Assembly (NCBI RefSeq): GCF_004010195.1
Contig: NC_057737.1
Span: 35,652,866 to 35,716,865, forward strand
Direction: 5' to 3'
Length of the DNA: 64,000 nt
Origin: Chiloscyllium plagiosum
Lineage: Eukaryota
The notes beneath the pieces are model-generated. The model had not been told where the DNA came from and did not search any database. It saw only the letters and a list, made by a program, of their open reading frames with translations. A program made the position numbers and the translations under genes. Below are positions 1-64,000 of the stretch, in pieces (position 1 is the first letter of the stretch; every line of letters begins with the position of its first letter).

Positions 1-955
1 CACAAGGCCATTTGACCTCATCCCGCTGCAGGTGATTGTTCGGCATATTCTTTCTTCTTCAGTATCTACTCTCTCCATCTGGGCCTCTCCCGAGGTCATG
101 ACCTATGACCTTTTTAATTGGGGTTTGTTCCTGTGTCTCCATAAAAGTGGGAAACAGATGTTTATACCTTTTCAGCTCAGGCGTGTATCTAGCCTAACTT
201 CATCCCCTCACAACATCTTATCTATTTGCCCATAATATCTACCATTGTTTTGCAATCACGTTTCATGCTGGCATACAATTTTAGCTAATACAAAAACAAT
301 TATATATTTCCTCCATAGTTTCCATTCTTGTTGACTCAGCTCTTGGCTGAAACAATTACACACTGGTGTGAGTTCATTTACTTTGTATCAGAAATTATTA
401 TTGCAGAATTGCAGAAGTAACATTAATTTACCTATATCCCACAAATATAATCAATTGTCAGAGTACAGACATTAGCTATTTTCAAATTACAGAGCATTAC
501 CTTCAGTGACCATACAAAATAAAGATGGTTGTGTATTAGTTGTGGAGCCAAAAGCAAATGAGAAAGTTCTATGAATAAGAATTATAAATATTTAGAGCAG
601 GTCAGTAGTGTCTGTAATGAATGAGGAGGTTCTGAAAACTGCCTTTTTCCTAATCAGATGCTGACTAACTTGCTTCACATCTCCAGCATATTCCCATTTT
701 TAATTTCAAATTTCCAAAATTTGCATTCTGATTATTTTACTAAACAATAATTTGACTGAATTAAAACAATGTTACAGCCAACAATAAATGATGAGGTGTG
801 ATCACAAGAATTTTGCAGCTACTGTCTTAATATTACAAACTCTGGCTCCTAATGTGCCCCTTTCTGTTTGACCAGAAGTGTGCCTCGTACTATTTTGACA
901 CTCGTGAAATTGCAATGAAATTCAAGTCTTAGCCCCTTGAGGAAGCCTCGTTCAT

Positions 956-2158
956 TTATTTATCATTGATACTGAACAGTAGAAAAAACCCTCCAATAAG
1001 CATAGCAGTCACTGTCATCTCCATTAGTTTCTGAATATGCCACCTCCCCTCCAGACTTTCCTTGTTTTTGCGAAGCTGCATCCTTCTCCAGCGTTGGGTC
1101 TGCTCCCTGGCCAATTGCTCCCCATAATGAGCTTTGTAGAACTCATCAAAATTGAACATCGATTTCTCGGAGCTCAATTTATCTGACGAGCTCCAAGCCT
1201 GTGATTGTTTTGACGTTGAGGTTTGGGCTTTCTCCAAAGGTTTCTTCCCGCTACGTAAATCTGCTGCTGTCAAAATTCCCCGGTCATACTTCTTCCTTAG
1301 GGTCACGCTTCCCAGCACGGAATATGCCTCATTGATTTGAGTGAACCTCAATGCTGCTTCCTCACTGCCTGCATTTCTGTCTGGATGGTAACGAAATGAC
1401 TGCTTGTAGTATGCTGATTTGATCTGGCTCTGGGTGGCACTGGGAGAGATTTTCAAAATATCGTAGTAGAGCGTGTTGCTTGCTCGAGGAAGTGGGACAG
1501 CATTATTTCTTCCAGAGTACCTGTTGCCATCTCTAAAGTAGCCGTAGGGTCTGCACTGGTGATGTACCATGGTGACAAAATGCCAGTGTCCGTTACTGTC
1601 TAGGGCTGATGCCCAGCCATTTGTGACGATTGACCGTTTAAAGCTCCAAAGGCCCTGGAGGTATTTGTGGTTCCTCAAGTGAGGGGCCAAGACCCGACAG
1701 GACAGGCAGCTGCCACGGTGAATAAACCCATTAACATGCATCATGTATAGGTCAGTATTACTGAGCTCCCTATTCTGGGAACAGAGGTGCCTTTCCAGTG
1801 GAAATGTCACACTGCCAGCTACAGGAGGGTCACTGCCAGGTGTTTGCTGTGTGCGGTGTAACTGTAGGGCGGTCGGAGCTTGTGAGAGCCGGCTCCCCTG
1901 CTCTGCTGCTCGCCGCCGCCTGGGAGTGGGCTCCAGGATCCCAGCCGCGGCTCGGCTCTGGGCGCCCGGCCTCTGCGCCACCGAGGGAGATAGCAGCAAC
2001 CGCCGCCGTCCACCGGCCCCCTGGTCAAAAACGCCGGCGGCTGCCAACCTGGATCCACCGCCCAGATTGCAGGCGCTAACAGTCAGCTTGCGGACACAGT
2101 CCCCGGGGTTCCGGTGCTGGCGGACCCTCACCGAGCGACCGGCGAAAACCAGCGCCAT
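956..2158 (-). CDS. DNAJC30: DnaJ homolog subfamily C member 30 (mitochondrial J-protein), single coding exon, up to 400 aa
   Basis: Uninterrupted ORF containing a J-domain (YYDILKISPSATQSQIKSAYYKQSFRYHPDRN...LRKKYDRG, with HPD), the DNAJC30-typical MFNFDEFYKAHYGEQL motif and a C-terminal hydrophobic segment. The first ATG is at 2158 (AAGATGGCG). The track start at 2221 is GTG. The true start is uncertain; other in-frame ATGs are at 1744, 1741 and 1570. Confidence 0.9.
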   Translation of the reverse strand: MALVFAGRSVRVRQHRNPGDCVRKLTVSACNLGGGSRLAAAGVFDQGAGGRRRLLLSPSVAQRPGAQSRAAAGILEPTPRRRRAAEQGSRLSQAPTALQLHRTQQTPGSDPPVAGSVTFPLERHLCSQNRELSNTDLYMMHVNGFIHRGSCLSCRVLAPHLRNHKYLQGLWSFKRSIVTNGWASALDSNGHWHFVTMVHHQCRPYGYFRDGNRYSGRNNAVPLPRASNTLYYDILKISPSATQSQIKSAYYKQSFRYHPDRNAGSEEAALRFTQINEAYSVLGSVTLRKKYDRGILTAADLRSGKKPLEKAQTSTSKQSQAWSSSDKLSSEKSMFNFDEFYKAHYGEQLAREQTQRWRRMQLRKNKESLEGRWHIQKLMEMTVTAMLIGGFFLLFSINDK

Positions 2159-2340
2159 CTTCACGGCCCACCTTGTAGGCGGGGGCCGTGGCTTTGACTG
2201 ACAGGCACGGCAACTAATCACAAGGCTCTATCCTCTAACCGCCGTTACATCCAGCCACTCACCGCGTCCGCACGTCAGCCTATGACAGTGACCGTTCCGT
2301 TTCGGCACCGCCCACAGGCTCCTGATTGACAGTTCCGAGA
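1850..2340. promoter_or_regulatory. CpG island / DNAJC30 promoter and 5' end
   Basis: GC- and CpG-rich stretch in an otherwise CpG-depleted window; YY1-like AAGATGGCG at the start codon; CRE/E-box-like CACGTCA near 2271. Confidence 0.7.
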
Positions 2341-2360
2341 AATCACTTGTTACTTCAACT

Positions 2361-2825
2361 CCAGAGACATCGAGATAGGGTATACAACTCGGAAACAAAC
2401 TCTTCGTGCAATTCGTCCATGCCCACCAGATAGCTTAGCCTAATCTACTCACGTTTGCCAGCATTTGGCTCATTATCCCTCTATTCCTTCCTATTCAGAT
2501 ACCCATCCAGATGCCTTTTAAACATTGTAATTGTTCCAGCCTCCACCACAGCCTCTGGCAGCTCATTCCATACACACACCACCCTCTGCATGAAAAAGTT
2601 GCCCCTTAGGTCCCTTTTAAATCTTTCCATTCTCACCTTAAAACTATGCCCTCTAATCTTGCACTTCCTCACCCCAGGGAAAGCTCCTTGTTTATTTACC
2701 CTATCCATGCCCTTCATGATTTTATTAACCTCTATCAGGGCACCCCTTAGCCTCAGACGCTCCAGGGAAAACAGCCCCAGTCTGTTCAGCCTCTCCCTAT
2801 AGCTCAAATCCTCTGACCCTGTCAA
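2361..2825 (-). mobile_element. CR1-clade LINE 3' fragment (HER1-like)
   Basis: Translation SYRERLNRLGLFSLERLRLRGALIEVNKIMKGMDRV...FFMQRVVCVWNELP is the CR1 ORF2 C-terminus. Confidence 0.85.
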
Positions 2826-3952
2826 GAGACTAACATCCAAGTCTGATTCCTCTATACGTTTTAGGCAATATTGTTGAAGGAAAACTAATTTGTTATTTTC
2901 CATTAATTTGGGAGATAAATACGTGTGAATGCATTATGTTCCCAAGATGGTTGATTTTAATCATAAACATCAAATTTACAAATAACAGAAAGTGTTGGGG
3001 GCCACTGAGCAGATCTGCAGAGAAAGTTATTAACATTGCAAGTGGATTGACTTGGTTAGAAATATTTACAAACTTAGTTTTCCATACAAAAATATTATTT
3101 GTTTTTACACAAAAATGTAGTTTTGATGAGAAGTCATAGGTCTGTAACATCAGTGGTGGAGGAACATTTGGAAAAAAAACTAAGGGAAAAAAATATTCTC
3201 CACTTGGATAGGCAAGGATTAATAATGGATAACCAGCATGGCTTATCAGGGGGAGATCACATCTGACAGGTTTGATTGAGTTTTTCAAGGAGGTGACTTC
3301 ATGTACAGATGAGGATAGTAAGGCTTTTGTCAAGTAAAACAAAGAACTATAGATGCTGGAGATTTGTTTATCAACAGAAATTGCTGGAGAACCAAAACAA
3401 AAGCAGAATTTCTGGATAAGTTTCTCTAGCAATTTCTGTTTTTGGCTTTTGACAAGGCTAAGTGGATTGACCATGCTAAATTGTCCACAGCTGTGCAAGC
3501 TATGTGCACACATGGTAAATGCAGGTTTATTGGGACAGGGTGGGGGCCTGGGTCTGGGAGGGTCAGTGTAGACTTGATGGGCCAAATGGCCTCTTCCCCC
3601 AATCTCGTGATGCTATGATTTTAGGTCTTGCATGGCGGGCTGGTAAAGATGCTAAAATCCCATGGGGTAACATGGCAAATTGTATCCAAAATTGGCTTAG
3701 TGGCAGGGTGCAGAGCTCAAAAGTTATTTCTGTGACTGGAAACCTGTGTCTAGTGGTGTACCAAGGATTCTTTGCTAAGTTCAATGCTGCATTGTACATT
3801 AATGATCGAGATATGAACATAGGTGGTATGATTAATTAGTTTTGAATGCAAGTGCAAAGAGGTTATGATGGAGGTGCATACAATGTTATTTGTGCCAAAG
3901 CTGGAGGTCTATGTGCAGTTCTGGTCAGCAAACTATAGGAAGGATAAGATTG

Positions 3953-4247
3953 TATCACAGAATCTCTACAGCATGGAAGCACGCCATTCCACCAATCCAG
4001 TCCACACCGACCCTCTGAAGAGTATCCAACCCAGACCTAACCTGCTATCCTATCTCTGTAACTCTGTATTTCCTATGGCTAATCCACCTACCCTGCACAT
4101 CTTTGGACTGTGGGAGGAAACCAGTGCACCCAGAGAAAACTCACACAGACATGGGGAGAATTTGCAAACTCCACACAGTCACCCAAAGATGTAATCGACC
4201 ACTTGTGCTGAGGCAGCAATGCTAATGACTGAGCCACTGTACTGCCC
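3953..4247 (-). mobile_element. HE1-like tRNA-derived V-SINE
   Basis: Reverse complement reads GGCAGTACAGTGGCTCAGTCATTAGCATTGCTGCCTCA...GTGGAGTTTGCA..TTCTCCCCATGTCTG, matching the other copies in the window. Confidence 0.8.
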
Positions 4248-4419
4248 CAGAGCAAGTGCAGGAAATTCACCAGGTTGTTGGGTGGTTTGGAACAATTCAG
4301 GTATGAAGAAAGACTAGACAGGTTTGAGATGTTTTCCTTAAAGCAGAGAAGGCTGAAAATGGACCTGATTGAAGTGTACAAAGTAATGAGGGGTATAGTG
4401 AGTTTAGATATGAAGAACC

Positions 4420-4684
4420 GGAGCACCCGGGTTCAATTCCCGCCTCAGGCGACTGACTGTGTGGAGTTTGCACATTCTGCGTGGGTTTCCTCCGGGTGCT
4501 CCGGTTTCCTCCCACACTCCAAAAATGTGCAGATTAGGTGAATTGGCCGTGCTAAATTGCCTGTAGTGTTAGGTGCAGGGGTAAATGTAGGGGAATGGGT
4601 CTGGGTGGGTGCGCTTCGGCGGGTCGGTGTGGACTTGTTGGGCCGAAGGGCCTGTTTCCACACTGTAAAGTAATCTAATCTAAT
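4420..4684 (+). mobile_element. HE1-like V-SINE, 5'-truncated
   Basis: B-box GGTTCAATTCC, V-domain GGGTTTCCTCCGGGTGCTCCGGTTTCCTCCCAC, and (AATCT)n tail. Confidence 0.85.
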
Positions 4685-5199
4685 CTTTTCCCTTCAGTAG
4701 AAAGGTCAGTAACTGGGTAGCACATTTTAAGGTACAGGGCAGAGGTTTAGAGTTCATGTGAGAAAAAGAACTACACACAAAGGCCAGTGAGTGTTTGGAA
4801 TTCACATTTGAAAGGATGATAGAAACAAGGATTACCAAGACTTTAAAAATTATTTGGCTGAGCACATGAAATGCCATAGCATAAAAGCCAAGTGCTGGAA
4901 AATGGTAATGGAATAGATGTTTGACTACCGCACAGCAATGATAAGCCAAAAGGCCTTTTTCCAAACTATAAAAACTCAACAAGCAAACGTGAACTCTGTT
5001 CCCCTCCACCGATGCCGACTGACTTGCTGAGTATTCCCAACACTTGCATCTGCTGTACAGTACTTTGCTTGTAAAAGTACTCAACTTTTCTGAATTGGTT
5101 TCCATTTCACTATTTTTTTTTCCTCTCTGTGAAACTCCTGAAGCCATGCCATGTTAAAAGTGCCCCACCAAAAAGAAGCATTCTTCATCCATTGCCAAG

Positions 5200-5494
<295 letters not shown>

Positions 5495-7069
5495 TGAGCC
5501 GCTCTCCGATAAATACTTTTATTGAAGGGGGAAAGACGACGCACGGGCGGGAGCAACGGAATCCGGCTGCGGAAGTGATGTGAGGGACATTTGATTGACG
5601 TTATATTCAGCCAGTCAGGAACGACGGTGACCTACGGTTCCTGTGGTAACCGCGTCTCTGGACTGACGAGGAGCTAAGGAGGCTAGACTTCCGGTTGTAT
5701 TGCAGGAACTGTGTGGGCAGTGCCAGTTTGATTCATTTGCTGAAAGTCCTACAGTGAAGTCAAATTAATAGTAGAGCAGGCCCCGTTCTGGAGCATTATT
5801 CTCTTCTAGGGGAAGAGCAGTCTGGCTCCTGTTCGGCCACCTGACAAATTCCCTCGTCCAGGAGACTTTTTCTTTTAAAACATAGTTCTAAGTACCTAGT
5901 CGTAAATGGCTTGTAGTCTTATTTAAAACTGAGGCTATTAGGTAGTCAACGGAAGTTTCTCTGAGATGTTGGTATAGCACTGTTCAAAGCATGCAGTTAA
6001 ATTCCATAAGTTCTTGTTCTTGTTCTTGTTACACTGTAGCTTGGATACAGTGGCTGCAAACTCTAAATTACCTTCAAGGACAAGTGCTGCAGAAGCCTGT
6101 GAACATCACCTGCATGTTCCCTTCCATGTCACACACCATCTTGACTTGCAACTTTATAGTTGTTCTTTCACTGTCTCTGGGATAAAATCTCAGAACTCCC
6201 AAACAGCTCTATGAGTGTCCATACACCCTCAGGACTCCAGCAGTTACATTACATATTAGATTACATTCTCTACAGTGTTGGAACAGGCCCCTTCGGCCCA
6301 ACATTTCCACACCGACCCTCGGTATCACTTTCTCTAGGACAGTAAATGCTCGTGATGCCCACATCTCAAAAAAAAACTATGGTCTTGTAAATTTTTCCAT
6401 TCCTTCTCAAAACAAATTAAAAAGGATTTGGTCTCACTGTTGCAATGTATTTTAACTTATAGTGTATTAGGAATCTAGGCCACCTGTGTTGCAACATTAG
6501 TTTTTCTCTCTCTGCCTATAGGTATCTATCTCTTACAATGGCACCAACTTGTGCTGTTGCAATCAAGCCTTATATCTTAAAGTGCCCCATGCACAATAGT
6601 GCTGTTCTTGTAAAAATGTGGGAGGTATTTGCTGTTGGCAGCAACATGGAGGCAAATTTGTATAAATTCAAACACTTCCTCCTGTCAATTAACTGAAGAA
6701 AACTGGCAGTGTAATCAGGCACAGTTTGTCCTATTCCAGTGCATTGGCTGTGTTTAACAACTGAACACAAAGTAAGACATGTTACTGTTGTAAATGCTGA
6801 AATTTGAATAGGAGGAGAAAAAGTATAGAGAGAAACAAAAGTGAGCTGCAGGGAAAGAGCTGTTCTGTTTAACTTGTCAAGAGGAATGCTGGAGACAGCT
6901 AATTCTCTGGAGGAGAGGGAACTGGCAGCAATTTAAGACCTCAGAAAGATGCAGCCTGCTATGGGCAGTGGGGAAGAAATCATTGGTGTAAGCTATGCTA
7001 CAGGAAACTGGTTCAGGACATCTTGGGAGACTTGCGTGAAGAACTGAACATTATAACTTCAGGAGAAGT

Positions 7070-7592
7070 GAACCCATTTAAATATTTATTTTATTATTGT
7101 CACATATACCTGAGTACAGTGAAATGTTTTATTTTGTGTGCAGTACAGGTAGATCATATCATGCAAAATGCATTAGGGTAATAGAACAGACTGAGGAATA
7201 CAATGTAATGGCTGCAGAGAAGACGTACAAAGAAGGGATCAACATTAAATTTAAAATTTGAGAGGTCCATTCAGAAATCTAGTAATAGCAGGGAGGAAGC
7301 TGTTTAATCTGTTGGTATGTGTGTTAAAATCTTTGTATCTTCTGCCCAATGGAAAAGTTTGGAAGAAGTTATAACTGGGGTGGGAGGAGTCTTTGATGAT
7401 GTTGGCTCCTCTCTCGAGACAATGAGAAGTATAGGTGGAGTTAGCTTGCATGATGGACTGGGATGTGTTCACAACTCTCTGTAGTTTCTTATGGTCCTGG
7501 GCAGAGCAGTTGCCGTACCAAGCTGTGATGCATCTGATAGAATGCTTTCTATGGTGCATCTATAAAAATTGGTAAGAATCTTCATGGACATG
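7070..7592 (-). mobile_element. Rex1/Babar-like non-LTR retrotransposon 3' remnant
   Basis: Translation CITAWYGNCSAQDHKKLQRVVNTSQSI...ANIIKDSSHP...GRRYK resembles Rex1-type RT C-termini. Confidence 0.7.
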
Positions 7593-8279
7593 CCTGTCTC
7601 TGTTCTATAAAGAGTGTAATTTGGAGAATGTTATATCAAATAAAAATGCAGCAGTTTGTTAAGAAACTAATAAAGGTATCTTTTTCTGTCATATATTAAT
7701 ATGAATAACAATCAGTTGTATTTAATTTATATAAAAGAATGCTGCAGGTCCTGGAAATCTGAAATTTAAAAAAAAAGAGTGTGCTGGAGAAACTGAACAC
7801 GTTTGGCAGCATCTTTGAAGTGAGAAATGTTTTGAGTTCAGTATGACTTCTTCTGAACAGATAGGAGCTGGAAAATCATGGCTTTTTGGCTCATGACAGA
7901 GGGGGAGGAGGAGCAAGTGAAACAGCTGGTGAATTTGCTCCAAAGCAGAAGATCATGGCAATGATAAGGGTGCTAGATTTGCAAAATAGTGAATGTTAGC
8001 TGTGAAAGGAAAAAAAATTAGTCCACTTTGGTGAGAATTGTATTTATTAGTTCCAGTAATTGATTGACACAGTGATTAGCACTGCTGCCCCACAGTGCCA
8101 GAATCTTGGTTTGCTTCTTACCTTGGGCAACTGTCTATGTGGAGTTTGCACATTTTCTGTGTCTGCACCAGTTTCCACTGGGTACTCTGGTTTCCTCCCA
8201 CAGCCCAAAGATGCGCATTGGCTATGCTAAAACTACCCAGTAGTTACTAGGGATGTGCAGTCTAGGTGGATTAAATTTA

Positions 8280-10920
8280 TTTCTGAAATTGTTAAACACA
8301 ATATTGAGTCCTGAAGACCATAAGCTCCCAAGGCAGAAGATGAGGTTTGTTTCTGCAGCTTGTGTTGAGCCTCACTGAAGCACTGCAGCAGGCCTGAGAC
8401 AGAAATGTTGACCAGGGAACATGATGCTTTGCTGAAGTGGAAGACATCGGGGTTACTTTAAGAGTCTGAGCATAAGTGTTCAGCAATGTAGTTTCCTAGT
8501 CTGTATTTTGTCTCCCCAGTATAGAGTAAACCAGATTGTGAGCAGATTGAATGAAGTTCAGTTAAATTGCTGTTTCCCTGGAATGTGTGTCTGGGGCATT
8601 GAAGAGTAAGGAGGAGGAGATAAATGGGCAAGCGTTGTAAGGCAAGGTGGAGTTGGGGATGTAGGGAGATGTTGGGAGTGGACCAAAGTGTCGTGAAGGA
8701 AACGGTCCCTCCGGAATGCTGACAAGGGTAGGGAGGGAAGTACTTGTCTGGTGCAGGCATTGTGCTGGAGGTGGAAATGATGGCTTATGGTCTTTGTATG
8801 AGCAGACTGGTGAGGTGTAAAGTGAAGAGAAAGGGAAACCTTATCTTTGTTGTGTGACAGGAGGAAAGGGATGAGGGCAGAAGTATGGGAAATGAGTTGG
8901 TCCTGTCAACCCATGGTGGGGGTTGTTTGGGGGTTGGGGTCCTTGGGCTGAGGAAAATAGTAGACATTTTATGAGATCCCTCCCCAGCAGAAGGTGGTAT
9001 CATCAGAACAGATGTGACAGAGAAGATGAAACTTGGAGAATGGAATGGTGTCATTACAGAAAGCAGGGTATAATCAAGGTAACTGTGGGAGTCAGTGAGT
9101 TTATAATAAATATTGGTGGCCAGGCTATCCCTGGAAATGGAAACAGAGATGAAGCGGTGTGGAATGTGGGTGCAATATTAATAATTTCTTTCCTCCAATT
9201 CTAAATGATAGAGAGAAACTGCATCAATTACGTCATTGATGTACTAGAGGATGAGTTGTGGGGAGTGATAGGCAGAATTGGGTACCTATACCTTTGACCT
9301 GAACAAGTGAGAGGAGTTAAAGGAGAAGTTGTAAAAGTGAGGATGAGCTTGGTCAGGTGGAGGGTAGTGCTGGTGGTGGGTACAGTTCAGGCCTTTTCTC
9401 AAAGAAGAAGCAGAGAACCCTCAGACAAAATTGCTGGGGAATAGTGTAGACAGCTTGAATGTGCATGGTGAAGAGCAGATGTCTGGAGCCGAGAACAATT
9501 CTTTGAAACTGACGTGAAGTATCCAACGAGTTATGGATGTAGGTGGGAAGGGACCGGACACGGGGAGTTAAAAAGTTGAGTCAAGGTAGGAAGACATAAG
9601 TTCTGTGGGGCAGGAACAAGGTTCACCAGGGCAGTTCTGTTTGTGAATTTTGAGAAGTAGGTAGAAGCAGCTGTGTAGGGTGGGGAGCTATGAGGTGTGA
9701 TGCTGTTGGGAGAAAATCTCCATATGAGATGAGATCAGTGACTGGAATGGAATTGGTGGGTCATAGTCTGAGGGAGATAGAGGAGGCATTCTAGAGCTGA
9801 TGCTCAGCCTCCACAAGGTAGAGGTTAGTATTCCAGACAAGAACAGCACTATCCTTGTCAACCAGTTTGAATTTAAAAGTCAGGGTTGGATCTGAGAGTA
9901 AAGAGAACTGTGAGTTCAGAGGGCAACCGATGTCACGTTGACTGTTTTCAATGAACGGATAAAAGGCCAGATGGAGAGGTTGAGGAGGAGGAGAGTTTTG
10001 GAGGCAGAGGAAGGAGTCTCTGGGTTGGGGAGAGGACTCCTGCTTAAGGATACAGTCCTGCAAATAATGGTGATGGAAGAAGATTTTGATGTCAGGTTGT
10101 GTCTGAAATTCATTGAGGTTGGGACACAAGCGATAAAACTAAATTCTTTGCTGGTACAGCAATGGAGAGTGGAGTGTCAGAAGGTGTGGTAAATACCAGA
10201 TAAGAGTTGGGGTTAGAGGTCAGAGGGTTTAGGTCAGTGCAGTGGTTCAGTGGTTAGCATTGCTGCTTCATAGTTCCAGGGACCTGGATTTGATTCGGGC
10301 CTTGGGCAACTGTCTGTGTGGAGTTGAACATTCTCCTTGTGTCTGTGTGAGTTTCCTCCAGGGACTCTGGTTTCCACCTCCAGAGATGTACAGGTTAGGT
10401 GAATTGGGCATGGAAAATTGCCCATAGTGTCCTGGGATGTGGAGGTTAGATGATTTGCCGATGGGAAATGAAGGGTTATATGGTAGGGATAGAATTGAAG
10501 GGAATGGAAGGGGAGGACGCTTTCAAAGCGGCATGTGTATCAATGAATTGTTGCAATTTCCATTCCTTAATATCTGAGAAGAGAAAAAGTTTCTTGTTAA
10601 AATGTTGAATGAGCTAAAGAATGCAGTGGAACTCGGGGATTGAGATAGCATGAGTTGGTGAGGATGGAGAGAGAGGTCAAGATTGTATATGTGGCAGCAC
10701 ATGGCACTGAAGGTGGATATCAGGATGTGCTGAGAACAGCTGTCTGAGGAGCATTGTACATCACAGAGATACCTCGGATGGATGTATTTGGAATCCATGT
10801 GCGGTAAGTCTGATCCTGAGGCAGTCACTGAGGAATGAATTATGGCTATATAAGAGTTTTGGTGAAAACCTTTATCAATCAGGAGGATCAAACATAGATT
10901 TCTAGCTTCCACAGTTCTTT
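8280..10920 (-). mobile_element. Decayed Penelope-like retroelement, interrupted by an HE1-like SINE at about 10235-10510
   Basis: Minus-strand fragments CSQSGLLYTGETKYRLGNYIAEHL (GIY-YIG endonuclease) and KLVDKDSAVLVWNTNLYLVEAEHQL (PLE RT N-terminal region); many stops and frameshifts. Confidence 0.75.
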
Positions 10921-12774
10921 GTTTTTAATCAACTTATTCAAATTGCTATCTTCCCAGTAAAACAATGTATTCACTTTTGTAGACAATAACAAGAGTATCT
11001 GTACTGAATCTGTTTAAAGCCTCAGAGACGGGCTAGGAATGTCAGGATTTGTAAATGGTTATATTTTAAACAGTCACTTATTTCCGATATGGAATGGAGT
11101 TGATGGTCTAAATGTTATCAATTAACATTTCATCCAGGATTTAAAGCCCATATGATTTTACATTACCATGGAGATAGGCTTTGGGAAATGAGAAGTCAAT
11201 AGGAAACCATTATAGGATCGGGTTGCAGGTTTCCCCAAGAGATTGCTGAACTTTACAGACATAGCCAGTGTTTAAGACTCTCCGAAAGAGGATGATAATT
11301 GGCCATTTACTATTATTCACTATGTGGAATGCAGGTAGCACCTCAGTTTCAGACTGAAGAGACCAAATTCATGGGAGTAAAGAACTGAGAATAGCTTTGG
11401 ACTGGTTTCTGGAGGATGAATTACCCACTTAAAAGACAGAGTAAACTAAAGCTGTGGAGATGGATTTCTGGCTGGTAATTGTTCTGCAATTAATAATGTT
11501 ATAATTAATGCAATAATGTTTAGTTGTTGCAGAGTGATTAAGTTATTTGTCCAATTATCCACAAGCTCAGGCTGGGGATCTGGATTTGATTGAAGTCACA
11601 CTATTCACTTGGTGGAATTTCAATTCAGTGCAAATGAAAGTACCAAACTATCTTCTGTCATAAAAACCCATCTAGTTCACTAATGTCCTTTAGTGAAGCA
11701 AATATGCCATCCTTGCCTGGTTAGGCCTACATGTGACTTCAGATCCATAGCTCTGCTTGCTTTCTGAAATGGCTGAGCAAACCACTCAGTTTAAGGACAA
11801 TTAGGGTTAGTTAACTATCCAGTGAGGTGACTGCTGCCCTACTCAGTGACACCCACATTCAGGGAAAGAATAAGCACAGCGCTGTCACCAGTAATGTTAG
11901 GATCACTTTGAGGTGATATATTAAGAGCATCACATAAAGCTCTTCAAAAACAAATATGTCATGGAACCTTTTATATCCAGGTGACCAGGAAAACGTTTTC
12001 CTCTTGAATTTGTTTTCCCTTTACCAATGTACTTTTGCACTGTACTAAACCACCTGCTTAGATTATTTGCATAACACTAAATTAGAGCTTGACTCCTTGA
12101 TTTTATAAATCAAATTAAAATGGTTTCACTGAATCAAACTGATACAAAGTGTTCTATTCAGGTTTAACAATGTAGAAATAAGGTAGGCCATTTAGCTACC
12201 TACTTTGTTCTTTCATTCTATGAGATTGTACCTGACCTGCAACCTGCTCCTTATAGCTGTCTCTGTCCCATACTCCTTAATACCATTGACTTAATGTATT
12301 AATCTCAGTTATAAAATTAGCAATTGAATTAACATTAATTGCTGTTTGTGGAGGTGAATTTCAGACTTCCATCAATCTTTGCATAAAGAAATGTTGTCTG
12401 ATTTAATTGCTGACATGTTTGTCTCTAATATTTAGATCATGTTCCCTATTCTGAGGTTTTTCAGTGAGTGGAAATGGGGTACATCAGCAGAAACTATCTG
12501 TACTTCTAGTATACTAGATTTCAATCAAATCACCCTTCTAAATTTCAGAAAAACAATCACAGGTTGTTTAATCTCTCCTCACAGCTAAATTCAATTATTA
12601 TTCTGGTAACCCTATACTTGACCAAGTCTGAGGTCAGTAAATCCTTCTGAAGGTGTGGTGCTCAAAATCTACAACTATCAGGATTCCAGGAATTTAATCA
12701 GGGTTTTGTATAGCTGAAGCATGATTTCTTCTTCCTTGTATTCTACTCCAATATCTATCTGCAATATATTTTTA

Positions 12775-14610
12775 ATTCTCTCATGGGGCATATATGTTGA
12801 TGGCTGGCCAGCATTTACTGCCCGTGTGTAGTTGTTCTTGAGAAGGTAATGTTGAGCTGTCTTCTTGAACTGCTGCAATTCATTTCTGTTGGTTGAACCA
12901 CAATGCCATTAGGGAAGAAATTCCAGGATTTTAACCCAGTGACAGTGAAGGAATAGCGATGTATTTCCAAGTCAGGATGGTGAGTGACTTGGAGAGGAAC
13001 TGGCAGGTGATGCTGTTCCCATGTATCTGTTGCCTTTGTAATTCTGGATGGAAATGGTTGTGGGTTTGGAAGGTGCTGTCTGATGACCTTGGGTAAATTT
13101 CTGCAGTGCATTTGTTGCTGAGCATTGCTGGTGGAGGTTGTAGATGATTAGCATGACATCCACAATCAAGCAGGCTACTTTGTCCTGGATGGTGTCAAGT
13201 TTCTGAGTGTTGTTGGAGCAACACACATCCAGGCAAAGTGGGGAGTATTCCACCATAGTCTTGACAAATGGGTCTGGGTGGTTTACTCTTCAGGAGGTCA
13301 GTGTGGATTGTTGGGCCTTATGGTCTATTTAGATGCTGTAGGGATTCTATGATTCTATGTAGATGGTAAACAGGCTTTGGGGTGTCAGGAGGTGAGTTAC
13401 TCTCTGCAGTATTCCTTGCCCTTGACCTGCTCTTGCAGTCACTGTATTTATATGTAACAAGTCCAGTTGAGTTTCTGGTCAATGGGAACCAGACGTTGAT
13501 AATAGGGGATTCAGTAATGGTAATACCATGGAATGTCAATAAGCAGTGGTTAGATTGTCTTTTATTGGAGGTGGCCATTGTCTGGTATGTGAGGTGTGAA
13601 TGTTACTTGCCACTGATCAGCCCAAGCCTGGATATTGCCTGCATTTTTTGCATTTGAACATGGACTACTTCAGTATCTGAGGAGTTACAAATGGTGCTGA
13701 AGACTGTGCAATTGTTGATGAACATCCCCACTTTTGACCTTGTGATGAAGGGAAGATCTTTGAGGCATCTCAAGATGGTTAGGCCTAGGCCACTACCCTG
13801 AGGAACTCCTACAAAGATGTTGTGGAGCTGAGATGACTGACTTCCAACAAATGCAACCACCTTCCTTTGTGTCAGGAATGACCCGAACCAATTAAGAGTT
13901 TTCCCTTGTTTCCTATTGATTCGGTTTTGCTGAGGCTTTTGATACCATATTTGGTTGAATGTAGCCTTGATATCCAGGGCTGTCACTCTCACCTCACCTC
14001 TGGAATTCAGCTCTTTTATCCATATTTGATCCAAGATTGTAATGAAGTTAGGAGCTGAGTGGCCCTGGCAGAACCCAAAGTTGGTTTCGGTGACTGTTTG
14101 CGTGGAGTTTGCATATTCTCCCCATGTCTGTGTGGTTTCCTCTGGGTGCTCTAGTTTCCTTCCATAATCCAAAGATGTACAGGTTAGGTGAATTGACCAT
14201 GCTAGGTTGCCCATAGTGTTCAGGAATGTGTAGGTTAGGTGCATGAGTTAGGGGTATATGTAGAGTAATAGGGTAGGGGAATGGGTCTGGTGGTTTACTC
14301 TTTGGGGGAGGTCAGTGTGGACTTGTTGGGCCTAATGGCCTGACACTGTAAGGTTCTATGATTCAATGAGCTGATTATTGCTGCGCACTTGCTGCTTGAT
14401 GGCATCCTTCATCACTTTTACTGATGTTTCAGAGTAGACTTATAGGGTAACAATTAGCCAGGTTGGATTTGTCCTGCTGTTCTTGTACAGGACATAACTG
14501 GGCAATTTTCCACATTGTTGGGGGGGATGCCAGTATTGTAGCTGTACTGGAACAGCTTGGCTATGGGTGTGGCAAATTCTGCAACACAAATCTTCAATAC
14601 TATTGCCATA
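12775..14610 (-). mobile_element. Decayed CR1/L2-group LINE with nested HE1-like SINE (about 14087-14363)
   Basis: RT motifs FGFCQGHSA...VRVTALDIKATF..W...GVPQGSGLG in ORF 13603-14244, and MVEYSPL...QKLDTIQDK downstream. Confidence 0.8.
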
Positions 14611-15803
14611 TTTAAATGACCTGTGAGCCTAGATTGTCCAGTCTGCTTAGACCTCCACTTTGTCGAGCTTTATCTAGCATCTTGCCATTTATCTTTTTTA
14701 GGGCAAAAATGGAAGATCTCACATTTGCCTATATTGAAATCTCTTTGTCGATTCATTGAATATATTAATATTGCTCTTTAATACAATATTTTCTGTCATT
14801 GGCAAATATGGATATATGGCTGTGTATCTTATCAACAAAGTTGTTACTGAATGCAATGAAACATTTTTTTTTGTTTTAGAGCGTGCAAGTGATTTATTTA
14901 AGTGTGTGGCACACGTTAATTTTTTTGCCTGGCAAGTTTGAAGGCAAATGTTATGTGCGGCTGTGTAGAAACATTTAGGTTGCTGCATGTCTGCATATCT
15001 TGCAGGGAACACTGCAATAGTCAGTTCCTACAAACTATTAATCCAGTTCTCCATCTCCTTTCGTTAAGGCAATTTCCTTAATAGGTCAACAATTTGCCTT
15101 CAATTCCATGAGTTCAGACTTTGGCTAATGGCCTCTTAGGAGGGACTTTATGAATGACTTCTAAAATCCATATGAATAACATCTATCAATATTCTCTTGT
15201 CATTTAATTCATTCAGCTCTTCAAAAAATTTGATCTGATTTGTTAAACATGACTAACCTTTACAGATCTATGCTTGTTTTTTGTGATCAACTAAAATGCT
15301 CACATTATTTACTCACCTTGTTCTTAACCTTTAGACTGCATAAATTTTACCACGCAGAAATTAAGGTAACTGGCCTTTAATGCCCTAGTTTACTTTTCTC
15401 CCCTTTCTTAAGTAGCAGAGGGCGATGCATGATTTTCCAATCTAAAGGAATAATGTCTGAACCAAAACAACTTTGGAAGCTCATAATTAGGACTTCCACA
15501 ATGTTCTCATCTACATTGTTTAAAGCCCTGGAATAGAAATGAACCTGGTCTGGGGTATTACAGCTTTATTGCCATTACTTTCTTCGTTACTGTTACCTTG
15601 AATATGGTAATTTTGTTCAATTCTTGTTGCTGATTCAGTAATAGTTATGTTAGGATGTTTAATATGCCGACCTCTTTGCTGCAAGTACTATTAAGATGGA
15701 ATTATTCAGTTTGCCTGCATTTCCTTATCATTGATAATATCACTATTAATTGTTTTCGAGGAGCCCATAATGTTTTGGGTTTTTTTTCCTCTAATTCAAA
15801 GTA

Positions 15804-17658
15804 CCATGACTAGGGTAGGAATAGGTCCAGTCAAGGATAGTAGTGGGAAGTTGCGTGTGGAGGCGGAAGAGATTGGGGAGACACTGAATGAATACTTTTC
15901 TTCAGTATTTACTCAGGAACAGGGCATTGTCGTCGATGTGAATACTGAGACACAAATAAGTAGAATGGATGGCTTTGAGGTATGAAGTCGCGTGTGGAGG
16001 CGGAAGAGATTGGGGAGACACTGAATGAATACTTTTCTTCAGTATTTACTCAGGAACAGGGCATTGTCGTCGATGTGAATACTGAGACACAAATAAGTAG
16101 AATGGATGGCTTTGAGGTATGTAGAGAAGAGGTGTTGGAAATCCTGGAAAAGGTGAAAATAGATAAGTCCCCTGGGCCTGATGGCATTTATCCTAGGATT
16201 CTCTGGGAAGCAAGGGAGGAGATTGCAGAGCCATTCGCCTTGATTTTTATGTCCTCTTTGTCTACAGGAGTAGTGCCAGAAGACTGGAGGATAGCAAATG
16301 TGGTTCCCTTGTTCAAAAAGGGGAGTAGGGATAACCCTAGTAACTATAGGCCGGTGAGTCTCACTTCCGTTGTGGGCAAAGTCTTAGAGAGAATTGTAAG
16401 GGATAGGATTTATGCACATCTGGATAGGAATAATGAGATCAAGGATAGTCAGCATGGTTTTGTGAAGGGCAAGTCATGCCTCACAAACCTTATTGAATTC
16501 TTTGAAAAGGTGACGAAGGAGGTTAATGAGGGGAAAGCGGTAGATGTGGTATATATGGATTTTAGTAAGGCGTTCGATAAGGTTCCCCATGGTAGGCTAC
16601 TGCAGAAAATACGGAGATATGGCATTGAGGGTGAGTTGGAGGTTTGGATTAGAAATGGGCTGGATGGAAGAAGACAGAGGGTAGTAGTTGATGGCAAAGT
16701 TTCTTCATGGAGTGCCGTCACTAGCGGTGTTCCGCAAGGATCTGTTTTAGGACCATTGCTGTTTGTCATTTNNNNNNNNNNNNNNNNNNNNNNNNNNNNN
16801 CCCATCCAGATGCCTTTTAAATGTTGTAATTGTACCAGCCTCCACCACTTCCTCTGGCAGCTCATTCCATACACGCACCACCCTCTGCATGAAAAAGTTG
16901 CTCCTTTGCAGATGGGGTACTGGGCTAATAGATGGGGTACTGGGCTAATGGTCGGATACTTGGTAGTGTGGATGAGCAGAGGGATCTTGGTGTCCATGTA
17001 CACAGATCTCTGAAAGTTGCCACCCAGGTAAATAGTGCGGTGAGGAAGGCATATGGCGTACTGGCTTTTATTGTTAGAGGAATTGAGTTCCGGAGTCCTG
17101 AGGTCATGATGCAGTTGTATAAGACTCTGGTGCGGCCGCATCTGGAATATTGTGTGCAGTTTTGGTCACCATACTTTCGGAAGGATGTGGAGGCACTGGA
17201 ACGGGTGCAGAGGAGGTTTACCAGGATGTTGCCTGGTATGGAAGGAAGATCGTATGAGGAAAGACTGAGACACTTGGGGCTGTTTTCATTAGAGAAAAGA
17301 AGGTTTAGGGGTGACTTGATTGAGGTGTACAAGATGATTAGGGGGTTAGATAGGGTTGACAGTGTGAACCTTTTCCCGCGTATGGAGTCGGGTATTACCA
17401 GGGGGCATAGCTTTAAATTAAGGGGGGGTAGATATAGGACTGATGTTAGGGGTAGGTTCTTCACTCAGCGGGTCGTAAGTTCATGGAATGCCCTGCCAGT
17501 AGCAGTGGTGGACTCTCCCTCTTTATGGGCATTTAAGCGGGCATTGGATAGGTATATGGAGGATAGTGGGTTAGTATAGGTTAGGTGGGCTTGGATTGGC
17601 GCAACATCGAGGGCCAAAGGGCCTGTACTGCTCTGTATTCTTCTATGTTCTATGTTCT
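15804..17658 (+). mobile_element. Young 5'-truncated CR1 LINE (RT and C-terminal region) spanning an assembly gap
   Basis: Open frames KSPGPDGIYPRIL...YRPVSLTSVVGKVLE...QHGF...YMDFSKAFDKVPH...GVPQGSVLGPLLF and LVRPHLEYCVQFWSP; (TTCTATG)n tail; flanking AAAGTA direct repeat at 15798-15803 and 17659-17664. Confidence 0.92.
16772..16800. other. Assembly gap (29 N)
   Basis: Run of N. Confidence 1.
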
Positions 17659-19443
17659 AAAGTATTTTATGTTGGTTTTAATATTCCTTGCACGTTTTGT
17701 TTTATATCCCCTTTTCGAAATTCTTAATGTTGGTTTTGTCACCCTTTGCTTTGTAAATTTACCACTCATCATAATCGATGCATTTTCATTTGCACTTCTA
17801 TGTACTTTTTTTATCTTAGTCTTATGGTCTTTCCGAGAACATATTGATTTTGGAAACTATCCCAGTTATACTCCAGAAACGTACTACTTTCTTGGCACAT
17901 ACTAGTTTGCTTTTATAAGAAAAGTTAAAATGCTTGAATGTATATTTCTTTGCAATATACATTCAAATCATTGAGACATCTGCCATACTGTTATAAGGTC
18001 CGCAACAATCCCGTCAATACTTACGATCTTCCCAACATAGATGTCCCCTTAATTATTTAATGCTCTACAGCTACTACATTACGCTTCTTCTTTACCTCCT
18101 CCTCCATCCTCGCTGGTTAGAATTCTGACTTTTTTCTGACAAGTCTTTTATCCTCATTCTCACATGGAACAAGTGCATTGTACTCCTTGGATATGATCAC
18201 TTTTTCTGTTTCCTGATTTCTAATTCAACTAGATTCCCTTACTCTATATGCTATCAACAACATCAACACCAGCATGTACCTGTACCTTTTAAGAGGTGGG
18301 ACTGAAGTTTGGAGAAAACTATCCCTAAATTCTGTGTTGAAATGTCTGCAATTCACACAGCAGTTTAGTGAGCTGGACAGATTTGAGACCGATTCACCTA
18401 CTGGAAATGTGTTCACTTGAAGCAGTCTTGCTATCTACAAATTTCCACATTCTGCAATGCAAATACACAATCTACCATATGTAATGCATAGCATTTATAT
18501 TATTCATAACTACTGTGTGTTTATAATCTAAGTTATTGTTTTATTGCTTCAGAGAAATTAACCTATAGCAGAGAAGGAAGCTGTTTAGCCCATTGTGTCT
18601 GTACTAATTCTTTGAAAGCTCAGTCATGACTCGTCCCACTGCCTTGCTGTTTGTCTGTAAATTTGTATGTTTTCCAAATATATCTGAAATCAGTTTCCGT
18701 CAGTTTTTTTCTGGCACAATGTTCCATATTCCAGCAATTCAGCTCTTGAGTAGAGAGACAAATCGTCATCTTTTCTATAAATAATTTAATCATGATAATG
18801 AATTCATGACTTCTATTTATCAAGCAACTTGCTGGAAAAACTAGTTTTGCTTTACCTGCTTTGTTAAAAGCCTGACCTCTTGAAAACCTCTGATGTCACC
18901 TTTTTCATGTATCTGCCCAAGGGGGACAGTACTGTATTAGCATTTTCAACCTCTCTTCAGAACTGAAGTCCTTCATCATTGATAACATCCTGATAAACTT
19001 TATTTGTACTCTTTTTCTAATGCCTTTACATTATTACAAGCATCCACACTTCTTTAGCTGAGGCCTGAACAGTATTTTCTAACGTTCTAAACTAATCTGT
19101 GTTTTTATGCTTTAATCCTTTATTTATAAATCCCAGTAGCCTGTATGCTTTTCAATTACCTTATCAAGTTGTCCTGCCAATATGTCAGAATTGATGTATT
19201 TTAACACCAAGGTCTCTCTGCTCAACTATACTGTTCACAAATGGGTCAATATTCTGTAGTGTCTTTCCATATTTATTATCTGTGTGCATTGCTTTATATG
19301 CCTTCATTTTGAACTCATTTCATTCTAAGTCATTCTGCAGTCTATTAACTATCCTTGTCGTAATATACTTTAGCAAATAATATATAAACTTAATGCTGCT
19401 CCCTGTATCAGAATCGAGGTAATTTATATAGATTGAGCAGGAG

Positions 19444-19479
19444 AATCGACGTTTCGGGCATGAGCCCTTCTTCAGGAAT
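19444..19479 (-). ncRNA. Minimal hammerhead-ribozyme-like motif in a Penelope-derived fragment
   Basis: Minus strand ATTC-CTGAAGA-A-GGGC-TCAT-GCCC-GAA-ACGT-C-GATT: CUGANGA and GAAA core, 4-bp stem II, palindromic ACGU stem III, GUC triplet; stem I is weak. Confidence 0.6.
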
Positions 19480-21030
19480 GAGGAAAGTGTGTCCAGCAGG
19501 CTAAGATAAAAGTTAGGGAGGAGGGACTTGGGGGACAAAGCTTTTCACTGTGCCTCGGTGCATGTGACAATAAATTCAATTCAATTCAAAATTAGTAATC
19601 TCCAAGACTGAAATAATGTGACCAATACCTCCACTTTTTTTTTGCTTCTTTTTACAACCTAGCACACACTCCATCTGGATCAAGAGACAAATCAATTTCC
19701 AGTCATTCAAATTTTTTTGTCATATCTTTTCTATTTATTATTACCTATTCATAATTTCCTGCTAATAAAAATATAAAAAGCTGGAAAATCTTATCAGGTC
19801 TGGCAGCATCTGTGGGGAGAAAGAAGAGTTGATGTTTCAAATCCAAAGTGACCCTTCTTCAGAACCATTGAACCAGCATCTGCAGTTCTTTTGGTTTTTC
19901 ATAATTTTCCACTTTTTCTTTTTGAGTTCACCACCACAACAACCACTCCTTTGTGAAAGTACGTGAAAAGCATGTACTTAATACTTTTACAATGCTACTT
20001 GACTCTACGTGAAGACTTTCTTTTGGTCTCTAATAACTGCTTTTACTTTCTATGACATTTTTGGAAACAAACCCAAATTTTAAAAGAGACAAGCTCTCTA
20101 ATGAGGCATGTGTCTCTTTTTATACACTTAACATATTTGAACAGGATTTTTTTTTAATGACATACCTTCATGGCAGCGGAACCTGAACTCAGATGTTCTG
20201 GTCTAGAGAGACATTACAACTGTGCCATAGACCCCTATAAAGTAATAGTTCAGGCAATTGAATTCCTCATCCAGTAACATTACCACTATGATGCTGGTCC
20301 TGTAAATGGCTACTTGATGCTCTATTTTAAATGTAACCAGCGCAGACCTGCTTTGACACACCTTTTGGGGCAGGTAGGACTTGAACTTTCAGACCCACAG
20401 GTATGGATACACCACCTCGGGATCCTTACAAAGTTTTCGATCTTTGGATTACTAGTCCAGTAACAATACTATTATGATTCAATTTCTATAAATGACTGCT
20501 TCATACTTTTTAAATAAACATTTAACTAAAATCAATTAAACCTAATTAAAAGTTAACAGCCCTCTAAAGGGACACTATAAGAAAAATCAAATGCTCAAAG
20601 CAAATTTAAAATGTAAATTTCAATGTAATTACGGGTCAAGATTATGCACTCCAGCCCCTGCGGTTCTTACAATTTATATCTTAATAGAATGTTTTATGGT
20701 TCAATTTAATTTTGCTTGCTAATCTTTTCTCATAATGCTTTTGCCTCCCTTATAAACGTTTCATTTCTCTTCTGTACTTTCCATGATGTTTCTGGTTAAT
20801 AATTGAATTTTGCTCCTTACAGTTGTAGAAGTCTCCTATTTCTATTTCATTTCGATTTTTGTTTCTTTTTATCGTCAGAACGGACGAACTGTGGATGCTG
20901 TACCTTCTCCTTTCAAAGGAATATGCATGGCTTTTACTTGGACTAGCTTTCCCTGACCATTTTCCATTGTCCTGGAATAATAGAGAAAGATAAAGAGAAG
21001 GGAGACACACACTAATATGGATTAATATTA

Positions 21031-22056
21031 CAGAACAACCTTGGTTATCTGAACATAGATTATCTGAATTTCAGATTATCCAAACAATTGAATTGAATTG
21101 AATTGAATTTATTATCACATGTCACACTGAGGCATGGTGAAAAGCTTTGTCTTGCGTGAAATACAGGCAGCTCACAGAGGCTTAGCAATACTTATTCTCC
21201 GCGAGGACAAAGGGTTGTGAATGTGAACACACAAGAGCAACATATGTGCAAGCCCAAGCTGTGCGCTGTAACAACAAGATTCCCCCTCAACATTGACTCG
21301 CTCTGTTTTGAAAACCCAACAATTTTTTTCCTCAGCTCATTCTCTAGAGAGTTAAATCAAAAAATGCACTCGCACTTTTAGTTTCCATTGTTTTTTCCTC
21401 CCGTTATCCCATGATGACTCTTTTTTTTTCCAAACAAAAAATAGTTCAATATCTTTCAGCTGACAAGAAAATTTAATGTAACCTTTTTTTTGATGGGGAG
21501 AGCAAATCGTAGTGAGTTAGCTCACGTGAAAATAATCACGAGGAAAACTTGATGGGACGAAACACAAGGAAAACATTACTGCCCCCTCTAAAAAACATTA
21601 ATGAGAGATGGAAGCTGAAGTCAGCGAAAAAACTTTCCCTCTCTCTCCTGTATTTCCCTCTCTCTTGTATTTTGCACCTGTCTCTCTCTCAAAGTTCTCG
21701 GCGATCGCTATGGAGCGAGGGACAACACTTGGTTAGTCTGGGCAGTGGAATGACACAACAGAAATATGCGGCTGGTGTTGAGGACTGGGATAAAACTGAG
21801 GAAAATATCAGCGAAAGCTTTCATAGACTTCAGTCACACTCTAGTCAAAATATGATTTTATTTGTAAATTATCATGAATTTTTAACCCAATATCCAGTGT
21901 TTGTATACATTTTATTGATTGAAAGAATTAAAAATCTGTAAACATGCTTTTTTACGTATTTATGTTCAATATGGCTTCCTTTGTTCGGATAACTGATCTG
22001 TTCGTAAGCAATCAGTTAACCAAACAAAATACTCCCTGCCCGTTGAGGTTGTTCTG
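21031..22056. mobile_element. Non-autonomous Tc1/mariner (pogo/Tigger-like) DNA element
   Basis: Terminal inverted repeats CAGAACAACCT (21031, preceded by TA) and AGGTTGTTCTG (ending at 22056); subterminal TTATCTGAA/TTCGGATAA repeats; no transposase ORF. Confidence 0.6.
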
Positions 22057-22371
22057 TTTCATGTTAAACGGAAATAATTTGCTCATTGATCCTGGAAATA
22101 ATCCTATTTAGGTGTGTGTGTGTGTGCGCTGTTGCATTGTTGGAAGTATATGTTAAGCTTAAAACAATGAGAAGGAGGTGGAGAAATGCTGAAAATTTCA
22201 AAGGTATTTAACAAAAATAGGGTGGTAATATTCAAAAGTTTATTTATCATAATGTAAAGCGAGGAAAATATAACATTAAAATAGCGAAGAAGAATTTTTG
22301 CAATCAATGACTTTAATCCGACAAGAAACGAAGTGGAGTAAGTGGTATAAGAGGTCATCTGCCCAATGATG

Positions 22372-22716
22372 GACAAGATAATCAAAGGGTTAGTTAGGGT
22401 GGACAGGGAGAGCCTTTTTCCAAGTATGGGGACGGCAAATACAAGGGGACACAACTTTAAAGTGAGGGGAGATAGGTATAAGACAGATGTCAGAGGTAGT
22501 TTCTTTACTCAGAGAGTAGTAAGGGTATGGAATGCTTTGCCTGCATTGGTAGTAGATTCGCCAAGTTTAAGTGCATTTAAGTCATTATTGGACAGGCAAA
22601 TGGATGTACATAGAATAGTGGCGTGGATGGGCTTCAGATTAGTATGACAGGGCGGCGCAACATCGAGGGCCGGAGGGGCTGTACTGCGCTGTAATGTTCT
22701 GTATTCTATATGTTCA
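22372..22716 (+). mobile_element. CR1 3' fragment, same subfamily as 15804-17658
   Basis: KIIKGLVRVDRESLFP...RGSFFTQRVVRVWNALP and the shared 3' UTR GGCGCAACATCGAGGGCC. Confidence 0.85.
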
Positions 22717-23656
22717 ATATAATTCCTTTTAAAACAACTATGGAAATAGACCAGAAGACTTTGAATTTGAAAAATATTCACAGCTAATTTGAGAGATATG
22801 AGGAGATGGGTACAGGTGAATTAGTAAAGATGATTCCAGGGTAAAACAAGAATATGAAAAATCCCTCTGACCTTGATTAAACCAGGTCTCTGTTCATGCA
22901 ACCACATCATAATCCCAGTTACCAATTTGTGCCAAATATCACGCTTATTAATGAGACTGATTTCTTTAATTCCAATGCAGCATAAAATATCAATTTTCAA
23001 TTTGAGTATATTGCAGGTTAATTTTGAAAAGTTATATAAAGGATATTAAGTGTTATGGTCTTGAAGCAATTTGGCACCATATACATTACTTCTCTTGGGG
23101 TTGTCCATGGCAAACTGGAAGCTAGACCACTAATCACTTGTTACAGCGAAATCATGTTTTTGTTTGACCCTTTAAGGTAGCATGACATAATTGCTGTAAA
23201 TATATAGTGAAGTAAGGTCAATAAGAATTGAATTGATTTTTGTTTTGGCAGATTGCCAGTAGTCGTAAATTTCTGGCTCTTGGTCAGTTTGTAAACTTCC
23301 TTCAGCAACTACAGTCAACATGAGCGTGATGTGACTAGCATGTTTTCTTTTGTACATATTTTAATATACTTATATTTTAATATACATACAATTTGTTGAT
23401 ATTTTACCCAATGTGACAGATTCTGACAATGTGCATCAGTTAATAGAAATTTTAAACCTGAGAACTTAAGTTTTTATGACAGAAGCTTTTTGTGACTATT
23501 GTGATTACTGCCGTGCGCTGTTTACATTTCTAACAGTCACCAGCGAAGACTGTATCTTTATTAGTCTGTGTAGATTCGCATGACATTTATTTGAACTTTA
23601 AATCTCAAGTCTTCTAAAAATTCAGCTCATTGACAGTGAACTCTGAATTACCACAG

Positions 23657-23732
23657 GGAGAAGAAATGGGTGACGGTGGGTGATACATCATTGCGGATCT
23701 TTAAATGGGTACCAGTGACTGACCCTAAAGAG
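23657..23732 (+). CDS. BCL7B: BCL7B coding exon 2
   Basis: cag|G GAG AAG...: (W)[25 protein letters not shown]; donor gtgggt; 76 nt; phase matches exon 1. Confidence 0.97.
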
Positions 23733-24545
23733 GTGGGTAGAGATGAAAAATTACACCCTCATATTTCATGCTTATTCAGTTAAATTGTATTTTTTTTCTT
23801 GTCTGTAATGTAATATCATGGATTTGGTCCTACAACACAAAACAGCCTGACTTTAAACTATGTACCAGATATTGATGTTGGAGCTATATTACATTGTTGA
23901 TGTAAGGAAGTTTTAATTTGATAAGCAGAAAAATGTTCAATTTTTTAATAGAAAAATTGCAAACCAAAGAGTAAGTTGCACTAAGTTGTTTTATCACAAC
24001 TCCTGGGTTAGAGGAAGGAAAATATTTCACCATGTAAGTATAACTGATATTGCCAACCAATAAGTTTTCCCTTTCTTCTGTTTATAAACTGTTGGGAAAG
24101 TGTGAAATTTGCCCTGATAAGTGCAAGATGTAGCTTTGAAAGCATTTCTCTTTGTTCAGCAATATTGCAGTTCAGATCAATCAGGCTTCTCTCAGTATTT
24201 TCTCAAGATCAGTCATGATAACACACCCTGTCTGTTCCACTTAAAACAAAAACAGAGTACAATCAGACAAAGTCAACATGGTTTTGTTAAAGGGAATTAT
24301 GAGTAATAAATTTATTAGATTTTTTTGAGAATGTAACAAGCTTTGGCAAAAAGTGCTTGGTGATTCCAGCAGTCACTTAAGAAACAAATGCTGTAATTGA
24401 TAATTGACAGTCAATTAACTTTTTGATTTTTCTCCTTCTTTCCAAAGGATATCCGAGCTCCCCGAATGACTCAATTGGTAGGTTTTGTTTTTATTTATTT
24501 TTTCACAAAACATGGCTGGTTCAGCATTTATTGTCCAACCCACGT

Positions 24546-25362
24546 AGAGTCATAGAGATATACAGCATGGAAACAAACCCTTCGGTCCAACTCATCCATG
24601 CCGACCAGATATCCCAACCTAACCTTGTCCCATTTGCCAGCACTTGGCCCATATCCCTCTAAACTCTTCCTATTCATCTACCCATCCAGATGCCTTTTAA
24701 ATGCTGTAATTGTACCAGCAAAAACCACTTCCTCTGGCAGCTCATTCCATACATTAACTGCCCTCTGCCTGAAAAAGTTGCCCCTTAGGTCCCTCTCACC
24801 CTAAACCTATGCCCTCTAGTTCTGGACTCTCTCATCCCAGGGAAAAGTCTATTTATCCTATCTACGTCCCTCAAGATTTTATAAACCTCTGAGGTTGCCC
24901 CTCAGCCTTCTATGCTCCAGGGAAAACAGCATCAGCCTGTTCAACCTCTCCCTATAGCTCAAATCCCCCAACCCTGGCAACATCCTTGTAAATCTTTTCT
25001 GAATCCTTTCAAATTTCACAACATCCATCCAATAGGAAACAGACCAGAATTGCATGCAATATTCCAAAAGTGGCCTAACCAACGTCCTGTACAGCCGCAA
25101 CATGTCCTCCCAACTCCTATACTCAATGCTCTTACCAATAAAGGAAAGCATACCAAACGCTGCCTTCCCTATCCTATCTACCTGCGACTTTACTTTCAAG
25201 GAGCTATGAACCTGAACTCCAAGATCTCTTTGTTCAGCAACACTACCTAGGACCTTACCATTCGGTGTATAAGTCCTGCTAAGATTTGCTTTCCCAAAAT
25301 GCAGCACTTTGTATTTATCTAAATTAAACTTCATCTGCCACTCCTCAGCCCATTGGCCCACT
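24546..25362 (-). mobile_element. CR1 3' fragment nested in an older LINE (about 24500-25870)
   Basis: QWAEEWQMKFNLDKYKVLHFG...LVRPLLEYCMQFWS...; the flanks continue the same LINE family seen at 12775-13700. Confidence 0.85.
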
Positions 25363-26328
25363 TGAGAAAGGATGGTGGTAAAGCACCGTCTTGAAATGCT
25401 ACAGTCCATGTGCTGTAGGTACATGCACAGCGCAGTTAAGAAGCGACTTCCAGGACCTTTTCAATAGTGAAGGAACAGCAATATATTTCCAAGTCAGGTT
25501 GGTGTGTGTCTTGGGAGGGGAGCTTGCAGATGGTGGTTCTCCCTTGTCCTTTTAGATGACAGACATTGCAGGTTTGGAAGGTATGATTGAAGTAGCCTGG
25601 GTGAGTTGCAGCAATGAGTAGATGTCTTGTAGATGACATTCACTGCTGCAGTGGTTGTAAAGGGAGTAAACATTGAAGGTTATTCTTGGAGTGCTAGTCA
25701 TGCAAGCAGTTTGTCCTGGATGATGTCAAGCTGCTTAGATTTTGTGGAATTGGCATTGGTCATTACCTGACAATTGTGTGGCTTGAATATTGCTTTCCAC
25801 TTATTAGACCAGGTCTGGATGTTGTTCAGATCTTTCTTATCTGGATATGAACAACTTCAGTATCTGAGGAGTGCTGTGATCCCAAGTGATGTTATTATTG
25901 GATAGGTCAGATCCCAAAATGAAAACTGGCTTGATGAATTTTTAATTTAATTTAATGTGGTGGTCTTTTACTCAGACATAAGCACCCTGAATCATAGATT
26001 TAACAGTAAAATTCATTGTACAAAAGAAATAAAAATAAAATAAACCGAGCTATCTGCATATGATTTGAAAAATATCAAAACATATACTGAAACAAATCCC
26101 ATCTACACCCCAACACAAAACTTCATAGTCACTAAAAAAAAAGGTAAATATCCATTCTGTATCAGACCTGTAGGTTTGAATTAACTGCTTCTTCCTTTGA
26201 CATTTACAGCTGAGATCTTGGACTTGCTCAGCTTTGAATAGCCAGTTCATGTTCCAACCAAATATTCCTAAACTGGAATTTTCACAGACTACTGTGTCAC
26301 TGAGATAAATTATTTCCTTCACTGCACT

Positions 26329-26686
26329 GAATCATAGAAACCATACAGTGCAGAAAAAGGCCATTTGGCCCATTTGAGTCTGCACTAATGCTCTGAAGAG
26401 CATCCCACCCAGATGTAGCACCCCACCCTGTCTCCATAACTCCGCATTTACCATGGGCTAATCCACCTAGCCTGGAAACCTATGGACACAATGAGGCAAT
26501 TTGGCATGGCCAGTCCATCTAACCTGTACATCTTTGAACTATGGAAGAAAACTGGAGTACCTGGTGGAAACCCATGCAGACACTGGGGAGAATGTGCAAA
26601 CTCCACACAGTTACCCAAGGCTGGAGTCAAACCTGGGTTCCTGGCACTGTGAGGCAGCAGTGCTAACCACTGAGCCATAGTGCTGC
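26329..26686 (-). mobile_element. HE1-like V-SINE
   Basis: tRNA-like head GGCAGCACTATGGCTCAGTGGTTAGCACTGCTGCCTCACAG plus V-domain on the minus strand. Confidence 0.85.
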
Positions 26687-29600
26687 CACTGAGCAGCTGC
26701 CACTGCGGCAACTGACACCCAAACTCCAAATCTTTACGCAAGCCTTGAACATCTCCTTTTCCTAGGAGAGACAACTTGTATCTGACTTAAGTGAAGTCCC
26801 CTTTGAACTTCGCCCAAAAGCATTTGAAATAAATTTGTAAAAAGCTTGCTTATTCCAGACTATGATAAGCTAATGACTTAATGTTTCCTCTCTCTGGCCA
26901 TAAATCCCAAAGTATAAACAAACTTTCATCAACATTCCAGGAAGTGCTTACTGGTTTACATATTATGGTTCTGGAAAAACTACCTAGTCAATTTTTAAAC
27001 CTCTTCACAAAAATAGACCATCATCCATATGCCACCAGTTTAAACTTCAAGCCTTACCTCTCTATCTCATTAACAAGATCTTTCTCTATCTCCAACAAGG
27101 CCTGGACAAACTGCATTACTCTTGTGTAAATTCCACTCATTTCACCTCCCCATTAGTAGCCATGCCTTCAGCCATTCCATCGATATCATTAAAAATTCAC
27201 AGCATGAGAAATGAATATTCGGTCCTTTATGTCTTCACTGGAGCTCAGAGAGCTTTCCAGCCTTATTCCACATTCTGACTCTTGGTCTCTCGCCTTGTAA
27301 CTGCAGCACTTCAAGAGCTAAACTCAATGCTTTTTAAATGCATTGAGCATTTCTGCCTCTATCTTGCTTGCAAGCAATATGTTTCAATTCCCACCATTCT
27401 CCAAATGAAAACATTTCCCCTTGAATATTCTCTACATCTCGTACTTATTACCTTTAAATCTATGCTACTCTGGTGCTGCCCCCTCAACCAAGGAATTAAG
27501 GTCGTTAGAGCACTCATCATAATTTTATGCACTTCAGTTTCCACTGTTCCAAGGAGACTAGCCAATGATCAAACTATCCAGTCCTTCCTCCTAAACTTCT
27601 CCAGCCTAGACAATATGTTTGACAATATTCTTTGTGGCTTTTCTCATGCCATAACCAGAACTGCATGCTGTATGTCATTTGTGGCGCAATTTGCATTTAT
27701 ACAAATCTAGCATAATCTCCTACTTTTATTTTCTATATCTTATATTCTATATAGGCAATAATGCCATATACCTTCTACACTATGTCATTATCTGTCAGGT
27801 CAGTTTTGGGGATCAGTGGACATATATTTATTCTGTTCTTCTAGATCTCTTGGTATTGTACTAGTCATTGTGTGTTCCCTTGTCTTTTAATCTTTTCCAA
27901 ATGCATTAACCAACATTTTCTGGATTGAACTCTGTTTTCCATTGTGTTTTTTCAAGCTGACTAGTTCATTGACATCCTCCTGTAGTCAGCAGTTTTCTTC
28001 TTCATTAATACAATTGCCCATGTAGTTGTATCATCTGCAAATTTCATTATACCACCTGTATTCAAATCCAAATAATTGATACAAGTACAAAAAACAAGGT
28101 ACGCAGTACTGAACCCAGTGGGAGCCTACTGGAAACAGGCTTCTAGTCTGAAAACTCCATTGATCATTATCCTTTCCTTAATAACTCTGAATGATTCAGA
28201 TTTGGCTCCAGCTTGTCACTTCATCTTGAATTCCATGCATCTTACTTCTGTGACCAGTCTGACATGTGGGATCTTATCAAAAGCTTCACTAAAATCCATC
28301 TGTATCACATTCAATACACTAATCCCATGACTATCCTCATTACCTTGTCAAAAAAATCAATCATCTTAGTAAGACACAACTTTCCAAAAAGAAATCCATG
28401 CTTGCTAATGGTCAGAAAGGCATATGGCATACTTGCCTTCAATGGTCTTTGTTTAATCTACTGCCTTTCTGAAGATAAATTAAGATTTATACTGTCCCTT
28501 AGAACTTTCCCAATAATTATCCCATCTCTCTTATGAAAATATATTTTAGAAAATATATTTTTCCTGGATTTTACTCGAGAATATTTCATGAGTTTTAATT
28601 GTTTTTCTAATTTCCTTTTAATTTCACACTTTACGACCTTTAGGTTTCCTGCAGTACCTGTATTAAGCCCTCATTATCAGTAATTAGCTTTCATTTTTCT
28701 CTTTATCTTCTTCTTTAAGGTCCGTGACAGGCAAGGTTCTCTGGATTTGTTTGTCACACCCTTTATCTTTAATGGAAATTCTTGCCATGAAATCTCACTA
28801 TCTCTTGTTGAATGCCTTCCACTGACTTGTCACTGCCTCACTTTCAAGTAACTGTCTTATCATCAGGTTTAGCTACATCAAAACTCATTTGGTCCTGAAT
28901 GCCAGAATTTCTTCCCAAAACCCCTCCAGTTTTTTGCCTCTTCTACCTCTTTTAGGACATTCCTTGAAACTTCTTTGACTGAACTTTTAGTCATCTTTTC
29001 TAATAGTTTATTCATTAGTTCAACAATTTTTTTAATTTCCTTTTATTAAACTCCTCTTAAGTACCTTGGGAAAATGCTGTGTAAATGTAAGTTACTGTTG
29101 TTAAATGAGGGCTGAAGGGTACTGTCATTGCTTCGATTCCTTTGTTGTCTTATTAAAGAGCAATTGAAAGAAACAGCTTTTAATTGATTAAGCATCTGAT
29201 TACTTGATTTGAACTATCAACACCCTTTCTCCGAAGCACTCTTTTCCGCTCCCACCACCACTCAACTATTACATAAATGCTGCCCCCTTCACATTTCACG
29301 TCAGTTCTGATGAAGAGTCATTTAGATTCAAAACGTTGGCTTGCTTTTTCTCCATTGACGCTGTCTGACCCACTGTAATCTACAGCATTTTGTTTTCAGT
29401 GCAGAAATTAAGTGTTTAATTTAGTTTGTCCCTGCCTCTTTGTAAAGAAAAGTCTGTTGTAATTATGATGTGCCATCAACTCAAAATTCTTTTTACTGTG
29501 GGGATAATTACACATTGGATAATATAGTATTAACCGACTGTATGCTCTATTGATATTTAGTAGAGGTATACCAGGGATGGAAGTGGAAGGGTCAAAAGGT

Positions 29601-30207
29601 GGATCAAGGCAGAGGGATGAAGTATTTATTGGAATTACTTTCACCAGCCTTCTGTGGACTGAATGTAATAAAAAGTTAACTGGAATTACTTTCAAATACA
29701 TTTCTAGTGGAAAAATGTGCAAGGTTCAATTTCTGTACGGAAGGAAGAATGAGTTTAAAAAATGCTTTGCTTTACTCTGCAATCTGTTTCCTTTCTTTTG
29801 CTGCATCCTCTCTGTTCCACATAAAACAAAATAAGAGTCCAGTCTGACAGAGTCAACATGGTTTTGTTAAAGGGAATCATGACTAATAAACGTATTTGGA
29901 GTTCTTTAAGGATGTAACAAGCTGTGGTAAAAGTGCTGAAGAGATCAGAACCTTGACAAAATACAATCTGTATCAATAATCCAAACAGGGAAACCTCCTG
30001 TGTTATAATCAAATTTGCTACTGACAGTAAAGAAAGTTGTGGTTGAGGATGCAAAGTCTGCAAAGGTATATAAGTAGAGTGGGCAAAAATTTGGCAGCTG
30101 GATTATGATAAAAGGAGATGTGAGATTGTCCACTTAGTCAAATGAATAGTAAAATAATGGGCTCGAGGGACCAACTGGTCTACTCCTCCTATTTCTTAAC
30201 TCCTTAG

Positions 30208-30322
30208 GACAAAGCAAAATCGAAGAACAGTCTTGAAACAAAAAGTACAAAGGGAGACAAAGGCTTCCAGCTGCTGCCTGTGTCAGATAACAGCTCTTCC
30301 CCCATCCTCCTGGAACTGAATG
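30208..30322 (+). CDS. BCL7B: BCL7B coding exon 3
   Basis: ttag|DKAKSKNSLETKSTKGDKGFQLLPVSDNSSSPILLELN G|gtaagt; 115 nt; joins exons 2 and 4 in frame and resembles the mammalian KEKSKSNS...SSLLLEFQ segment. Confidence 0.9.
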
Positions 30323-32503
30323 GTAAGTATGTTTAAAATGTTAGTACTTGATGCTCTGAGATGACCCTTTGCACGCACTGTTCGGTTTGATTTGATTTGA
30401 TTTATTTTCTTCAGCTATGAGCAATGTTGAAGAGATTGCATATCGTTGTTCTGGGAAAGTAATGCTAAGTGGGCCCCTTGAAAGGTTTATTTAATTTTTG
30501 TTTACAATTAAGTGGCTTGTAAAATAAGTTCAAAGGGCTTCAAGAATCACACTAGAAGTAGAGGACTAGAGTCACATGTAGGACAGACCTGCATAACAGG
30601 TACCTTTACCTGAAACTAGTTACGTTTTTCAAATCTATTTTTTTTTCTCTTATATTACCAAATCTTTGGCTATTAAATTTCTTAACTTACCTAGTGGAAT
30701 TTGAGATGCTAATCTAGTTCAGTGTCGTAATAATAATCCCACTACTTTACCATTAATGCTGAATGATAATGAACTGTGTGAACAAAATCTTACCATTTGA
30801 TATTTTCATGTGCAATGCCACATTAAAATAGGTTAATAATTTTGTTGTTAGCTTAAATATTACCAAATTATTATAAGAACATTAACATTTCTGTCATAAA
30901 TGCTCTTTGTGACAACCTTGATTCATCATCTCAAAATCCTACATGTGACCAGCAAAACATCATCTTAGTATTAAATGATTGAAAAGACATTGTTTTTCAA
31001 AATTTGGGCAGAGTATATAAATAGTTTTTCTGAAATTTCATAAAGAGTGAAAGTGTCGTGAAACTTCACTGACGCTAAATGTCAACACTAATTTAAAGGA
31101 ATGGTTTCGGGCATCTGTGGTGCAAGAAGTAGCATCCTTATCTCTGAGCCAGGAGTTACGAATGAGCCCACACTTATAATTACACCCTCCTTATCCAGCA
31201 AATCCTAAGAAGGCCAATCAGATTGGAAACCTGCAAATTCCAGCATACCATAATGGCAGATGGTAGGAGTGGGAGAGATTCCTGACATCCTTGTGTTAAA
31301 AAGAATGTTGGAGCCTCTACCATCATTATCCATAGCTCCAGAATACAACATGCATGTTGCTGCAGCAGCTCTAATACTGTGAGTAGACAGTGACATACCA
31401 CCACCATAGGAGGGAAGCTGAGGAATAAGTGCATGATTTATAACAGAAAATAGAAAATATGAAATGTTTAATCTCCAGTGCAACTGGTGCAATGATCTTT
31501 GTTATGCTGACTACAAAGTAAATACTAGTAAATTGACTAATATTTTGAAAAAGTAACACAATGTTAGATCAATGAATAAATGTGAGTAAATGCTCAGTCC
31601 AAGATGTAATTCTTGATCAGTATATAGTTATGTGGTATCAGTGGTGTCAAAATTAAAAACTGTATTTGGTCAAAGTTCTTGGACTAATGAAGAATAAGTG
31701 TTTGGCAGGAGTATTCTTATGGATTCTTGTAGAGAGAGGAGGAAAACTTCTTCAAGGAAGGCATCCTTGCAAGAGGATTCGCAGTAGGGTTAAAATCAAC
31801 GAGGTAAAAACAAGGACTGCAGACAGGCAGCATCCGAGAAGCAGGAAAATTGATGTTTCGGGAAAAAGCCCTTCATCATTCCTGAATAAACAAAGTGCAA
31901 TAAAGGGCACAAAGTGAGGGCAGTTTCAGGTTGGTTGTGTTAACACCCATTGTTATTTGGACTTCCAGTAGTAAATACCTGTAATTTATGCAGTAATCGC
32001 CAGACTCAAGCTCTTTCTTCAATGAAGAGATGGATGGACTCCTACAGTGGCACTATTTAATAACAGCAACATTCAAATGTGCAGTGCAAACTAGCAAATA
32101 TGATGGGGTCTTCTCAGCTTAATCCTAATTCCACTTATTTGATCTGAGGGTCTTTGTGAGCTCCACGTTTAGCCTTCAGTCACTAAGTTAAGTGTGGATA
32201 AATGTTCAGATCAGAAAGATCTTGGCTTTGATGTCAGATATTGTGGAACAACCTGATGGTGTTTACTATCCTGACTTGTACATGAAAAGTGGTCACCTGG
32301 GAACAGCCAAGCTTCTTGGTCACGTAACCTTGCAGGAGTCAGTGTCTCCAGGGAAGCAGGGACAAGAACTCGGGAAAAATCTTATTAAATTGTTTTTTAT
32401 AACATTAATGGGCATACATTGTACCTAAATGATTGGAAATGTTTTTCCTTCTAATGATCATTTCAGATTGATTAAAATATGATTGTGTGTTTTAATCTTT
32501 CAG

Positions 32504-32674
32504 ATGAGACCAGTAATCAGAGCTCCTTATCAGATGCCTACCAGGTAAAAGTGGACAGCAGTACAAACTCGAGCCCCAGCCCGGAGCAAAGTGAGCCTGT
32601 CAGCCCAACGCTTCTGTCTGATTTTAAAGCAGATGACTCTCAGCCTCCCATGCTTGGGCAGGAAAGCATGGAAG
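32504..32674 (+). CDS. BCL7B: BCL7B coding exon 4
   Basis: (D)ETSNQSSLSDAYQVKVDSSTNSSPSPEQSEPVSPTLLSDFKADDSQPPMLGQESME; tttcag| and |gtatgg; 171 nt. Confidence 0.96.
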
Positions 32675-32894
32675 GTATGGAGAGCAACAGGAATTATATT
32701 GGCTGTTACTGTGCAATCACTGTGAATATGTAAAACTATCCTTGAGTAGTTAATTGGATGACCATTCAGAGCAGATCGCAGAGTGTGCTGAGTTGTCAGA
32801 GGTGCCATGCTGCCTTTAAAATATTAAAGTGTGGTCCAGAATGACCACTTAGATAATTGTGAACAAGAACCCAGGGGCGCGCGCGCGCGTTGCG

Positions 32895-33878
32895 TTGGGT
32901 GAACGTAGCTGAGAATGAAATAGGTAGATGAAGGTGGGGGAGAAGGTGATGGGGTGAAGTGGCTAGATGGCAAAGGTGATGGACAAGTTAAGAGGGTGAT
33001 GACAAGTTGGAGGCTTGGGACTGGGATAATGTGGGTGGGGGTGGGAGGGGGGAGATGAAATGACCTATCCCCACGACTAGGGACATATTTCCCTTTCCAA
33101 CCCTATCAATGTTCCAGAGACACCGTTCTCTCCACGGCTCCCTTGTCAGATCCATGACCCCACCAGCCCACACCCTACTCCTGGCACCTTCCCCTGCCAC
33201 TGCAGGAAGTACAAAACCTACCTTCCCCTGCCACTGAAGTACAAAACCTATGCCCACACCACCCCCCTCACCCAAGTCCAAGGCCCCAAGGGATCCTTCC
33301 ACATCCAATAGAAATTTACCTGTACCTCCCCCAATGTCATCTACTGTATCTGTTATGCCCAATATGGTCTCCTCTACATCGGGGAGACTGGATGCCTATT
33401 TGTGAATCATTTCAGAGAACATCTCTGGGACACCTGCACCAACTAACCCCACTGAAGACTTCAACTCCCCCTCCCACTCCTCCAGGGACATGCAGGTCCT
33501 GCCTCCTCCATTGCCAAACCCTTACCACATGGTGCCTGGAGGAATAACGCCTCATCCTCTGCCTTGGGACCCTGTAACCACATGGATCAATGTGGATTTC
33601 ACCAGTTTCCTCATTCCCCCTCCCCCCACATTATCCCAGTCCCAAGCCTCCAACTTGGCACTGCCCTTTTGACCTGTCTATCACCTTTCCTATCTACTTG
33701 CTCCACCCTCCTCTCCAACCTATCACCTTCTCCTCGACCGTCATCAACCTATCACATTCTCAGCTACTGTTCCACCCCCCTCCCATTTATCTCTCAGCCC
33801 CCTGTCGGAAAGCCTCATTCTCCTGCTCCTCGGATACTGCCTGACCTGCTGCTCTTTTCTAACATCACACTCTCGACA
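32895..33878 (+). mobile_element. Penelope-like 3' fragment with a short inverted piece (about 32895-33063)
   Basis: GIY-YIG region (FTCTSPNVIYCICYAQYGLLYIGETG) on plus; 32895-33063 is an antisense copy of its 3' part. Confidence 0.75.
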
Positions 33879-34046
33879 TAAAGATTATGCACCCGCATTG
33901 AAGTTTACACAACATTGATCAATTGTTGGTAAACAGAACATCCCTAGACAACTTATTCTTGTACTGTAATACCCTTTAAAGGAAGACCAGCATGCATTTG
34001 ATGTCCTAATTGCTAATTTTGTGTCTTTTGCACAAATACACCAAAG

Positions 34047-34713
34047 TCATAGAGTCATAGAGATGTACAGACTGGAAACAGACCCTTTAGTCCAAACCGT
34101 CCATGCCGACCAGATATCCCAACCCTATCTAGTTATGAGGGGCATGGATAGGATAAATAGACAAAGTCTTTTTCCTGGGGTCGGTGAGTCCAGAACTAGA
34201 GGGCATAGGTTTAGGGTGAAAGGGGAAAGATATAAAAGAGACCTAAGGGGCAACTTTTTCACGCAGAGGGTGGTACGTATATGGAATGAGCTGCCAGAGG
34301 ACGTGGCGGAGACTGGTACAATCCTCCAACCCTGGCAACATCCTTGTAAATCTTTTCTGAACCCTTTCAAGTTTCACAACATCTTTCCGATAGGAAGGAG
34401 ACCAGAATTGCACGCAATATTCCAACAGTGGCCTAACCAATGTCCTGTACAACCACAACATGACCTCCCAACTCCTGTACTCAATACTCTGACCAATAAA
34501 GGAAAGCATACCAAATGCCGCCTTCACTATCCTCTCTACCTGCAACTCCACTTTCAAGGAGCTATGAACCTGCACTCCAAGGTCTCTTTGTTCAGCAACA
34601 CTCCCTAGGACTTTACCATTAAATGTATAAGTCCTGCTAAGATTTGCTTTCTCAAAATGCAGCACCTCCCACTTATCTGAATTAAACTCCATCTGCCACT
34701 TCTCAGCCCATTG
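34047..34713 (-). mobile_element. CR1 3' fragment with an internal inverted segment
   Basis: MEFNSDKWEVLHFEKAN...RPLLEYCVQFWSPSYRKDV on minus; about 34132-34321 encodes MRGMDRINRQSLFP...RIWNELP on plus. Confidence 0.85.
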
Positions 34714-35633
34714 TCTCAGAACATCGTAGTTAAATGTTTTATTCCCTTAAAAATATATTCTACTATATTATTCATACTACTAAAATGAATACAGCACACA
34801 ATTTTACCATTTCACTTTCCAACTGATGTCCCCAATTGTCCTCACAACACACACCTGTGTCATTTCTGTGGTGCCATTCAAGATGATCAGCTTGCTAACA
34901 CTATTGAAGAATGCTTAGAGCTATGCATGAAGAATAGTGGTCTTGGAGAGGTACTGAAGGCTACTTGGTATTCATGAAATTGTATTGCAGCAAGAGACAA
35001 CATCCTCCTTACAAGTGAGATGAAAAAAAGTGTCCCATTGTTTCTATGTACACAGTAATAGTGACATTGTAAAACTCAGTACTTAGCCTTCGTCTCTTTC
35101 CTGCAGAAGACATTGGCTGTCAACTAGGATGCAGATCAATCAGTACTGCAGCTCTTCCTCAGAGTAGCCTACCTCAATCGTCAATCTGAACACTAATACT
35201 AATTGTTCCAACAGAGATCAACCAACTAACTAACAGAATCGACCTAAACTGTGAGCGTCAGACAGCTGTTCAATTGTAAATGCATAGGTTTTCAGAATGG
35301 GACCCTTGGCTGGTTACCCTGAAGCCATTGCATATTGTCCTCTGTATGGCCTCAGCATTAAAATCAACTAGCTCTGTTTAAGACAGAAAATAATGGCTCT
35401 GTTCCTCACTAATTCACTTATAATTTTATTCATTAATAAAATAGTTTTATTTCCCTGATGCTTTGAATAAAGTGCAAACAGGTTTTCAATTTCCAAGTTA
35501 TTTTAGTCAGATTCTCACAATTCTCTTTTCTCCTGCTAAGATCCCAACCATTTTTCTGACTCTTATTCAGCAAGTGGACATTTATGGTTAGTCTGGATAG
35601 AAATTATGGTAATTTCTCAATTCTCTCTCACAG

Positions 35634-35713
35634 AACCTTCCCTTCCTTCCTCAGAAGTAGGAGATGACCCTCCAATGCTTACAAAGGAGGAGCTGGTTCC
35701 CTTGCAGCCTCAG
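35634..35713 (+). CDS. BCL7B: BCL7B coding exon 5
   Basis: (E)PSLPSSEVGDDPPMLTKEELVPLQPQ; tcacag| and |gtaagc; 80 nt. Confidence 0.96.
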
Positions 35714-36273
35714 GTAAGCCACGAACCAATTGTGTGTACACCTACGTTTTGGGGAAGACTGAGCTCCTGTATGTTTTAGTGTAGTTGTGAGAATGAAGCA
35801 CACATTCGAGTTAAGCTCCAAACCCCAAATTTAAACTTTTCTAATAGCACTTCTTTTACTTGGTTTATTTAGATCAGTTTGGACATGTATAAGTTAAATG
35901 TGCAGATCCCAACATTTTAATTTGGATAAGCACACAGACAAATGAACAAAAGTCAAGTCTTAGGGTGCGTGTGCATTGTCATTTTGGTGTAATTATCCCT
36001 GTGATTCATTTTTATCAAACAGATGTGAAACTGGTGCAGAAATTTGACTCCTGCTTCAAGGCCATGGTTTCCAAATTAAGATGACACATGCAAACGCATT
36101 TAATGCTTACCAGGATAATAAACTTGTAGAGGATGGGAAAAAAAAGTGAATTTCATCACTGTGAATCTTAGGATTTGAGCTAATAAGTAAATGCTATGAA
36201 AATTGGGAAGCTACAGATTCTTTTAGGAAAATTGGTTTAAGTCACCAATCATGTAGTCTCTACTGTAAAATGA

Positions 36274-36604
36274 ATATTAGATTAGATTAGATTCCCTACA
36301 GTGTGGAAATAAGCCCTGCGGTCCAACAAGTCCACACCAACCTTCCTAAGAGTAATCCACCCAGACCCATTCCTCTATCCTATATTTACCCCTGACTAAT
36401 GCACCTAACGCTATGGACAATTTATCATGGCCAATTCACCTGACCTGCACATCTTTGGATTGTGGGAGGAAACTGGAGCACCTGGAGGAAACCCACACAG
36501 ACATGGGGAGAACGTGCAAACGCCACAGACAGTCACCTGAGGCAGGAATCAAACCTGGGTCCCTGGTGCTGTGAGGCAGCAGTGCTAACCACTGAGCCAA
36601 CGTG
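36274..36604 (-). mobile_element. Full-length HE1-like V-SINE
   Basis: Head, V-domain and (AATCT)n tail are all present on the minus strand. Confidence 0.9.
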
Positions 36605-37314
36605 TCACCCAGTTGTGGAGAGACAGATAGGGAAAATCTTGCTCTGATGTTTTCCATGGTCCGTTACCTTGTAGAATCCCTGTCTTTAGTGTTGCACAAG
36701 AATAACCACTTTAATAAGTACAGAAAGCAGTGCAACAGGTAGGATGAATGAGTTGCAGAGCAGGAGAGAAATTTGGAAAGTGATGCTATTGGCAATATTG
36801 ATCCAGAGAATAGAGCATTTGAATTTTTATCGTATTTGAATTTTTTTAAGCAAATTAATTATTTTAGGATTATTAAAAAGTATTGTCAAAATAAAACTGA
36901 AAAGTGGTATTAATAATTTCCAGATTCCAAGGTGGATATGGTCTTTGTGGCTGTCTGTCTTTAAATTATTATGTACCACTGACACTAAACTCATTTTTAA
37001 CAATAAAGCTCATGTATTGGATGAATCAAAATAAGCAAATTCTTTGGTGAATTCAATGAAGACAATATTCAAGTGGGAGGCTGAAAATCTCACTAGATCA
37101 TAGAATTTTAATGGGAAAAATGTAATGTTATATTCAGCAGTAGAAAGATTAATCTTTTTTCAGTTTTTATTTCATAGGGACCCATTCAAAATGTTAATAC
37201 AGATCTTGGTTTTCAGTGAATTTTCCTTTGAACCAAAGTTTTGTAGTTTTAACAGCAAATCTTTAACATGCTTTTTGATTCTTCAGATCAACTCTTTCTA
37301 TGGTTTGTTATCAG

Positions 37315-37413
37315 GTTGTGGAAGAGGAGGATGATGAATATTCAGGGGCACCACCACTGAAGAGGGTATGCACTGGACAGAATGCTGTGACCCAGCCAGT
37401 AACCGAGAGCTAA
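37315..37413 (+). CDS. BCL7B: BCL7B last coding exon
   Basis: atcag|VVEEEDDEYSGAPPLKRVCTGQNAVTQPVTES*; APPLKR motif; spliced CDS is 633 nt (210 aa plus stop). Confidence 0.95.
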   Translation, partial: VVEEEDDEYSGAPPLKRVCTGQNAVTQPVTES

Positions 37414-39910
37414 CCCAGAATCTCAATTTGGCTCTTTGCCATGGTACAATCTGACTTGACCATCACACATATGACTGACTTTGAAGAATGATATTTATTT
37501 TCTACTTTTAATGAATTGTGATGGTTGTGACTTTGGAGTCTGAATTTATAATGTTTCTGTATTGCAGGATGATGTCCCTTTTGTTGGGCATAGTTCATGG
37601 CTCCATTGGGTCTTCCAAGTTGAAGACACTTTTATATTGATGGTGTCAAAAGTATAACCTAATATAAAAGATATGCTCTCCTTGCCTCTGAATTGTGTCT
37701 AACATTTGGTTTTCATCAATCTTAAAATTACCTATTGGAAGTAAGAACACATGGGCTTCCTTCTTATTGACCCACTACAGGGATTGATTGCACACTGCTA
37801 CAGTATAGAGGGAGGAGCACAGACTTCAGGACTGTTCTTTTGGAGCCCTAACATCAATATGAAAGTGCCTTGACATTGAAGTGCCTCCAATCTTAATCAA
37901 GGCTAAATGAGCTTACTGATGACAGATTTGTGCTAAGATTGATTCTTGACTCTATCCCGAAATTTTTAGTTTTCATCCTGAAATCCTCCTTATGATACAA
38001 AGTTGCGCTTTATCATTTGTAGCCAAGGAAAGCACAATAGGGTGCAGTTTAAAAAAATTGAATTGTTGAAGTTGGATGGCTATATGGAAGTATTTGGTAA
38101 AACATAAGAACTAGGAACAGGAGTAAGCCATGTGACTCCTCAAGTCGGCTTTGACATTTAGCAAGATCATGGATGATCTGATCTTGGTCTCAGTTTCACT
38201 TTTCTGCTTCTTCCTCTCAACCCTTGAGTCCTTATTGTTCAAACTTCTGTCTTTCTCAACCTTGAATATAGTCAAGGATTCAACTTCCACAGTGCGGTGG
38301 GTAGAGATTTCCAAAGATTCTTCTTCATATTTATCTTAAAAGGGCAGTCCCTTATTCTGGAACTATACTATACATTCCTCAGGATAATGCGTTCCAATAA
38401 GAACATCTCCCATTCTCTTAACCTCTGAGTACAGATCCAACCTTTCTTCATAAAATAACCCAAAAAATAAACACATAAGTATATTGAAAAATGCATTTTC
38501 TGGAGTTCATTATTTAATAAATTTGCTTCAGTGAAAAAGAATGGAAAGTCTTGTGAAAGAACAGGTTTCATTTTTAAGTTAATGTAAGCCGTTGCTATAT
38601 CTTTGACATATGTGGAAAATGATGCACTTAATTTTCAGTGATACTGAATCAATCTTTTATACTTTGTTTAACCAGGACTTGCATTTTTCACTAGGGAGAG
38701 CACAATGGTGGCTCAGAGATGATTTAAAAATACGCATAGAAAATAGATTCTGTTCTTTAGTTTATTTGCTTTCAGTCAACAAGCAGCCAGGCTTATTGTG
38801 ACAATGGTGTGAGTGTTAGTGACTTGACAACTGAATTGGATTTAACTGTACTTCACTCCACATTTAAATCATCCATTGGCACTGATTCCACAGGTTCACA
38901 CAGTAACCACTTTGTCAAAAGAGGGGAGTATATAGCTGTATACGGAACATATCCCACCTGGGAGTTGGTATGATGAGAGGAGGAAGGAAGAAAATCTCCA
39001 CCCAAACACCAAACCATTCACATTCTGTTACTTCATTTACTGAATCAAATTGCCAACTGTCTTGCAGCTGATTTTACTGAAATCAGACCATTTCTTATCT
39101 GGAGATGATCCCAGATTGAACATCAGAAGTGGAATGTAAATGGTAATACTAATCAACCAACCATTTTAAGGATAAGTACAATATATGAAGGTCCTTAAGC
39201 ATTTTGATCCTTATATAATACACTGGTTATCAGGTTACAATATTTCAATGTTTATTGAAACATCACTGTCTATATTAATTGTTAGCTGGAATATTACCAA
39301 CAGATTAATACTTTATGAAACCCCATTTGGCTTACATTAAGAATTATTGTCTAAGCGTGGCTCGAGGGGTCTGCAGTTTGTGTGGACCATCTCTGATCCT
39401 GCAAGAGCCAATCAACACTTTCAGGAAGGAAAATAATTTTCAAAAATTGGGTATTCATTTCCTGATTTTATTATAAACCGATTGTCTACCTTCAGTTTCT
39501 CAATGCTTTTCTATACAATTTTTTATTGCCTTTTTTGGCACAAGAATACAGGAAATTAATCCATTAATTACACAGCAAAAAGACAGTTCACAGTAATGTT
39601 TAATATTTTTCTTCTTATCCAACTATACTTGGAAAGTGTTCTTTTTAATGGAAGTTTCTACCTATAAATAGTGCTCCTGCCAAAGTATCTCCTTTCTGCC
39701 TTGCATATGCAACCCAAACCCATTCAGGCCCTGCACCATGATCTACACTGACTATGTTGCCTAGATGTGAGTACTAGTGTTTTTTTTAGTTAGATACAGT
39801 ATTTAACTTCTGATGCTTACTTGTCTCATTTTTATCTTTATTAATGTAACTCTCCCCTCTTTCATGGATCAACCCAAATGTAAAGCTACTCAGTGTCTCA
39901 GTTTAGTTAT

Positions 39911-40282
39911 GATGTGGAGGTGCTGGTGTTGGACTGGGGTGGACAAAGTTAAAAATCATACAAGACCAGGTCAGAGTCCAAAAGGTGGATTTGGAAGTAC
40001 AAGCTTTCAGAGTGCTGCTTCTTTGTCAGGTAGCTAGTGGACCAGGATCATAGGACATACTATATATATAGCAAAAGATCATAGTGTCATACAACTGATG
40101 CATTATATTGAGCAAACAGCAATCTAGATTTGTTGAATATGTTGCATCAGTTGTATGACACCATGATCTTTTGCTGTAAATTCTGTGTCCTATGATCCTG
40201 CTCCACTAACTACCCGACGAAGGAGCAGCACTCTGAAAACCCTTCCCTCCAAATATAACCTGATGTTGTGTAATATTTTTAA
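39911..40282. mobile_element. Fold-back Penelope-derived element (second family)
   Basis: Inverted arms at about 39949-40105 and 40140-40282 (e.g. GATCATAGGACA / TGTCCTATGATC and TGTCATACAACTGATGCA / TGCATCAGTTGTATGACA); unpaired ~38-nt tail at left; degenerate hammerhead cores in both arms. Confidence 0.7.
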
Positions 40283-43134
40283 AAAACTCTGTTTAAAACA
40301 TTTATCACTATATGAAAAGCGGATTATAGTAAATTGGCAATCTATTTTAAACCTGCTTGATGTACCTTTTTTACTGAAATTGATATAAAAGAACGTCAGG
40401 TAAGATGTGAAATGGATAGTTTATTCATCATTGCCTGTTTCATCCAGCAATTCATGTTGAAAGCACCCCAAATTTCTTCTTTCTAGAAGTATATCAGTTG
40501 CATATTCTATAGCTTTGTTTTGGCTGAGTCAGTATTTTGGCCTTGTGTATTAGATCTGTATTCCACTTCACTACTACTTAATCCTAACATTCTAGTCTTT
40601 AGTACATACCCCAGTGAATAGCTTTGTCATTTTTTAAGATCTTGAAAACTTTAAAATGTGTTAAATGTATTTTATATGAAAAAGAAAGTATGTTTACAGT
40701 GTGGTCTCTTACCTTATCTCATCCACAGACCCCATCCCACCACTTCCCCAGCCCAGTGGAGATTGTGTACTTTGCTTCTTGCTACTTTATATAGTGGCTG
40801 TTTTAACCACTGGGATCTCTTTCAAAGTTTCTGAAGAGCAGAGATTTCCTAGTTACAATACGGAGACACCTATCTTGTTGATATAGATTTTGCTTTTCAT
40901 GGAAGTGAAGCCAGAACAATGTGAAACTATTAAAAGATTGTAATTTCTGAAGAAAAATGCATAAGAGTTATATTTTTGAATACAAAGAGCTAAATAGATT
41001 AATCAATTTGTACATTGAATATTTTTCTTTGCTATTCCACTTAGCTTGCTCTTTTTGAAGGAAACTGTCATTTTTGTTAGTTTATTTTTCATCGAGGATA
41101 TTACATGGAAAATTTGCTTTGTATATATGGTATTTTGTGCAATGGAATGGAAACCAGCCAGAATATTCTGGGGCATTCAAACAGGCTCACATTTTATTTC
41201 AAAATAAGGTTTGAATGATAGTAAGTTAATTTTCCTATGATGTAATGGACTGTTCATTTTTGATGTTGTACTGGAACATATGTTGTTAAGTTAAATGCTG
41301 ATAATTCTGATTTGTAACTCAACTATTTTTCCAATCAATGTCAGACAACACAAATATTGATGAGGGATTCTAAATGTCTGCATAAAAAGTCTTCATCATT
41401 ATTGGATCAAAGATGCAATAAGCATTGCTTAAAGAAGATCCATGTACTTGGTGTATGATACATCCATTTGTATTGCAGTCAATGTTAATAATTAACTTGT
41501 GAATCACTAAACCTCTGTTTTAAATGATTCAACAATGTAATTAAGTTCCTTTCATAATTTAAGAAAAATCTTGTTAACTTTATTGCAAAATTATTTCTGG
41601 CTTTTTCTGCCTCAAATAAATTTGTCCAGGCAGTGAAGAAGAAATGTTAGTAATTTGTCATACTTTAGCAGTGGGACATTCCAAAGAAACAAGATTTGAA
41701 AGGTATATGTACACTGTCAGATGTGGTATGGTGCCTCGACTACACTGTATTTATAGTTGCAGACTTTACAAACATCACCTAGAGAGCATTCAATTTTACA
41801 AAATGTCTAGTTTGATTCTATTGCACAGTCCAAATTCTAAAGAATAGTTTATCAGTTAGATGTTTGGTTTAAGTATTTTCATGTTCAATTTTCTTTTAAA
41901 ATTTTGAAAAGGTAAGCACCAGCCTTGGCAATCGGTATAAGCACATGTGTATATTTTTAAAGTATTTGTGTATTATGGCCATTTGCATATTCCACTGTTT
42001 AGGATAAAGCACTTACTGAAAGTTATTTTCTGATATTTACTGAGGCACCATAAAATGGGTGCTGATCCTCTCCTATTGCCTTCAATGTGTATTGACTTCA
42101 AAATATGTCTCCTATTCATCAATACTGAGACAGAAACAATGTATTAATCACTGGTGCGTGCCTCAGTGATAAAAATTTGCAAAAGATGCAAACCATAATG
42201 TCAAAAATACTTTTTTTACCTCAAAGGTTAAGTGTTGCCTTTCATATTGTAAAACCTGAATGACTATTTAGATTGCTATTTGAAATGCTTGTGAAAATAA
42301 AGTGTTGCAATGCATTAAAAAGTGCACTATTTTACTTAGAATATCAATCAAAGTGATTATAATACCTGGTAAATTCATACTTGTGATTTGGAATGTGATA
42401 TGCCACCTCACACAGATACAGATTGCAGTTCGGTGCAATATACTTGAGATTTCAAAAGACTAAAGTGGACTTAAAGTGACTAAATTGAGGTTAGGGGCTG
42501 AAGAAGCAGATTGACAAGTTAATGTTAATAGAATGAAATTTGTAACCATTATTATTTATTATTTACATAAAATGTTTACCACCAAATTGGAAATTGTTTA
42601 AATTGATAAAATGTAAAAAAAAAAGTAACTTGCAGATTGGGCGGGTAAATGGCAACTGATAGGTGTAAGGTGGTATGGTTTGTTAGGAGAAATAAGTAAG
42701 TTACCTTGCAAAATAAAAGCTGGTATGATACAAATTCACAAATCATGAAAATCAAAAATGCTGGTTAACAAAGCTCTAAAAATGCAAATAAAACATTAGG
42801 GTTCATAACTTATATTTTTGTATTTAAATAACTTAGTATTATACTTGTATTGAAACTTAGACCACATATTGAAGTACTAGGCAAATATCTGGTTTCTATA
42901 TTGCAAAAGCAATGTAAAGTTACTGAAGGGGATGCAAAAGAAAATCTGACAAGAATTCCACCAGAGCTGAGAGGTTACAACTATAATGGAAGGCTAAACA
43001 AGTTTGGGTTCTTTTCTTTCAAAAAGTGAAGTTTCAGATGTGATTGGATTGAGGTCTAAGATTTTAAAGGAGTTTAATAGGGCATAGATATTTTCACTTG
43101 TGTTATTGTCCAAAACACAGGGCCATAAATACAG

Positions 43135-43723
43135 GGGGCGGCACGGTTGCTCAGTGGTTAGCACTGCTGTGTCACAGCACCAGGGTCCCAGGTTCAATTC
43201 CAGCTTCAGGCGACTGTCTGTATGGAGTTTGCGCATTCTCCCCGTGTCTGTGTGGGTTTTCTCCGGGTGCTCCGGTTTTCTCCCACAGTCCAAAGATGTG
43301 CTAGTCAGGTGAATTGGTCATGCTAAATTGCCCATAGTGTTAGGTGCATTAGTCAGAGGGGAAATGGGTCTAGGTGGGTTACTCTTCGGAGGGTCGGTGT
43401 GGACTGGTTGGGCCAAAGGGCCTGTTTCCACACTGTAGGGAATCTAATCTAAAGTAGGCAGCACGGTGGCACAGTGGTTAGCACCGCTGCCTCACAGTGC
43501 CAGAGTCCTGGCTTCAATTCCCACCTTGGGCGACTGTCTGTGTGGTGTCTGCGTGGGTTTCCTCCGGGTCCAAAAAAAGATGTGCAGGTTAGGTGAATTG
43601 GCCATGCTAAATTGCCCGTAGTGTTAAGTGTAGGGGAATGGGTCTGGGTGGGTTGCTCTTTGGAGTGTCGGTGTGGACTTGTTGGGCCGAAGGGCCTGTT
43701 TCCACACTGTAAGTAATCTAATC
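43135..43723 (+). mobile_element. Two head-to-tail HE1-like V-SINEs (43135-43451 and 43457-43723)
   Basis: Each has a GGC.GCACGGT.GC.CAGTGGTTAGCAC head, B-box, V-domain and AATCT tail. Confidence 0.9.
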
Positions 43724-43739
43724 TTTAAAAAAAAGCCAC

Positions 43740-44890
43740 TCATATCTACATTGTAAACCAACAGCAACCTGAATATACCAAACTGCAAATCTACTAAGTT
43801 TACATCCCCCATGAATTCCTGTATAGTAGTGAGACAGGGACTACTTATGATAGGAGAAAGTGAGGTCTGCAGACGCTGGAGATCAAAGCTGAAACTTTAT
43901 TGCTGGAACAGCACAGCAGGTCAGGCAGCATCTAGGGAACAGAAGATTCGACGTTTCGGGCACTTATGATAGGCAAGGTATCCTCAGCATATCTTGGGAA
44001 GACAAAGTCACCAACTTTGAGGTCATCGTTCGTGAAAGCATACACAATTTTCAAAAAATATCTGCAGTGACTTGTCATCATCTGTCCAGAAACAATTACA
44101 TGTGTGGTAATCTGGACACTGGGTCTAATCTACTGGATGTGTATATCTAGAGTCATAGAAATGTATGGCATGGAAACAAACCTTCGGTGCAACTTGTCCA
44201 TGCCAACCAAATATCCTAACCTAATCTCGACCCTTTCTATTCATATACTCATCCAGATGCCTTTTAAATGCTGCAGTTGTACCAGCCTCCACCAATTCTT
44301 CTGGCAGCTCATTCCATACATGCACCACCCTCTGTGTGAAAAAGTTGCCCCTTGGATCCCATTTATATCTTTCCCCTCACTCTGTAGCTTTGGCTCTCCA
44401 CACACATCTTTCTCTCCCCCCGGGAAAAGACTTTGTCTGTTTATACTATCCATGCCACTCTAAAATGTAGCACCTCAAATTTATCTAAATTAAACTCCAT
44501 CTGCCACTCCTCAGCCCATTGGCTCATCTGATCAAGATCCTGTTGTACACTGAGGTAACCTTCTTCACTGTCCACTACACCTCCAATGTTGGTGTCATCT
44601 GCAAACTTACTACAACACACCTACAGGTGAGCTATGAAATAAGGAAACATTGAATCAGGCAATTCGGAGACAGCCATTGAATGTTGAGATCCCTGGAGAA
44701 TGATTATTCAGAGGGGCTATCAAAAGAGGAGGGAAGAAATGGGAAATGTCTCAGCGCATTGCCTTTATCTGCAGCAAGTGCAACAGAGACTGCTGTGCAG
44801 GAGTAGGACTTCTGCATCACAGTAAGTGATGTTTAACAGAATTGACTACCAAAGTGCAAGCCATTGTCTCGTGATTTGGGAGGCTGACAA
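43740..44890 (+). mobile_element. RTE-clade LINE remnant with nested Penelope mini-element (43855-43961) and CR1 fragment (about 44150-44612)
   Basis: ILSISWEDKVTNFEV and C-terminal zinc-finger-like FICSKCNRDCCAGVGLLHH, both typical of RTE ORF ends. Confidence 0.6.
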
Positions 44891-45904
44891 ACTAATAAAT
44901 CAGTAAGAAATTCTATGGAAAATTCTTTAATCAAAGTAAAATCAACATTCAGGAGATACTCAGAAGGTCAGTCAGCATCTGTGGAGACATAAATAAAGTT
45001 AATAGAGTTCAATGACCCCTTTTAAGCAATCATGTGGAGTTAAGTTGCAATCAGTCATGATCTTAGTAAATGACTGTGCAGCTCAAGTGTCTTACCCCTG
45101 TTATGTATGTTCACATACACATATAGAATGTCAAACTGACAGGGTGAGATGAAGTAAGATGGGAAGACACTTGTGATTGAGATAAATTCTGAAAATGGTT
45201 GGGCTGTAAATACTATGAAACACAAGAGTGATTCTATACATGTTATGATTGCTACCACGTAGCACCCAACATTCATGATTATACTTGAATTTTCCTGAGT
45301 ACTGCAGGAACACTGGATTGCCATAATGTGTAGGTGCTCGTGTTGTACTGAGTGGACAAAATCAGAATTCACAGGACACCTGAAGAAGAGGGGCTGCCCT
45401 TCGAACGCTTGCGATTTCAAATAAACCTATTGCACTATAACCTGGTGTGGTGTGACTTCTGATTTTGAACATTGAATTGACAGTATAGAAAATAATCTCC
45501 CTTAGTTTGTTAAATTTCCTTTTTTCTTTATAATTTAAATGGTTATTGCTTGTGTCCCTTGAGGAAGGGCATCTCATTTGATAATTTTATTTGGTTGATG
45601 GGACTGAGCCAACCGAAAGAGAGTGAACAATTCTGGAGAGAGAGAGAGAGAGTGTGCAAGTTGCTGCGGTGTGAGCTGGTGGTTGACCAGGAGGACGGTC
45701 TGCAGCGGCAGTTGTCAGCTTGACTTGTCAGGGATATAGAGCGTTTGGACAGTTCATAACCGAGAGGCGTGAGAGCCGCCACCGCTGCTGCCCGAGCCGG
45801 GTGGGTGGGACACAGGGCTCCATCACGCCGCAGCCGGAGCTGAGGCGGGCTCCGCTCCCACACGAGCTGCAGGAGGATCCGGAGTGAGGCGTGAGGCCTA
45901 CTCC

Positions 45905-45918
45905 GTTACCAAGGAAAC
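45905..45918. promoter_or_regulatory. RFX X-box
   Basis: GTTACCAAGGAAAC is an imperfect palindrome of the GTTNCCATGGNAAC type, ending 16 nt before the ATG of a ciliary gene. Confidence 0.75.
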
Positions 45919-45934
45919 CGCGGGGACAGCGGGC

Positions 45935-46008
45935 ATGGCGTATTGCGGCGATGAGCGGGTGGAAGCGGTTTACCGGACCCGGGACCCGGTGAAAAATCTC
46001 CGGATCCG
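45935..46008 (+). CDS. MKS1: MKS1 coding exon 1 (ciliary transition-zone B9 protein)
   Basis: MAYCGDERVEAVYRTRDPVKNLRI(R) matches the MKS1 N-terminus EAVYRSRDPVRNLRLR; donor CG|gtacgg. Confidence 0.95.
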
Positions 46009-46868
46009 GTACGGGGCGAGGAGAAGATTAACCCGGGTTATTTTCTTCTGGGGTGGAAGAGAATGAGAATAACACGTTCTTTGGGCGGGAGGGGGAGAGG
46101 GTGTAGGAGTGAGGTGAACACCGTTGTGAGAATAATGAATATTTGGTTGTAAATGAGATGAATATAAGGTCAGGAAATGATCGTGTTTAATGTTTGAGGG
46201 GTGTGTAGAGTGTGATGGTGGGTCATATTATTGTGGGGTAGAGCATTCAGCTGTTGCATTTATTGAATAAAACTTGTTTTATTGCTTCAGTATGGAGAGG
46301 CGATGTCCTAAGTGGTATTATTATTAGACTTTTAACTCAGGGGACACTGATGGTGTCCTTGGAACTTGGGTTCAAAACATGTCAGATGGTGAAATAAACA
46401 ACCGCCTTGAATTAAGAGTCTAACAATGACCATATAACCATTGTTGATAAAACTCATCAGTTTCACGAAAGACCTTATACTCCTAAGCTGCTGTCCATAA
46501 CTGGTCTGCCCAACAAACCCACTGCAATGTGGTCGATTCTTAACTGCCCTCTGGAAAATCCTGGAAGCACAATAAGTGTTGGCCCAGCCAGTGGTATCCA
46601 CATCCTGTGAACAAATAAAAGAAACATGTTCAGGACAGAAGAACATGGGAGTGGTTCCGGGTAGAACGGTACATAAGGATGATGTTTTTGGACGAGAAAC
46701 TGACTAGATAGTTCTATTTTTCTAAACAAAAGCGAGATGTTGAGATGGAAAGTTGGATTCATGAAGGACAGCCAATGATCTCCATCGAAAACTTACCTGT
46801 GAAATGTTGCTTATCACTGTTGCACTTTGGCTAAAATTGCATTTATGTCAGAGTTACTCTGTCAAGCT

Positions 46869-48876
46869 GTCAAAAAATGTAGTGTTGGAAAAGAATAGCC
46901 GGTCAGGCAGCATCTGAGGAGCAAGAGAGTCAACATTTCAAGCATAAGCTCCTCATCAGGAATGTGTGAGTGTGTTGGCTGGGGGAGAACGGTGAGGAAA
47001 GGGGGCTGACATAAATGGGAGGGTGTGTGGAGCTGAGCGGAAAGTAGCTGGAAATGAAGGTGGGGATGATGGTGATATGTCAGAGTGGAGGGTGGAGCAG
47101 ATAGGTGAGAATGAAGATGAACGGGTAGGGCAATGCCGAGTTGGAGGGTTGGATCTAGGATAAAGTGGGGGGAGGGGAGATCAGGAAACTGGTGCAATCA
47201 ACATTGAACCCGTGTGATTGAAGGGTCCCACGGTGGAAGATGAGGTGTTCTTCCTCCAGGCATTGTGGGGCTAAACTTTGGTAGTGGAGGAGGCTTGGGA
47301 CTTGCATGTCCTTAGCACTGTAGGAGGGGGAGTTGAAATGTTTGGCCACAGGGTGGTGGGGTTGATTGCGTGTCTCCTGGAGATGTTCTCTGAAACGTTC
47401 TGCAAGTTGAAGTCCTGTTCCCCAATGTACAGAAGACCACATGGAGAGCAACAGACACAGTAGATGAGACTTTTGGAGGTGCAGGAAAATCTCTGCCGAA
47501 TGTGGAAGGATCCTTTGGGGCCTTGAATGAAGGTGAGGTGGGAGGTGTGGACAGAGGTTTTACAAGTCTTATGGCAGCAAGAGAAAGTGCCGGGAGTAGA
47601 GAGTGCATTGCTTGGGGATGGAGACCTAACGAGGAGGTCGTGGAGGGATATGGACTCTGCAGAATGCAGATAGGGGTGGGAAAGAAATATATCTCTCGTG
47701 GTGGGATCTGATTGTAGGTGTTGGAAATGGCAGAGGATAATGTGTTGTATCTGGAGGTTGGTCGGGTGAAAGTTGTGGACTGGGGGCGGTCTGTCCTTGT
47801 TGCGATTTGGAGGGGTGGGGTTCAATGGTGGCGGTGCAGGAACCCCACCCTTGAACTTTGCCCTTGAACCCCACCCCTCCAATTGCAACAAGGACAGAAC
47901 CCCCTGGTCCTCAACTTCCACCCCACCAACCTCCGGATACAACGCATCATCCATTGCCATTTCCGCCACCTACAAACAGACCTCAGCACCAGTGATATAT
48001 ATTCCCTCCCCACCCCTGTCTGCATTCCACAGAGACCATTCCCCCTGTGACTTCCTGGATGGGTTCATGCCCCCCACCAACCCACCCTCCACTCCTGGCA
48101 CCTTCCTTTGCCAATGCAAGAGGTGCAAAACCGACACCCACACCTCCCCCTTCACTAATATCCAAGGCCCCAAATGATCCTTCCATTTCCGTCAGAGATT
48201 TTCCTCCACCTCCAAACACCTCATCTACTGTGTCCGTTGCTCTCAATGTGATCTCCTGCACACTGGGGAGACAGGACGCTAATGTGTGGAACATTTCAGA
48301 GAACATCTTTGGGACACAAGCATTCAACCCCACAGCTCTGTGGTCGAAAACGTCAACTCCCCCTCCCAGTCCGCCAAGGACATGCAAGTCTTGAGCCGCC
48401 TCCACCACCAGATTCTAGCCACTGGACACCTGGAAGAAAAACACCACCTCTTACACCTTGGGACCCTCCAACCACACGGGAATCAATGTCGATTTCACCA
48501 ATTTTCTGATCTCCCCTCCCCCCACTTTATCCCAGATCCAACCCTCCAACTCGGTACAGCCCTCTTGAATTGTCATACCTGTGCCTCTTCCTTCCCATCT
48601 ATCCACTCCACCCTCCACTCTGACCTATCACTATCATCCCCTTACCTTCATCTACCTATCACATTCCCAGCTACCTTCCTCCTCACAACCCCACCCTCTC
48701 CCATTTATCTCTCAGCCCCGCTTGGCCCCCCACCCCACCATATTCCTGAGGAAGAGCTTATACTCGAAACATTGAATCTCCAGCTCCTCGGATGCTACCT
48801 GATGACCAGCTGTGCTTTTCCAGCACCACCCTTTTTGACTCTGATCTCCAGCATCTGCAGTCCTCACTTTCTCCTC
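46869..48876. mobile_element. 2-kb inverted (fold-back) Penelope-like insertion with 13-bp TSD
   Basis: Left arm on minus (FSCTSKSLIYCVCCSPCGLLYIGE, GIY-YIG) and right arm on plus cover the same PLE 3' region, with the axis near 47845; ACTCTGTCAAGCT at 46856-46868 and 48877-48889. Confidence 0.85.
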
Positions 48877-49004
48877 ACTCTGTCAAGCTTCCTAGCAGGT
48901 TATTCATAGTATTAATAAGTTTATTGTTAACCAGACAATTTCAATAATTTAAATGTTAAGTTGACTGAAGCAAGAAGTTAAGTGTGTTCAATTTTGTTTT
49001 GAAG

Positions 49005-49132
49005 TGTGTGGCTTCAACGGGTAACCCCAACGGCAGTCTTCACTCAACATGTTCTGCAACCAGCAATTCAACATGGACAAAATCTCATTGAAATGTCTAC
49101 GTTTGACACCCAGTCTTCAGGCAGAATGACAG
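49005..49132 (+). CDS. MKS1: MKS1 coding exon 2
   Basis: gaag|T VWLQRVTPTAVFTQHVLQPAIQHGQNLIEMSTFDTQSSGRMT G|gtaaac; phases match the neighbouring exons. Confidence 0.9.
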
Positions 49133-50604
49133 GTAAACTCCACATTTATCACATGCAGTCATTGAGTCATACAACACAGAAATGGACCCTTCAGTCTAAC
49201 CAGTCCATGCCTAACATAATCCCAAACTAAACTAGTCCCACCATTCTGCTCCTGGCCCATATCCCTCCAAACCTTTCCAATCTTTTAAATGTTGTAATCG
49301 TACCTGTGTCCACCACTTCCTCAGGAAGTTTATTCCACATGCGAATCACACGCTGTAAAAAAAAAACCCTTATATCTTTTTTTAAATCTCTCTCCTCTCA
49401 TCTTAAAAATGTGCCCCCCCAGTCTTGAAATTCACCATCTTAGGGAAAAGACAACTACCATCAACTCTACCTATACCTCTCATTATTTTCAACTTCTCAA
49501 GTTCCTATGTGGATTTTGCTTTCCTTGTTATTTGAATTACCAACTTGTTCCAAAGTGAGTTTAACATGGGATAATAGAGTTATAGGCCACTGCATCTTAT
49601 AACAGTTTGGTTGAGAGTGTAGAGATATGTTATGCTGTATGACATTTGAGACAGAGTGATTATATTGTTAGTAAAGACAAGCTAACTCTTTCATTAGCAT
49701 TTCTATATTACTGTCCTCAAACTAATGTCTTCGCACATCTCCAGATTTGGGTGTATGCTGTCCTCAGTTTTGCTCTGCAGTTGAGTGCTCGAAGATTAGC
49801 TATAAGTGTTCTTTTTCTCTAAGGCTAAGTGCCTCAGGGAGCATTCGAGGCCCAACCACCTTCAGGTGAACCATCAATAACTTTTTCTCTATCATAAGAT
49901 CTAAAGTAGGAATGTTCACTGATTGCAGAATTATAATCCCATCTAAGGTTATTATTGGGAAAGTTGGATCCCAAAGTGAAGTCTGCTTTGGTAATCATGT
50001 TTGTTTTGGTTTTAACAAGGGGTCGGTTTCCCTTTGATACACAAGTGTGCAAATTTTGTCTTAACAATAAAACAAATTAATTTTGCAAAATAAATTATAA
50101 TAAAATAGAATGAACAATCTATTTACTTAAAGCACAAAATTCAAGTGTTTTAAATATGCAGTAAAAGTATAATCCTGTTAATCCCAAAATAGTCCTGTAC
50201 CAATTCCAAAAAAAACCAAGTCTCTTACAAAACAGCCAATAGCAATCCTTCTACAATACTCACATCAGCATTCCTTGGTTAACACCTCAGTAGGTTTTTG
50301 GTAACAATGACTTTGGCTCCTAGACCAGGACCTCTAATAACTTTATTCCTGGAGTTGTCATACATCTGAGTTTAAACAAATTCGCCTTCATGTTTTCTTT
50401 AGGATTTTATCTCAATATTTCCAGCCTGGGGCTGTCATTAATTCCTTACTCTAATGTAGTCTAGTTTACCATATTCTCCCCTCCTTAATTCCATCACTAT
50501 TCAAATATACTTGCCCACTTGAATCTTGTCTTAATTTCCTTCTTTTAACCTGTTCTAAGATATTTCCTCATTCTATTCTTACTGTCGTCCCATTTCCCTA
50601 TCCC

Positions 50605-51229
50605 TGTATCAGTCGAAGTAAACACTCAGAGACACAGTACGACTTTACCTTCATATTTATTCAGGGCTCTGAGAGACAGACAGAGAGAGAGAGAGAGAGA
50701 GAGAGAAAATGATTGTGCATATGCACAGAGCCCTGAGTTCTCAGTCTTCTCTCGAACAGCAGATTCTTAAGGAATTATATAGTTACTTACAGGGAGCACC
50801 AGACAAAAATGGTAACATCTTGTTGGGTGACCGTTACAATCAGCGAACATCAACAGGAAAGATTAAGCCATCTGGCTTTATACTTGAATGTTCTTAACCT
50901 TGTTAACTGGTATTACACAATGGATGCTTTTTACCTCGTTAACCCACTACCCTTGCCTCCAGAACCTCTTTGTTTACTGCAAGTTCTTATCTGGTCAAAG
51001 TCATTCTAGCTGAGCAGTTATCATGCAACCCAAAACTTAACTCTTTCCCTACCTGCTCATACCTTATACACTTTCTCATTACCACCACTGGAATATTGCC
51101 TATCCCTAAGCTATTTCCCACTCTGAAACATTCCTCCATTCTATCTTGATATGTAATAATGCTTTTCAGCATTCTCTCCTTACCCATGGTGAGGTATTAC
51201 CCATTTTTCCTTATCTATGCAGAGATACA
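50605..51229 (-). mobile_element. Possible solo LTR containing a (GA)n microsatellite (50671-50706)
   Basis: Inverted termini TGTATC...GATACA; on minus, TATATAA near 50780 followed by AATAAA at 50656-50661; no TSD found. Confidence 0.35.
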
Positions 51230-51597
51230 TAAAGTAAAAATTGCCATAGTCCCAGAGGACCAAAGGGCTGCTCTCTCATTTAGAGAAAGAAACATTATGC
51301 TGGTTTAACCTGATGGTTACTATGTCTCAGGTAAGAGGCAATGTCAAGAAGGTGGGCTCTTCATGTTGATCACAGCCAGTACATAAATTGAAACCACATT
51401 ATGCTGTCACAAATTAGCCATATAACTGACTGGGCTAACTGACACACTCCACCTAGCACACAGAGAATCCCCTATTGTTTCCTTACCTATACTAAGATGT
51501 TCTCCTACTCTATCTTTAACTATGCCAATGTATTCCTTAATTTTGTCCTTTTTTGAGACTGCAACAATATTTGTCGTTTCTTTCCTTCATTTTTTAG

Positions 51598-51662
51598 GTG
51601 GTTATCGGACACATGACCAGGAGGAGGTTGTGGTGGGTTGGCAGGAGAAGCTATTCAGTCAG
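51598..51662 (+). CDS. MKS1: MKS1 coding exon 3
   Basis: ttttag|(G)GYRTHDQEEVVVGWQEKLFSQ|gtaact; conserved GWQEKLFSQ. Confidence 0.96.
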
Positions 51663-52682
51663 GTAACTCATCTGTCATTTTACTGTGAAATCAGAACAAT
51701 AGTGATTGATTTTGAAGTTTACTGTTAAGGCGGAAGGATATTATTTGAGGGATATATTTCACTTTATATCTTTGCTTTACAATATATTTTTAAAACAAAC
51801 AACCGTAAATTATAGATTAGAAGCAGCCCTATGCTAGCATCAGGTCCACTAAATTACATAATTTCATTTAATCAAATTGAATTCATAAAGCAGTCACTAT
51901 TTCAAGACTAGATTGACAGATTTAGTGCTCTGAGTGTGCTGGTGTGGTAGGATTTGTGGGGCACAATCATGTTGGTGTGATATAGAGGAGACTGATTGAC
52001 CTCAGACTATTCTATAGGTGGTCTGTAACCTTACCACTGAAGTCATTGGGAAGTAAAGATGAAGCTTTTATTCCCCTTACATATTAAAAATTTGTTAGGT
52101 ACTGCTTCTACTCCAATGACCAAATGGGAGGCAAGCCATTTTATTTGCACAGATTTGACTATTGAGCAAGGCAGCAACGCTGAGCAGTTGCTCAGTGCAG
52201 TAAATGCCGAACAGTGAGGGATTGGAGAGTGAGGGCAGATCGCAGAATCATTAGAGTAGTTGTACCACAGAAAGAGGCCATTAAACCTATTGTGTCTATG
52301 CTGGTTTTCTACCCAGTTTGCGACCTCCACTTGGTGCTAATTCCTTGTTTTTCCCTCTAACCCTGCAATTCTTTCCCTTTTTCAAATAATAATCAAATTA
52401 CCTTTCAAAAGCGTCTATTAACCATGTCTCCATCTCTTACCAGCATATTTTAGATTCTAACTACCTGTAGCATTAAAAGGGTTTTTCTCACATTGCCACT
52501 GCTAACTTTTAGCATTCACATTAAACCTTTCCTTTCTCGATCCTTTCACCATAGGAACAGTTTCTCCCTATCTAGTATGTCCATGCCCCTCATGATTTTG
52601 AACATCCTTATCTTGGCTAACTCTTCTCTTATGCAAGCAATGTCAATTTCTCCAATCTTTCTACGTAACTGAAGTTTCTATA

Positions 52683-53003
52683 CATACAGACAAGGAAGTA
52701 CACCACCTTGGCTGGGACAACACACACATCCTAGGTCAGGTGAAACAAAGACATGCCTGAGAATTCTTAGAGGCATAGCATTCTAACCAGAACTCCATCA
52801 ATAAACACATCGATTTCGATCCTATCTACCTTCCCTTGAAAAAAAGAACCAAAAATGACATCACCCACCTTAACAAAGGAAGACTTATATATAGGGAGAT
52901 GGGACATACCACCAGCACTTCACTGGAGACTCTCACTGATGATATTACCTAGTATGGTGACAAAACATCTGAAAACATCAGTGAGCTAACTTACATACTG
53001 AAC
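52683..53003 (+). mobile_element. Penelope-like 3' end (third family) with degenerate hammerhead motif
   Basis: WDNTHILGQVKQRHA*EFLEA*HSNQNSINKHID (GIY-YIG C-terminus), then TCA-CTGATGA-TATTACC...GGTGACA-AAACATC-TGA. Confidence 0.7.
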
Positions 53004-53780
53004 TTTCTCATCCCGCGAACCATGTTTTGAGAATCTTTTTGCATTATCTCTAATTTCTTCAAATCCTTCCTAAAGTATGATGCCCAGTCTTAGATGAAAA
53101 AAAACATCCAGTTCAGGCCTTACCTATATTTTATACAGGTGTACCATAAATTGCTTTTTTACTCTGTATGTCTGTTGATAAAACCCACGTTGCTGTCCCA
53201 CCCAGACCCATATGCTTTTGTGTCTTTTTCAGCAAAGCCTTGACAAGGTCTCACATAGGAGACTTACAAAGAAGGCAAATGCACATGGAATACAGGGTGA
53301 TTAATAAAGAACATTTAACATTGGCTCATTTGTAAGAGATAGAGATGGCTGAAAGTTGCTTTAGTGACTGGAAGCCACTGTCTGGTGACATGCTACAGGA
53401 ATCTGTGCTGATTCTCCTATTATTCATCATTATATACATTACATAGATGACTGTGTCGGGGCTGGATTAGTAAGTTTGCAGATGACACAAAGATTGGTAG
53501 GGTGGTTAACATTGAGTTTGGGGTTCTTTAGGCTCCAAGAAGATATCAACCAGATGGTCAAGTAGACAGATAAATGACAGATGAAATTTAACTCTGAAAA
53601 GTGTGAGGTGATACACTTTGGAAGCAGTAATTTGACAAGGAAGTATTCAATGTACAGCATGAACTAAGAAGTTCTGTGGAACAAAGAGACCTCTGAATGT
53701 TTGTCCATAAATCTCTGAAGGTGATGTTAGGCTGGTGAAGAATGCTTATGGGGCACTTGCCTTTATCAATCAAGATATAG

Positions 53781-53992
53781 GAGAAAGTGAGGACTGCAAA
53801 TGCTGGAGATCAGAGCTGAAAATATGTTGCTAGAAAAGCGCAGCAGGTCAGGCAGCATCCAAGGAGCAGGAGAATCGACGTTTCGGGCATGAGCCCTGAC
53901 TCCTGAAGAAGGGCCCATGCCTGAAACGTCGATTGTCCTGCTCCTTGGATGCTGCCTGACCTGCTGCGCTTTTCCAGCAACACATTTTCAGC
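53781..53992. mobile_element. Miniature fold-back Penelope-derived element with hammerhead motif, inserted in a CR1 remnant (about 53200-54600)
   Basis: ~85-bp near-perfect inverted arms (53813-53897 and 53910-53994); TCAATCAAGATATAG direct repeat at 53766-53780 and 53993-54007. Confidence 0.85.
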
Positions 53993-56188
53993 TCAATCAA
54001 GATATAGATGACAAAAACATGGAAGTTACATTGGAGTTATGTTTAACTTTGGTGAGACCACAACTAGAGTACTATGTGCAGTTCTGCTCACCACATTCAA
54101 ATTACACTGAAGTGGGTGCAGAGGTGATTCACCAGGATGCTGCCTGGGGTGAAAAATTGAAGTTACAAGGAAAGGGTGGACTGGCTTGGTTCGTTTTCAT
54201 TGGAGCAGAGAAGATTGAGTGCTGAAATGATTGGGGTGTACAAGATTATGGGGGGGGCATGGACAGAGTGGGTATGGTGTAGCTATTCTCCTCAGTTGAA
54301 GGGTCAGTTATGAGGTGACATCGGTTCAAGGTGAGGGACAGGATGTTTAGGTGTGGATGTGAGGGAGAGCGTATTTATCTAGATGGTGGCGATGGTCTAG
54401 ACTGTGCTGCCTGGGAGGGTGGAAGAGGCAAATTACCTCTCGTTCTTTAAAAAGTGCTTGCATGATCACTTGGCATGTCATAATATTTAAGGCGATGGGC
54501 CAAGTACCAGCAAATGGGATTAGGTTGAAAGTCAGGTGTTTGTCGGTGTCGGAAACCTCGACGGGCCAAAGGGCCTCTTCTGCACTGTGATTCTATGCTT
54601 TTCTTTTTGATGTGTACTATTTTATTTTATATTGTCTCTCTGTTTGACCTACCCAAATGAAAAGCCAAACTTCAAAATGATGCTGAAGTGTAGCAACTCT
54701 CCATGCACTGTCCCTGACAAATTATCCCCTCACATCTTTTATAATTGTTGTACTCTCTTAAATCTCAATTATATCTTTCTATGTGCCTTCTCTGCAGGCA
54801 TAACACCATATTCTGCATTCTGTTCTATTACCCTGACGTACTTATGTAAGGTATGATTTGTCTGGATAGCATGCAATACAGTATTTCTCACTGAATCTCA
54901 GTACGTGACAATAGTAAATCAAATCAAACCCCTCTGCATTGAATTTCATCTGCTTCTTATCCACAAATTCTAACACATTCTGGGGAATTCTTGCATTTTT
55001 TTTGTAATATTTCCAAGTTTCCAAGTATAAATTTGTAAGTTGTGCCCTGGAGAAGGAGATCCAAGTCAGTCGTATAAGTCAGGGGTCCATTGTTTATTAC
55101 ACTGATTAAGAATCTCATTTACCTCCATTCTGAGAAGGCAAAGATTTTTAACACAATTCAGCCAATCTCATATCCATGGTTGTACGGTCCATGAACTCTA
55201 CTTTGCTCGCATCTGTTGTGAGACATATTATCAAATGTCTTTTGGAAGTCCATGTACACCATGTTAACAACATTACCCTCATCAACCTGTTACGTTATCA
55301 AAAATCATGTGAAAGTTAGTTAAATACAATTTGCCCTTAAACCATACTGATTTTCCTTACTGAACTCACATTTGTTTATTAGCTTTGTCCTGAATTATCA
55401 TTTCTAAATGTTTTCTCACTACTAAGGTTAAACTGAATGGTATGTAGTTGTTGGACTTGTGTTTATACTGTACATCCTTTTATGAATGAAGGTGTATGTA
55501 ACTTTTTGCCATTCTCTAATCTTCTGATAACAGTCTTGAAGCTCAGGAAAATTGGAAAATTAAAGCCACTGTGTTCACAGTTGCCACACTCACTTCCTTT
55601 GGTATCCTTGGATGCATCTTATTTGGTCCTAGTGCCTTATCAACTTTTAAGTAGACAGGCAATCCATTAACCATCCCCACCTCCCCCACATCAATTTTAA
55701 ATTATTCATGATTCTGAGCCTCATGTTTCATCATGATCTGCATCTTCTTTCCTCATAAAGGCAGATGCCAAGTATATATTTATAACTCAGGTATGCCTCT
55801 ATATCTATATGTCAATCCTCTAATCAGTTCCACTTCTATTTGTATGCCTGCAGAGGGCTTGCAGAAATTGGTGATTTGAAAAGAACATTTTTTTCTTCTC
55901 TTCATTCGTGAGATGAGGGCATCACTGGCTAGGTCAGCACTTATTGTCTATCCCTAATTGCCCAGAGGGCAGTTGAGTCAACCACAGAACTGTGAGTCTG
56001 GAGTCACATGTAAGCTAGACCAGGTAAGGATGGCAGTTTTCTTTCCTAATTCCACCATCTACCTTGGAAGGATTCAGACCTAGGTCTCCAGAGTATTACC
56101 TGGGTAGCTGGATTAACGTTCCAGTGATAATACTACTAACCTGTCACCTCCCCTAAGAATTTTCTAGAATATTCTGTTTTCATTATAG

Positions 56189-56341
56189 TTTGAAATTGAT
56201 CTGTTCAAGAGCGAACATGCCTGTCAGAGTCCTTTGGACTTCCAGTATCGCAATGAGATCCTGTCTTTGGAGGAAACAGAGAAGAAGAACTTCCGAATCT
56301 TCACCTGTACTGACTTCGACCGATATACCAACATGCAAGAG
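56189..56341 (+). CDS. MKS1: MKS1 coding exon 4
   Basis: tatag|[51 protein letters not shown]|gtactg; 153 nt. Confidence 0.97.
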
Positions 56342-57379
56342 GTACTGAAACTCAGTCATTGCTGCATTTTTATGTTAAAAATGGTCAACAATTCAGCAGA
56401 CCAGGATCAAATTGAATTGCTAAGATTGCTTATAGCAGACAAATCCTGATCTTCCAGTTAATGTAATCTCTGTGGTTTTTCTGGAACTTCAAAACAAGGT
56501 AATATAGTGTTCACAGTACAGATTATAAGCATCTGATAGTGTTCCTCTGGTACTGTATATTGAATAAAAGAAAGTTTAAATAAGTTTGAAGACAACCTGA
56601 TATATTGTTTGTGAAATACTATTGTTTAACCAAAGAATAATGTCAGTTGCGCTCTCTTAGAATTGGGAAACATCTCTAGAATAAGTAAAACAACATATTG
56701 AGGTTGGTTAACTTCATGATAGTGTGACTCGTACTCAAGATCATGTCTATCTGGTCAGAAAGTATTTTGAGAATGGATGAAGATGAATCTCAGGAGCAAA
56801 CAAAAAAACTATCATTTGGTGAGTTGTGTTTTGCATAAAACCTTCACTATACTGTCTGCCTCTACTGATTCCAACATCTCTTCTTCCAAGCACTTTCTTT
56901 ATTGGTGCCAAAGACTACTATTTAAACAAGACCGGGTTCCTTAAAATGGGAATGTTACTTTTTATGCATTTAATGGTGATTTATTGTCTGAAATTGAATA
57001 AAAACTACTGTTGATATAAATAGTAAGCTACAGAATTATCGGCAAGCTTGTTAGTATTAGAATAGCAGAAGGATGTCACCAGATATTGTAATTTGAGGTG
57101 CATTACATGACCCTCCATCTTGCAAGCATTGTCTATTTACAGTGTTTATCACATCTTTCTATTTTGATGTCATGGAAGATGAATTTCAAATTTTAGACAA
57201 AAATTTTAAAAAGGAGTCTTTGATTTTTAGATGTTGGTTATAGAACTGTTAATATTGGACCAGTGTTTCTGGAATTGTGCAGATTTGCTGAGTAGTACAA
57301 ATAGGAAATCTTCATTGCAGTACATTGCAGGGGCTGTGAGAGTTACACATCAACTTATCTAAAAGTTTTGAGAGTGTTG

Positions 57380-57790
57380 AGATTTTGGAGAAGATTTATT
57401 ACTCAGGTTGTGGATCAGGTTGTAAATTTGCTCACTGAGCTGGTAGATTTGTTCTCAGACATTTTGTCATCTTGCCAGGTAATATCGTCAGCGAGCGTCC
57501 AGTGAAACGTTGGTGTTCTCTCCCACTTGCTGTTTATCTATCTTGACTTGTTGTGGTAGGTGATATCGCTTTTGATTCTGTTTCAGAAAGGTTGGTAAAT
57601 GGAGTCCAAATCTATATGTTTTTTAATGGAGTTCCAGTTTGAATGCCAGGTCTCTAGGAATTTCCGTGCATATCTTTGTTTAGCCTGTCCAAGAATGGAT
57701 GTGTTGGCACAATCAAACTGGTGTCCCTCTTCGCCAGTGTGTACGGATTCCAGTGATAGTGGTCATTGCAATCCTGTGCACAGTATCATA
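57380..57790 (-). mobile_element. Penelope-like 3' end, same family as 52683-53003
   Basis: Minus strand encodes HQFDCANTSILGQAKQRYARKFLETWHSNWNSIKKHIDLD, followed by a degenerate CTGACGA...GTC motif. Confidence 0.7.
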
Positions 57791-59086
57791 GTGGTTATAC
57801 TGCTGGTTTAGTAATCCAGAGGCCTGGACTTGTAGTCAGCCTTAAAAGTGGAAATCCTATGGCATTAATGAACAGGCTGAAGACCAATTCTTATACACTA
57901 TAAAATTTCAGTAGCAGAACAGGAAAGTATACCAAGGAATTTTCTAGAGCTTTTAACAGAACATGATACATAATAATCCAATAAAAAGCCACATATTTCT
58001 AAACCTACACACAACATAAACAGAGACATCTATAAAAATATAATCAAATACCCACCACCATTTCAATTACGTTACAAAAGGGAAGTGAATTCCCAGTGGG
58101 ATTTGGTGATTTTTGTTTTGCTGGAATGTTTGTTACTCAGCTGTAGAATATGATTATTCTGGAGGGTCAGTTGTGGTATAAGAAAATGGCAACTTACTGT
58201 GCAGTAGTGAATTGTCCTTCAGCTGATCTGGCCTACATGTGACTCCAGAACCAGATGCAATGTGGTTGACTGTCAACTGCCATTTGAAATGACCTAACAA
58301 ATAGTTCAAAGGCAGCTACGGATGGGCAAGAAGTGCAGGCCAGCTAGTGACACCCACATCCCATGAGTGAATAATAGTAACAGAATATGATAGCGTCTCA
58401 CAAATAGCACAATACGAAGGTCAGCCTGACAGTTGTTCTCCCCCCCACCATCAGTATTATTAATTTCCAATAGTAGGACTAATTCCTCCATGTGCCAATA
58501 GGTACTTCACACAGATGATTCAATTCTTTATTTTTGCCTCTTGAGGCAAGCTCCAGCATCTGTAACAGTTCCTGCAGGTTTGGCTCTCAGCTGCTGTAAG
58601 TACCCATACTGAGGTCAGAACTTTACTGAATGTACTTATGTTTCTGTTTTTATAATTGATGTGGAAGACCCATGCAAACTTTTCACCCACTTTGGTCAGG
58701 GTAAGAGATCATGTTGCAGCTGCACTGAGAGCAGCCCAGACTTAGGCTGCAGGAGCTGGCACTTTAATTGTAGCAGATTGAGAAACCTTCGACCTCTGAT
58801 GATATTTGAGGGATGGAGCATTGAAGTCTGAGTTTTTGCAGTGCGATGTTTTCTCATCTCTTTGTCCTCCTATTTTAAGAAAGGGCTCAAACGGCATTAC
58901 CTCAGTCAATGATAAGAAGTGGTGCTGGACAGGGAAGTGTGTCAAGTAGAATCATCATTTTGTTGGACCCCTTGAAACATTGTAAGGATCCATGGACCCC
59001 TGGATGTGAATTTCTGATTTACAGATAGAAACAGGCTATTTGGTACAACAGTCCTGATATTGTAATTCACACAAACCTTCTCTCAG

Positions 59087-59228
59087 GAGAAAGTGAGGAC
59101 TGCAGATGCTGGAGATCAGAGTCAAAAAGTGTGGTGGTGATGAAGAGCTTATGCTTGAAATGTCGACTCTCCTCCTCGGATGCTGCCGGACTGACTGTGC
59201 TTTTCCAGCACCACACATTTTGACCATG
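59087..59228. mobile_element. Miniature partly inverted Penelope-derived element with 13-bp TSD
   Basis: AACCTTCTCTCAG at 59074-59086 and 59229-59241; antisense tail followed by a sense segment TGATGAAGAGCTTATGCTTGAAATGTCGA. Confidence 0.8.
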
Positions 59229-59289
59229 AACCTTCTCTCAGCCTACTTCACTTTAAAGGATTTGTCGATGATCTTCTCACAGAAGTAAA

Positions 59290-60880
59290 TGCTGCTGATA
59301 CTGCAAATCTGAAAGAAAAACCATGAGACCTGGAGAAACTCAGTAGGTTTGACACCTTCCATAATAAGAGAAACAAGTTAATGTTTTGATTCAGTTTGAC
59401 TTCTTCAGAATGGGAGAGTGGTGAATTCCTGTGTTGAGAAAAAAGGAAAATATGTCAGAAGCATGATGGCATCATTGGAATAGGTATGATGGAGGTGGAG
59501 AATGGAATGGATTCATTAGACAAGAAGCACACTGTGAGAATGTGGAGTCAAAGTAACTAGTAATGGTGAATTTGTCATGAATATTAGCTGACAGTCCTTT
59601 CATGTATATGAAAACAGAAGTTGAAGAAGGGAAAGGAAGAGTGAGAGATAAACCAGATAAAGCTGAGAAAAGGGTGGACATTTTGAAGCAAAATGGATTT
59701 ATTTTCTAGTTCTAGATGAAAGCAGGAAGCAGAACTGAAACAGTCTTTGATGTACCAGAAAAACAGGAAGCCTGAGTAAGAATGGAACAAGAAATATTCC
59801 ACAAGTCCCACAAAAAGACAGGCAAAGTAGGGCCAATTGAGATTAACTACACATTGACTTGGAAGGAATTAGATTAATTAAAGGAGAAATTCAGTGAGAG
59901 AAGAGGCTCTGCCGGACAGAGGGTGGTGGTGTGAATGTGAACTATTGAGACCTTCATTTAAGGAATAAGTGGAGAGCCCTCAGACCATCCTACTGAGGAA
60001 TGGAAGTGCAGAGGGATTATGTATCCAGAATGGTGGTGGTTAGGGCCAGAAAACTGCAAATCTTTGAGATGCTGTAGGGCATTAGAAGAATCGCAAATGT
60101 AATTGGGAAGAGCTTGGACACGGGTAGAAGAAGAGAGTCAAAGTGGGAAGAACTAAACTGGAGTGTAGGCATAGACTAGAATGATGAGTCTGGAAGATCA
60201 GTTCTGTTTCTGGATTGGGGAAGAACATAAAAATGTTCTGTATTAAATTGGGGAACTATGAGGTAGAGGGAAGATTTCTAAAGGAGATGAGGTCATTGAC
60301 AATCTGGAAATAATGGCTTGATGTTCAGGCATGGGGTCACTGTCTAGGGGAAATAGGAAGAAGTATCAGGTAGTTGACATTTAGCCTCTGCTACATAGAA
60401 GACTATGTACTATTCTTGTGGCCAGGTTTGTTAACAAAGTCAGAGTTAGACCTGAGAGAACAGAGTACAGCAGGTTCAGAGGTAGTCAGCAGAGATATTT
60501 AAGGTGGTTGATTTCACGCTGACAGTTCTTGATGATGAGATTGTGAATAGGTCAAAGACCAGATGGAGGAGTCCATGTGAAGGGAGAATATTGGACACCC
60601 GTGAAAGAGTCCATGGATTTGAAGGCAGGGACATCTGACAGCAGAAGTGGACATAGAGGTGAAGGTGACTGAGATAGGGTTCAGTGTTTTGCCGCTCCTG
60701 AAATTCATTGAGGTGGGGGTGTAAAGATATAAAACTGAGACTTTTGTTGAGTGCAGATTGTTCAGTATGGGACAATGGAAACTCAGAGTATAGTGAATTC
60801 ACAACAAGAGATGGAATAAGGTGAAAGGTGGGTCAGAGGAACTGGATGGGAAAGGGTCAAGAGGGATGTTGGCACCCATA
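59290..60880 (-). mobile_element. Decayed Penelope-like element, related to 8280-10920
   Basis: Shares diagnostic stretches (e.g. CTGAAATTCATTGAGGT and GAGATGAG.TCA.TGAC) with the 8.3-10.9 kb element. Confidence 0.65.
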
Positions 60881-61004
60881 AATTGTTGGAGCTATCATTC
60901 TTCAACATCATTATTTCTCCATACTATGTCTATGTACACTGAATGTATCCTTTTCTTTTTCCTTTTATTTCTTTCTTCACTTATTGTTTATCTATACTGG
61001 CTAG

Positions 61005-62226
61005 AATCAGAGATGTACAGCACTGAAACAGACCCTTCGGTCCAACTCGTCCGTGTTGACCAGATAACCTAACCCAATCTAGTCCCACCTGCCAGCACCT
61101 GGCCCATATCCCTCCAAACCCTTCCTATTCATATACCCATCCAGATGCCTTTTAAATGTTGTAATTGTACCAGCCTCCACCACTTCCTCTGACTGCTCAT
61201 TTCCATACACCACAACTACTTGAAAACGTTACACATTAGGTCCCTTTTAAATTTTTCCCCTCTCACCCTAAACCTATGCCTTCAAGTTTTGGACTCCCCA
61301 CCCCGGAAAAAGACCACGTCTGTTTACCCTATCCACGCCCCTCATGATTTTATAAACCTCTATAGGTTATCTCTGACGTTCCAGGGAACAGCCTTTATCT
61401 ATAGCTCAAATCCTCCAACCCTGATAACATCCTTGTAAGTCTTTTCTGAACCCTTTCAAGTTTCACAACATCCTTCCTATAGGAGGGAGACCAGAATTGT
61501 ACACAATGTTCCAAAAGTGGCCTAACCAATGTCCTCTGAAGCTTACCCTTCAGTCCAAATCGTTCATGCCGACCAGGTATCCTAAACTAATCTAGTTTCA
61601 TTTGCCAGCATTTGGCCCATCTCCCTCCAAACCCTTCCCATTCATGTACCCATCCAGGTGCCTTTTAAATATTGTAATTTTACCTACCTCCTCCACTTCC
61701 TTTGGCAGCTCATTCTGTGCACACACCATCCTCTATATGAAAAAGTTGTTCCTTAAGTTCCTTTCATCTCTTTCCCCTCTCACCTTAAACCTATGCCCTT
61801 CAGTTTTGGACTCCCCGACCCTGGGGAAAAAGACCTATTCATGCCAACCCTTCCCATTCATTTACCCATCCAGGTGCCTTTTAAATATTGTAATTTTACC
61901 TACCTCCTCCACTTCCTTTGGCAGTTCATTCTGTGCACACACCATCCTCTATATGAAAAAGTTGTTCCTTAAGTTCCTTTCATCTCTTTCCCCTCTCACC
62001 TTAAACCTATGCCCTTCAGTTTTGGACTCCCCGACCCTGGGGAAAAAGACCTATTCATGCCCTTTATAATTCTATAAACCTTTATAAGGTCACTCTGAAG
62101 CTCCAGGAGGAAATAGCCTCAGCCTCTCCTTATAGCTCAAACTTTCCAACCCCAGCAAGGTCCTTGTAAATCTTTTCTGCACCCTTCCAAGTTCAACAAC
62201 ATCTTTCATAAAGCAGGGAGACCAGA
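61005..62226 (-). mobile_element. Two adjacent CR1 3' fragments; the second contains a 216-bp tandem duplication
   Basis: CR1 3' end sequence as at 2361 and 24546; units 61630-61845 and 61846-62061 differ at 2 positions. Confidence 0.85.
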
Positions 62227-63676
62227 CGTTTTCATACCAGTCCAGTTCCTCAAACTCATGCAGCATATACTAGACTGTAGCCCAGCTGTTATGTCTTCAT
62301 TTCACACATTTTCATCCTCCCCTTCTTTTCCACAATTTGATGGTCTATTTCTTTTAGCACGTGTTGTCCTTTTATCTTTTATTCCAAACCATTTGGATTC
62401 TGTTTCTGCTGTCATTGTTTTCTCTAATGAATCCGTCTAATCAGCAATCCGTCATATCTTCATCCTTCCCTATCCTTTCTATTGTGTTATTATCCGCAAT
62501 GTTTATTTGCTATATCTCTTCTTCATGCAGCCATTTATGCGATTCCTTCCTGGAGATTACTGTCTCCATTAGCCCATTTTATTTTGAATACAATGTACTT
62601 TACTGCACTAAGAATTTAACTGTTGTTAAGAGGTCTTTCCATACAGTTGATAACTATTTATTTCATGATCTTTTTAAGTTTATTTTTGTTCCTTACCTTG
62701 ATCTGACCTTTGTTGTCCTCTACAATTACTTTCATCGTCGAACATGTTGTTTTCACAAGATTCCTCTTCCCATTTCTTCTACACCCCTCTCCACAACTCC
62801 CATGCTAAAAATGTATTCTAATACAGATAGAATTTTCTCTCAATATCAGACTATTTATAATGTTAAAATATGACAAGTTTTGCATACAGTTAACACCAGA
62901 ACTCACATCTGAATTGTTGAATTTGGTCCTTTTACTGGAAAAGTGATGGGACATACTGATTTTAATAAGATAAGCATCACATTTCATTCTTTTCTTTGTA
63001 TGGATGTGTTGCTGTTTTCTGTATTATTTTTACAGAAACACTCCTTTCATGTTTAGTGCATAAGCCAAGTGCTTTCTTCATAAAATGTTGGTATGATATT
63101 TATCCAGGGCCATTGAAGTCAAGGCCAATACTTTGCTAGCACAAAATTCACACTCAGCTGCCAGCAGGAGATAGTAGTTAATTTTTCTTGTCCTTTTGAT
63201 CCTAGCCCACTGAGATAAATGTCAAAGATCAGTTACTCGAGGACAAACTGTGAATCAAATCTAGATTCTTGTACACTGAATAGATAGATTCTCACAGTCT
63301 AGAAGAAACCCATTCAGCTCATTGCATCTGCCTTGGTCTTTAAAGGAGCTATTCAATTAGTCACACTCCCCTTCCCCGAGAGTTTTTTTTTGCTTTTCAA
63401 GTAAATATCAAATTCCCTTTGAAAGTTACGATTGAATCTGCTTCCATCAGCATTTTAGTACTAGAGCAGGCAGCTCATTGACTCAAAGAGATTGGTACAA
63501 AGCTTTCCTTTAACCTTCCACACCATGTATTGTGACTGGCTAAGAAATAGAGAAGCTGGTGACCATTATAGGGTTCTCTAAGTGACAATGTGACCCTGGT
63601 TACAGAGCTATGTAAATACTGAACCAAACTGAAGTTGTGCCAGCTGATGGTAGTAAATGTGTATCCTGTTTTCCAG

Positions 63677-63774
63677 TATTCTCAGTCTACGACCACATCA
63701 GCAAAGGAGGTTCCATCGTATCTGGCACAAAGGATGTCACATGTTCGACGCAGAAGGCAGGAGCGCAGAATGAT
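63677..63774 (+). CDS. MKS1: MKS1 coding exon 5 (gene continues beyond the window)
   Basis: ttccag|YSQSTTTSAKEVPSYLAQRMSHVRRRRQERRM AT|gtaagt matches MKS1 [26 protein letters not shown]; not in the ORF track's frame. Confidence 0.93.
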
Positions 63775-64000
63775 GTAAGTGGAGAGATGGCAAATATTCA
63801 TTTGATAAAGCAGTGGAAATATTGAAGTTTTTGTTCTAAACAGAGATACAATTTAAATATCTCTTTAAATATGGAGTACCTTATGCCAGCTCAGTAAAAT
63901 GCTAAGCATTTTGCTTCAGTTGTTTTGAGTCTTTATTTGGGTCTATGTGTTAGTTGTAAATGGAGTGTTTTGAACCATAGCCTGCTACTGTGTGTGAATC

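What the first reader, a model, noticed from the sequence alone, without database searches (positions are those of the whole stretch)
53766..54007. Miniature fold-back retroelement carrying a hammerhead ribozyme motif, with a clean TSD
Seen: a ~212-bp insertion bounded by a 15-nt direct repeat. It consists of ~85-bp inverted arms, a ~33-nt tail on one arm only (GAGAAAGTGAGGACTGCAAATGCTGGAGATCA), and CTGAAGA-AGGGC-CCAT-GCCT-GAA-ACGT-C at 53903-53930, spanning the loop and the start of the right arm. Established: Penelope-like elements carry minimal hammerheads in their pLTRs and can form inverted pLTR structures with a short unpaired tail. Inference: this is either a non-coding, MITE-looking but RNA-mobilised unit or an extreme truncation product. 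The long hairpin would sequester the ribozyme, acting as a structural off-switch inside MKS1 intron 3.
Basis: partly seen in the sequence, partly recalled or inferred. Interest (0 to 1): 0.7.

Follow-up and report, generated by a model that had tools for sequence, protein, structure and literature searches.

The report
Head-to-head Penelope stub in shark intron
This 212-base mirror-image insertion in a shark MKS1 intron is one of thousands of stubs left by a Penelope-type jumping gene; it is ordinary in itself, but the family's ends suggest both halves were likely copied separately up to the capped start of the element's RNA.

Summary
In detail: a 212-bp insertion (53781-53992) with a 15-bp target duplication, 85-bp inverted arms, a one-sided tail and a hammerhead motif, in MKS1 intron 3. 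It is not a new unit. It is the terminal repeat of a Penelope-like element (RT plus GIY-YIG), pasted twice head to head. An exact family 35-mer occurs 17,010 times, and 58 of 97 sampled loci are fold-backs with varied centres. This copy's junction is unique in the genome. Inner ends pile up at the hammerhead's 5' edge (67 of 82 arms that get there), not at its cut site (2 of 142). An extra G precedes that edge in 66 of 100 junctions, against 11 of 100 at a control position. Best reading (inferred): both nicked target strands prime short copies that run off the capped RNA start and are joined anew at each insertion. Here the ribozyme is predicted fully buried and has lost its G10.1-C11.1 pair. 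Burial follows from the geometry and is no evidence of an MKS1 switch. The layout is published; I found no paper on the run-off or cap signature. This scan reported the same on other DNA many times.

The parts
53766..53780 (+). Left copy of the 15-bp target-site duplication; its last 2 nt also match the element's continuation beyond the tail
   Evidence: the same 2 nt precede the tail in 62 of 97 sampled loci
53781..53814 (-). Tail (R1-R34): the stretch between the two inferred reverse-transcription start sites; in longer copies it runs on into the leader and ORF start
   Evidence: (387 exact tail-leader junctions)
53781..53897 (-). Tailed arm (R1-R117): pLTR copy broken off inside the hammerhead, lacking the first core box
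53898..53898 (+). Single extra G before the boundary base; candidate copy of the RNA cap (inferred)
   Evidence: family statistics
53899..53992 (+). Tail-less arm (R128-R35): pLTR copy from the inferred RNA start (A at 53899) to the second inferred RT start
53903..53930 (+). Minimal type I hammerhead motif: core 53903-53909, bulged A 53910, stem II 53911-53914 with 53919-53922 (G10.1-U11.1 in this copy), GAAA 53923-53926, predicted cut after 53930
   Evidence: features from PMC4209133
53993..54007 (+). Right copy of the target-site duplication; its first 2 nt also match R34-R33 of the element
53480..54300 (+). Old, decayed LINE fragment that received the insertion (the CR1-type label is recalled, not from a call)
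51663..56188 (+). MKS1 coding intron 3; the element lies about 2.1 kb from the donor and 2.2 kb from the acceptor

Best explanation
This is an insertion of two short head-to-head copies of the hammerhead-bearing terminal repeat of a Penelope-like retrotransposon, likely a dead end, and likely made when each nicked strand of the target primed its own short copy from the front of the element's RNA. Shown: parent ORF, TSD, one-sided tail, fixed outer ends, varied centres, a sharp inner boundary and G enrichment at that boundary. Inferred: the GIY-YIG nuclease makes a staggered cut about 15 bp apart. One strand primes at the tail end (R1) and the other at about R34, the two internal RT starts found in vitro for an anole element. 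The RNA likely begins at an initiator-like A (R128) 4 nt before the hammerhead core, so the copies run off after about 128 and 95 nt and often copy the cap as an extra base. The two copy ends are trimmed and joined through microhomology, anew at each site. The ribozyme is a passenger, predicted buried in the hairpin and decayed in this copy.
For: Parent: sequence upstream of the hammerhead encodes GIY-YIG (PF01541, E 6.5e-5). L184 holds a 561-aa frame with RVT_1 (E 1.4e-8) and GIY-YIG (E 5e-4, below the curated cut-off) ending in this pLTR. The tail continues into a leader and ORF start. Sample: first 100 hits of an exact 35-mer = 99 loci, 2 dropped, 97 analysed: 58 fold-back, 18 single arm, 13 into gaps, 8 complex. 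TSD found in 54 of 58, 40 of these 14-16 nt. Inverted arm's outer end at R27-37 in 48 of 58. The inverted arm reaches further inward than the tailed arm in 30 of 58, which snap-back from the tailed copy cannot give without later deletion. 67 of 82 arms reaching R124 end at R124-133 (67 of 92 counting 10 gap-censored longer arms), against 3 of 128 ending at R86-95 and 2 of 142 at the cut site. Repeats that lead into the ORF also stop early: 25 of 30 at or before R133. Base before the boundary A: G 66, A 24, T 10 of the first 100 of 3,015 junctions (tallied by eye), against G 11 of the first 100 of 220 at R88 and 22% background. Junction unique: 1 exact match, 8 at one mismatch. One simple junction occurs in both orientations to the tail (L129 against L078 and L080), and others in both SNP subfamilies.
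Against: The two arms agree at subfamily SNPs far above chance (34 of 35, 43 of 48, 46 of 49), which snap-back or copying of a fold-back master also predicts. Several simple junctions recur many times. The RNA start is inferred from DNA only; raw RNA reads showed no pile-up of molecule ends (a single-cell polyA library ill suited to this). In 41 of 100 junctions the base before the boundary is the templated C, and ends spread over R116-133, so the start is not a single base. In 8 of the 19 inspected G junctions the G is also present in the joining partner, so it shows as microhomology bias rather than a bare added base. The sample is the first 17.5 Mb of one contig, chosen by an exact 35-mer (young, tailed copies), and long inverted copies fall into assembly gaps. 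BLAST ends are uncertain by a few bases.
Confidence: 0.65

Rival explanations
1. Single-primed snap-back: one cDNA primed at the tail folds back on its own 3' end and copies itself; later deletions at the palindrome centre make the arms unequal. Still a dead-end stub.
For: High arm concordance at subfamily SNPs; near-perfect palindromic centres among top hits; self-priming was proposed for such palindromes in PMC3846280 (Discussion).
Against: The tail-less arm ends at a fixed second site (48 of 58 at R27-37) with a TSD, and it is the longer arm in 30 of 58, in some far longer (R254 against R50). A few copies have discordant arms (4 of 48 swap between the two alleles at R86). The anole protein extends both strands in vitro (PMC11167929).
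Confidence: 0.17
2. Self-propagating non-autonomous fold-back unit: hairpin copies are transcribed and re-inserted whole.
For: Top 30 hits share both outer ends and about 205-220 bp length (selected by similarity); arm concordance; recurring junctions; 8 loci within one mismatch of this junction.
Against: Lengths run from 96 to 430 bp with dozens of junction types among 58. The complex junction shared by L070 and L073 has 1 exact match genome-wide and the two loci lie 114 kb apart. Recurrent junctions are mostly simple microhomology joins, seen in both orientations and both subfamilies. 0 of 101 rare variants are shared by both arms.
Confidence: 0.1
3. The boundary is an RT stall or an inherited 5' end of a few master elements, not a capped start; the G excess has another cause, such as terminal base addition by RT at a template end.
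For: No direct TSS data; ends spread over about 15 nt.
Against: G excess is seen at the boundary and not at R88; upstream sequences at G junctions differ in all 19 inspected; RT has already melted the hammerhead's 3' half before it reaches R124 (reasoning).
Confidence: 0.15
4. The hairpin is a selected off-switch or other regulatory element of MKS1.
For: The core lies on the pre-mRNA strand and is predicted fully buried; the insertion may be shared with two other organisms (weak).
Against: Burial is automatic for the geometry; 7 substitutions from the family majority in 211 sites, including C11.1>U; thousands of equivalent stubs; more than 2 kb from either splice site; minimal hammerheads are reported inactive as monomers (PMC4209133).
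Confidence: 0.03

Closest known systems
Insertion unit of endonuclease-bearing Penelope-like elements: pLTR, adjacent inverted 5'-truncated copy, 30-40 bp tail at one end, TSD (PMC3846280; PMC8557442 Fig. 2 legend)
   Same: Head-to-head inverted pLTRs, one-sided tail of about 33 nt, TSD, tail continuous with the start of the ORF region.
   Different: No ORF at all: both arms are under 130 nt. TSD 14-16 nt against 8-10 in the rotifer cases. At least about 6,900 such centres in one genome.
PAc, Poseidon element of the green anole (PMC11167929)
   Same: Two RT start sites bounding the tail; both strands extended; hammerhead not needed for insertion; no reads ending at the cut site.
   Different: The parent here has the linker Zn-finger-like motif that Poseidon lacks; the first clear ATG of the long ORF lies downstream of the tail; in the parts I read the paper does not treat inverted stubs, a run-off boundary or an extra G.
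Minimal hammerheads of metazoan PLE pLTRs (PMC4209133)
   Same: Core boxes, bulged nucleotide after position 9, palindromic 15.2-16.2, no helix III; opposite-strand pairs 100-700 bp apart were noted there.
   Different: Helix II is 4 bp and helix I only 2 bp plus a mismatch; this copy has G10.1-U11.1.
Non-LTR retrozymes (bioRxiv 10.64898/2026.07.22.740005)
   Same: Non-coding, hammerhead-bearing, derived from PLE pLTRs.
   Different: Those are head-to-tail tandem arrays; this is one head-to-head pair.
Twin-primed L1 inversions (recalled, no call)
   Same: Both cut strands prime cDNA and the products join by microhomology.
   Different: In L1 the two copies come from different parts of one RNA; here both cover the same stretch, giving a palindrome.

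Membership tests
EN+ Penelope-like element insertion | Parent ORF with RT and C-terminal GIY-YIG ending at this repeat | tested here: met
   L184; GIY-YIG over the cut-off in L033, under it in L184
EN+ Penelope-like element insertion | [quoted passage not shown] | tested here: met
   read by eye from the translation; definition from PMC8557442
EN+ Penelope-like element insertion | pLTR plus tail also found in front of the ORF | tested here: met
EN+ Penelope-like element insertion | Inverted 5'-truncated copy, tail at one end, TSD | tested here: met
Neptune or Nematis clade | CX2-5CxxC linker between RT and EN | tested here: met
   CX4CxxC; definition
Neptune or Nematis clade | Placement in an RT tree with named references | not tested
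   hits carried no clade names; no tree built
Minimal type I hammerhead | Core boxes and bulged nucleotide after position 9 | tested here: met
   53903-53930; bulge is A in 238 of 241 descriptor hits
Minimal type I hammerhead | G10.1-C11.1 pair | tested here: not met
   this copy has G-U; 192 of 241 descriptor hits have the family stem with G-C
Minimal type I hammerhead | Helix I of 4-5 bp | tested here: inconclusive
   2 pairs, a mismatch, 1 pair, by inspection
Minimal type I hammerhead | Self-cleavage as dimer or with protein | not testable with these tools
   only 2 of 142 arm ends fall at the cut site
MITE (features recalled) | Terminal inverted repeats at both ends, short fixed TSD, uniform length | tested here: not met
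   tail outside one arm; TSD 11-20 nt; length 96-430 bp
Non-LTR retrozyme | Head-to-tail tandem units, each with a hammerhead | tested here: not met
   head-to-head pair with one complete core; definition
Self-propagating non-autonomous unit | Distinctive junction inherited by many dispersed copies | tested here: not met
   only two junctions were counted genome-wide

The most novel reading that the evidence does not exclude
These stubs are a fossil record of how Penelope-like elements insert: one protein dimer primes both nicked strands at two sites in the RNA's 5' leader, copies through an uncut hammerhead that forms the first 36 nt of the transcript, reads the cap as an extra base and joins the two products head to head. 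That would explain the inverted pLTR with one tail, and would mean the hammerhead does not make the template's 5' end but could remove the cap.
Probability: 0.5. Interest if true: 0.6.

Novelty: new member of a known kind. Interest (0 to 1): 0.33.

Why it matters
The copy itself is ordinary. The family matters because the later steps of Penelope insertion and the role of its hammerhead are still open (PMC11167929 says the later steps await validation). Thousands of short insertions give three direct tests: a predicted transcription start, a predicted cap-derived base, and mixed arms from two templates. Such stubs also place many near-perfect 85-bp hairpins in introns, likely substrates for RNA editing (inference; palindromic repeats in frog are heavily edited, PMC5625713), and can be mistaken for MITEs in repeat libraries.

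Tried and rejected
Rfam: only generic hairpin matches, all far below gathering scores, no hammerhead. Full-length parent: most long 'ORFs' were assembly gaps or a tandem repeat; no single intact element was seen. Empty site in relatives: no such joint among the listed rows (803 rows not shown). Contigs of organisms B and C join the right arm to the flank, but with only 23-25 letters inside the element, under the tool's 31-letter bar, so sharing is only hinted. Expression: no RNA holder listed. In one search one raw run gave 2,137 family reads in both orientations, 96% running on into unlike sequence, with no pile-up of ends; the second raw run gave 0. Neither tests this locus or the start site. 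PDB search of an MKS1 exon: no hit. Sequence look-up of earlier findings: nothing. A splice acceptor as source of the boundary was rejected: no AG lies directly upstream of it in the parent. The L070/L073 shared junction as a subfamily was rejected. L124 and L129 were fetched the wrong way round and left out of all counts except the orientation example; both look like fold-backs. Literature searches found no paper on shark fold-back stubs, twin priming in PLEs or a cap-derived G in PLEs; subscription journals and Repbase are outside the library, and I opened no supplements.

Full report
Observation. The 15-nt direct repeat (53766-53780, 53993-54007) and the 85-nt inverted arms (94% complementary) are as described, and the hairpin is far more stable than 200 shuffles. 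With the 212 bp and one repeat copy removed, the flanks align without gaps to 25 of 25 junction-spanning LINE homologues, some of them duplicate loci. So this is an insertion with a true target duplication into an old LINE fragment. A B9-domain exon downstream of the window matches shark MKS1 proteins. Those proteins place coding exons near 45935 and 49006 and from 56189, and an exon at 51598-51662 translates to residues 68-89 of P0001. The element therefore lies in intron 3, more than 2 kb from either splice site.

Family. I number positions from the outer end of the tail (R1 = 53781). The 40 scored genome hits, the window copy among them, are full length at 91-100%, and nearly all of the 30 fetched carry their own target duplication (by eye). 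An exact 35-mer from the tail and arm occurs 17,010 times. A pattern for the fold-back centre occurs about 6,860 times on each strand. The window holds at least seven more relatives.

Parent. Copies that extend past the hammerhead run into the end of a GIY-YIG domain. L184 has a 561-aa frame with RT, a CX4CxxC linker and GIY-YIG, followed by this repeat. By the definitions in PMC8557442 (passages) the linker points to the Neptune or Nematis clade; I built no tree. In other copies the tail continues into a leader and an ORF start (387 exact junctions). The repeat is thus a pLTR present at both ends of the element, and the tail is the RNA just downstream of it. PMC11167929 (parts 1-2 of 4 read) shows in vitro that such a tail lies between two internal RT start sites, that both target strands are cut and extended, and that the hammerhead is not needed for insertion.

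Geometry in a sample not chosen by shape. The first 100 hits of the 35-mer gave 99 loci. I dropped 2 that I had fetched the wrong way round, leaving 97: 58 fold-backs, 18 single arms, 13 running into gaps and 8 complex. Fold-backs are 96-430 bp long with dozens of junctions. A TSD was found in 54 of 58, and 40 of these are 14-16 nt. The tail-less arm ends at R27-37 in 48 of 58, and it reaches further inward than the tailed arm in 30 of 58. A fixed second outer end and a longer second arm fit separate priming on each strand better than snap-back. Against this, the arms agree at subfamily SNPs in 34 of 35, 43 of 48 and 46 of 49 copies, so both arms usually come from the same source, as snap-back or a fold-back master would also give.

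Not a self-spreading unit. This copy's junction has one exact match, itself, and 8 at one mismatch. A complex junction seen in two sampled loci has one exact match genome-wide. Simple junctions do recur, but at least one is found in both orientations to the tail, and others in both SNP subfamilies. I counted only two junctions genome-wide, so occasional re-mobilisation is not excluded.

The boundary. Of 82 arms reaching R124, 67 end at R124-133 (67 of 92 if 10 longer arms cut by gaps are added). Only 3 of 128 end at R86-95, and 2 of 142 at the predicted cut site, R96-97. Repeats that lead into the ORF behave alike: 25 of 30 stop at or before R133. R128 is an A in a pyrimidine context that fits the initiator consensus as I recall it, 4 nt before the first core base. 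D. virilis Penelope has an internal promoter (PMC2377424, passages). Among junctions ending at R128, the preceding base is G in 66, A in 24 and T in 10 of the first 100 listed, out of 3,015. At R88 it is G in 11 of the first 100, out of 220. Both tallies are by eye; background is 22%. Of the 29 loci inspected, 19 have the G: in 8 it is shared with the joining partner, in 7 it lies in an insert of 1-2 bases after the partner sequence, and 4 were unresolved. This copy has the same signature: tailed arm to R117, a G at 53898, then the second arm from R128. That RT copies a cap as an extra G is recalled; one search gave no direct source. In one search, 41 of 100 junctions instead have the templated C, so the start is probably spread over several bases.

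The ribozyme. The family motif has the features listed in PMC4209133 (parts 1-2 of 4 read): core boxes, a bulge after position 9, G10.1-C11.1 and no helix III. That paper found no cleavage for a monomer and weak cleavage for dimers. In this copy position 11.1 is U. Stem II has probability 0.000 in the full hairpin, in 600 nt of context and in nascent prefixes, against 0.65-0.89 in the isolated arm and 0.99 in a family-type arm.

Comparison and verdict. The layout is published: inverted 5'-truncated pLTR, one-sided tail, TSD and palindromic junction (PMC3846280, passages and Discussion; PMC8557442). It is not a tandem retrozyme (bioRxiv 10.64898/2026.07.22.740005, part 1 and passages) and not a MITE. 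PMC3212892 (passages) added nothing, and PMC5625713 (passages) bears only on editing of palindromic repeats. I found no paper on the run-off boundary or the extra G; supplements and Repbase were not seen. After reaching this reading (statement, note 72) I found that this scan had reported the same on other DNA: 294 findings held my search words, several with the same start-site and cap reading. These are unchecked notes and not independent support. Verdict: a real, ordinary new member of a known kind, interest 0.33, with a testable family-level mechanism as the main value.

Noticed in passing
window 59087-59225: A second fold-back of a related subfamily in the next MKS1 intron, with very unequal arms and a 13-bp duplication.
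   Followed up: partly
window 43854-43962: Single tailed arm of a related subfamily with a duplication of about 12 bp.
   Followed up: partly
window 19435-19540, 31824-31878, 33817-33869, 46865-46961, 48744-48873: Further pLTR fragments of this and related subfamilies; the one at 48746 has a decayed hammerhead core on the MKS1 pre-mRNA strand in intron 1.
   Followed up: partly
L189 (= L089), L190-L217: Many short partial tandems: pLTR, tail, 40-450 nt of leader or ORF start, then a jump to a second pLTR that often begins near R124-139. This looks like RT template jumping at the RNA's 5' end.
   Followed up: partly
L070 and L073 (G000:C1, 114 kb apart): Two neighbours share a rare complex junction; L070 has tails at both ends, no TSD and 5-bp inverted flanks, which suggests local recombination or conversion.
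   Followed up: partly
L182:1485-3219: About 24 tandem copies of a 73-bp unit from the GIY-YIG region next to a pLTR.
   Followed up: no
window 53926-53929 (+28 to +31 from the inferred start): The hammerhead's last box overlaps the position of a downstream promoter element and partly matches the motif given for D. virilis Penelope; the ribozyme may double as promoter. Weak match.
   Followed up: no
L184:2725-3774: A second, diverged Penelope-like copy (about 70% identical) in inverted orientation abuts the 561-aa frame.
   Followed up: no
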